A stretch of 60,182 nucleotides of DNA, the filler included, from Sphacelaria rigidula (Eukaryota), in NCBI GenBank assembly GCA_964200075.2. It is 9 parts of 9 records of this genome, joined end to end, with 100 filler letters (N's around TTAATTAATTAA, not from the genome) between each part and the next. Parts side by side here need not be neighbours in the genome. Positions count along the whole stretch, not along the records: positions 53,586 to 60,182 come from CAXNAA020019145.1; 8 more parts are not named here. One strand, written 5' to 3'. The notes under the pieces are model-generated. The model was not told the DNA's origin, did no database searches, and saw only the letters and a program-made list of their open reading frames with translations. Positions 1-60,182 of this stretch are shown piece by piece. The translations under genes and the position numbers were made by a program. The first letter of the stretch is position 1; the number at the start of each line of letters is the position of its first letter.

Positions 1-83
1 CCTCCGTTGGGGGGTGCCCGCCCCGAGTCCCGCGCATTTTTTCAGCCTTTGATAATGAGCAAGCCCCCCCCCCCCCCCCCCCC

Positions 84-150
84 TGCTCTGTCTCGAAAGG
101 GATGCATGGTTAATGCTCAAATGACTCGGACAAGAAACAAAGGAATACGC
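84..150 (+). mobile_element. Poly(C)-flanked retroposon 3' fragment (family PC)
   Basis: TGCTCTGTCTCGAAAGGGATGCATGG...AAACAAAGGAATACG between two C runs; matches copies at 13228, 38358, 40000 and 53400. Confidence 0.7.
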
Positions 151-1164
151 CCCCCCCCCCCTTCCCTTCCGGCTGGTAAAGGGGGCGTGCCGAAGGCAGG
201 AAACATGGCGTGTTAGGCCTATTCTCGAAAACGGAGTTGCTTGTTTACCGTCCAAAGGTGGCACTCTATGCACACGAATTTTGAATTTCGTCGAAAAAAT
301 GGGGGAACGGGAGCGGAAAAAAGGGGAAAGAACGTTCTGTTTCAACACCGTACACCAAGGCATGCAACCTATCCGTGCGCCGCGAATAAAAACTGTTGCT
401 TGGGGTGTCGTTCATGTTCATGGTTTCCGTTGAGGATAGCGCTGCTGCGCCAAGCGCCTGCAGGACTCCCTTGCAGCCAAACAACGGTGATACAGTGGAA
501 TACTTAATGGGAAATGACCAAACTCTGTGCACATTACGTGGACAACGACTACACTTGATTGATTGATCTGATTCGATTGATTGTCGCGCTTGAACTGACT
601 TCCCAGGGATCAAGCCGTAGTCAAATGATAGAGGTAACCGACACGAAACAAAAGTGAAACACTCGCTGAAAAAAACAAAAATGATAGAAAAGGTAAATAG
701 CTGTAGGCTGATGACGTCACATCCGATTGCCTGACATCTTTGCCGGACCACCTCAGCATGGCCAACTCGATTCTTTCCCGTGAGGGACAGTGTACGGACG
801 TTTTAGGTCCCCACTTTGAGCTCGCCAGTACGCAACCCAGCTGTAGTCTTCTCTATATTCACGCATCCTTCTCTTTGCTCTGCTCCCCTTGTTGGTCTGT
901 TTCGCCTTCTAATTTTACGGGCAAGCTTTTTCCCTGTTCCGATCCTTTTTTGACACGTCTGCCATGGCACTTGCCTTGCCTCTCGCGTAATTTATTTTTG
1001 GAATACGGGTGCCGCTGATGATCCATCCCAATACGCTGCACGCAATGACCAACGATTTTTGTACTTAAAGACGGCCCGGAAAAAATGTAGGTTTCGCTGA
1101 TATACTTTCAATTTTTTCACATCACCTTCACGTGTTTTCATTTCCAGCAACAATTTCGCTCGGG

Positions 1165-1315
1165 AACCGTTCTCGACACCTCGGAGCCGAGGGAATCGGA
1201 AAGGTGGGCCAGACTCCACTCAGTGGGGTGATGCATAGTGTCCCTCCCACGACACACGGTGATGCCATCCCCTACTTTGGGGCCAAAAAACTGCATGAGA
1301 TGTCCCTGAATTGAA
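1165..1315 (+). repeat. Dispersed repeat shared with 26910-27070
   Basis: TCTCGACACCTCGGAGCCGAGGGAATCGGAAAGGTGGGC matches TCTCGAAACCTTGGAGCCAAGCGAATCTGAAAAGTGGGC in an unrelated contig. Confidence 0.75.
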
Positions 1316-2025
1316 AGATCCAACCAAAATACATCCATCTCCAGTAAAAGATGGCCGGGCTCTTGAAATAATGCAACCTATCCTCTGAGCATCACTGTTA
1401 AGTCCGTATACATGAACATATTGCGTATAGAATGGACCATACTTGTCGACAATAAGCCCTTGGATCCTTCGTCGCACTCTGCGTCCAGTTATGGAGTTCG
1501 TCAACAGGTGGCTACGTGAGGACAGTCCCTACGAACAAGGAATCCGTCTCAAGAGCGCATGAAGGCATCATGCACAAAGACCGAAATAGACAAGGAGCAT
1601 GACAAATGCATGGTCATTGCTTTAGCATATATTTGGAAAAGTCGAGGGGTCGGTATCAAACATTCCAAAAAATTCAATATCGCACTTACTTGACCACATA
1701 GACTCACAACGCTCGGGGAAAACGTGGAACATGCGCACGATGCAGTCCTTTTGGAACGCCAGGAAATAACGGCACAATCAAGTAAGGAAAAGCTGCACGA
1801 ACATACGCAAACATTGATCGGCGCGCCTACACATGTTATACAGTCATCTTCGCATCACTCCACATCGGGCACCACAGCCATCTTCAAAAGCCAGTATCAC
1901 GTTAACACCAAACACAAGAGAAGGATCCTCACGTGAAGTATCGGCTCAAGAACACACCCTCATCCAACACAAAACACAGCCGTCCGTCTGGCGCTCAGCA
2001 CCAGTGCGGTAGCACGTCCTCTCAC

Positions 2026-2198
2026 CTGGTCGTTTGTGCAGGGCAGTATCTTAATTCCCAAGATATTCCTGGTGTGACCGGTGGGGAACTGCTGCCTGCA
2101 TGTCCCCGCCGCGACATCGAAGAGACAAACAGTCGTGTCATCTGATCCCGACGCAAGGGTCGTGCCCGACTCATTCCAAGACAAGCGATTCACACAGC
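2026..2198 (-). CDS. WD40 protein (DCAF8/WDTC1-like), exon 2; rest of gene not found in contig
   Basis: CVNRLSWNESGTTLASGSDDTTVCLFD...TGHTRNILGIKILPCTNDQ is the typical first WD40 blade of this family; acceptor CATCACAG, donor CAG|GTGAG. Confidence 0.88.
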
Positions 2199-3561
2199 CT
2201 GTGATGGATGCATAAAACGTACACACGCACCCGCCCATGAGGCGCAAAGATTCCAACGCTTCGAGGGAGAACAAGATCGCGACGCGGTTGATCGCATGGC
2301 CTATGTGGTCACCATCGTGCACCACCCTGTATACCGTGACATCTGCCCTCCAGACATACATCTTGCAGCAAGGATCTGTAGGACGCCCTACGATCTGTAA
2401 CGTACCGCACAGGATATAAAATAACACGAATACGGAAAAAAACGCCCACCAGCAACGTCCTGGGTGATGGGTTTTTGCCCATGCTGGCGTCATATCGGTT
2501 TCTACAGTCAGAGATGCTAATCGGGCCCGCAAAAGTGTCTGGGCTGTTCGACGACACCATTCCGGTCATAGGCGATTTATCTACTGTCCCTATTTTTCCA
2601 CGGGTGCTCCACCTGCATACACTTGGTTTAATGTTGCACCATTTCCACGGAGAAGTCGTGCGTTCAGGTGACTCCTTCCCTGTCCAGACGCTACATACAT
2701 CTACACACCCTTGACACAGAGTCGGTAGCTCAGTGGCTTCAAACGTGTTTTCAAAGCGTGCTCTCAAAACCTGAAAACAACAGTCATTTTCCCGGTTCAT
2801 TCTTCTGATCGCGGGACGTTCCCTGAAACGGGATACGCAGCATTCTGCATGTGGGTTTGACGCACACAACCCAAAATCAACGCTCAAATCGCACTCGTCA
2901 CCGAGCAGAACCGGACGGGCACAATCAGCCCCTCAATTGAGTGTCCCGAGCAAACACGGGGGGCTGGGGCGAAGACCTCGGAGGAGAGGTCTGATGCGGG
3001 GTAGCTTTGTATCGGGGTGGCCGCGTGTGTGCGCGTGTTTGCTATGGATACTTTTTTGCGGAGTGACTTAGTTTATTCCCGAGCGTGCTAACGTGTGCAT
3101 GTGCATGTGTTGGTTCATCTGATCCTTGTTATCTGATCAGCTTGTTCGATTTTCTATCGAGTAGATCCGGGGAACGTTTTGAAAAAAAATCCTACATGTT
3201 CTCGAGCCCGATCAGCATCTCTAACAGTAGCGCATCAGGTTACATCGTGCATACCACACCCCATATAACACTCCTCGGGCAAATGAGGTTTCGGGCTCCG
3301 GAACCTCGTCAACCGCGCGTCGTACATGCTGCTACGCCATACGTGGCACAGGTGTAATTCATACTGTTGCCGCACGTGATAACCCGTCCTGACAAGCAGA
3401 TTTCTACACACGTTTGTGCGTGTGAGGTTATCCACATGCCATCAGTCGTCACGTGCGCGGATATAAAAAACCGTGCGTGTTTTCGTCACCACATTTTGCC
3501 TCCCCCTTCCCTCCCCTCCCCGCCTCCCGCGTGCATGCCTAACCCGTGCCAACCAACTCAC

Positions 3562-4054
3562 GGCCGTGTCCGCGCAGCGTAGAAGTGTGCCGCAGCTTGC
3601 CTACAAGCGACGGATGTCCTCCCACGCTTCTCCTGAATCCATAGTTTCCACCGCCACCGCCACCACTCGAGCGAGCCTCGGCGCTCTCTCGCCTAGAGTT
3701 TGCCGAACCTCCAGAAACGGGACCTCCTTTGGAAGCCGGTATCCGACCCTCTTTACGGAGGTTGATGAGATGCACGATGTTTCGAGGTCCGCCGGCGAAG
3801 CCACCGCCACCGCTGCCACTGCCACCACGGGGGCGGGTGGGGCGGGCAGTGGCGGCAGCAGTGGGTAGCGTAGACTTTGATGGTACGGCGTGGAGGGGGC
3901 TGTGTAGGGCGGGGAGTTCGGTACTTGTTGGAGTTTGTTGATGTTGTTGTTGTTCCTGCTGCTGGTGGTGATGGCGATGGTGGCCTGTTTGGTGGTCTTG
4001 TGTTGGGGACTGTGCGAAGGGAGGGTCTTGACCGTCGTCGTCGTTGTTACCCAT
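3562..4054 (-). CDS. WD40 protein (DCAF8/WDTC1/DCAF6-like CUL4-DDB1 substrate receptor), exon 1
   Basis: ATG at 4054 (MGNNDDDG), Q/H/G-rich N-terminus, ending LVGKLRHTSTLRGHG; phase-1 donor C|GTGAGT at 3561 fits exon 2. Confidence 0.8.
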
Positions 4055-6393
4055 ACTGCCAGGGAAGTGAGCAGACGGCAGGGAAGAGCCTCCTGGTGCA
4101 AAGGCACAGCGCACGGTGCATGACAAAAAGATGGATGTGCGTGTGTGTGTATGTGTGTGTTCGTGTGTGTCGGGACATTTCGCGGTACTGCATACAACCC
4201 TGGTTTGCAGGTCACATGTCAGACAGATCGCATATTAATCATACGTCATCAAGTGAGTTTACGGGTATCCCTTCTCCCTCTCTTGACTGCTGGTTATCGG
4301 CCCGTCACCGTGCACAACCTGCCATTCAAGAATAACGTGCTGTTTGCATGGTGTTATTCGTGCCTCCGGGTCGGTATGAGTGCTGCCGGCTGTATTCTCG
4401 CTCCGACCTGGCCGTTAAGAGCACAGCAGTAGACGGCAAACATTGCAGTCGAAAGTGGTGGGCCCGTTATAAGGCGACACAGCGGCTGCCGCGCCCCCGT
4501 GGCCCAATAGTACAACTGACACAGTAAGGCTGGGAAAAACGTGGGTTTGGTTCCCGCCAAATGCTTTTAGTTTCTTACTTTCAGTAAAGGATATGATTTC
4601 CGTCGCTAAAAGCGTGAGGACATGAGTAGCAAAAATAGTTCGACGAGAGTCGACGCGACGCGGGAGTGCGGGTCATGATCCAGTCCGCGATACGAGAATG
4701 TAGGGCGTGTTCCGAGGGAGAGGTGGGTTGGTCCCTTGACATGATGAACTCGTCCCGAAGAGTGGAAGGGGTTGAAAGTGCAACGAGAGAGAGAAAAAAA
4801 AACAAAAGTGCAAGCAAACAAAAGCGCGTTACATCTCATTTCACCGTACACCGATCGAGGCAGGTCCCGCCTTAGATCGACTGGGTTTCAACTACGCACG
4901 ACATAGAGATAGGCAGTGCTTGTTGTGTTGTGTTGGAATTGCCGCTGAGGCGAATCTCCCGGTGTCACACTTGCATTTGTTCTAATGTAAGAGTACCCGC
5001 CAACCGCCCTTCTATGATTCCGTCACCCCACAAATCCGGATTCGCCCGCCTCAAGAGCACGATCCGCTACTGCAAAAACCAGCCTCAGCGTTGGACGGGA
5101 CCCTTTCACAGGCGGACGACAGCGCGCAATAGGGAACCCGGCATAGATGCTGACGCCTTACACCAGGCTCACTACTGAGAGGTTTGCAGGGAAATATGCG
5201 CCAACGAGAACGGCTCACTGCATCAACACACCAGCAACTGGCTCTTCTCGCTCTCAGGCCTATCGCTGTCGGAAGTAGTTTCGCCTCCAACCCTTACACA
5301 GCAAACATACGTCCGGTCGTGCGATGAGGCTTCGGTGAAATGTGTGCGCCGGGAAAAGTTACTAGCTCTAGCCCACCTCGAGGCCCTGTGCTCTCTCGAC
5401 CGTGAATAAACGTCGGGTCTAACACGATTGTCTGAATCAATCCGACGAGTTTCGTCAGCGCTGCTTACCCCAACCTGCATTTCTTCATTTTGCGACTTCG
5501 CGGTAGGAATAAATCAGGGAGTGAATTTTCAACCCTAACCCCAAAGCTACACATTCGGGCAGGTAAGGTGGCGCGGAAGGATCGAAGAAGCGTTTCGGCT
5601 GAGTATTGATAGAAAACGCGAGCATGTTGGGTTCTACTTTACTACGGGGGAAGAACGCAGAAATATTTACCAGCAGCAGAAAAGACGGAGTAAACAGCGA
5701 TCAATGGAAGATGTGACGCACACGAAATAACAAAGGGACCTTGCCAACAAGAGTAAACGAAAGCGTCATGCCGCACGATGCAACAACACCACATGCCAGC
5801 AACGAAGTAAACGTGTGCCGGTACACGTCGAATGATTCCCGCCAGCAGTAAACAAAGACAACAGCATCCTGCATTATGCAACACCATGCACCGACCGAGT
5901 CCACACCGCAACGAAAAAGCCAACCGCGTCCCGGTCAACACGTTCTATCGAAAGGGCTAGGGACGCTCGATCGACTAGAACACCTGCCAGGCGTGTAGTG
6001 GGTGTCGGGCGTTCCTTAACGCCCTTGAGGTCTGCGAGAGCCGTAGATTCCGGTCAGGCGATCCTTGATGGTGATATTGTGTGTTTCAGATTCACGGCAG
6101 GTGGGCTTGAAGCTTGAAGTGCGGATCGCAAGGTGGAACAACCCGAACCTAACGGGTTCGTATTTAATGTAGTATCTACGGCAGATTCCGTCTAAGAACG
6201 CAAAATCGATTTTTTTATGCAGCAGGAGATGATCGCTGATAGGAGTACATAAGATAGCTCACGCAATCATCTTGCCTACACAGATGCATCAAGTGGCGTG
6301 AGATTTGCACTGTGGACTGGGTTCAGCTTTTAGGAATCGATTAATCAAGGGGTGATCCATCGCTGAATATGACCGTAAAGGGATCGCATTTAA

Positions 6394-6599
6394 CCCTTTA
6401 GGGACCGGGCCTCCAGAACGACCAAGAGGCTGGTCAGGAGTGACGTGTCTGGTCTAAACGAAACAGTGAAATGTTGCTGACAATCCGCGTATGTAACCGC
6501 AGGGTTACGACGAAGACCGAAAGTTTCATCCGATCTATTTTCAGGTGCAGGGTGCGCACTACGTGGTGTACATCTGATGTAGCGAGCAGTATGTGTCGC
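6394..6599 (+). mobile_element. Left end of piggyBac-like non-autonomous element, cut by contig end
   Basis: TTAA|CCCTTTAGGGAC terminus; interior matches 33810-34030. Confidence 0.6.
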
Positions 6600-6699
6600 N
6601 NNNNNNNNNNNNNNNNNNNNNNNNNNNNNNNNNNNNNNNNNNNTTAATTAATTAANNNNNNNNNNNNNNNNNNNNNNNNNNNNNNNNNNNNNNNNNNNN
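6600..6699. other. Artificial contig linker (N-TTAATTAATTAA-N, 100 bp); first of 8
   Basis: Same linker at 6600-6699, 13299-13398, 19997-20096, 26695-26794, 33393-33492, 40091-40190, 46789-46888 and 53486-53585. Contig lengths are 6599, 6599, 6598 (x5), 6597, 6597, i.e. length-sorted. Confidence 0.98.

Positions 6700-6765
<66 letters not shown>
6700..6765. repeat. (CA)n microsatellite
   Basis: Perfect CA run at contig start. Confidence 0.98.
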
Positions 6766-6766
<1 letters not shown>

Positions 6767-7417
6767 TGCGGTCAATTACTTTGGGTATAAGCGAATGCAT
6801 GTATATCAGGGGGCCCGCAGGCCCTCAGCCGACAGATGGCTACGGTGTGCGTCGTAGTCGCCCTGTATCAAGCCAACCACTGACCGGAGAGTCCGATAGC
6901 ACGCATGGATACATTGCGATATCGTCAGCTGCACATGAAGCGGACTTACATTTGGCTGGAGACCAGTGTTACCGCTGAAAAACAGTCTACGCTGGTTGAT
7001 GATGCTTTCATTAGTTGTGTACAAACTAGCCTTGGCAAGGTGTTTCACGCGTGGTGACTATGCCGTTATTGTGTGCACGTGGAAGATCAAACACGAACGA
7101 CCGGTGCAAAACTGTGAACTGCTGTGGTGCTCGTGATCCTACGAGTATGCGATCGCTCGTTTCCCTCAGAATATGAGAATGGAACAGTATTGTAACGAAT
7201 GAAAACACGAAAAATACCTTCAGCGTAGGACAGTATCAACTGCACTTCGCCAGCGCTTATACGTACTTCCCACTAGACAGCCACAAGGGTTACGAGGTGG
7301 GCGTGGGTACCCGGGAATCTTGCATCTTTCGACCACGGGTCTGAGTAGTAAACTATGTAGTGGAAAACAATTTTGCGCGGACTCTTGTGCCTCTCACCCC
7401 CAGCAGTCCAAGAAGTC

Positions 7418-8808
7418 ATGTCAAAGCGTGTGTCAATCCATAAGGTAGCTTCTGAGGGCAAAGCCACTGCCGTTGCTAAGATTTTGAAGCGTGACGCCAT
7501 GAGTCCGGATGTACTGGATGAACAACGCAACACACCTCTCGTTCTAGCGTGCCTCGGCGGGCACAGCAATGTAGCTGATGTGCTGGTCAAAGCCGGAGCG
7601 AACGTTAACTGTAGGTGCGGCCCAGGCAAAGCAACCGTCCTGTGCGCGGCCTTCAGGAAGGGCCATATAGGATTGGTGCGCGATTTAATGAAGGCAGGTG
7701 CCGACTTCTCGGTGCTGGATGCACAAGGGCAGGCTGTGATACACGAGTGTGTGGTCACCGGGTCTGTGAACGATGTCCGCCAGCTAGTTCAGTTAGGCGC
7801 CGACTTGAACGTGCGAGATCGCGAGGGCTTCACCCCTCTCATGCGCTGCTCCGAACTTGATAATACTGGGGCAGCAACTGCCTCTGTTTTGTTAGATGGT
7901 AGGGCCGATTGGAGCCTCAAGTTATCGTCTGGTGATACTGCTCTCACGATAGCCTGCTCTGTAGGAAACGCCAAGGCTGTGAAGGTGTTATTGGCCGCCG
8001 GCGTGAGCACATCGACCCAGGTCAACGGGGACTGTCCGGTTCGTAGAGCGGCGTCGGCGGGCCACAAGGAGATAGTTAAGCTGCTGTGCGACGCAGGGGC
8101 CGAAATTGATGTCGCTAGTACTACGGCGCCTCTGATCACCGCGGCTTCTGCGGGAAAGGTGGATGTAGTTCGCCTCCTCTGCGAGGCAGGAGCAGACCCC
8201 AACATGGCGGACAGCCACAGCAACGTGTCAGCTCTGCGGTATGCCGCACAGGCGGGGCATGCTGCCGTAGTCCGAGAGCTGCTGCGGTATGGCGCGGACG
8301 TCAACGAAGGTCAGGACGACGTCACCGCTCTCCATTTAGTCTGCAACCTTGAACATCTGGACGTGATACGAGAGCTTGTACGCGCGGGGGCGAATCATGT
8401 GCTCGACGCCAACTACGTCATGACGGCGTTGCATTTGGCGGCCGACAAGTTGAAACTGAAAGTAGCGCGGGTGCTGCTGGAAGAAGGAGGCCTAGAGACT
8501 GCCGTAGACAGGAGAGGCTGGACTCCAGCTCGCGTCGTCGCCCTTAACGCAATCCAAAACCCGGAGAAGGACATACCTGAAGCGGGGGCCATGATTCGTT
8601 TGCTCTCTCGCGGACCGGCCTTCCGCGCTTGGTCTTGGCTGTGGCCCGCCAAATCGGGACATCTTCATCGTGATACCGGTGGCATCGATACCGCGGTAGG
8701 GAAGGAGATTGCTGTGGGATTGAGGAAGGTGCCTATCGCGTTGAGTTTGTTACATCCTCGGCGGAAAAAGTGCGGACGGGCGCTGGACACCATGGGGATC
8801 ATGTGCAG
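7418..8808 (+). CDS. Ankyrin-repeat protein, single long coding exon; terminal exon not located
   Basis: About 10-11 ANK repeats (TPLVLACLGGHSNVADVLVKAGANVN, TALTIACSVGNAKAVKVLLAAG, SALRYAAQAGHAAVVRELLRYGADVN); ATG 7418 just after acceptor CCCCAG; donor CAG|GTGAGT at 8809. Confidence 0.93.
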
Positions 8809-9094
8809 GTGAGTTGGCGCGTAGACGGCTGCGTATGTGACTGCGTTTATCTTCGTTCAAAAGCACATGGCTATAGTTTTATCCACACAGCTCTCGTTCA
8901 AGGAAATCGTCGCTATACTGACTACCCCGTATTACTTTGCTCCAAACTAGAGGGTTCGTGGTAATGGAAACGAGCTTCTCGCATGGAAATGAACGGAGGT
9001 CGAAATTGTAAACATCAGCGAGAAACGATACCCCTCAAGAGTACTTTGGGGAGGTTTGACCCCCCCCTGATGGTGAGTCCGCTGAGGTCAGAGG

Positions 9095-9210
9095 CAGGCG
9101 AGATAGTCACCCCCGCATGTGCCGGGCACGCCCCGATTTTGTATTTGTTGCGAGGTAGACCGAACACGACCCGATATCACGCGACCGAGACGGGCACAAA
9201 ATTGATTTCG
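9095..9210 (+). repeat. SINE-body copy inverted relative to 9370-9485
   Basis: GCATGTGCCGGGCACGCCCCG...CCGAACACGACCCGA...GGGCACAAA occurs on both strands about 160 bp apart. Confidence 0.8.
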
Positions 9211-9329
9211 TCTGATCGCGAATCCATCCATCCATCTATGACCTAGATAGCAGGTGGTTGCTGCTGTGTTTTGCATTTTTTATTCAACTGTCTACCTGGA
9301 GATTGTCGTTTCACCGTCATGTACACTCA

Positions 9330-9575
9330 TCATGGGGTGCAGTTTGGTCTATTTTGGTCTCTCCAACACTCAGCTTTGTGCCCGCCCCGGTCGCATGATG
9401 TCGGGTCGTGTTCGGTGTACCTCGTAAGAAGACCATAAACATGTGCGGGGCGTGTCCGGCACATGCAGCGGTTAATATCTCGCACCGAGATTCCCAGGTC
9501 ACTCGGAGATTCGAATCCCGGCCCAACCGTCAGAAGGATTCGAGCTAACCAACTGAGCCACCGGGGCGACCGGCT
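9330..9575 (-). mobile_element. tRNA-derived SINE
   Basis: Head AGCCGGTCGCCCCGGTGGCTCAGTTGGTTAG (Pol III A box) and GGGATTCGAATCTC (B box), no acceptor-stem closure; same head at 45555. Confidence 0.8.
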
Positions 9576-12500
9576 ATAATCATTTATGTTGCCAAGGCCA
9601 TCATGAGAAGCATGAAGCACACGCGAAGTGTTTCGTCAGTGTGGTTCCTTCTGGTGTATTCATTACCCCGAGATACTTGACAACTCGGTGGAAAATCCAA
9701 ACTGTCGTGAGATGATCCATCACTTGATTTTAGAGCAGGGGAATTTTTCGAAGACCCCACGTCTGCACACGCTCTCCGAAGGCACAAATCAAAGCAAACC
9801 CATCCAATATTCGGACACCGTCAAGCAGCTAGGAGATCAGGGGGGCGGCTAACGCCTGTGTTGTACTTCGTACCCCAAAAATGCAACCAATACCCCACAA
9901 GTACAACCAACACCGAAGTATTTTTTCATCTTTTTCATAGCTCGAGAATTCGGCGAATGTGGCGGTACAATGTCACAAGCGAGTGGTGGTTTTCTAGCAC
10001 ATTTTCGATGGTGTTCACTCGTAGCACAAATGCTTTGACAGAAGAACACTCCAGAAGTGCGCGTCAATGACGTTGTTGTGCAGCCGGGGATGTTGGGAAG
10101 ATGACGACCCCCAAAACATATGGATCCATATGAATGCGTTTGAAAATCGGGATCGGTGATTGTGCAGTTTTCGCCCGCTTTCATGGGGTAACTTGATGGG
10201 TTGGGTTCATCTTTGGTAATGGAGATGACACATTCAAATGTTGGTGTGGAGTCTACTGCAGGTAAAAGCTGATTGTGTCACAACCAAGAGGCCGCGTTAT
10301 CCAGGGCCAGCTTTGACGGAACGGTTTAGTCGCAAGCGACTGTGACTACCTGCGAACTACGTCTGGTTGACACGACGTTTCGAGATCTGGGTCCAGGCAC
10401 GCATTACCCTCGTGCTGTGTTGCTTCTTTTGGTAACATGCCGTAAGTACGTCGCGTGCGGAGATAAAACGAGGAATACTGCACACATGTTGTGAGCATGA
10501 TGTGCTCGACAGCATACGGCATTCACAGGAATCACCAGCCACCTGCACAGGTCTCGAAGCTCGCCCTTGCACAGCTGATGACGCCACGCCTGGTTTGACG
10601 GCAATCTACCCTATGTTTCAGGAGCATTGCAGTTTGCGTGTGCTGTTGGGGCAGAAAAAAATGGTGCAGCTTCACCGACGGTTTGTACTGACTGAGCTAC
10701 GGGCTGTAGTAGCCCTACCGCCAAAATACAAGGACGGGAGCGCCTCTGAAATGCTTGTGCAATCGAAAAAAGATTTCAGCCAACCTTCCAAGTAGTCTTC
10801 GAGAAAACAAACTGGGGTACGCCACCAGGAGTTACAATGACACGGAGCAGCAGTCTACTGTGGGGTTGTAGCGCTTGTTGCGTGCGAGGATACAGAGTGT
10901 GCTTGCTGCCTGGGCAGCTACGTTGTGTTCTGTGTTTTGCTGACGGGCAAGGTAGGGTCAAGCTGTAAGGCAAAGTTCGAGGTCTGAAGAATATGTCGTA
11001 CCATGTTTCTGTCCAACTTCCAACGTTTGAACAAAACTGCTGGATAGAAAAAGCTTCTCCAATATCCTCGAAGCTTTTATGGTAGATGCGAGACAGGTGC
11101 TCCACGGTGTGGCGGTCGCATCAATTCGGTTTCAATTTCCTACGGGGGAAATTACTGGAGCATGGCGAAAAGCTCCTACTTTTCGGGGCACAGTTACAAG
11201 AGAAAAGGCACGGCATTTTGTGTAGAGCTGCATCACAGGTGCTAGTAAGCGACGACTGCATACGCAGCAACGGCTATCTTCCACTCCTCCGTACCCCTCG
11301 AGTCTCAGCTGGTACCAGTGTGATTGGGGGCACAAGACACCAGCGACTATCACACACAAACTGGTACGAGCATGGATTCGGCTGCGTCTTTTCGCATAGA
11401 TTCTGTACTGTGTTGTATACACTCGTTGCTTGCTTGACTCACGATCACCTGGTCAAGACACGTCGTTGCTGTCCTGACATCGAGCTAAGGGCCACGTCTA
11501 TCGCTGACAGTGTTGAATAGCTGATGGGCGTACGTATATATGGACTGTACTCTACTGTGCGGTGCCGTGCCGTGCTCTACTTCTTTACTGTACTGTTGTC
11601 GTACGGACAGACAGATCTGGGATGTATGCATAGATTGCATTCTGTTGAGTGCGTGCGTGTTTGAGTTTGATTTCATGCGTCACTCTCTACGTCGACGAGT
11701 CGCCAAAGGAAGGTGTTGGGACCCCAAAACATTTCATAGGCTTCGCCTCTATGCGCCCTCTTGGTTGTGGGGTGCGTTCCAGGCGCGAAAGTACCCCGCA
11801 GTGTTTGCAAAAACAAGCAGGACCTATACACTAACGCTGGAGATGTCGCATAGTGTCCCCATAATAGGCACATGCTGCGAGAGCGACCTGCATATGGAGC
11901 ATGTGGCTAGGGAGTGCGTAAGATTCGTCCCTACATCGTGTGACACTGGCATAGGAGAGCTACAGGAGAAGTACATGACATCGCTAGTAATGAGGACAGA
12001 GGTAGAAGGAAGGGGTAGGCTCCTACTGGACACGTATAAACTTGACTGTTGTGTCAACCAAGTGTCAACCGTACGGTACCACGCCCTTTGAAAGTGTGTA
12101 GTTGTCTCTATGCAGGTCGACTTACAACCTCACCGTGTGTCATAATTGGATCATTCTCGCACTGAAATCGAGTAGGATTTTGCTCGATAGTAAAATCAAG
12201 CTGTTCTACAGGTCGTACAGGTCTGCCTCCTCGCAATCAACCCCTCTTCCTTTCCCTTTTTTGGGCTTGATAGCTTCTGGGGTGCTGTGAGTTTCACAAG
12301 GATTCTGGCTGACCCTTTGGTAGAAGCAATGAGTACTGTACCATGCTGCAGGCGAATTTTCCCAAATTGACGGTTGGGTGCACCATCTCGTCCTTTGGAT
12401 CAACTTGTACGGGGCCATGCCTCATGTGCCGTGTGGGCCGTTTCACCTCTTGCCTCTCTCATGGTTCTGCCGCTCACGGGCAGCTTGTTGCCTTCACAGA

Positions 12501-13227
12501 TTGTCTTGAATTTTTTTGGTGCGTTCGTATATAGAACTCTCAAACAGTGCTTTTCTCAACAAGCTTGACTCTACAAGCCAAAAGACCGCGCTACCTCGTG
12601 TACTGTATTGTGCTCGAGAGGGCGCAAGTTTGAGGCACACCTGCTGTCTGTGCTCACCGTCAGATAGCGATGCTGCATCAGTGCACTCTCTAACCAAACA
12701 CCGTTCCGACGCAAGACTTACACGGTAATCAAGGACTGTACTAGTCGCAATGAGATACATTGTTCCGAGATTGGTCACCCAGGTTGTCGACACATCGCCG
12801 TCATGCTAATAGCTGTGTGTCGCTGAGGAGTGTAAGACGGCATGCTCACGGCGGAACAGAACATATAACATCTGCTCACTTTAGATCATACGTGCGAAAC
12901 AAAAGTAGAACGTATGCTAACTTTGGAACATGTGTGCCCGACACACGCAGAATACGTGTCCACTCTTGAGCAACCTCCTCGAAAATATGCAGGTATTATG
13001 TGAGCTTAAAACAGCTTTTTCTAAGCGTTGGCAGATATCTGTCGGTTGAGAACACCTCTCCCGAACTTTGCTGGATATCTGTGAGTTCAGAACAACTTTT
13101 CCCAACGATGATAGATATATGTGAGCTTGTAGCACCTTCTCCGAACGTCTTCTGACATTTGTCGGTGTAGAAAAAATATCCCGAATGCTTTGAGGTTCGT
13201 TAACCAACGTTTTGGTTTGGCTTCGAG

Positions 13228-13298
13228 GGGGCGTACTCATTTGTTGCTTGCCTTAGTCATTTGACCACTGACCACGCATCCCTTTCGAGACGGAGCAC
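13228..13298 (-). mobile_element. Family PC retroposon 3' end at contig edge
   Basis: Minus strand GTGCTCCGTCTCGAAAGGGATGCGTGG...GACTAAGGCAAGCAACAAATGAGTACGCCCCC. Confidence 0.75.
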
Positions 13299-13499
13299 NN
13301 NNNNNNNNNNNNNNNNNNNNNNNNNNNNNNNNNNNNNNNNNNTTAATTAATTAANNNNNNNNNNNNNNNNNNNNNNNNNNNNNNNNNNNNNNNNNNNNGT
13401 ATAATTAATTCTTCATCCCGCCTACCCTCATGTGGGCGGGTGAATTTCTTGCCTAACTGCTCGGTTGTTTTTTTTGGGGGGGGGGGGGGGGGGGGGGGG

Positions 13500-15683
13500 C
13501 GTAGATCAAACATACCACTCATTGAACCAGTCGTATGGTGTGAAGCACCATTGTCCATTATCCACTCCTCTGTACCGTCACCCACATCAAACCCCGACCC
13601 ACTCTGGTTAAGCAAAGCAACCCCCAACTTAAAATCACTCAACTCGAAACGTGACTCGCCTTGTGACACAGTGTGTACCATGCATAGGTGAAGCGGCGCA
13701 GAGGATGTAGCTGAACCGGAGGAAAGCAGGTTGGAATCAGGTTGGGCATGATGAGGTGGTTGCTGTTGGTGTAGTTGATAGGGGTGTCGCAGTTCAAGTT
13801 CACCTAGCCGCGGTGGTGACTGGATCTGGTTGTTGGTGGCGGCTGCGGAGGATGGCGGGGGATTGCGGGGAAACTGGATACAGTGCGCGAGTCGCTACTA
13901 TCTTCCAACACCCACCCGTCTTCTTCCGTTCCGTTCCAGTGTTCTTCGATGTGACTGCTTTCTTCGTACCCCTCTGGGTCATCGTACAGTTGCACGGTGT
14001 TGACCGATCCGTAGGAATGGGTCCAGGGGGGGCTGGTGTCCTCCGTGATGAGGTTGGTTGTGGGCAGGACACACATGACGTACCCCCGAATTGACTTGCG
14101 GGCGCACTACTCTATGGGCAAAAAGTATGCATGTGGCCCAATTCATCGCATGTGACGTATCGTTTACGGGGGTCTGCGTGGTGGATTAGGGGTTCAATGC
14201 CTACAGGGCAGTATAAATCATCAGGATAACCTGAGTAGTCATGTCCCCCTTGCGGCGGATCATAACACGACAGCTGGCTGCCTGGGTGGGCATCCCCGCC
14301 ACCGCGCTACGAACCACCGTACGTGGGACTAAATCCACGCCCTGCGCCCCCTCCTCCACGTCTCGCTTGCTGCTGCTGGGGGTGCTGGGGGTGCTGCTGC
14401 TGTTGTGTTTGTTGGCTCTGTTGCTGCTGTTGTCATTGCTGGATGAGCTGCTGCGGTGATTGGGTGTGCACTCTACCGCGTCCGCTACGCCCACGACCTC
14501 CAAAGTTGTCTGCACTATGATATTGCTGCTGGCGAACACCATTCCACGCATCACGATCATCACGACTGTCTTACGTGCATGTTTCGTAGTGCGTTGCATT
14601 TTGACTCGTCATGCTGGGTCGTATTGTGGAAACGACCAAAAACATCACCTTATTGCCGACATCTCTCACCACCTTGCTGTCGTCCGTTTTGCAGTCCGCC
14701 GCGGCCTCTGCCACCCCCAGTGGCAGCGACGAGCGCGTGGCCCTTAACCCCATCCTGATTCCTGCCTACCCTGCTCCTGGCCAGTTCCATCTCTCCTTGC
14801 GCCGTCATCACCATGCGCTCAAGGTTCCCTGTGGTTACTTCATCCATGGCAAGTAGTACGCCGCGCGAGATTTCGAAATCACATGACAGGCGGCGTATGT
14901 AGTGCTGGTTGGCATCTGAATCTAATATTACGACTCCAAGCCTCGCACGGTTGTACCTGATAAATTTTGCTCTATCGAGAAACATACGGGGGTCCTCTCG
15001 CAAGTTCATATCCAGACTTTGCCATTCAAGGTCCAACTGCGCCGCTCAGTGGTTGAAGAAACGGTGTAGTAGTCTACAATATAACTCCATCCCTCGCTGG
15101 GGTTTCCAAGTCTTACTAGTCGCTGAACGAGCGGAGCATAGATTATTAGTTCGATTAGTACGCTCCATGCTTTCATGTCCTACTCCACCAACTCGTTTTC
15201 ATATCTCTCGATCAAATGCTGCTCTCTTTCTAAATGTACTCTAATGGGGGAAGTTGTGTAAAGAGCCCCTTCGCAGAGCTGTTGCTTAAAATACGCTGTC
15301 ATCTACAGCTTAAAAAACATGAATTTCTATCTTACTTCCTCACCACTCTTCGTCGTACCATCCCACGCTGCTATACTGTTACGTGAACCTACCCTTATTA
15401 TGCCAGACTGTACCATCTGAGCTTGATGCTGCGTGTGCAGACGTGCTTCATAAAATGCTGTCGTAGTCGTAGGTGGAATGCGCTGCTGGGGGACCGTCGC
15501 TCTTGTCGCTGACGCGCGCGCTCCCAGGCTTGGCTCCTCGTCCTGTGCTTGACTTTTCTGTCGCAGGTCTTGTAGCTGTTTCGTTTGCTCCTGCATAACT
15601 CCTTATAGGATCTGCCTTGCCGCGTCTTGGTCGGCTTCTGGCATTCTCGCGATGAGGTCGTCTACTTCATTTTCCCAGTCCAT
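13500..15683 (-). pseudogene. Ty1/Copia gag and N-terminal half of protease, disrupted
   Basis: Start MDWENEVDD at 15683; gag core (EDPRMFLDRAKFIR...YIRRLSCDFE); Cys/His knuckles HNTTQHDESKC and TCDELGHMHTFCP; protease WIMDNGASHHTTG; several stops and frameshifts. Confidence 0.85.
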
Positions 15684-15802
15684 TTTTGATGTCTGAAGAA
15701 ACCCTGAGGTTGCCCGCGCAAAGCGTAGCCCGATCGCTAGCGTAAAGGCTGAATTACTTGCTCGGCGCAAGGGTCTATGTTTGAGGAAGATCGTGGAACC
15801 TC

Positions 15803-16392
15803 TGTTGTTGTATTGATTCCCCCGGTTGAAAAATGTATATTATACTCTTCACGTAAAACGTAAAAACCCACTTGTTCACTACCAAAAGGGAGGGTGCAAT
15901 CATGGAAAAGATTGCTCATGCAAAAATAACACGCCAAAGCCTCATTCCTTGGCCACGCGATGAGGCGTGTGCCCCCCAGCAGATACTTGCTGCAACCACC
16001 ATATCAGGTATACCTTAAATAACAGCATTGTATCTCTTATTTGCCCTTCCCCCATATGTCATGATCGAATCACAGTATCCACTTCCCTTGCATCCAGGCA
16101 TGTTTACATGTATCTACCTACCGTTGAGTGTGAATATACTCGATTAGCCTTCCGACCCACGACTCAACTCTACTCAATTCTCAAGTCTCATATTCTCATA
16201 CTCGATTAGCCCTCCTACTCACGGCTCAATTCTACTTATGTCTTAAACCCTAATAGACGTATTTTCATCTGAATGTACGAGGGTGTTTCATCCTGAAAAC
16301 GACAATATTCGGTCCTATATAACTAAGCATAAAAGAAGTTGTCTCAGCCGTGTACAGACATACGGTAACGTCATCCACTTAGCAAACTGACA
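15803..16392 (-). repeat. Single Copia LTR (about 590 bp)
   Basis: Minus strand starts TGTCAG directly after the polypurine tract and ends ...ACAACA; lies between the RNase H end and the gag start. The 15803 edge is less certain. Confidence 0.65.
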
Positions 16393-16402
16393 CCCCCTCC
16401 TT
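16393..16402 (-). promoter_or_regulatory. Polypurine tract of Copia element
   Basis: AAGGAGGGGG immediately before the TG of the LTR. Confidence 0.75.
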
Positions 16403-16921
16403 GAGTCCTTTTCCTCGATACTTCATGACATATTTATGCTTTTTATCTATCCCGTCACGCCTTACAGTCAGAAAATTCATTTGGATTCAAAATTAAAATT
16501 GTCACAAACCAAGATGTCAAAAATCCCAGAGGTATATTCGACAATATAAGAAAATACATCAATCAAACGAAAGGTCGAAAACCAGTCCAGTTTCCCGATA
16601 TTCACTACGGCAATTTTAGTGACACTCGAAATCCAACACTACAAAGCAATAAAGAATTATTTTGTCTACAACAAAAAATCAAATTCGGCCGTACCCGTCG
16701 AAGATCGAAACCCAACAATAAAAACCATTGAAAAATACTTTGTCTACAACAAAAAAAACAAATCTTGCTGTACCTGTCGAAGATAAAAAAAACAACTCAC
16801 TGAAAAATTGAAAATCTTGCAACCATGGCCTCGTCCCCCAACTTTCCCGGGGTGGATAAATGGCCTCGGAAACAAATCAAATCAATTCAAACCAAACCAA
16901 TGTACCAGTGTGCTGCAGACT

Positions 16922-19912
16922 TTATATGATATTCATGACAATAGTACGATTAAACTCAAAAGACTTTGTCGGCAACACTTTAGTGAGGAAATCTGCATGT
17001 TTACCCTCCGATCTCACGTGAATGACCGAAACTTCATTCCTCCCGACCAACTCTCCGGTAAAATGATGCGGTACGTCGATGTGCTTGGAGTTGGAGTTCG
17101 TGATTGGGTTCTTTGCCAATTGAATAGCTCCTTGATTATCCTCAAACACCGGGATGCATGGCATTCCCATCTGCGGCAACATGAAATGCCAAACCTGTCT
17201 CAAAAACAATACCTCCTCCAGAATATCTGTCATGGCAACGTACTCTGCTTCCGTTGTGGACAGCGTCACACACTTCTTCTGAGTCCTTGAAAACCAAGAC
17301 ACACATCCACTTCCACACATCACTAGCCCACCTGAAACCGACAGTCTACCAGCTGCCTTACTTGCGTAGTCGGCATCTGCAAAGACATGGAAGCTCAACC
17401 CCTGTATACTTCCTCTGGGGAAAGAAATCCCCAGCGAACTTGTTCGTCTAAGAGACCCCAAAATACCAAGCGCAGCACAGCAATGAAGGTGTTTTGGTGG
17501 GGTACAGTACCTCGCTACTGTGCGTACTGCGTTGAATATGTCTGGCCTCGTTTGCGTTGCCAGCCACATCAGGGACCCTATCAACTCCAGAAACGTTAAT
17601 TCCGTTGCCTGCTCTTCTACACTGAGCTCTCCAAGCTTCGCACCAACAGCGATGGGGATACTCTTTCCCCACTCTACTCCGTATCCTTCGCCAACTCCTC
17701 TGCGTATGTTTGTTGGGAAATTTTCAGAGTCCCCCTTGCAATATCTCTCTCATAGTACAGTCCAGAATACCAACGCAAATCCCCGAGGTTCTTGCCTGGA
17801 ACCATCGTGTTGAGATATCTACCAAACTCACATCTATCTTTCTCTCCCAGTGCGAATATATTTTCTACATGTACTACCAGTTGATAATCACCCTGCCATC
17901 CTCAATCAACCAAAACACACATGAATCCGCCAAGCACTGATCAAACCCCAAAGCAAACAAACACTCCGCCAAGTGATTATGTCATTGCCTACTTGCCTGT
18001 TTCAATCCGTACAAACTGTTGCTGAGTCTTACTATTTTTCCAGATAAGCTTCCACATCCAAGTGACAACCGCATGAAAACGTCCTCGTCCAACTCAGACT
18101 GTACAAGAGCCTGTTCAATATCAAAATGACGCAACGCAAGATTTTGCTCACAAGCTAAAGTCGCCAACAAACGTCCGCTAGAAACTGCTACGGTGGGGGC
18201 ATACAGTTCTCCAAAATCTATGTTCTCTCCCTGCATATCTCCTCTTACTACTAGTCTCGATTTTATCTTCGTGGGTCATCCGAACTCGTCCGCCTTCCAG
18301 TTATATACCCACTTTGTATGGATATAGTTGTCAATGAGTTGCTTTTCCGCTGATTCAATCGTCCCCGCCTCAAGAATTCCTCGCCATTCCCGCCCCATCG
18401 AGTCCCTCCATGAATCACCGTCCTCCGAGCGTACCGCCTGCGTGTATCCGTTGGGGACCATGAGATCCTTTGCTGGACATTGTGGGAGTTCCGGCGGGAT
18501 GTGCGGCGCGCGCTGCTCGCGCAAAGCGGATCTATATCTTCACGCGTCGCCAGACGCTTCATGTTCTCCCCCAGGTGAGGTATATCGTCGAAGCGGCACT
18601 CCGGGAACAGACGTTGCGCTTCGAGACGGACTGCGCGGCCCCCCTTCATGGCCCTCCAAATTTCATTTTCCACCACAGCGTTGTGCTTCGGAGTGTCGGG
18701 GCCAGTGTGCTCACGACGAATCGTTGCATCGCCGCAGAAGGCGCCGAAATCGTTGGAGGTGAACTCGCCCCCGTTGTCCATGCGAAAACAACCGGGGGTA
18801 CCGATGGCGCTGACGTCGGCGATGAAACGCTTCACCTTTGCCAGCGTGTCAGACTTACGTGCGAGGCCATTAAACATCATGAAGCGCGACTTGCTGTCGA
18901 CGCAGCCCAGAATATGAGGTGATGCACACCCAGTGTACGAGGGTGTGGGCCTATGACGTCGAGATGCACGGTGCCAAGTACAGTCTGTGCCCTCATCCCC
19001 AGTCCTCGCGGAATACCTGCCCTTTGTCCCTCCGATTCCAAACATTCCACACATGTCGCAGTACCCCCGTCAACGTTATGCCCTGTTGTTTCGCAGTTTC
19101 TTGCAATTAAGCCTCATGGATGTGAGGAAGAGAAACGTGAAAAAAATAATGTCGACTTCTTGTTTCGGTTTTCCGACTGAAAATGGGCGAGAGCTGGGGG
19201 CAAGAACAGCAAGGGCCGTCCCGTTTTCAGCCACAACTCCCATTCCTTCACTCAGAAAACGCGAAAAAAAATCTTGGGGGGGGGGGGTTACGTCAATCTC
19301 ATCCATCAAAGCTTCATCTTTGAACACGCTCAAGTCTGGGCAGTTGAGCCCTTGGACTGCACGGAGGAAACCAACACCGTTGGTGGGGGCACGTACAACG
19401 CTAGCAGGTGAATCGGACTGTAAGCCAACACTTGAATTCACCACGTTCGCCGGTGGGACGGACTGGAATCGAACGTTTGGGGAAGGGGAAGGAACAACGC
19501 TTGCAGGTGAAGCGGACTGTAAGCCAACACTTGAATTCACCACGTTTGCCGGTGGAACGGACTGGAATTGAACGCTTGGGGGAGGGGAAGGAACTTCTAC
19601 GGCTGGCACTGTAAGTGGGGCAAGTGGGGGGGTTTGGTATGTTGACAGAGATCGAATGGCCTTTTGTGATGAAGATCGCTCATTGCGGTCGAAGCGAAGC
19701 TGGCCGTCAAATATGCGTACCCCTGTTTCAGTCAAAAGTACATCCTGATTTTTCTGCACTTGGTGCAGAGAAAAAAGGTCGAAATGTATACCTTCAAGAA
19801 CCGACAGATTTCGGGGCGGTGGAATTCACTATGTGAAATTTGAGCTTCAAACTCCCTACTACTCGGACAGGGAGAATTGTTCCATTCCCATGATCACGTG
19901 TTCATTTCCTTT
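16922..19912 (-). pseudogene. Ty1/Copia pol: C-terminal protease, integrase, RT, RNase H; disrupted
   Basis: GTILPVRVVGSLKL (protease); FRMDNGGEFTS...PDTPKHNAVVE (integrase); YAPTV...SLYGLKQASRQ (RT); FADADYA...LSTTEAEY...EDNQGAI...SKHIDV (RNase H); IN-RT-RH order is Copia. Confidence 0.95.
19395..19594. repeat. 99-bp in-frame tandem duplication in Copia PR-IN linker
   Basis: Two copies of a 33-aa unit (VPSPPPSVQFQSVPPANVVNSSVGLQSASPASV and variant). Confidence 0.92.
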
Positions 19913-20096
19913 GGGGGGGGGGGGGGGGGGAGGAACAAACACACACCTAATTACACCCGCGTGTGGTGGTGGGGCCCACTGTGCTCTTCTCCCCCCNNNN
20001 NNNNNNNNNNNNNNNNNNNNNNNNNNNNNNNNNNNNNNNNTTAATTAATTAANNNNNNNNNNNNNNNNNNNNNNNNNNNNNNNNNNNNNNNNNNNN

Positions 20097-20172
20097 GTGT
20101 GGGGAAAGCACTGTTTTGGGCTTGAGCCTCATCTCGAAGTTAAACCTCAATTCGCACAATTTGTTGTTCTAT
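20097..20172. mobile_element. Arm of fold-back element FB1 at contig edge; also 26625-26694 and 60110-60182
   Basis: GTGTGGGGAAAGCACTGTTTTGGGCTTGAGCCTCAT matches the arms of the complete element at 44994-45387. Confidence 0.8.
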
Positions 20173-22059
20173 CTCGATGTTGGATATTATTCTTCGCAAC
20201 ACCACGTCCATAACATTTCCCTTTGCAACCTATCCCTCTCTTGTGTCGCAGTGCAGTATGAATTGCGATATGTAGATATACGCGTGGTATGAATACGGCT
20301 GTCTGCCCAAACGCGGGCGAAGTGCGTGATTATCTACAACTCATACATTGTGCACGTCTATAATATCAGAACATTTCCGTGTCGGCTGGTAACGCCGTAC
20401 ATTCAACTTACTGCATGTGCATTTCAGTCATTCAGTAGCAGTACAGAACTGTTCGTCGTACACCGCCCTCAGCATGGTGGCCGTATCAATGCGATAGTAC
20501 CAGATCGGTAACAACCGGTCTTGGCAAAAACCAGCGGGAATCAATGTTCATTATCCAGTGATCGCCGCTACTCAAAACTCATTTTCTAGCCGGCATAACT
20601 GCTCCTCGATCGTCACAAGAACAAATATCACACCAAAACTCCTCGGTTTTGGGCTGCTCACGTTAAGGCGAGCCCGGAGATATCTAAAAGATCGTTCAAT
20701 TCCGTACACTGGTGGAGAAGTAGGAAGAAAAAGGTTTTTCCCAAACTGATTTGGCATTTTCCTCATTCCCGACCGCGGGTAGCGGTGGTGCATGGATTTC
20801 CCGATATGGGGCTCCTCGCCTCAAGTTTGAGAACGCTGGCACTCAATAATAAAGGGGCACAGCCCCCATTAAAGATCCGAACTTCGGTGTTCAGACTGGA
20901 ACCGAGTCGGGGAGTCTTATTGTTATGGTGTTGTAAAGCATGTACCTCTGTGTGCACGCAGGTCAACTTGGGTCAAGTCTAACGGGACCTAGCAAGGTCA
21001 GTCCTTGCAGGTTACAGTTGTGATTGTGTCCAAGATAGTTCACACCATAATAGTTTCACGCAAAAAGCTATACCCACTTGATACAAAAGACTCTTGTTCG
21101 CTCGTATACGTTATCGCTCCGTTCGATACTCTCTCACGTTGCTCACCAGTCATAGCAATGCTTAGCAGTCGGCTCCACGTCCGCAAGTAACCGGGAGGTG
21201 CTGCTCACCCGTTAACTGTTCCCTTTTATCGAATCCATATCCGACCTGGTCAAGCTTGATCAGATCCGCAACTATAAAATCCCAGATTTGATCGTAAACG
21301 CCTCCTAGCTTCATGACATTATACCCCGTTTATCAGGAGGGTGTTGTTAACCGTTATTGGTCCAATAAAAGCAGTTTCCGGCTCTTCCGCAACGCAACGG
21401 TGAATATTCGGATAAATGTGTACGTATAAAATTCTTCACAATAACGATCGAGATCATGTTTGCCTCCTATACTGCACAGACATCATCCTGGCATTTTCTG
21501 CGGATGGCCCCTGTTGTGGTCTGACCACGAGGTGATGCGGGAGTCACTCTTCAGGAACACACCAGGCCAGGGGTTGCAGTAAGCAAACGGCTGGTCGTCA
21601 TAATTAACTGCAGTCGAGTGGAACGACTCCAGCTCGTGGCACATAGACCCCCTTCAGTCCGACCCAGCATTGGATCATAAGGCAAAACATAGACTCACTT
21701 TCACGTGCAGAGAAGTGCTCTTGACTTGCTTGCAAGCGAGATGTCTCCAAGTGGTGGCTGATAGCTTTGTTATTAGGCTTGCTAGGTAGCTAAACGACTG
21801 TTGCTAAGTAGCGGGAAGTGAGAAGTCGTGACAGACCGGGTTAGCAACACATCGAAACTGGAACAGAACACTACTATGCGAATGGAATACGGCCTATTGC
21901 ACATGCCACGCGTGCTTCGAAACGCCTACTACATGTACAGCCTAAATTCGCCGGCACAGCTTTTCTCGGGTTTTTTCGCATAACATTTTCCATGAGCACT
22001 CCAAAGTGCTAGCGTCGATAGTTTTGGCAAAATAAGCAGACCGTGATCAAATCACAGTG

Positions 22060-22335
22060 CCCAAGTTGGTGTTGTGGGGGTGATGTGGAGTAAAGACCCC
22101 GTTTATCAGGGGGTGTTATTGACCGTAAATGTTCCGAGAAATATGGTTCTCCGGCTTCAGCGCAGTCAACAGGTGGAGTTACTAAATAATAATCCTGTTT
22201 GAATTTTTCATTATATGATCGGGATCGAGTCGGTCCACCGAAAAAACAAAAAGCTGGAAATTGGGGTCGCACTTTCGCAGGACCCCCGACGATCGATCAA
22301 ACCCGTAAGTCACTCAATATTGATCGCAGAATTGT
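22060..22335 (+). repeat. Dispersed repeat; other copies at about 21320-21460 and 48900-49180
   Basis: Shared ACCCCGTTT(A/G)...GGGGGTGTTATT...ACCGT block in all three; CAGGACCCCCGA...GTCACTCAATAT block shared with the 48900 copy. Confidence 0.75.
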
Positions 22336-23232
22336 TTCTTTCAGCACTTATCAAGAGGATTGAGATATCTCAAGATTCCCATTTTTTGGCATCCAACAGT
22401 CACTGTGATGAGCAGTGGCGAGCGAAACAAATTTGGGAATCTTTGAGGAACTAAGAAATCACGAATGCCGCATACTTCTGACGCTGACTACTGTAGCTTT
22501 ATTCGCTTCTCTCCTGAATTTGGAATAATGTAATCAACGTTTCCTCCGCAGGCACGCATGCCAAGCTGCGTGAAAGGTCACAAAACATGAAGTTCCACTT
22601 TCACGAATTGAAGTGGGTTTTTGCTGCGGGTAAAAATTCAACTCAGCGTTTTTTTGCGACTCCGTTTTTGCGTCAGGATTCTTGCGGGCTGATTCTTGCG
22701 ATCGGGTTCTTGCGAAAGTGTTTTTGCTAGATTTTTCCAATCTGAAACCCCTATCGATTTCGGTTTAGGGGGGATAACTTCGTCAAACGGACACGAAACG
22801 CATCCTGCTCCAAAGGGGGCCTGGACAAACAGCCGTTGCCGCTGCCCACCTAATATCATCCTCCAAATCGAAGTCTTGAGTAAGAACCCCCAGCGTTTGG
22901 TGCCCATGTACAAGGATGATGATCTACATCGGGTATCATGCTCCACAATGTACCTGATAGTAGTAATGCTAGCGGATCCTACGTCCTGACAGTCTGTGAC
23001 AGTCTGGCAGCCGGCAAGGTGGTTATGGTAGTGTCCTTCTAGCGATGTCAGCTTACAGTGCACTGGAGCAGAGCTTGCAGGTGAATATTTCGACGATTGC
23101 CTCACCTGCAGTTCGCCCAGATGTTGCCCCTGCATTACATATGGAAAATGTACCCAACCGTAGGCAAAAAAATTCTACAGACAGTACGAACACGATGTTG
23201 AATGTGTACTGCGCAACGGCGAGTGTGCTGTT

Positions 23233-23299
23233 TGTGTTGTCGTCCCATATATTCTGGACGTCGATCTCCACCTTTCGGTATATGTGGGCGCACCAGCCG
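23233..23299 (-). mobile_element. 3' fragment of the SINE at 45555-45904
   Basis: Reverse complement of CGGCTGGTGCACCCACATATACC...CGTCCAGAAT...TGGGACAACACA. Confidence 0.75.
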
Positions 23300-24979
23300 C
23301 GGCTGTGTTACCATACAGCTTCGCCCATGATACAGGCAGCCATTACAGCGGCGGAGGCGGCCTTGCACTTCTGCGTGCGCCACCTGGGGCAAACGCACGC
23401 TGTAGCTGCAACACGGACAGCTTTACAAAATGTGACGTAGCAACATAGCGCGTGGCGAGGAGGTTTATATCTTGCGTACACCTTGGCTGCGATACAACGG
23501 CGGCACTCAAGACGTGGCGAACTGCATAGATAGGACAACGCAAGATCAATGCAGGACAGGGATAGACTAAGGATGCGACGTTCCGCGGTGTACTTTGTCA
23601 CCCTGAACCCTGCCGCTGTGCAGTGAGCAGGTAGTACCGCCGCAGGCATCACGCCGCGGTTGGTACACAGTATCGGCTCCACACCCAAAGGATGAGCTCT
23701 GCATTGAAATTCAATAAAACGCACTGAATTAATTTACACGGGCGGAGTGCGTTATTGTCGAGCAGCACGCGCGCTAGCGTTTCCGTGTTGTTGACACCGT
23801 GCCAGCGCTTTTGTGCACTACAGCGTTGTAGTCCCCTGTGGCAGCCCATCACGGTATTGCTCCTCATCTTTCATGACGCTTTATTCGCAAGCACGCAGAA
23901 GAAATGCCAGCGAGTCCATCGTTGTTGCACTTGAAGGTGTGGTGTACCAGTGTTTCGATCTAGTACTGCCGCATGCTCCGTGCTGTACGAACGAGTATAC
24001 CGTACCAGTTCAAAAACAGGTGTGCGCGAAATGAACGCCACCGACATGATCTGGGTATCGTGAACTGTACTGTGTACGAGGCGCGGGGCAGTGTTACGCC
24101 CAGTTTAGTGTCACGTTTTTCATCACCACCCCCGAAACGCGACTTGGTGAAGTGAAATAAGTTGACAGGGCAGAAAAATGACAACTATGCTGATGCACAG
24201 CTGTAGTACTTATCCTACACTACCCCTCCGCCGAAGTCTGGTTCAATTCCATCCCGTACAGCACACGAGCGATCGACGGATAACCGGGAAAAAAACCACG
24301 GAAATCTGTACAAGCCTAGAAGCCATTTTCCAGTATGGCCGCCCTACACGCGATTGCAGATAACTCGCGCTGCACGACTGGCAGCTAGCTGAAACTCAAG
24401 ACGCAAATAGTAATTACTAATAACCATCGTTGAACGTCAAACCTGCGCTAATTTGTTCTCGGGATGGTGGAGAAATCGAAAAATATGAACCTTACTTTAC
24501 ATTAACATTTTCATGTACGGCAAGGGTACACGCAGCCGTGACGTCGAGGGCTGATAGAGATGCGGTTTGGCTACACAGAGCAATTTGATTTGTCTTTGCA
24601 GCTACTGTGTGTATTGAGATATTGCCATCTCGGTGGGGGGTGTTGGGACACGTGAGATGCGGTGGAAAAACGTATCAGATACTCCGGAATGCGAAGAAAG
24701 TCGGTATCCAAAATAAGCCGGCAGCAATTGCGCCGCGTTTAGGTGTGTTTGTAGTCGTAAATATATTCTCCCACCCTTTTTCATAGAAACAGCAGCGTTG
24801 CCCGTCAGCAGAGAAGACGGTTGAAGCATACGCATGCCGTTATAGCTTCGGTGGCGCGCGAGGTCGCTGCCCAAAACATAGCGTGCAACGCAGGAGCAAA
24901 CTGTCGTCAGCGATGTCGTGACCCCTCCGCGTCGAAGGTCAGTTCTAATCGCGAATAAACAACGCAAAAGAATACTGTA

Positions 24980-25588
24980 CGAGCTGGGCCAGCTGACAGT
25001 GATTTGCGAATGTATCTGGGCCGAGTGGTGGGTAATCCGAAGCGTTGGGCGCTGAAATATTGACCCAATATTTCTATCATCACAACGCAAAACCTTCCCG
25101 GGGATGCCAAGAAAAAAACTCTCTCTGTCTATATATATGCACTTGGAGCGATTTGAAGTTTCCCCAAAAACTATAAAAACGCTATAGTTCCGTGAAAATA
25201 AATGAATACGTGGGCATCGCTACTACTGCAGTTGTGCGTCCTTCAGTGGAGGAGATCCTGGTGCAATTGCGGCCAAAACTTCCAGAAATTTGGCGCAGCA
25301 TCCAACTTTTCGTGTGGCACGACTGCGCTCCTTTAATCCAAGTGCTGCAGTTGACTCCAATTATGGAGGTGACGAGTTCGAACCTCGACGGAAATCCTTT
25401 TTTTGTTCCGTCGCTTAGGTGATACATGATGCAGTATACTTTTTCATTTTTTTTCATTCAGCGGCGGTCCCGTGCGTCACCAAGTTGATCTGCAGGCCAT
25501 ACCAGTATGCTCAAGTCGGTCTGATTTGGAAAACTAGATAGCTTATGGAGTGACAGGCAAATGCGGGATTTACTGCTCGCCCAGCTCG
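24980..25588. mobile_element. TA-flanked TIR element (Tc1/mariner-type MITE) with internal tRNA-like module
   Basis: TA|CGAGCTGGGC ... GCCCAGCTCG|TA; interior 25325-25500 matches 29080-29250; same terminus at 28376, 28755 and 54187. Confidence 0.75.
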
Positions 25589-27776
25589 TAGTTTTCATGT
25601 TCATGTGTATTATTTTGCGTCCGAAAGGGAGGTAGGGGGGTATCGACAGCTACTCATGGCTTCCTGTACTCGTGGGAAAAAGAAGTCGGGGATACATCAG
25701 TTTTCTTGTCATGGCAGATTTCGTTTGTTTACACATACACTCTTCTGCCAAGGTGGTCAATTCCGGGGGAACAATCCGTGTCACGTTCGCATTTTCCGGT
25801 AGTCGCATATTTGTTTCGACTGGACCACCATTTTTGTTCAACAACAGTCGACACGAAGTGATGACTGTCGTGGATTTCTACACCTGATCGCCACTTTATT
25901 CTAAACTCGCCTGATGTTCATAGTTCTTGGATGAACATACAACTGCGGCAAGACAAGCAGGATACAAGCACCTGGATACGTTCATGTGACGTGATAGATT
26001 TCCCAACGATAAACGCAAGGCAAACCGAGGAGGTAACATCCGCCCAGCCATCATTTACCCCCAAAACGAAGAATGAGGAAGTAAACACTTGTTCAACCTG
26101 TTGTGTTTGCCATAGGTAGCGGTTTAAATGAAACGTTGCGAACATCCTCACGATGTGTGATGCGCAAGACCAATGGTGACACGACCCTCCGTTTCGGTGC
26201 AGATGGTACAGTATCGACGACATCAGCGAGAGTGTGGCGAAGAACACCATCCGATGTTTTTCGTCCGACCCTTCAACATAATAGTGATACAGATGATTCC
26301 CGGCAGTTCTGTCCTTGCACGAACGCCATAGCGTCGAGACGCGAGCGTCGGCAGTGCTGCACGGTAAATCGAAAAGTTGACTGGCATATGATGGTGTCGT
26401 TCAGGTCAGTCGTCTTCCGTTGAAACACTCACTTGATTGACTGACGGGCGTAGCCAGATCACCCCCAGTACACTTTTGCACCCCACGGTGCACCGTACAT
26501 GCACGAACCATCATCGCCATGTACCTGAGACACGGCTCATGACTACAGCCTGGAAAAAGAGAAACTCAAGTTTTACAGAAACGTTTGTGAATCTATCTAC
26601 AGAAAGAACGCCCCCAATATTCTCCATAGAACAACAAATTGTGCGAATTGAGGTTTAACTCCGAGATGAGGTTCAAGCTTAAAACAGTGCCTTCNNNNNN
26701 NNNNNNNNNNNNNNNNNNNNNNNNNNNNNNNNNNNNNNTTAATTAATTAANNNNNNNNNNNNNNNNNNNNNNNNNNNNNNNNNNNNNNNNNNNNCGCTGA
26801 ACAAAAATTCGTGTGCGAAAATCCGTGCTTGCCGACCCTCGCCACTTCGCCCGATAATCTGTGGAGATCGCCGTAGATTTTGTCGCACACGGATTTTTGT
26901 TCAGCGGCCGCTCTCGAAACCTTGGAGCCAAGCGAATCTGAAAAGTGGGCTAGGCTCCTCTCGCTGGGGTGATGGAAAGTGTCCAAGACGTGTGTTGTTG
27001 GCGATTTTCCCTGTTTGGGGGTCAAAAAGTGGCTCAAACGCGATGAAAGTGAACAATCCATGGGCCAAAAACTGTGTGCCACAACATCCGGCCTAAGATA
27101 CGGTCTGTGAGCACTTTTTTTTCCGGACGGAAAAGTGCGGTCGATTTTTTTTTGCCGATCTGATGGGTCCACCGTATTTATGTTCCTAGAAGGCTTCAAC
27201 TCAAATTTATGATTATCGGCGCGCAGAGAAGAATTGCTCGAGGTGAAAAACAATCGTTTTCGATCGAAAACATGCGGTCGAAATGCACGAAGCGGCACTT
27301 GAATGAAAACATTTCAAAAGGATTTTGTTCTTGTCTGCCATAAGAAGCGACCGACGTACGGGATTTTATAAATAATTAATTGTGGATGAACGGTTGTGGG
27401 GACGAGTGAGGCTACACATCATCACTGCTGGGGAGTACGTTTTCGTTTTTTGGACAACATTTCATGCGCCGGACAACTCATGAGTTAACTCAGTTATGCT
27501 GTACAACTCATCACCCGGCCAGAATGTGCACCGCTGAATTATCTTGTATACCTCACCGGGCCAGAATACGCACCGCTGAGTTATCCTGTACTTCAACGTA
27601 TAACTCACCACACGCGGCCATTCGGCTACCGTCGAAGATCCTCCAGGGGATATTCCAAACGTCGCCCTCATGAGTTCCGTCCGTTTTGAAATCCTCACCA
27701 GAGGATCTTGGGTATTCGCAACCCTCTAGAAGATTTTCAATATTGAAGTCTCCCTCGAAGGTCTGAACCAATCAAT

Positions 27777-27983
27777 AGAGAGTTTCGGAAAACGTTTTTG
27801 TTGTTATTTCAGAGTGCAACTACCTCGGGGATCAGAATGTAACGAGAAATCATTCCTCCTTCCGTCAAATTTGGTATCCCCTTGATGATTTTTTTCGATG
27901 AGGTGGTTCTTTTATTCTGCTCTCTGATCTAAATATATTTGTAGCCTGAAAGGACAAAAAAAAAGCTTTTTCCGAAACTCTCC
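27777..27983. mobile_element. MITE, PIF/Harbinger (Tourist)-like
   Basis: TIR AGAGAGTTTCGGAAAA / TTTTCCGAAACTCTCC with 3-bp TSD AAT. Confidence 0.7.
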
Positions 27984-28373
27984 AATATCGAAATCCTCTC
28001 GATTGTTTTGAAGGCACTCGTACTATGGAAATCCAGAATTTGAACAGCCTCGGCTGTTACGAAAAAAAATCATTTATGCCCAATTCCAATATTGGAGTTC
28101 GATAATATTAGAAGTCGTTAATATTGGAAGTCGGCATGAGGATTTATTTATTTCGAACAGGGCTGTTCAAATATGCAGAATTCGAACAGCAGGGGGTGCT
28201 CGAAATACGTCCTCATTTTGCCCGTCAATTTACCCTCAAATTGGGCAAAAGCAGGACTTTCGAAGGGCCTCTGCTGTTCAAATCCCACACATATACTGTA
28301 CTGCTATTGTCAGCCTTCGAGATTCGGACAGCAGGGGCCCTTCAATCACCCTCGCGTCTTGCCCGCCAATTCA

Positions 28374-29765
28374 TACGAGCTGGGCCGGCCTATACGCGAG
28401 TTTGCGGTTTGCAGACTCCGTCTTGCCTCAACTTTGAGAGGTGGAGTTTCAAATTTTGTACGGAGAAAGAATGGGGCGTGCTCAAAAATGTCAAGTGGGA
28501 CATGGAGTTATTTTCCTCTTCGTGAGCTAGTGGCAATAACCAGTACCTGGTTATCGGGAAAATGCCGTTTACTGACGAAAAAAAAAATTCAATGTCCCGC
28601 TTCACAATTTTTTTATCATGCCCCCTATTCTTCCTCCGTACCAAATTTGAAAGTCAAACTCTCAGAATCGAGGTAAGGCGGCGCGATTGAGAAACCGGAC
28701 TGGCTGAAATTCGAATCAGCATTTTCTAGGCCACTTACCGGCCAAGGTTTGGTACGAGCTGGGCCAGCCAAGAGTAGGTGTGAATCTCGCTCAGGCGACT
28801 CACGGCGCGATATTAGGAGTTGGACGTCGAACTTTTGCCAGCAGCTTTTCATGATCGAAATGCAGAAGATCACCTGAGCAGCAAAGGAAAAAAAAGAAAA
28901 AGTTATCGGCATTTGAAATTTCAGCAAAAACAAGATAATGCCTCAAGTCTAGGGAAAAAAGGAGAATCTGCAGCTGCTCACGTGAAGTATCAGTCTCTTG
29001 GGCGCAGAAGGTCTGCCTGAAATTTCAGCCCGAGAGTCGTCGAATTCGGCCGTGCGTTAAACATTTTCCGTGACGTTGCTGCACCCCTATAAATCAAGTG
29101 ATGGGAAACTCCAATTATGGAGGTCGTGAGGTCGAATCCCGACAGATTCTCATTTTTTTCGTCCGTCGTTAAGGTCATACATCATGCAGTACATTTTCTT
29201 TCATTTTTTTTTCATGCAGCGGCGGTGCCGGGTCTTACCAGGCTGGTCTTCACTTCACAGTGATATGCTTACATCGGGTTCATTCGGGAAACTGGGGAAG
29301 CTGTGATGTGAGCAAGTTTTAGCCGTAATGAAGCTTTGTGTGGGACCTCGCTAGGCCGTTATGAACCAAACAAAAGTGGGAGAGGTTCATTTCTGCCCTT
29401 TATATTTCATTTGTCTAGAACCCTTTGGTATAGTCAAGATCATATTTCCACGAGAACGCCCACACTTCTCCAAAGAAAGAAGAAATGAAAGCTGTTTTTT
29501 TTTCCCTTCGGCATGCCCTTACGATTCTCCATGATAAGTTTCAAATCTCGATTTCAAAAGTTGAGCTGAAAACCTGAGATGAGATCCGAGAGCGTTGTTC
29601 ATTTTCCCTCACAACTCCCCTAAAAAAACGGGAAAAAAAGTGAAGAACAAAAGTACTGGGGTATTTTTAATGATGCCCGAGCGATTCTCCATACGAACTT
29701 TCAAAGCACAACTTTCAAAACCTGAGGCGCAATATCCGGATTACGTGCATTTAGTGCCATTACTC

Positions 29766-29799
<34 letters not shown>

Positions 29800-30622
29800 A
29801 GTACGGAACCTAAGGTGCACCATATCTCGAGATGGATAACGAACGAGGTAAACGTGAGTATATCGATCGTTTCCAGGTGACAGCCGATTATCGAAGTCCA
29901 GGATGGAGCTTTTCATCGAGGATGAGAATCCGGAGGATTCAAATCTTCGTTTCCACACCAAGTCTTCGAAATATGGTTCCACTCCTCCACCTACTGGTAG
30001 CTTTTGACAACTGCTACACGCCCTACAAATATGTATTTCGATAACCGAGATGTTGGGGTCCTATATGAAGAAACAACTTTGAGGGATTGAGGTGATCCGA
30101 TCAGATCGCTGAAATTCCCCGAAATTGTTTTTTGACCCAGGACCTCAATATTTCGGTTATTGGAATCCAAATTTGTGTGGCGTGTAGTACTTCTTAATGG
30201 CTACCAGTAGTAGGTGGAGGAACGAAGCCATATTTCGAAGATTTGGTGTGGACACGAAGATTTTATTCAATCCTTCAGGTTTTCACCCTCAATAAGAAGC
30301 TCCATCCTCAATTTCGATGAACGGCTGTTTCGTGCTCCAGGGAATGTCCACACCAAAATCGTCCTTATTCGCTTTATGTATCGTTCGGGGTTTCGTATAG
30401 ACGTTAGTATGGACGCTCTCTCCGTACGGTATAGGAATTGCCAGACATGGGATTTAATCAATGAGAAACAGTTGTCTCGGACTTTTGAGCAGATGGGCAC
30501 CTCTCTCGTGATCAGACGGTTAATACTGTACGATGTGCGGATCACGGCCCAACTCATCTGTGTCGATGAGATATTGCTTTGAGAGCTTCAATCCGCGTCT
30601 ATTGTAGGCCGGCCCAGATCCT
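28374..30622. mobile_element. Larger non-autonomous TIR element with nested repeats
   Basis: Left TACGAGCTGGGCCGGCCTA; right end reverse-complements to TAGGATCTGGGCCGGCCTA. Confidence 0.5.
29830..30390. repeat. Long imperfect fold-back; third arm copy at 30655-30790
   Basis: AAATCTTCGTTTCCACACCAAGTCTTCGAAATATGG pairs with CCATATTTCGAAGATTTGGTGTGGACACGAAGATTT. Confidence 0.8.
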
Positions 30623-31989
30623 ATCAATTAGGTAAAACGCGAGAATTTTGAAACAAAGATCCGATCATCGAAATTGAGGATGAAGCTTTTCATTGATGAT
30701 GAGAACCCGGAGGATTGAAATCTTCGTATCCACACCAAATTCTCAAAATATGGTTGCATTCCTTCGCCTACTGGTAGCTATTGACAAGTCGTGACTACCG
30801 TGATATAGGGTAACCGGGGAGGAGCTTTTATATCAAAGACATGACGGTGGTATGAGTGCCTTTTCACGTCAGATCTGAAAGTTTGGGTCTTCACCAGCGG
30901 TTACATCTATATCGAAGGACGGGGACGGATCTAAAGAAAATGCCGCACTTTGATTCACCCTAATGCTCTACTATTCTACCCGCCAGCTCTGACTCTGAAT
31001 CATCGGAAGAGCATATTGCTGTGAAAACATAATAATACTGAATAGTATGGGCGTCTGTCTGGTGTTGTATCGCAAGTTTCCTTTTGAGTACAGGGTCATT
31101 TTATCGACCGCCAACCACATGCTGTACCCAATTTTTGGTTGTAGTTGCACCCAGTGATGCGGAATATTAAGTATACAGGTTTCATGTGAACGGGGTGATG
31201 ATGGTATTGCATCCCCCCCCCCCCCCCCCCCCCCCCCTTTTTGTCTTTTGTGGGGGATTTCCCACTTACCCCACTTTGCGGAAACACCACGCCACCTGCG
31301 CACCATACAAACCATACGTAGATCACACGTTGGATGGAGCTCTCTTTTTTTACGATGCGGGATGCTCTCCAGGTAACCCCAAACATCAGCCGTCGCTATT
31401 TTTGTGTTCATCCCCTCAGTTCGACCTCCTTTAGTCGCGTTCAGCTGTAAATCTTTCGCGAAACATTGTATCTCCTTACTTCGAGCCCAGACATGCACCC
31501 GCAACACGTAAACCACTTTCAGCCCCGGAGGTTTTCTTATCTAGTGGGTTTTTCATTAGAGGTGACAGCTGCCGAACTTGGGCTTGAGCTGAGCGTTGGG
31601 GTGTTGTTACACTGCTTTCTCATGCACAACCCCCCTACGTTGAATAGCGTAACCAAAAATAAGACTATCTTCGAATACGTGCAGTCCATACTCATCGCAG
31701 GTCAAGAAAGCTAGTAAGCGCGTTCGACCGTACTCCAACAGAAAATCATCTGAGTAAGCATCCCGTTGTTGTTCAAGACTTGACGTTTTTGTTCGAATGA
31801 TACTACGATGGGACGGAGGCGCGGGGGGTTGAGAGCCACGTATTTCACAAACGATCCTCCTTGAAGCGTCGCTGGAAGCAGAATGATGTATCAATATGGC
31901 TGGGTGCATGCCTCGATGGGGAATCGGTATGATGGAATCAGCGGGGTTTGAGCCTGATGTTGAGAGAAGCGGACGGGCCTGGCGAAACC

Positions 31990-32232
31990 TACGTGCAACG
32001 TACCTGGGTGGATGCCGAAGTTGCACCACGCCCGAACTTACGAGTGGTGATTGTCCACATCATGTCCATTATTTGGACGTTACACTTGGCAAACAATCCG
32101 ACCACCAAACCAAACTCCAAGCATGTCGACATTCGCCAGCACTTCTTTCGCGAACGGGTGGCGAACGGGGAGTTTAGGGTGTTTCATGTGAAGTCGGCCT
32201 TGCAATATGCTGATCATTTCCAGTCTGGATAA
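31990..32232 (+). pseudogene. Copia RNase H C-terminal remnant, followed by probable 3' UTR/LTR sequence to contig end
   Basis: LANNPTTKPNSKHVDIRQHFFRERVANGEFRVFHVKSALQYAD. Confidence 0.85.
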
Positions 32233-33791
32233 TATTTGTTTTCTTTCGTTTTTGGTTGGATTTAGGGTCTTCATTTTTATTTTATTTTTTCGCTTATGAG
32301 CAATAAACTGACTGCTGCAATATACTGCTCTGGAGAATCACGGGGGGGGGACTCGAGTGTCGTGATTCTGCACGCAGTATTAGCAGCGTTCGAATTTGAT
32401 TATTCGGTGTGTCTTCATGTTATGACCACAAGGGTTTGGCGTCGATCCCCTCTGCGTGCAATACCAAGGGGGTTTGGGCTTTTGATTATACACTTGAGAA
32501 CAATGTAGCAGGGGGGCTGAAGATTCAGTTGAAAGTGTCATGATATTCAAGCAACAGTAAATAAAGTCATTTCCGTTTTCACTGTTTTGCTTTTCGTGAT
32601 GGAATGAAGGATGCGGTTTTGACATATTTTGGTGAATCATCGTGAAGGCTTTCGTGCTTCCGAGACCTGGTTAAAATTGGTCAGTATAGTTGAATTACGG
32701 TTTTGTCTGCGGATTCTATCTTGATACATTGCCACATTCCCCATGAAGAGAAGTATGGTACACCTACATATTATGGGCAGATAACCACAAGGGTGCGCGT
32801 GAATGCCAGAACTATTTTTCTGATGTAGTGTTGTTTTCGAGAATATTATGTTCGGCGCGGATCAAGAAGTTATTGAGATGAAGTGAGATTTTATGGAATA
32901 TTTTCTTGAGGGTTAGGGTTGATTTAAATTGACGCGATTTTGAATGCTTTTGAAATCTTCCGGAAAATGTTTGGAATGAAGAGATCTGGAAGGTGTATGC
33001 TTGATGCGAAAGAGGAAATTGACGTTTGGTTGATTATTGTTTTTTCTTGGCTATTCATAAAATATTTCGTGATCATCCCATTCCGATTAGGGGGTCTGTT
33101 TCGGGTAATCGGTCCGAGATGATGATCTACGGGTACTCTAGTCGGAGAATTGTGTGGAGAAGGACTATGTAGCGAGGAGTACAGTCAGCTGACCTGCACT
33201 GTGCTCCCTACTCGCCGGAGGTGATCCTCCGGGGTGTGCGTGTACTCTGTGGGCATGCATGCAACGTCAAAAACGAGGAATTGAGTCAGCCTTCTACATG
33301 TAACTGTGTTTTCGTGAGATTGAGAGTAGATGATACGATTGAGAGTGGCTTTGATCATTCGCTTTAAGTGAGTCATTGTTTTATTCCACCTGNNNNNNNN
33401 NNNNNNNNNNNNNNNNNNNNNNNNNNNNNNNNNNNNTTAATTAATTAANNNNNNNNNNNNNNNNNNNNNNNNNNNNNNNNNNNNNNNNNNNNTGAAGAGA
33501 GACGCCACGAAAACCGGTGAGAAGTAGCTCCCCCGAGTTCAACGGGGAGAGAGGAGAAAGAAAAGTACTGGTTGTATGAATTTTTTGGATAATGGTTTCA
33601 AACCATTATTCACCGTCACCGGCTTTGTCCTTGAAAATTAGCCCACTTTTAACGTACGTTTCAACTCAAGTGAAGCCAAATCGCGTGAAAACGTGCCTCC
33701 GGCACGGGGCCTCCGGCGGGGCCCCCTCTGCCGGGGGCTTTTTGGCTCGAGCCTGCGCCGCTCGATGACCAAACCATCATATACCATTTAA

Positions 33792-34775
33792 CTGGTTGAT
33801 TTTTTCGGGACCGAGCCTCAGAACGACCAATGAGGCTGGTTAGGAATGACGTGTCTAGCGTCTGCACGAAACAGCGACTTCATGTGAAAAACCACGTACG
33901 TAACGGCAGGGTTAGGAGGACGACCGACAGTTTCATCCGATCTATTTTCAGGTTCAGACACAAACTGTAATTCGGGTGGGGTGCGCGTTAGTAATGTACA
34001 TCTGATGCAACGAACAGTATGGGTCGCCGTAGAAAGCTTTCAACAGGGTGCGGCGACCGGCGGGCCGCCCGCCACTTGTGGCTTTGGAGGGTGTTTTTGT
34101 TCCCATCACCTTGCCACACAGCCCTTTGTGGTCGGGGTGGGCCGCGATTTACCCCTTTATTACGCCTGTCCGACTGCAGCAGCAGCGGCCGCGGCATACT
34201 CCCTTGCACGTTCTGGACAGTTATCAGCTACCGAAATCAGCCGCCTATATTCCGCTTGTTCGTCCCCGCCTACTACACACATGTTTACTGTGTTCTGCAA
34301 GGCATCGACAGGAGGATGGGCAAAACTCATGACTGTAGCTCCTTCTCTCCTTCCACAGCCCAGCTGGGTTTCGTGCCTCGTGAAATTGACCACATCGTAG
34401 GATGTACCCTTCTCCCCGCTTTTTTGCCCTCAAAAATGTGTGAGTGTAATTACTACGTTTTAGTCTAGGCTTGCGACCCAAAAACATCCTGGAAATCACG
34501 GGAGTGCTATACTGACTGCAAGAAAAACGATAAATTGTTCCTCGAGCATCCTGCCTTTGCATGCCTGGGAAGGCATTTATCTGGGGCAGGGGCAGGGCCC
34601 CCACACGGTCCTGGCAGTGACATCAAACTCGGTAACAATCCCTGCGCTGGTCGTTCGGGTCTGGTCGATAAATTTCGCCTCGCCGTGATTGGGCAGATTG
34701 CTCCCCGACTTATTTTTGATTATTTTACTTACACACGGTGAACCCCGTGTTGGTGGGGGGTCAGTCCCAAAGGGG
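33792..34775. mobile_element. piggyBac-like non-autonomous element
   Basis: Right end GTCCCAAAGGGG|TTAA; left part homologous to 6394-6599, TTAA at 33788 but left TIR degenerate. Confidence 0.55.
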
Positions 34776-37700
34776 TTAATGGTTAGACACATCATGTCCG
34801 AGCTCTAGTTATTCACGTTTCACGTTTCGTTTAGTCGCATGTATACCATTATCCTGCAGAGTGCACTTAGGCGAGGCTTTGCCGGGTGCGGCCTTCATGC
34901 ACCGCAAAACACCTGTCAAGAAACGATACTCGTGAGACACGCCAGATCTACAGACGTAGTGCAGGCACTCGGACGTCATGATTTGTCGCATTGGTTGCTT
35001 CATCATGGATGCATTTTGTCTGCACACAGCACAGCACGCGGCTCAGGAGGCATCCAGAGGAAAGCAACGGGCTCTCTTGTCCGCCGTGTTCTAGTCCATC
35101 GCCCCATGCCAAGCCCTTTTTAGCGCACAACAGCCAGCAGGACTTTAATCCCTCCGCAGGGTGATCCGTTATTTTGGCGGAAGAGACAACGCCTTCATGT
35201 AAACAAAGAGATCCGGGCCCACTACGATAGGCCATCGCCTCACGCATGGCTCGTACGTCATCTTGGGGATGTTTGCTCATAACTAGTAGGTGCTCCGCAA
35301 TCGCATTTGCATCCCCGCTGTTGAAGGCATTAATGGCGAAACCAGCAGGACACGGAGGCGTTGAGGGTGCAGCTATCCCGCTCGCTGTAAGCGGTGCATA
35401 ACGTGACTTGGACTACAACAAAAGCCCACATTGGCTCCTCGATCGTGTTACTATACTAGCCTGCCGCGATGCTATTGGTCGGGAAAAAAACGCGCAATCC
35501 ATTCTATAGTAGCGCCCGGACGTCCTCGTAGTTCTTCGTCGTCTACAGTATTGCCATACTACATGGGACATTCTGGACTTGCAGCAGGCCGCGGGCGCTT
35601 AGACGGTTCATGGCGACAGTACAGTTACATTGATTGAGTGTGGTGACTGTTTAAGGATGCAGTACTTCTTGTGCAGCCAGCAGACCATCAGTAAAAGTCA
35701 GCCGTAGTCGTATGTATGTATCGAGTAGGCCACCATCCTGGGATCAGATTTGGTTTCCTGGAGGAGGAGGCTCATGTCTGGGTTCACAGTGTAAGACATC
35801 GATGGTTTACACACACAAGAATACGAGACACGGCATAGTCAATGGAGTCCACAAAGCTTGTAACCACCAATTTACGCAGAAATATGATTTGTAGTGAATC
35901 TCTCAGCATTATGTGCTCAACAAACTCCGGCTCAATTCCACCCACTACAGAGCAAACACTGGGAATCAAGTCACTTGGGGAGTTTTCCGACAATTTGTTT
36001 TGACACGTTTCGGACTTGAGCCAGGACCTTGAGTGGAAGAGGTTTGACTGAACCCACCCAAACCTTTTATAGCATGATATCAATGATCTCAAGAGTATGG
36101 ACGTTGCCCTAGGGACCCTAGGGACGTGGAAAGCGATGTATTACAAAAGTAAAAGTCTCTCCCATCACCATGGGGCTTGTCCACGCGGGAGGGGTGATGA
36201 ACACCAAACAGGGATAAACTCTGCAATCTCTCGTTCCACCCCACCTCATTCTATTCCAAGCGTCGGTTATGCTTTGCTCCCGTCCCACGACCATTTGCAC
36301 CACCGCCCATACTCCCTACGTGCTGAAGCCTTGCCCGCAAGAAATGGAGATCAAAGAGTGCAGCGTTCAGTCCGGAAACCCGCAACATCCGTCATCATTT
36401 ACGAATATACAGAGGCGTTTAAACCAGCATAATGATGAAATAAATCATTCATTCGCGTAACACTTGGTCTGGCGCGGTTTGCAAGTCCAGTAGAAGATGA
36501 TGAGAAGCACACTGTCAAAATCAACCTATCCCCGTCTTGCATTTTCGCCCGTATCAAACTGTTTCATGATCAATCGCTCGAAGTTGATCATGGACGCTTT
36601 TGCGCAAAACCTGGTTTGCTAGCACAGAGTCGTACTAGTGAATTACACGGCCCACAAGGGCTGCGGAATCACTACTGCTAAAATATCGTCACTTCAATCA
36701 TGGAACCACATACGCGGCAGCAGCACTGACTGTTGCCGCCGCAAAAGGAAAATCTGAACGCAATACACACGGCAGTACTGTAAGCCGTGCCATGCTCTGT
36801 TGCGCTAAGTAATGGCTTTGAATGTAACTCCTGAAAGTGCGTGGAAAGCTGAGTTCCTTCATCCTCTAACACGTCATCCCTTACGGTCGTGGAAATACGG
36901 TTTGATTTTTTTTCCAAGGCTTTTCACACGACCGGCGTTACACGTGTCTTCTTGCGACGAGTTCATGTTCTCGAACCGGTTCACAGAGATGGTGACGTGA
37001 GGTTTTCATTTTCCTGCCGTCCGGTTCAAAGATGGTCATATGAAGCCTGTGCCCGCTTTAGACATGGCCATGTGGTATATTCGCTTTTGCCGTCCAGTTC
37101 GAAATGGTCATGTGAGACTCGTACTCGAATCAGGGATGGTCACGTGAGAGCTTGCCCTGTACAGAAGCCTTGTTTCCTCTCCGCGTGATATGCTACGTGG
37201 AGAACGTTGGAATTTTTAGCGGACATTTCTAGGTTGTATCAAGCGGGCGTGTCCGCATTACGCTCCGCCACCAGTTCGAAAGCGTTTGGATGCCTTGTGG
37301 TCATCATGGGGACACTGAGCAACCAAAAGTGGCGTCCAAACCGTTATCTGAGCAGTGTGGAGGTTGGTTTACCCCATTTCGTATCTCCAAATCCATGGTT
37401 GACACATGTTCGGAATAATGCTGACCGTAACCACAACCCGATGTATGCTGAGAGCCCTCGGTTACGGGTGCGGCAATGGGTGCCCTAGGCAAAGTGCGCG
37501 TTGGCGGACCTCAAATCGACGCCGTCGATTCGTACAAAGAGGCGTTCTGCGCACGCTAGAAGCACGCGGGACTGTCGGTCTTACTAAAGACACGATTCTC
37601 CGTGTCCACACTCAGACCAAGTATGTTTCAGCCGTGAATTTGGAGATACGAAGTAGTGTAAACTCTGCTCGTGGTGTGCGGAAGCGTTTTCCGTGCCGTA

Positions 37701-38357
37701 GGGTTACCCCGAAATTTCCATGATATTTGACGCCGCCGCCGGCAATGATCCTTCGCGTTGAGGTGGTCTGCACAACAGTACAACAGATGGCGTGTAGAAC
37801 ACCTACAGAAATGAGACACGCACACACATATACGCACATACACTTCGTATAGATACTGTATGAATCACTATTATTGATCTGTCGGGGACGAAATACCTTC
37901 TTACATTGGCGACACCCGTGGGTTTCTAGTTGCACATGTTTTCATTTCGTGCATCAAAATGCAAAGTCAAACCGCACCCGGAGGGAGGTGGTACTCGCGT
38001 TTGCTCAAGGTCAGGCACTTTTGCACGAAATTTTCGCCGAGAAAGGTTTACGCCGACGAAATGGGGTGCGCCCAGCACCCTCCAACTCCTGAACCGCGAA
38101 CACGTGCCACACGGACTACTGGTGACTGGTAATTCGCTTATTCGTCAGACGAAGGACATCGATTGAACACATGAGTCATGGGTACTTCATCTCACAAGGG
38201 TCTAGGAATATGTAGACATACCACTGTTGCGTACGTTTCAAGTGGGTAGTCGCGCGCCTTTCCCTGCCCAGTCGTACGGTGAACCGTATGCGCACATAGG
38301 TTCGCCGGTCGTCACTTGATCCAACTGATCCCAGTGCCCCCCCCTCCTCCCCCCTCC

Positions 38358-38398
38358 GCACTGATCACACTACTAAGGCAAGCAACAAATGAGTACGC
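38358..38398 (+). mobile_element. Very short family PC copy with C-rich direct repeats
   Basis: ACTAAGGCAAGCAACAAATGAGTACG, both flanks contain CCCCCCTCCG. Confidence 0.7.
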
Positions 38399-38793
38399 CC
38401 CCCACCCCCCACCCCCCACCCCCCTCCGTGTGGTGATCAGATATTGTGCATGCCGCTTTCTTCGAAAATACGTGAGAAGGATCTTCATATGTTCGTACGT
38501 TCGGCCTCTATCTTGATCACTGAGGCCGTGTCTTAGCACATCATGTTTCGACAGAAGAAGTGCGGTGGAAAACAAATATTCCGATGTGATGGGTCGTGAT
38601 CAACCATCTTCAAAATACACCACGATAGTTGAAATCACGATCTATCAGATCACAGTTTTCGTTTTGTACCTCTCAAAATCTACATCATGTCATCGATACA
38701 TCTCACCGCCAAAATTATCGCCCCCCCCCCCCCCCCCCCCCCCGCCCGTCACTCGGCGCGCCCACGCCCGACCGCCCGCCGCGGCGTGAGCAG

Positions 38794-38985
38794 GATGCTG
38801 GTACGACTTACCAGTCAGTCGCGAAGAGCACACTTGAGGCGAGAGGGCCGCTGGGGTTCTATCGCGGGCTGTCGTCTATGGTGTATTTCGCCGCTCCCAA
38901 GGCGGCGATTCGATTTGGATCTTTCGAATTTTTCTCCGGGTTGTTGAGCACCTCTGATGGGGGCGACAAGTACGGCCTCGGTTCG
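38794..38985 (+). CDS. Mitochondrial carrier (citrate/tricarboxylate transporter, SLC25A1/CTP1-like), internal exon
   Basis: GPLGFYRGLSSMVYFAAPKAAIRFGSFEFF; CAG acceptor and |GTGAGT donor, 192 nt, phase 0-0. Confidence 0.88.
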
Positions 38986-39320
38986 GTGAGTCTTTTGTTT
39001 TTTTTCGCTCGATCTTTTGATTGCACAGAAATGTAGAAAATCTAACGATACTGCGTCGGCGTGAGTGTGATTCAGGTGGACAGGCGTGCCGCGTCACACG
39101 TGCTGTTGGTTGGTGGTTCTCTGTTTTTTATTTTCTTTCATCTAGTGGTCTGCAGATGAGGGCCTCCACCCTCTAGTTTTTTGGCGCTGTTTTTGGAAGG
39201 AACGATGGCTGATCTTGGGCTAGCAGGTGGAGACAACCCCAGTGCGTGTTCGGGTCGTCCGAAATACGTTGTCTGAACGGTGAGCGTGGATTGTCGTAAG
39301 AGCTAGGTGCTCGGAAACTA

Positions 39321-39568
39321 CCAAGGGTCTACGCGTTACACGTTACACTCGTTACGTTCACGTTTCACGTCAAAAGTCGTCAAAAGTTAAGCCAGGCTAG
39401 AACTACGATGGGAGACGGGGACCACATGGGCAGCCCTGATTTAACTTGGCTTTTGAACAGGGCTCCCCACGCGGTCCCCGTCCCCCACCGTAGTACTAGC
39501 CTGGCTAACCTTTGACGTAAATCATGACACGGCGTGGCACGTAACAAGGGTAACGTGTAGACCCTTGG
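39321..39568. mobile_element. Near-fully palindromic MITE in intron
   Basis: TIR CCAAGGGTCTAC / GTAGACCCTTGG; inner arms AGCCAGGCTAG...GACGGGGACC / GGTCCCCGTC...CTAGCCTGGCT. Confidence 0.85.
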
Positions 39569-39999
39569 AAATTATGGAGGGCGGGAGGCGGGGTCATGTA
39601 AATCTACTACTATTGAATAGTGGAGTGTGCTTCAGCCCCACTTTTGCGTTCTCGTTGTGTAGTGTGTGGTACCATCAACGAAAAACATAGGACCAGTGCA
39701 AGGACGCTTGCAGTGATCCCCGAAGAGAGTTGCGATCTAGGAACGAAAATACGCGATGGACAAACATGGGGGATGGCGTGAAGCAGTGCTGGGAAGGTCA
39801 ACCGTTTCGATTACGAAAACAGTGTGGGGTTCTCTTACTGCAGGACCGTTCGGCGTTCACGACAAATTTCGGTTTCAAAAGCGGTACAATTGTCATTGTG
39901 GATGGACCCTTACCACCGTACTTGAAGATGGAGTTGTAGTCCTGATGTCATAGTAAAGTCAATATCTCCTCAGACGTACATGCGAGACAGGGATTTCGC

Positions 40000-40090
40000 G
40001 GGGGGGGGGGAGGGGGGGGCGTACATATTTGTTGCTTGCCTTAGTTGTTTGACCATTGACCACGCATCCCTTTAGGGCGGAAGAGCACAC
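40000..40090 (-). mobile_element. Family PC retroposon 3' end at contig edge
   Basis: G run then CGTACATATTTGTTGCTTGCCTTAGT...ACCACGCATCCCTTT on + strand. Confidence 0.75.
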
Positions 40091-40303
40091 NNNNNNNNNN
40101 NNNNNNNNNNNNNNNNNNNNNNNNNNNNNNNNNNTTAATTAATTAANNNNNNNNNNNNNNNNNNNNNNNNNNNNNNNNNNNNNNNNNNNNTTTTTTTTGG
40201 CGGGGAAGGCGGGAATGGGGTGGCGGGCGGGGTGGTGGTTCGATCCTTGGCCCCCTCCCCCCCCCCCCCCCCCCCCCCCAACCCACCCACCTACGAAAAG
40301 CAG

Positions 40304-40409
40304 ACACTGGAAGTGCGCGCTTTGTGGACACCAGAGCCGGTTCACGCCTGCGCTCGCGCGGTATAAGAAGAGCAACGCTTTCGATGTCTTGCCCGAGTTG
40401 TCTCAGGAG
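40304..40409 (+). CDS. Sec23/Sec24-family protein, zinc-finger exon
   Basis: HWKCALCGHQS...Y...LPELSQE fits WxCxxC...PEL; CAG acceptor, GAG|GTGCGC donor. Confidence 0.72.
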
Positions 40410-40985
40410 GTGCGCAGTTTTACACGTCACTTATTTGAGCATAAGGATGTCGTGTTTGTTGTTGTTTGATGTTCCTGATGTTGATGATGGCGATGATTGT
40501 CGTGTTGAATTTTGAGTAGTGGAGAACGACGTCATGGAAGGAACAACGATGCGAACGGTGCGTGTCGCGGCTCTTGTGTGTCATTTTCCGGGAGTTTATT
40601 TTTGTTCTTGTTTTGGACCCTCCTAAGGGAAAGTGTGTATTTACACTTATGCTACGCTTCGGTCCGCGTTGTTGGTATCCTGTTCAAGTCTCATATTGTT
40701 TGTCTCGGAAATAATCTTTCGAAACAGCACCGATGATTGAATTGCTCCGGATACATCTATTGAGACAGGGGGGGAGGGGTTCGTGATATGGAGAAGCATA
40801 ATTTAGATGTGAAATACAAATAAAGAGGTGGTTCAGCATATGTGTCGCAAGTGTATTATGCTGAGAAGAACTGAATTTTTCCAGGAAGACGTGCTGCTGC
40901 TGTCTCGAATAAGAATGAATAGACGAACTGCTCCCTCCCTGTTCTGAAAGTGGCGATACCAGAAAATAGAGCAATTCATTGTAGG

Positions 40986-41198
40986 CTTCCATTGCAAGAT
41001 ACTCAGTACGCTTTAGGCCGAACAATCTCAGCAGGATGCAGCGCATCGTTCATGCGACTCGCCGAACCCATCGCGGCGCTTCGCACTTATTGACCGCGAG
41101 CCTGGTCCGGCGAAAACCCGGCGTGCTCCGTCTCGGCTTCATAGGGATGCGAGGTCAACGGTTATGTGACTGCGGCGTGCAAGATCATGAATACACTC
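40986..41198 (+). mobile_element. Longer family PC copy; also 47410-47632 (-) and 59575-59670 (+)
   Basis: CCTGGTCCGGCGAAAACCCGGCGTGCTCCGTCTCGGCTTCATAGGGATGCGAGGTCAAC shared; 3' part aligns with the short PC copies. Confidence 0.75.
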
Positions 41199-41299
41199 CT
41201 CGCTGCCCATTCTGCGTCTTGATCTTGCCTTGCTTGCTACCGCCTTTTGGTTGTGTCCGTTTTTTTGTGTATCTTCTGGTCTTGCTTGCGTTCGTTTAG

Positions 41300-41356
41300 A
41301 CTATGGAGTACGAGCTTCCTTTGGATAGCAAGGGAGCCATGATGCGCAGCGGAGAG
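41300..41356 (+). CDS. Sec23/Sec24-family protein, next exon
   Basis: TTTAG|TMEYELPLDSKGAMMRSGE|GTATGT continues the PEL...TxEY motif in phase 0. Confidence 0.7.
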
Positions 41357-42419
41357 GTATGTTGTGTGTGTGCGTGCGTGCGTGCGTGTGTGTTTGTGTG
41401 TGTGTGTGTGTTTGTGTGTGTGTGTGCTTTGTACATCGTTCCCGTTGATCCTCGATGCATTCTGCCTGTTTGTTGGTCTTGCTGCTACATATGCTGTATT
41501 TACTTCTATCTGTTTCTATTTTTTGTTTTTCTCGGTTCATGCCACCGACCTTTCTCCGTAGATTCCAGTGGCACTTCTCCGTGGATCTTGATGTTACTTT
41601 TACTCAGATTCCGCCAGCTCTCGTTCGCAAAATGGTGTATTGCCGGGGACAAACTTTCAAAACCCGCGGGGCAGCGACCGTTCCTCCAAAGAATCCTGCT
41701 CCCGTGATCCCTGCTACGGTTCCTCCCGCTCCCGGACGTAAACGTCGCGGAGCAGTATAGCGGCTCTAGGTCTTTGTGGAGTGACAGAATGGTTGGCACT
41801 ATTCTGTAGGCGAGTATGATGAGGCGGCGGGTTTTCATGCGACCGGGAAGTAAAATCTTGGTTGAACAAACATACTTTTTTTTTCTCTGTCACACCGTAA
41901 CGCTGACTCTAAAATAAATAAATAAATAAACCCCGACAATAGCCAGGCCGAGCACCCTCGAGCAACGTGGATACATGTTGAAGGTGGCCTATTCCGGAAA
42001 AGCGTGCATGTGTTGGGGCTTGAATGAGTGCGGCAGGCGCCGGTTCGAGCCTAAGGTCGTGCTAAGTACGCTGGGCGAGGCGTGATTGGGACTGTGAGCC
42101 CTAAAAGTCGGAATGTTGTTGTAAGTTTTGTAAGGAATAGTGGTGACGGCACTAGAAAGGCGAGCCTATGTGTGTGGCGGCGGGTCCGAGAGATCGGGCT
42201 AATTCGCCGAATCCTATCCTATTTTCCTATCCTATTCATTATTGGCGTAATGTCGCTCCGCTGTATACTGCAATCAAATCGGTCGTGTCCGGTTTTCCTG
42301 TACTATATCCAAGTCAACAATGATCCTTTTCGAAACAGTGTTTCCATCCCCTCACCACCTCTACCGACCACCCTGTGAGTGACTCTGCATATATAGACAA
42401 ACCCAACCGAAAATGCACA

Positions 42420-43480
42420 GACAGGACAACCGAGGCTGCTAAGGCTACCGATGGAACTACTGTAGTGCGCGTAGATTAGCAAGTAGTAGGAATTAATGCG
42501 CGTTCACACAACCCAACACAATCAGAAGCGAACCGATAACTTGGTACCCCTGCAAACCAAAAGCACACAGCTCGGGCTGTAGCTGGTCATCACCTGAGTA
42601 AGTTCTGCGTGGCCTTGCTCAAATCGAGTCAGAGCTTGAAGAGATACGATCGCGGCACACTCGCGCGAGCGGTCAGCAACGACACGTGTCCTCCAATATA
42701 CAGAACAAATTTCCGTCAAACGAAGGCTGCCGCGTGTACGTTATACCAAGGGCCACCGCTGATGCGCATAGATTAGAAAGGAAATGCAACCTAGTGCACC
42801 TATCTGTGCGCGTTTTCTCGGGGCTCGGTGTCTTCTGCGGCCTACACACGTTTTTCAGTCATGGCAGACTTTCTGTGCATAAAATCAATTAAACTAGATG
42901 CGGAGCAACTAAACAGAAACAAGGATACTCATCATGTGCAGTATAAATTCAAGGTAATCACGGAGCAACAGTTCATGGTCCGTATGTATCAGACATCAGC
43001 CATCAGCAATGACGGTACGAACGGATTTCCGTCCAACGCACACTGCCGTGTGTACATTATAGCAAAGGGTTACCGCTCGAACTAATGCGCGTACATCACC
43101 GAGGAGAATGTAAGCTGACGCGCGTGACTGGTACGTGTCTGTGCGTGTTTTTTTCGGGCCTCTGTGTGTACGTATTGTCTTGTGTCGCATCTGCTGTTGC
43201 GATACACACGTTTCAGTCACGCATAAAAGTAAAATGATCTAAGTGCTGAGCATCACTTTAAACTCAAGATAATTGCGGAGCAAGTGTACTCCGCCACAGA
43301 CCCTCACGTGCAGTTTATGACCCGCTACAGAACAAATAGCGGAGTAACTATCCACTGGCATAAACAGTCAGCTGCGACACATTCTCTCTAGACTGCTTTG
43401 TGTACATTAGCATTGGCTATCGCTCGGACTCATGCGCATGAATGGTACGTGACTGTGCCTATTGTTCTCGCGGCTTCGTC
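42420..43480. repeat. Degenerate tandem repeat, unit about 300-350 bp, 3-4 copies
   Basis: Recurring CTGC...GTGTAC(G/A)TTA...CGCT...ATGCGC block at about 42725, 43040 and 43390. Confidence 0.6.
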
Positions 43481-44993
43481 TCTTATGTGTGAAAATGTGG
43501 ACAAAATTAACTAAATAGTTATACCCATATGTTTTGATATCCATTCTCGAAACAAAAATTCATGCATGAAAATGATCTTTTCCAGCGGACGAGATATGCA
43601 TGTTTGGTTCCTGGAAAATTATATATGGGTTCCGGAAAAATCATGTGTGCACACGGTGCACCATCGAAAATCATGCGCAGCCTAGGATAATGGCAAAAAT
43701 ACTTGCGGCTGGTCCGCGCTGCATTACCACCCAGGCCGTGGCGACTTGAGCTATACTTTCATACTTTCAATCGAAGACAGCACAACGAACGAAGGGTGCA
43801 GTAGTGCAGTACGACAGTAACATGATGTTGTACTGTCTCTCATCTGTCACTCCTCATTTATCACTTCTCATCGCCTGGCCAACTTCCTTTTGTCTCAGTG
43901 ACTTCCCATTGCCAGCTCGAAAATATAACCTTGATCTGTGTTGGTTGTTTCAAACTGAACATTCTATGCTTGCTTACTTCCCATCCATGTATAGTGCGCG
44001 CCGATTCATCATGAAGAGGGAAGAGCTACCGCTTTGTGTACCCAGCGGCACAGCGAAACCGAGGTGAAAAGTGTGGCGTGTACGGCGATAGACAACACCA
44101 TGGCGACGGTATTTTGCTCTTATGTTAGATGGTTATATTGAGTCTGTCGATACCGCCATGTTCGCCGCGCCGTCTCTATAGCACCCATCCTCTGTTTGGA
44201 AGAGCATGGACCGCGTGCACCCACGGGGTAAGTTCTCTTTCGTTTCGGCAAAATATCACTTGAAAAATGAGTACAAGACCTAGGGGAACCACCCTGGCGG
44301 TCAAGAGGATATATTTTGGAGCTGGCGGGAGAAAGGGATCACGCTCTCCGGAGGTTTGGCGGAATCTTATCCTTCGGTGACACCCATAGACAAAGGGAAC
44401 GAACACAGCGGGGGATGTAGGAAAAGAAAAAGACACTGCACTGTACTGTACAGCATTGTAATGCCCTGTGTGTTTTTGTGGGGCTCGCGTCTACCTACAC
44501 TGTCACGTGCGCACCGTTCTGTCTGAGAGATGCCTTTTGCTGAAGGGACGGCACGGGGGACATGGCGCTGCCAAATTGACAAACAGAAGAACATAATACA
44601 GTCGCCATGATGTTGCTGCCCCGGTGCACGCCACACTCTGTACCTGAGGTTCTCTGTGCTGCTGGGTACAATACACGAAGCAACAGCTCTTCTTCCTTCA
44701 TAGTTTTTCGGCGTCTGCTAAGGGCGCGAGCATGAAACTTCGAGATTTGAGATAATCAACACAGATCACTCCTTTTTTTTTCCAAGATAGCAAATGGAAG
44801 ACACGCAGACGAAAGGAAATCGGCCACGCGACGAGTAGTGAGAGATGAGAGAGGGTACAAAACCATGTTACTGTACTACTGAACTCTGCGTTGGTTGTGC
44901 TTCCTCCGATTGCAAGTGTGCGTCGGTGTGGTCATGCGGCACTGACAAGCCCCAAGTGTTTTTGCCGTTCTCCTAGAACGGACAAATCTATAT

Positions 44994-45387
44994 AATGAGG
45001 TTGTACACCAAATTGAGGTTCAAGCCCAAAACAGTACTTTCCCCACACTTTCAGCGATGGTGCCGAATGAATTCTTTGTCGGCCTCTCGATCGCGTAGAT
45101 ACTCTTTTCATTGCATTTTACCGACTTCGTGAGCTTACAGCGCTGACCGAAATCGCTATTTCTCCTGATTTTATTCTATTTTTATTGGGGGGGGGGGGGG
45201 GGGTGACATAAGGGAAAATGGCGGTTTCGGGCAGCGCTGTAAGCTCACAGAGTCGGTAAATGCGCTGAAAAAGTATCTCCACAATCGAGGGGCATTGTGC
45301 CGACAAAAACGTCATCGGGCACCACCGCTGAAAGTGTGGGGAAAGCACTGTTCTCGGCCTGAACCTCATTTGAGTGTCGACCTCATT
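44994..45387. mobile_element. Complete fold-back element FB1 with G run in the loop
   Basis: About 180-bp imperfect inverted arms, e.g. CTTTCCCCACACTTTCAGCG / CGCTGAAAGTGTGGGGAAAG and GTGAGCTTACAGCGCTG / CAGCGCTGTAAGCTCAC. Confidence 0.88.
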
Positions 45388-45554
45388 TCATAGTATTGTT
45401 GGTGCTATTAGTAGGGTGCACATGATTGTCGATGGTACACCCGGGTGTACACATGATGTTTCAGCTTCGTTAGGATAGAGTTCGCCACTTGGTGGGGTGA
45501 AGTTATCCCGACTTGGTTCCAATGTGGACACTGATATCTGGAAGTCTAATGAGC

Positions 45555-45904
45555 GCCGACCGCCCCGGTGACTCAGTTGGTAACCTCGGAACCCTCTGAG
45601 GTTTGGGTCGTGGGTTCGAATATTAGAGCAATCTGGTATTTCCCCCCACACAATGCCCAACAGTGGAGAGAGACTCCTATGTCGTGGGTACGCAAAATTC
45701 GACTTGATGGTCAACGCGGGGAAGGCACTGCTGAGCTCTTCTCGCAATTTAAAAAAAGGCAAGCGCCGCAGAAGGAAGATGGAGAACTGAAACAAACGAA
45801 AAAAAAAAACTCCTGTGTTGGCCTTCCTTCCGTCTGACCCCGGCTGGTGCACCCACATATACCAACAGGTGTAGACCGGCGTCCAGAATTGATGGGACAA
45901 CACA
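45555..45904 (+). mobile_element. tRNA-derived SINE, apparently full length
   Basis: GCCGACCGCCCCGGTGACTCAGTTGGTAACC (A box), GGGTTCGAAT (B box); tail shared with 23233-23299. Confidence 0.8.
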
Positions 45905-46700
45905 TAATTGGCGCTGCGATCCTAGCTTGCGCAGTACGCACGTTCGTCAAAATGAGGTCTTGCAACGCACCATTTACTTAGCTACCACCTTGCACCGATT
46001 GACAAGGAGCAACAGAACCTGCCAGCAGAGTAGAACCAGTTCCACAGGCCATGTGCGCAGACCCGCCGGTCTAACCAACACCATTTTTGAATCCACCCGC
46101 ACACGAGCCAGCACATAGCGCACGCCACGGCACGCACACCCCCAACGCCACAGCTCATATGCAAACATACACGGACGAACCAACGTTCACGGTAAAAGCC
46201 AAGAGATCATGCAGCGGAAAGACAAAGTCCATCGCTCCTGCTCGACAAACGCACACGAGAAAAATATCGACCCAGATATCCTCCTTGGAGGAAAAAACAA
46301 CGAAAAGACCGAACGACTCTTGATATTATTTTCACCCACTACAAGACCGGAGCGTTTTCGCTATCCTTTGCGTTGTGTGCTTCGAACCCGAATGCACCCA
46401 CCGGGTTATAACCCTTTCCAGGGCACGTCCCGTGCCCAACGGCAAAGGACGGAAAATGGCCCATTTCTGCTGGTTTTGGGGGTAAGCTTGAAAAACACTT
46501 GAAAAAAATGTTCAACCCCGGAATGTGTCATTGGTGTGAAAGTGTATGTGGCGTCTGATTGGGGGATGCGTCACCCTAGCGCACGGTTTCTCCATGTCAA
46601 GGATGTAGTCTACAATCAAGTGTTTCCAAAGAAACGGAGAAAAGTGGGCAATTTACAGTAACATATCGTCAAAAAGCCCGGACACTTTTCGGGGGCTAAC

Positions 46701-46742
<42 letters not shown>

Positions 46743-47226
46743 TTCCCCCTGGGGGGGGGCGGCTGTTTTTCTTCTTCCTTTTTTTTTTNNNNNNNNNNNN
46801 NNNNNNNNNNNNNNNNNNNNNNNNNNNNNNNNTTAATTAATTAANNNNNNNNNNNNNNNNNNNNNNNNNNNNNNNNNNNNNNNNNNNNACAAAGCCTAGG
46901 GATTGATTCGTACGAGTCGAATCAATTAGACCAAAAACCAAGTAATTTCCAGACGAATCATTTTTTGTCCGACCCTTGAAATACTCGGAAAAACACATTC
47001 AAATAAACGTTCCGAAAACGACCGCCACCACCTTAGCAGCATCAACGTGATGAGACGACCACAATCACCAGTATATACTGAAAATTACTGTGACGGATTA
47101 TTTCAAATTATCTTTTTGAAATATTAAAATTAATGTTCCGGATATGACCATCACCACAAAAAACACTAGCTTTACTCAATAAAGACAAGGAGATCAAGAT
47201 CTAGGATGGGTAGGGTTGACGCTCAC

Positions 47227-47371
47227 CCCCCTGTGCTCCACTGTTGGCCGTCGATGTGCCGTCAGACTCTCCGCCTCCAAGATCACGCCGTAGCGCCTCG
47301 GAAGGCGAGAATAGAGGGTACACATCGCTTATCCTCCCAGAAGGACTACGATAAGCGTCCACGCTCACCAA
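47227..47371 (-). CDS. EDR2_C (DUF1336) domain protein, exon
   Basis: CAG|LVSVDAYRSPSGRISDVYPLF...|GTGAGC; joins the 48354 exon in phase 0. Confidence 0.8.
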
Positions 47372-48353
47372 CTGGGACCGTGTGAATCCAAGTATGGGGC
47401 AGAAGAGGACGGGGGAGGGGGGGGGGGGGTTACGATCTTGAAGGCCATAGTCATGAGCCTGTTGACCTCGCATCCCTACAAAGCCGGGACGGAGTGAGCC
47501 GGGTTTCGCCGGACCAGGCTCGCAAATAACAAGCGCGACGCGGCGTGATGTGTTCGGTGAGTCGCATGAACAACGACCGGCATCCTGCTGAGATCGTTCA
47601 GCACAAAGCGTACTCATCACCTTGCATCTGGAGGGCGGAGGGGGTGAGGAGGGGTATTGTGTAAAATGTCTGGTACCATTGAAACATAAAAAATGTAGGG
47701 AGTGTACACGGTAGCTCCACTGGTCACAGTGTATGTAGACACACCATTACTTCACCTCAAATGCTGCAATAAAATGGAGGCGGACCGAATTTTCTTCTTG
47801 TGTATATGTGTTTGTGTGTGTGAATCACGGTCCGCATGGCTAAGCTGTTAAGCCGCCGGCCACGGGTCCTCGAGAGGACGCGAAGGTACGTTGTCCCCGA
47901 TAGAGTGATCGCAGACGGCCGATCGCCGGTTCCTACTTTGTCAACGGCGACTCGACAAGTTGGGGCGCGTGACCTAAGTGAACGTTCGTAGGATGGTGAC
48001 ACGCACACACACATGATGCACTAAACCAGGCGCAAGACTGTCTTCCCTGATGCGAGTAATTACACCGTCATCAGAGCATCACTCATTACAGCAGCATGGC
48101 AAAAGCACACATGCAGCATAGCGCAGTACAGCACGGAACATTCACGGAGTTGGTGACACACATGGGATGAAATCAGGCGCTACATTGTCCGTCCGATCCG
48201 AGTTTTCACTCCCTCAACAAAAGATGACCTATTATAGCAACATACAGGACAAAGGCGACGACAGTACCAACGCAGCACTGCACAGCACAGCGCAGACCGA
48301 CCACAAGGGGGGGGCAAGCACAACAGCAAGTATCCGCAATCCCACGTTTTCAC

Positions 48354-48541
48354 CTCGTACAGCGCCGGGGCGGACGGAGCCTTGATCCTGGTCTTTGCGT
48401 AGCCCCTTGTGCGCACGTTGAACTCAGCGGCGTCGGCCGGTGTCCAGGTGTTCCAGTGTAAAGACTCGTCGTGATCATCCCCATCGGTGTCAGTAGGTCG
48501 GCGATCGTACGATGTTCCTAGCTGCGGTTTCGGCGGTGGAC
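48354..48541 (-). CDS. EDR2_C (DUF1336) domain protein, exon with domain start
   Basis: WTPADAAEFNVRTRGYAKTRIKAPSAPALYE fits the W..D...F.VR...Y....K.P start of EDR2_C; CTTACAG acceptor, GAG|GTGAAA donor. Confidence 0.82.
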
Positions 48542-48599
48542 CTGTAAGTGCCGGTCAGGAAATAGACGGGACGGGACGGAACGGGACCAGATGGGATAG

Positions 48600-48775
48600 A
48601 CTATCATCTTTGTTATCGTCAACAGTATTTTGATGGTTATCATCACTATCAGTATTAGTATCACTATCAATATTATTATCACCATCGTATCATCACCACC
48701 ATCATCATCATCATCATCGTCATTACTATACCACTATCATCATTATCACGATCACTATCGCTCATCACTACAGTA
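48600..48775. repeat. Degenerate (CAT/CAC/TAT)n microsatellite
   Basis: 3-periodic low-complexity tract. Confidence 0.85.
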
Positions 48776-49524
48776 GTGGGCGCTTGGCCTATTTACTGTT
48801 CGGAAGGGTTTTTCTCTCGCGACTACTCTTCGATAGAATCCCGAAGTGCTAGTGTCGGTAGATTGTGGTAAAATGAGCCGACAATCTTCCCCCCCCAGTG
48901 CCCAAGTTAGTGTCAGTTGGTTTGGTCGGGCGATACGAGTAGATACCCCGTTTGGCAGGGGGTGTTATTTACCGTGAAACATATTATTCTGGATCTACAA
49001 CAGTGCAATGAGTAGATGAAGTAAAAAAAAAAAAAACTGTACATTTCTTCACAAACACGATCGGGACAGGCTCGATCGACCGAAAATATCGAAGAATGAT
49101 AATCTGGGCTGAAATGTGTCAGGACCCCCGATGATAGGTCAGCCCGTATGTCACTCAATATCGAGTGCAGATTTTTATTTTTTTAATGTGGAGCGGATAC
49201 AAGCATATTTTAGATCCCCAACGTGATAGAGCGGTGGCAAGCAAAAGAACCCAACAAAATCGCCAATTACGACGAAACTACAAAATGAACAGTTCAGACG
49301 CCCATATATCAGGGTTGCATATCGGACCGAGAGATAAAGTTCGATAGATATTTTTAGAATATCGAACCGCAACCGCCGATACCGATATTTATGTCGATAT
49401 TCCGAATATGATACGATACGTACCGAGTATCGATATTCGAAACGACATGGCTGTTTCGGTATGGCCGCAGTGTACAAGACCGAGCAGTACACTGGCACAC
49501 TGACACACCCACTATTGCGCTTAA

Positions 49525-49622
49525 GCCTTAGACCGCGAGGTGAGTCTTCTGTTCAATCGGCATAAATTTCAAGTGAAAAAAAGTTTGCATGATCCAGAAA
49601 GACTAATCTCGCGGTCTAAGGG
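49525..49622. mobile_element. 98-bp piggyBac-type MITE
   Basis: TTAA|GCCTTAGACCGCGAG ... CTCGCGGTCTAAGGG|TTAA. Confidence 0.85.
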
Positions 49623-50617
49623 TTAAGATACCACATCCCCTCGACAGATTTTCCAAGCTCACTCACTCCTCATCAGAAGCGATTCCAGGGCTCAACCAGG
49701 CGGCGTTGCAACCATTTAACCGAGATATAGTAATCGAGCGTTGGAAATCGCTCCTGAGGGTGTGATATCTCAAGAAACCTACGGTAGTTTCCAGTGGACA
49801 GCAGTGGGCACGTGATGTACAGCAGCGGGTAGTGTGCAAATCGACATCATAGCAGCGGCGGCATGCGGTGATACAGCTGTCTTGCGAATATATTTCGTCG
49901 TGCAAGAGGTAGTTGATCACAGCGGGCCGGGTGTGGTATTGATGATACTGTTTTGACTTCTGCGGTCACTATTCCGTGTGTTTCCATCGAATGAGCGCAT
50001 ACCTCGACTCTGCACATTCACTAGAAAAGGAAGAGGTGTCAAACCTTGACCATGCACAAACTCAAATTCAAGCTCTTTTTTTTCAACGTTTTTCACTACC
50101 AATACCAGGAAACGTCGGCAGCATGCGTCAAGTTTGAATTTTTGGATTCCAAAAAACATATAGTTGTATGTCACCAACCAAAAAGGAAAAAAACACTAAG
50201 CTTGAAACAATGAGAATGTCCAGACAAATGGATGGAGGGGAAAATGAACCTAACACTCGTCAAACATGAAGGAAAGGCGAAGCGACAGTACCATCTCCTC
50301 ATACTCCGAAGGACCGCTGTTTTTTACTGTTATCTGCAGCTCTACATTGATCGTGACCTCGTATCTACTCCGCCACGCCACCCATATGTTGCCGTTGGTA
50401 AACACCCCCGCTGAATCATATCACTCAACCCTGAACCCACGAGGCATTAGCGGTGTGTGGTGTGTGAAGGGGACCTTATGGAGTGAGGGATGAGGGGGTT
50501 GAGGGTTGCACCTCAACTGGGGGTCTGCCGTTCAAATAATACCACCCCCCCTGCGTTTACTGTGACGACGGTTTCGAGAAATTGGGCTAACGCGACGAAA
50601 AATAAACAAAACTATAG

Positions 50618-50775
50618 AGCGTATCGATATTCGATATTGATTTTTGATATTGATATTCGATATTGATACATATCACATATATCGGTTTTCTACGCTCCGA
50701 TANNNNNNNNNNGATACCGATATGGCATATCGCCGATATTTATCGAAATCGTATCGGTTATCGATATCCGATGTG
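50618..50775. repeat. CGATA/ATCG-rich simple repeat; similar tract at 49340-49445
   Basis: Dense TATCGATAT/CCGATAT motifs; internal N run. Confidence 0.7.
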
Positions 50776-51745
50776 CAACCCTGCCATATATCATTGTCAT
50801 CATCATCATCAGTATCATATCTACTGTTACTGTCACTGTTCTTGTGGTTACTACTTCTTCTACCACTTCTACGAGTCGTACTGCTACTCTGCGATTATTC
50901 CCGCACAGTAGCCCGATCTCTCGGTCCCGTGGTCACACACAGCAAACATAGAGTTTGCTGTGGGAACCGCCACCAAATAGAAGGGACAAATTCCCACAAG
51001 TGTCTGACAAGGAATCACCATTTCACATCGGGATGTGTTACGGGCTCTTCATGAGCTGGGTGGGTTGCATCTGACACCAAGACGAACCTAAAAATACTAA
51101 TCGGACACTACCTTGAGGTCGCGACGGTTAGAGCGCCCGTGCGCACAGCATCGCCAATCTTGCTGAAAGCAACTTCGGTAAATTTTACCCTCCTAGGAAG
51201 CAACGCTACGGTAGGGGTGCACTTTGAGCGCAAAATCTTGTCTGATTCAGGGGCTCCCAACGATTCTAGATGGACAAGAATATGGGTCAGGGCATGAGCA
51301 ATGCTACGGTGGGGATGCACTTGTAGCGCGAGATATTGTCTAGTTCAGGGGCTCCCAACGATTCTAGATGCACAAGAATATGGGTCAGGGCATCCCCGTT
51401 TGCAACTTCAAGTAGTACTCCTGGCGTACTTTCGCATATTTCCATAAGTGGTGTTTAGGGTGAGATCAAGGGCTCCTAACAATTCTAACCTCAGAAAATA
51501 TTTGTGCACCCCTACCGTAGCATCACTCGAGCATCAAGTCGCATTTTGTGTGCCCACGACGTGGTCGCTCTCCACTACATGCAAACGAAGAAAAAACGCA
51601 TCATAATACCGTCTCACCTTTCACGAAAAACCGGGGGTCGAGAGAGTTCACGATCTCATCCTCCGACCGGACCTTGATCACCGCCCACGGAGCCTTCGGC
51701 ATCAGAGTCAACGTTAACGGGAACAGGCTATCATAGGTTAAATTG

Positions 51746-52004
51746 GAGCCATGCTACGGTAGGGGTGCACTTTTCGCGCAAAATCTTGTCCGGTTCAGGG
51801 GCTCCTACCGGTTCTAGATGCACAAGAAAACATGGGTCAGGACATCCCCGTTTGCAATTTCATTCGGGATATCCCCAGCACATTTGGATAATAATCCGGG
51901 CGTACTCTCACATATCTTCATAAGTCGTGTTTTGCATGAGATAAAGGGCTCCTAACAATCCTAACCTAAGAATATATTTGTGCACCCCTACCGTAGCACC
52001 ACTC
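51746..52004. mobile_element. About 255-bp MITE family, possibly Harbinger-like; copies at 51197-51528 (duplicated left end), 54771-55025, 59138-59394 (inverted), remnant 52250-52440
   Basis: TIR consensus GAGYRATGCTACGGTAGGGGTGCAC at both ends; conserved interior GGTTCAGGGGCTCC...TTCTAGATGCACAAGAA. Confidence 0.9.
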
Positions 52005-52831
52005 ATCGCACGCCATAAAGTAAGCTCGCCTGTGATGCTAGGCTAACGGTCAGGTTTCGCCGCTAGTGAGGGCTAGCTAGACTTCGCACTAGAGCACTCT
52101 GTGCGCCTGTCGGGGAATGTTGCACACCCTGTACGATGAATATACGGCCAGTTCTTGCAATTGGCAGAAAACGTACTGGGTAAAGTATAGGGCTATCGCC
52201 GTTATATGGTCAACAGTTACAATAGGCAGGGTGCGGAATATGGACCCTTGAGTCATGGCACGAACGGGGTTGTACATTTGGGCCCGGGTGTTTCTCATTG
52301 AGGGGCTCCTAAAGTCAGGAGCTACACAAGAACATGGGTCAGGACATTTTCCGTTTGAAAATCCATTCGAGATATCTTTAGCCAACTGGAATGCTAATCG
52401 TGGCGTGCTCTCAGATGATTTCTTTTTTGCTTTGCACTAGATAAGATGTGCCTGTGCCTTTAAATGAGGCAATCTGAAAAAGTAAGGGGCCCTCTTATAA
52501 AAGTATGCCGCGACTCTAGGCACACGCATACCTTATATAGGGACCCACGCTTTGTCGAGGTCCAATTTATGTATTCGGAATACTCACATATCCTAATCGC
52601 TATATTGCTATTGCTATTGCTATCGCTATCGCTGTCGATATCCCCGACCAAGTGCCCAAAATATTCCATACCCTGGACAACGACAATAGATTACATGGGG
52701 CAAAAACCACCTTACTGTTTACAGTATCGAGTCTGTTGTCCATTGCAGTAGCCAAAATACCCGATACTGTACGTGGTACATTTGCTGGCGACGTTGTCTA
52801 CTGTCACTGTTCAGGGCGCGAAGATGCTCAC

Positions 52832-53287
52832 CTCAAACTCGCTATCGCTATCGCTGTCAACGACTCCGTGCACCCCACCAGCAGTCGACGTCGAAGGCGT
52901 AGTTCGCACCATGCTAAGTTGCTGCAGCGGCGTCATCCCCCCGCCCCCCCCGCTCCCTTTCCTGCTGAGCGAAGCCCCGGATTCGCTTGCCTTCCGTCTT
53001 GCGGAAAACTTGCTAGTGGACCGGCCCGCTTTTTCTTTTGGCCCGCCTGCGGACCCGCCGCTACTGGTGGCTTTGAGGGGAGTGGAACCGCCGGTCTTTG
53101 GCGTTCCGATTCCAACGCGGGTATTGCCTCGGCTGCCTGATTTTGGTCGCAGGTGTATATTTGTCAAAAGGGTTCGAGCAGAGGCATGAAGAGCACGCGT
53201 GGGCGACGTGCCGACCGTGAGTGGAGACGGCGCTTTCTTGGAGAGACGAACAGAGTTTTTATGCAAAACATTCATCACAGTCATCAA
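52832..53287 (-). CDS. S/G/T-rich internal exon, probably upstream part of the EDR2_C gene
   Basis: 456-nt open frame between a CCAG acceptor and a GAG|GTGAGC donor, same strand and contig; linking exons unresolved. Confidence 0.6.
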
Positions 53288-53399
53288 CTGGTCCAAGATC
53301 AGAGAGAGGTAACTCGAGACGCAACAAAAACTCAGGGGGTTCCGGAACTGGTCTGGTCGTTGGGTCGTTTCTTGGGACGCGGGGGCGGGGGGAGATGGG

Positions 53400-53485
53400 G
53401 GAGGGGGGGGGGGCGTACGCATTTGTTGCTTGCGTGAGTCGTTTAACCATTGACTACGCATCCCTTTCGGGAAGAATCAACGTTC
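53400..53485 (-). mobile_element. Family PC retroposon 3' end at contig edge
   Basis: G run then CGTACGCATTTGTTGCTTGCGTGAGTC...CGCATCCCTTTCG on + strand. Confidence 0.75.
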
Positions 53486-53889
53486 NNNNNNNNNNNNNNN
53501 NNNNNNNNNNNNNNNNNNNNNNNNNNNNNTTAATTAATTAANNNNNNNNNNNNNNNNNNNNNNNNNNNNNNNNNNNNNNNNNNNNAGCGGATGACGACAA
53601 ATTTTTTTGGTGTGGAGAACCACCGAAGAGTGCCGAATAAAAAACGAAATGGACCTTCCATTTTTTTTTTTTCATAGAGGTTAGAGCGTTCTCGTGAAAT
53701 ATGGTCTTTACCATAGTAGAACGCCCCAAACCAGTGGAAAAAATTGAAGAAAAAAATCAGCCTGGCCCACTTTGTTTTGTTGATTATGCCCTAGCCACGC
53801 CCCACACAAAGTTTCAATACACAAACACAACACGTGGGCCGGTAAATGGCCTGCAAAATATTGTTCCGAATTCCTTGACTCTGTTACTA

Positions 53890-54165
53890 AACGGCCGATT
53901 ATGCAGATACTCGGAGTTGGACCCTGAAATTTGGTATGGACAATGAGTAGGGCATAATAAAAGAAACTACTAGCGTACACGAGGGATTTTTTTTTTCATG
54001 AGTTAAGGGCAATACTCAGTTTTCAGATATCGGTAGAATGCCTCTGACTCCTGAAAAAAGAAATCCCTTGTGTGCGCCAGTATTTTTTTTAATTATGCAC
54101 TACTCATGGTCCATACCAAATTTCAGGGTCCAGCTCCAAGTATTGGCCATATAATTGGCCTGCAA
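53890..54165. repeat. Long fold-back inside a CGAGCTGGGC-family element
   Basis: GGACCCTGAAATTTGGTATGGAC / GTCCATACCAAATTTCAGGGTCC; family terminus at about 54187-54200. Confidence 0.85.
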
Positions 54166-54410
54166 ACTGCAGAATCGCTTCTCGGCTGGCCCAGCTCGTA
54201 GCGAATTCAGGACCTCTGCGGTGTTGCGGAGTACTGTGTTGTGCATGGTGCTCCGAATCACCGCAGGCTCCCTGCATTCGCTAGTGCTGCTCCGCCCATG
54301 TGATGAGAGACACTGTCTAGCGCCAGGTATCTGGCTGTGCTGCATGAGCGATGCATTGCTGCTGATGATTTCTTCCAACGTCGGACGACGATGGGTATGA
54401 CTCATGGCAC

Positions 54411-54720
54411 TCGTACTCGTTGGGCTGCTCGTTGGTCGTTTTTGGAGGTCCTCGAGCACTCGAGTAATTACTCGTTGTGCCAAACCCAATGAGGCGAGCA
54501 CTCGAGTCATTGCTTGTTGTGGAAAAACTGGTTGGGCGAGTACTCAATTCATTGCTCGTTGTGGAAGTATTATGAGGGCGAGTACTCGAGTCAATGCTCG
54601 TGGTTAAAATATTATGAGGGCGAGTACTCGAGTCATTGCTCGTTGTGGAAAAATCAACAGGGCGAGTACTCGAGTTATGCCCGTTGTGTTTTCAGAACAC
54701 ATCGACGAGTGCACTCGTGT
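54411..54720. repeat. 42-bp tandem minisatellite with palindromic core
   Basis: CGAGTACTCG-like core at 54453, 54495, 54537, 54579, 54621 and 54663. Confidence 0.92.
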
Positions 54721-55647
54721 CGGCGAGTAATGGCTCGTCCGACGTGTGCAACGTTTTCCCAGGCTCGACAGAGCGGTGCTACGGTAGGGGTGTACATTTT
54801 GCGCAAACGTTTCTCTGGTTCAGGGGCTCTAAACAATTCTAGATGCACAAGAATATGGGTCAGGGCATCCCCGTTTGCGAAGTCATTCGGATATCCCTTG
54901 CACATTGGAATAGCAATCCTGGCGTACTCTCACATATTTCAGACGTCTTGGTTTGAAGTACATAAAGAGCTCCTATCAACTTTAACCCCAGAAAATATGT
55001 GTGCACTCCTACCGTAGCATCGCTCGACAGCTGAGCACGTTCATGTTATTTCATATTCGACTTAGAATGCATTCACGTTTCATCCATGTAGTATGTGCGA
55101 TGCTCACGAGAGTATGTAAGGTCATAAGTTCAGGCGCAAGCACTCTCCCGTGGACCAGCTGCGTCTGTCGTTATTTGCAGTAACAATGATTCACCACATG
55201 CATCAGTAAATTAGCGGGATCTTGACTTCAGAAGAACAACCCCCAACACGATATCATCGTTCACGCGTACAATTAGACTTGCAATACGAGGAGTTACGCT
55301 TTTAATACACACAAAGAAAGGGTCGAGCGAGATTTCGGGGCAAATGCGATGTGACCGAAAATGGAGACACGTCAACATATTCTTGGCAATTGCTCCGTCC
55401 TCGGGCCCTCTCGGCGTATTTTCACGTAGTGAGAACATATGCACATCAACGCCTGCTTCGCTCCAATGGATACAGAGTATGCAGTGAGCCGCATGTATTT
55501 GTCGCACCATTTGCCTATCTCATTTGAGTTTTCACTCCATCCGCTGCGGTAGCGCTCATCATGTTTGTATGCGTACCCCCCCGCGCGCAGTCAGAAGACG
55601 ATTGGACGCGTAAAACGCAATACATCAGTATAATACAGCACACAAAC

Positions 55648-56499
55648 CTTGAAGTAGGCCACGATTTCATCGACCGTTGCGACCAGTTCGTCACGGGAGA
55701 GCGCTACAATGCCGAAGAATAGCTCCAGTGTGATAGATAGGGTGATGACGCGTAGCTCTTGGAGCATGTCGACCTTACCGCACCCTATCGCAGCCGCACC
55801 ATCGCCACCAGTAGCAGCAGCAGTAGCAACCCGCAGTCTCTCTAGCTCTACGCACAGCGCCTGCGTTGCCTTTTTGGCGACATATGTGGCTGCTCGCTCC
55901 AGGCATCTGGAGTTGAGACTGCTTTGAAAGCAGCGGCGCGCTTGTTCCCAGCTCTTACCATCGTTGTTCCATATAACCCCCTGGTTGAGCATGCCCAGAG
56001 CGCGCAATCCCGTCTCGTCCGCAAAGCGTTGCACGTAGTTTGACGAACTGAAAATGTGGTGGGCTAGATCAGGTCGAGCTACAAGTAAGGTGCCACAAGA
56101 GGATGGATTCTTTTTCGTTTGGCAGCTGCTGGCTTCATGCGTGACGTACACCGCATCGCCGTGTCGATGAAATATGTCGCAAGCCACCTTTGGCACGCCG
56201 TCCGTGACAAACAATGTGAGTAGATCGGGCATGTCAACCACAGGGATTTCAGAGTCCTTGGCATTCCCACTTATGGCGGCGGCAGCGATGGCGGCGGTCA
56301 TGGTGCAATAAAACCACAAGCGATACACCGTGCAGAAGGGGGCGCGAGCAACAGCGTGGAGAAAATCAGCACTCGCAAAAAACACGCGATCGCACGCTGC
56401 CGTGTTTATACCGGTTGTTGGGAGAGGTCCACTTTCTCGTAGTAGTGCAGCAAAACCGAAAGCAAGCATAAACACAGAATTGGAAGCACGGCAGATCAC
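55648..56499 (-). CDS. Cytochrome P450, aromatase (CYP19)-like, N-terminal-half exon; downstream exons not found in contig
   Basis: YVQRFADETGLRALGMLNQGVIWNNDGKSWEQARRCF with C-helix WxxxR, and VDMLQELRVITL...EIVAYFK; CAG acceptor, AAG|GTTTGT donor, 852 nt, phase 0-0. Confidence 0.85.
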
Positions 56500-57167
56500 C
56501 TGCTTTCATCTTCGTCCGGTTGACCAACACCCCACAACCTGCGCCACACGAGCATCAGGGTGTCCATCATTGCGCTCGGCTGACAATGAAGACTAGGAGA
56601 GCGTGTACGTGTCGTTGAGATGGTGTGTACGGTGTTCTCGTTGCGTGCGCGACAGTTCCGTGTCCTGATCCCATCACACGATGCCATTTGTAGAGGAGAC
56701 TGTCGCTGTCATTTGTTGACCCCGCAATATAAAGGCGTCCTCAGGTGGGCTGTAGTGAACATTCACTACTATGCAGTAACTTGGCCCCTCTTGGACAGCG
56801 AAAGTAGTCATCCGTAGAATCGGCATCAATTTCACTTAAAGATGATATCAGTGATCCAGATGGGCAACTCGCGGTTCAACGAGTAAAATGTAGCCAGCCA
56901 TCTCTGCCGAACAAACTGAGCGAAAAATAGCCCGAAAGGGCGCGGATGTATAGTCACCCGTGTTTTGTTATTGCTAACGCATCGCAGAGAGGGCTTTACC
57001 CGGCCCTGGCGACAGAAATTATAAATGGTTGGATGTAATTCGTGTTAGTTGAACCTCACACATGCATCCCCATTCCCAACCCGAAGCAGACCAGCAGCCC
57101 TTGGGGAGAGGGTGCGTACAGAGGGTACCGTGGGCAAAAACGCCTGCAGCTCAAATACAAGTCGGAC

Positions 57168-57389
57168 CTGTGCTGCGAACTCTTGGGTCCATGAACCCTG
57201 CGAAGATTTGAGTATGCTGCTACTGCTTGTACTTTTAACCATGAAGTATTGGGCCGAACTCGCGCGACTTCCAGTATTATGTTCCGGCTTCGTTGCCGTA
57301 CACCCCAGCTTCCTAGACCGCGATATTATTGAGCAAATACACACAACACAACCCATCAACAAGTCAGTCCGAAATGGCGGCGCTTCCAT
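57168..57389 (-). CDS. Probable first exon of the P450 gene
   Basis: ATG 57389 (MEAPPFRTDLLMGCVVCICSII), phase-0 donor CAG|GTCCGA compatible with the 56499 exon; donor is weak. Confidence 0.5.
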
Positions 57390-57667
57390 TACTACAGAAA
57401 CACTACACGAGAGGTCTCAAAAGGCGTCCCACACAGGCGCATATTTTGAGCATATGAGATTTCGACGAAACCGAATACTGTTCGGAATCTCGACCATTCG
57501 ATACACATGCAGCCCGTGAAGTGAAACCTCTTTTCGCCAAAGCGTCGCATGGCATCAGGACGCCAACACATCTCCACACCAAACCCTTCTACCTCCTGGC
57601 ACAGGAGGGCCGTCAACACGCAGACAGGCAGAGAGACATACCATACGGACACACTATAAACACAGGA

Positions 57668-57697
57668 CACAGACAGACAGACAGACAGACAGACAGA
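57668..57697. repeat. (CAGA)n microsatellite in the divergent intergenic region
   Basis: About 7 units. Confidence 0.9.
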
Positions 57698-57732
57698 AAA
57701 ACAGTAGCGACGCACGTCGTTGCCGTGTTGTC

Positions 57733-58182
57733 ATGGCTGGCAACAGTACATCTCGAGCCGTGGTATTAGTCGGCCCGAGCTCTGCGGGAAAAACAACGTT
57801 GATGCGCGAGCTGTGCGCATTGCTGCCGGACAGAAGGAAGGGGGTTACTGAAGTTGCTCGCTCTCTGATGAGAGAAGAAGGCATTACGCGAGTACAACTC
57901 GAGGAATGGTTGATGGAGGAGAAACGTGGGGGGGCCAACGCTGGGTTTTCTCGTTTTCAACGGAGAGTGCTTGCGCGGGTGAACCAAATGGAGAAGCTGC
58001 ACTTCAGCTCGAGTGGTGATCGGGACCGGAAGAACCTTGTTGTGTTCGACCGCGGCGGGGTGGATCCCATCGTTTATGCAAAGATCTATGTGTCCTCTGG
58101 TACAGGCCAGGAGCTTGCTGTGACTCAAGACGCACGGGAAGTCTTCGAGCGTTATCGGCGTCAAGACGTGCTGGTGGTGCTG
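57733..58182 (+). CDS. AAA_28 (NadR-like) P-loop NTPase/kinase, first exon
   Basis: VVLVGPSSAGKTTL (Walker A), EVAR, FQRRVL, VVFDRGGVDPIVY; donor CTG|GTGAGT at 58183. Confidence 0.85.
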
Positions 58183-58291
58183 GTGAGTTTTGTCCTGCAC
58201 CTGGTCATCGCCGCTCACGTACGGAATACCGTGCTACTGAGGAACTTCAGAAGGGGGGGAAATGCCCTCAAGTTAGATAGACTGATACGCG

Positions 58292-58380
58292 TAGAGGTAT
58301 CTCAAACTCGAGGTTCACGATATGCTTGACTGTAAATTACGGTGAAATATGCCAGGAACCTCGAGTTTCAGATACCTCTA
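58292..58380. mobile_element. Tiny TA-ended MITE
   Basis: TAGAGGTATCTCAAACTCGAGGTTC / GAACCTCGAGTTTCAGATACCTCTA. Confidence 0.8.
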
Positions 58381-58586
58381 ATAATATTACTATTCACCTT
58401 CATCTTGACTTTAAATCGAATACTTCGTATCATCTCAACCCAACTTATAGATGACCCACCCTGTCCATGAAGGAAGTGAACCACTTGAAGTTGGCCACTA
58501 GGGCGATCGTCTGTTGAACCGGCATCATTATCACTTCGAAATTGAATGCGCGAGCCAGTTGCCCCACCCTGGCCCAACAGACGTTA

Positions 58587-58886
58587 CCAACTGGTCGGGA
58601 AAAATGGTTGAAATTGAAAACATACTCGTTTTAGTCTATGTCGGGGCGATGGATGAAACCACCAACAGATACAGGTGAGCAGTGGTGAGCAGTAGACCCA
58701 GCTTGTCCAGCACGTTTTTTGTTCCAAAATGGGCTGAAAGGCGTCGATTTGAGCTTCGCGTAGGGAATACTCTCCACCCCCTTGCCCGAGTGTTCTCGGT
58801 ATGCCTTAGTCGGGGTTAGGGTTAGGGCCAGGGTTAGGGTTGGCGGCATCTCCATAATGCGTCAACCATTTTTTCCGACCACTTGG
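58587..58886. mobile_element. TA-flanked MITE carrying TTAGGG repeats
   Basis: TA|CCAACTGGTCGGGAAAAATGGTTGA ... TCAACCATTTTTTCCGACCACTTGG|TA; GGGTTAGGGTTAGGGCCAGGGTTAGGGTT inside. Confidence 0.8.
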
Positions 58887-60182
58887 TAAAGAGGCCTCCC
58901 CTGGCCGCAGACGAGGATCAACCCTGTTGACCGCGAAGCACTTTATTCAAGTGCTGAGGCACAACGGAAAAGGCGGAAGTACATATGACCCAGACGGCCC
59001 ACCCTGAGAGTCAGAGGATCGAAGAACATCAGCGGGATGGTCCTGCAATAAAGGGGACGCGGGACCGGGCGGGGCGGCATGGGGCGGGGGGTGATGAGGG
59101 GGTTGACTGCACAAAGCAAGGGGTTAATAATATTGCAGAGTGATGCTGCAGTAGGGGTGCACAATATTTTCTGACGTTCGAATTATTAGGAGCTCTGTAT
59201 CTCATCCAAAGCACCACCTACGGATGTGTGAGGGTATGCCAGGATTACTATCTTTATGTGCTAGAGATATATCTCGAATGATATTGCGAACGGGAACGCC
59301 CGGACCCATATTCTCCTGAGATCTAGAATCGTCAGGAGCCCCTGAACCGGACACGATTTCGCGCAAAAAGGGCACCCCTACCGTAGCATTGCTTGGTGTC
59401 GTACAAGATCTCACGCATTCGTTTTGAGCTTATACGTGACTGAGGCCGCACCCGCGCATCAGTGTGATCGCGTTTCCTGACCCCAAGAGCATATAAACAT
59501 TTTTTTCTGCTTCCAGCGACACTTTGAAGCGACTCCTTAATGCTAGAGATGGTTCAACAGCCCTTCTCCTCGTTCCCTGATCCGGTGGTGAAAACCTGGC
59601 GTGCTCCATCCCGGCTTCGTAGGGATACGAGACCAATGGTGTTATGACTACGCGACATATAATGAATGTCCTGAGCACATTCCTGTCGTAGATTCACTTC
59701 GGTTTTACCCCAACCCCCTTGACCAGCCTTAATTACGACGATCGCATTTTTATGTTTATCTGCCGCAATGCCGTCCCGAGTATTCTTGTGGACGCAGCGG
59801 CTCTTTGCAAGAACCGATGATTTTGCCGCCAAAGCTCTTGTTGGACCACCTACCGACTCACTCACTGACAGAGGCATACTATGTGTATCTGGATTCAATT
59901 GTACCGAAATCAAGGGTTATAACAACTGATGCTTCCCGGGAATACTGTACACCGAAGCCGTCGGAGCGGATCCACTGTTGCCCGAGAGTGGCTCCTCGGG
60001 GTAAAACCTTGACAAAAGAACCCGCCCAGCCGTCTGCTGTCCTGCCTGGCGAAATGATGAAATCAAGGTGTTGGGGATTTTTTGTATCGAAGCTGTGGTT
60101 TTCAAACTACAAACAACAACAAATTGTGCGAATTGAGGTTTAACTCCGAGATGAGGTTCAAGCCTAGAACAGTGCTTTCCCC

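Follow-up and report, generated by a model that had tools for sequence, protein, structure and literature searches.

A probable CYP19-clan cytochrome P450 gene in the alga Sphacelaria rigidula, head-to-head with a NadR-type kinase gene

How does a gene resembling aromatase (CYP19) come to be in the genome of an alga, and what might its product do there? CYP19 is described as chordate-specific in the accessible parts of three articles (PMC5375646, PMC4229089 and PMC7838161), and it is given as absent from four cnidarian genomes in those of a fourth (PMC8110760). In 2024, an amphioxus gene, cyp19-like1, was reported as a 'primitive' type clustering with genes of hydroids and sea lilies (PMC11047327); the accessible part of that article mentions sponge, echinoderm, fungi and algae zero times each. 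In a review of algal P450s (PMC9214053), CYP19 and aromatase do not appear. Our literature search returned nothing on algal or fungal CYP19-clan P450s; the stramenopile P450 survey of Teng et al. 2019 (Planta), which lay outside its reach, may already name the family.

The stretch of S. rigidula DNA analyzed here, referred to as the window, has 60,182 bases and consists of nine pieces of ~6.6 kb, joined by eight linkers (N-runs around TTAATTAATTAA, at 6644, 13343, 20041, 26739, 33437, 40135, 46833 and 53530). Pieces that adjoin in the window may lie apart in the genome. The P450 gene is located on the last piece (53586-60182).

Structure of the P450 gene and its surroundings

The P450 peptide of the original prediction lies in a minus-strand frame that is open from stop to stop at 55591-56505; within it, 55648-56499 translates to 284 residues. 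These residues had been assigned to a single exon. However, splicing 56570-56500 to 56269-55648, with GT..AG ends, gives a product that contains a public protein of 104 aa (P0002) as an exact substring. The 5' 230 nt of the proposed exon (56270-56499) are thus most likely an intron and not coding. They were read as coding because intron 1 is open in frame (Table 1).

Exon 2 ends with a canonical donor (AAG/GTTTGT) directly after ..AYFK, and relatives continue with AWE(Y/F)F where it stops. The two exons together encode the N-terminal ~230 residues, about 45 % of a P450, and all family-invariant residues located in exon 2 are intact. When 15 relatives were compared with the window using tblastn, all of them matched 55648-56247 (E-values 1.9e-25 to 7.6e-13), with alignments beginning at 56247 and running downward. 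No other P450 match to these relatives was found anywhere in the 60 kb, where the exons for the I-helix, K-helix, EXXR and haem loop are absent; the original prediction had likewise found no I-helix and haem-Cys exons. A motif scan of 53586-55660 detected no W..Y/F-type continuation of exon 2. Public runs that contain the stretch (six, from three studies) are labelled with a coded organism name or as 'algae metagenome', and none of them is listed as RNA. Among the contigs from the sequencing runs, none had a joint at either P450 splice site or a loose end toward further exons, and one contig of 244 nt, from a run only guessed to be RNA, spans 55939-56182.

Table 1 Features on the last piece of the window (positions of the whole window)
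Feature	Position	Strand	Description
High-copy repeat	53600..55140		Downstream of the P450 exons; the piece ends 2 kb downstream of exon 2
Minisatellite	54435..54660		Unit about 35-37 bp
Repeat family, copy 1	54771..55027		Opposite orientation to copy 2
P450 intron 2, start	55630..55647	-	Donor GTTTGT
P450 exon 2	55648..56269	-	622 nt; codes for 207 residues ending in ..AYFK (helix A to about helix F of a CYP19-clan P450)
P450 intron 1	56270..56499	-	230 nt, GTGATC...ATAAG, GT..AG ends; open in frame
P450 exon 1	56500..56570	-	ATG 56570-56568; 23 codons + 2 nt; predicted, without obvious membrane anchor
Intergenic region	56571..57732		~1.16 kb between the head-to-head P450 (-) and AAA_28 (+) genes; candidate shared promoter; high-copy repeat at about 56680-56899
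(CAGA)n microsatellite	57662..57706		Just upstream of the AAA_28 start codon
AAA_28 kinase gene, first exon	57733..58182	+	150 codons; PF13521, E-value 2.4e-13; donor GTGAGT at 58183
Repeat family, copy 2	59138..59394		Opposite orientation to copy 1

Repeat families of the last piece recur in pieces 4, 5 and 8 (nine blastn matches at E ≤ 1e-10), and three DNA-type runs cover 54990-57661 evenly, as single-copy sequence. Contamination appears unlikely because of these shared families, the spliceosomal (GT..AG) introns and the single-copy even depth; the argument from shared repeats had already been made in the original prediction. The two copies of one repeat family listed in Table 1 flank the gene pair; the family recurs in pieces 8, 4 and 5, and its coverage in the runs is very high. 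The minisatellite varies in copy number in the contigs of four runs (joints going back 35-37 or 161 bases), and the contigs of all runs break at the microsatellite.

Relationship to aromatase and extent of the family

When the P450 fragment was compared with all PDB chains using phmmer, three distinct sequences were returned at E ≤ 10. Two of them are human CYP19A1 (4kq8, 9.3e-08; 3eqm, 1e-07), aligned over query residues 136-226 and chain residues 93-179. The third was noise (E 1.3), and CYP19A1 was the only P450 among all PDB chains to be matched. The count of 19 identities over 59 gapless columns (32 %; T94-L152) against human CYP19A1, and the 'G.VD.L..LR' and 'I..YF' matches to the human sequence, were reproduced as originally predicted. 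With residue numbers mapped through the alignment to human CYP19A1, exon 2 keeps the equivalents of R115, I133, N135, W141, R145, R192, Y220 and F221, and F134 is changed to W; apart from N135 and Y220, these assignments also agree with those made before. The C-helix W...R haem-propionate motif (W141 and R145 equivalents) is present. It is not CYP19-specific, as W141 occurs in 11 of 13 outgroup P450s and R145 in 10 of 13. The clade-specific residues I133, N135, R192, Y220 and F221 are all found in the window protein (5/5).

A Pfam search with the fragment gave no family at E ≤ 10, PF00067 included. This reflects a divergent N-terminal fragment and not another fold, because all 26 long relatives scanned match PF00067 (E-values 4.6e-30 to 4.9e-96) and 29 of the 30 nearest neighbours in a language-model look-up (Atlas) are P450s. 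Under the nomenclature rule for P450 families, as quoted in the accessible part of PMC4229089, members share at least 40 % identity. The window protein reaches 32 % in its best segment against human CYP19A1 and 34 % against an AAPDT-type protein (P0054), and it therefore lies outside family CYP19 proper.

A HMMER search of 1.84 billion (1.84e9) representative proteins found 85 relatives at E ≤ 1e-3, of which 21 were at ≤ 1e-10; the single relative at ≤ 1e-30 was the same-species fragment P0002. The relatives are ~33-50 % identical over residues ~136-284. A word-index protein search with the fragment, or with residues 76-284, gave no match, the index being too insensitive at 40 % identity. In PDB searches with three full-length relatives, CYP19A1 was the best match each time: P0004 (3.5e-65, 223.9 bits; next solved P450 3.9e-27, 98.2 bits), P0013 (1.5e-104, 353.3 bits; next 8.7e-33, 116.8 bits) and P0005 (1.2e-47, 165.7 bits; next 4.6e-14, 55 bits). 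CYP19A1 was thus ahead of the next solved P450 by 110-240 bits, and the reading of the window protein as CYP19-like, made in the original prediction, is supported.

A word-index search seeded with P0004 returned 72 proteins, of which 58 (family rows) lay at E ≤ 2e-40; no E-value fell between this and 3.8e-24, where ordinary P450s begin. The 58 include proteins of animals (Branchiostoma, two crinoids and the sponge Corticium, named 'aromatase-like'; several bdelloid rotifers; teleost aromatases), Glomeromycotina (Dentiscutata, Gigaspora, Racocetra, Funneliformis and Diversispora), chytrids (Rhizophlyctis and Nowakowskiella), green algae (Mesostigma and the chlorophytes Astrephomene and Edaphochlamys) and a diatom (Seminavis). 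The clan, noted in the original prediction as generally regarded as chordate, is hence not restricted to chordates, and several of these proteins had already been labelled 'aromatase-like' by database annotators. Two rotifer models carry the CYP19-like domain joined to another domain, namely PF00328 (histidine phosphatase) in P0114 (Adineta vaga) and PF00858 in P0112 (Rotaria sordida). Both may be merged neighbouring genes; the phosphatase in P0114 is curious beside the kinase link described below. A metagenome scan for the P450 family gave six loci, five of 1.5-2.7 kb and a long one of 21 kb (L003). L003 contains an apparently intronless CYP19-clan P450 ORF at 9566-11272 (PF00067, 1.1e-60) and comes from a 70-kb eukaryotic metagenome contig with 30 % GC and with F-box, 7TM and septin genes as neighbours.

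Two phylogenetic trees were constructed. The first was a quick tree of 64 rows (IQ-TREE, LG+C20 PMSF), in which a clade of 51 rows (SH-aLRT 99) contained the teleost CYP19s and the window protein, while 12 outgroup P450s and P0080 were outside. The second, more careful tree (LG+G4) had 42 rows, and its 31 ingroup rows were split from the 11 outgroups with UFBoot/SH-aLRT support of 100/99. The outgroups (11-13) were P450s returned by the searches, of plant CYP71/86-type, fungal, bacterial and environmental origin; animal clans 2, 3, 4, mito, 7, 26, 46 and 51 were compared through PDB scores only, outside the trees. The window protein has residues in 36 % of the tree columns, and short fragments and many near-duplicate rows were left out. 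In the second tree, the window protein was sister to a protein of the green alga Mesostigma (97/87) within a loosely supported algal group (84/92), and the sponge, amphioxus-like, crinoid and chordate CYP19 rows formed a separate group (92/96). One chytrid pair nested among the algal rows in both trees. Grouping with another P450 family would have spoken against the original prediction; instead, the protein falls with chordate CYP19 and apart from the other P450s of both trees.

Within the animal group, the amphioxus 'aromatase-like' protein P0092 was of the ancestral type and sister to a crinoid row (99/94), and P0036 (AGPDT, with R in the haem loop) was sister to the vertebrate-type rows (100/99). 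These placements are consistent with two CYP19-clan lineages in early deuterostomes. P0092 and the crinoid rows share W134, G307, T308, G370, K435 and A478 with the algal group; unlike the window protein, which groups with algal rows, the animal 'aromatase-like' members group with chordate CYP19 and are unfused. The amphioxus/crinoid/hydroid lineage, as presented in the accessible part of PMC11047327, appears to be of the same ancestral type and clade, and P0092 is not equated here with its cyp19-like1.

Individual residues were then compared across the clade. I133, N135, R192, Y220, F221, W224 and E302 hardly vary within the ingroup, and they do vary among the 13 outgroup rows. Seven positions separate chordate CYP19 from the rest of the clade: 134 (F versus W), 307 (A versus G), 308 (P versus T), 370 (V versus G), 435 (R versus K), 477 (L versus I/V) and 478 (S versus A). 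Accordingly, the I-helix reads AGTDT in the family and AAPDT in chordate-type rows, and the haem loop reads FG.GPKGC.G and FG.GPR.C.G, respectively; relatives also carry ES/T.R. The B'-C region of the lineage is of the CYP19 type, and its F-helix motif (YF.AW) and I-helix (LEML.AG.DTSSV) are retained. Compared with vertebrate CYP19A1 (3EQM and 4KQ8), the window protein or its relatives share the B'-C region, YF.AW, an I-helix of the form LEML.A..DT.SVS and the equivalents of R115, I133, R192, F221, W224, E302, D309 and T310. They differ in the low identity of the best 59 residues (~32 %), in W for F134 and a predicted exon 1 without obvious anchor in the window protein, and in AGTDT for AAPDT, G370, K435 (GPKGC) and A478 in the relatives. 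Of the aromatase pocket residues F134, P308, V370 and S478, the window protein has W at 134, and the other three are T, G and A in 13 of 13 algal-group relatives. We take the differing pocket positions to be androgen contacts in the aromatase structure 3EQM. Since the non-chordate family differs at them, aromatase activity or sterol aromatisation is not implied; of the originally suggested action on sterols, what stands is that a sterol is one candidate substrate.

Judged from its sequence, the window P450 is a member of the CYP19 clade, a pan-eukaryotic lineage, and a relative of aromatase rather than an aromatase; chordate aromatase would be a derived branch of this ancient eukaryotic lineage. 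The original prediction left a choice between deep ancestry and horizontal gene transfer (HGT). Since named proteins of the family come from animals, fungi, green algae and a diatom, its distribution is more simply explained by deep ancestry followed by many losses, and the idea of a lone stramenopile case needing HGT falls away.

The adjoining kinase gene and its fusions to the P450 lineage

The gene that adjoins the P450 gene on the opposite strand (Table 1) encodes an AAA_28 domain, matching PF13521 at 51.1 bits (E-value 2.4e-13; cutoff 27). Its C-terminal ~50-60 residues, or the exon encoding them, were not found in the window with tblastn. An AF2 model of the exon, in which the domain is truncated, had a pLDDT of 85.6 and a pTM of 0.80. 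In a VIA search, NadR gave the two best fold matches of the model, one at Z 10.5 (115 residues, rmsd 2.7 Å) and one at Z 9.2; thymidine, deoxynucleoside and thymidylate kinases came next, with Z about 8. Foldseek returned the same families weakly (best E-value 0.054), and a PDB sequence search with the exon gave P-loop-only matches. The model fold is thus held in common with the NadR ribosylnicotinamide kinase domain and deoxynucleoside kinases (8x7f, 6gye and 1ot3; Z 10.5, 9.2 and 8.1), whereas identity is 13-23 % and the window gene has no NMN adenylyltransferase or HTH part. On the evidence of the model, the product is predicted to be of the small-molecule P-loop kinase type and not a classical AAA+ machine.

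PF13521 was found not only next to the P450 gene of the window but also fused to P450s of the same lineage. Among the 58 family rows, 16 are fusions, and these come from Glomeromycotina, chytrids, two chlorophytes, a EukProt transcriptome and environmental sequences. Fusions also make up 8 of the 26 long relatives scanned and 14 of 48 ingroup tree rows, with at least six changes of state on the tree. The window AAA_28 matches the fused domains in blastp (P0004, 1.2e-15; P0030, 5.6e-14) and in tblastn, and it carries the Walker A, E..AR and DR...D...Y motifs that are invariant in them. The P450-AAA_28 ('NadR/Ttd14 AAA domain') fusions of Glomeromycotina, chytrids, Astrephomene and Edaphochlamys therefore belong to the same P450 lineage with the same partner, and the window encodes both; they are one polypeptide there, and two divergently transcribed genes here. 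In draft genomes, a fused model can arise when neighbouring genes are merged during annotation, in which case adjacency would still be indicated. One protein (P0017, 729 aa) has the reverse order, with AAA_28 first, two hydrophobic segments and then a CYP19-clan P450 with ATTDT for AGTDT; in the second tree, it falls together with P0011 (100/98), beside the fusion proteins of chlorophytes. In L003, the only long unfused locus examined (21 kb), no AAA_28 was found within 10 kb. Our literature search found no description of P450-AAA_28 fusions or of their recurrent fusion or adjacency.

Possible function and alternative explanations

We consider it likely that the two exons (~230 codons) form the 5' part of a spliced nuclear P450 gene of the ancient CYP19-clan lineage, probably paired functionally with the adjoining NadR-type kinase. 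The P450 would most likely be an ordinary O2- and NADPH-dependent monooxygenase acting on a lipophilic small molecule, and it probably acts jointly with the NadR / deoxynucleoside-kinase-type P-loop kinase encoded head-to-head with it, the two genes presumably sharing a promoter region. The linkage of the two is observed; the chemistry and substrate that we propose are those of an 'oxidise and phosphorylate' pair working on one metabolite, in which the kinase would phosphorylate a hydroxyl of the P450 substrate or product. A sterol is only one candidate substrate, and a nucleoside-type substrate stays possible because the kinase is akin to nucleoside kinases.

Alternatively, the AAA_28 gene could be a chance neighbour, and the P450 could need no partner beyond a standard reductase. 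The pair consists of separate genes, one on each strand, 42 of the 58 family rows have no AAA_28, the animal members are all unfused and the one unfused long locus examined (L003) has no such neighbour. Yet fusions of PF13521 with P450s of this lineage occur in no fewer than four eukaryotic groups and with either domain first, and the window AAA_28 matches the fused domains (E 1e-15). The same rare partner would hardly stand beside the P450 by chance, and we regard this explanation as rather unlikely. It is also improbable that the P450 gene is a remnant with only its 5' exons left, the rest having disappeared or been broken up by the transposable elements that occupy the 2 kb beyond them. The window does lack a C-terminal P450 exon, the downstream region (53600-55140) is a high-copy repeat and the sole public protein for the gene is a 104-aa fragment. 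Against this, both exons are open with canonical splice sites and the family-invariant residues of the exon are all intact. Moreover, just 2 kb of the piece remain beyond exon 2, and in a repeat-rich algal genome an intron of several kb would be plausible.

Two further explanations concern the origin and the activity of the protein. A recent horizontal transfer from an animal or fungus, or a contaminant contig, might be suspected from the patchy distribution of the family and from the chytrid pair among the algal rows. We hold it to be very improbable, since the nearest relatives are just 41-50 % identical and algal or environmental, the P450 gene has GT..AG introns, repeats of the last piece are common to other pieces of the window and the depth of the gene stretch equals that of flanking unique DNA in the DNA-type runs. 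That the alga has a true aromatase making aromatic (oestrogen-like) steroids is scarcely credible, although the equivalents of R115, I133, F221, W224, A306, D309 and T310, which we assume to have roles in androgen binding in structure 3EQM, are conserved in the family. The window protein has W for F134, P308 is T, V370 is G, L372 is V, M374 is L/I, S478 is A and R435 is K family-wide, and the window holds no I-helix exon.

The preferred reading, a CYP19-clan P450 gene probably paired with a kinase gene, adds an algal member to a little-described pan-eukaryotic lineage, together with a gene-pair version of the P450-kinase fusion. With the algal gene and the fungal, green-algal, diatom, sponge and rotifer proteins in one clade, the root of the aromatase lineage would lie far below the animals, and the family supplies a concrete set of ancestral-type enzymes for assay. 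The recurrent fusion or adjacency of the kinase is a functional clue to the role of the lineage before oestrogens, and the gene pair of the window is a candidate source of an unknown oxidised, phosphorylated metabolite in the alga. A broader proposal, which we offer tentatively and as possible rather than probable, is that aromatase is a specialised descendant of an ancient eukaryotic two-part system made of a CYP19-clan monooxygenase and a NadR / nucleoside-kinase-type kinase. This system may persist in fused form in early-diverging fungi and chlorophytes, and as two divergent genes in the window; its product may be an undescribed small molecule that is both oxidised and phosphorylated (a signal derived from a sterol or an isoprenoid, or a modified nucleoside). 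If so, aromatase would not be a chordate invention.
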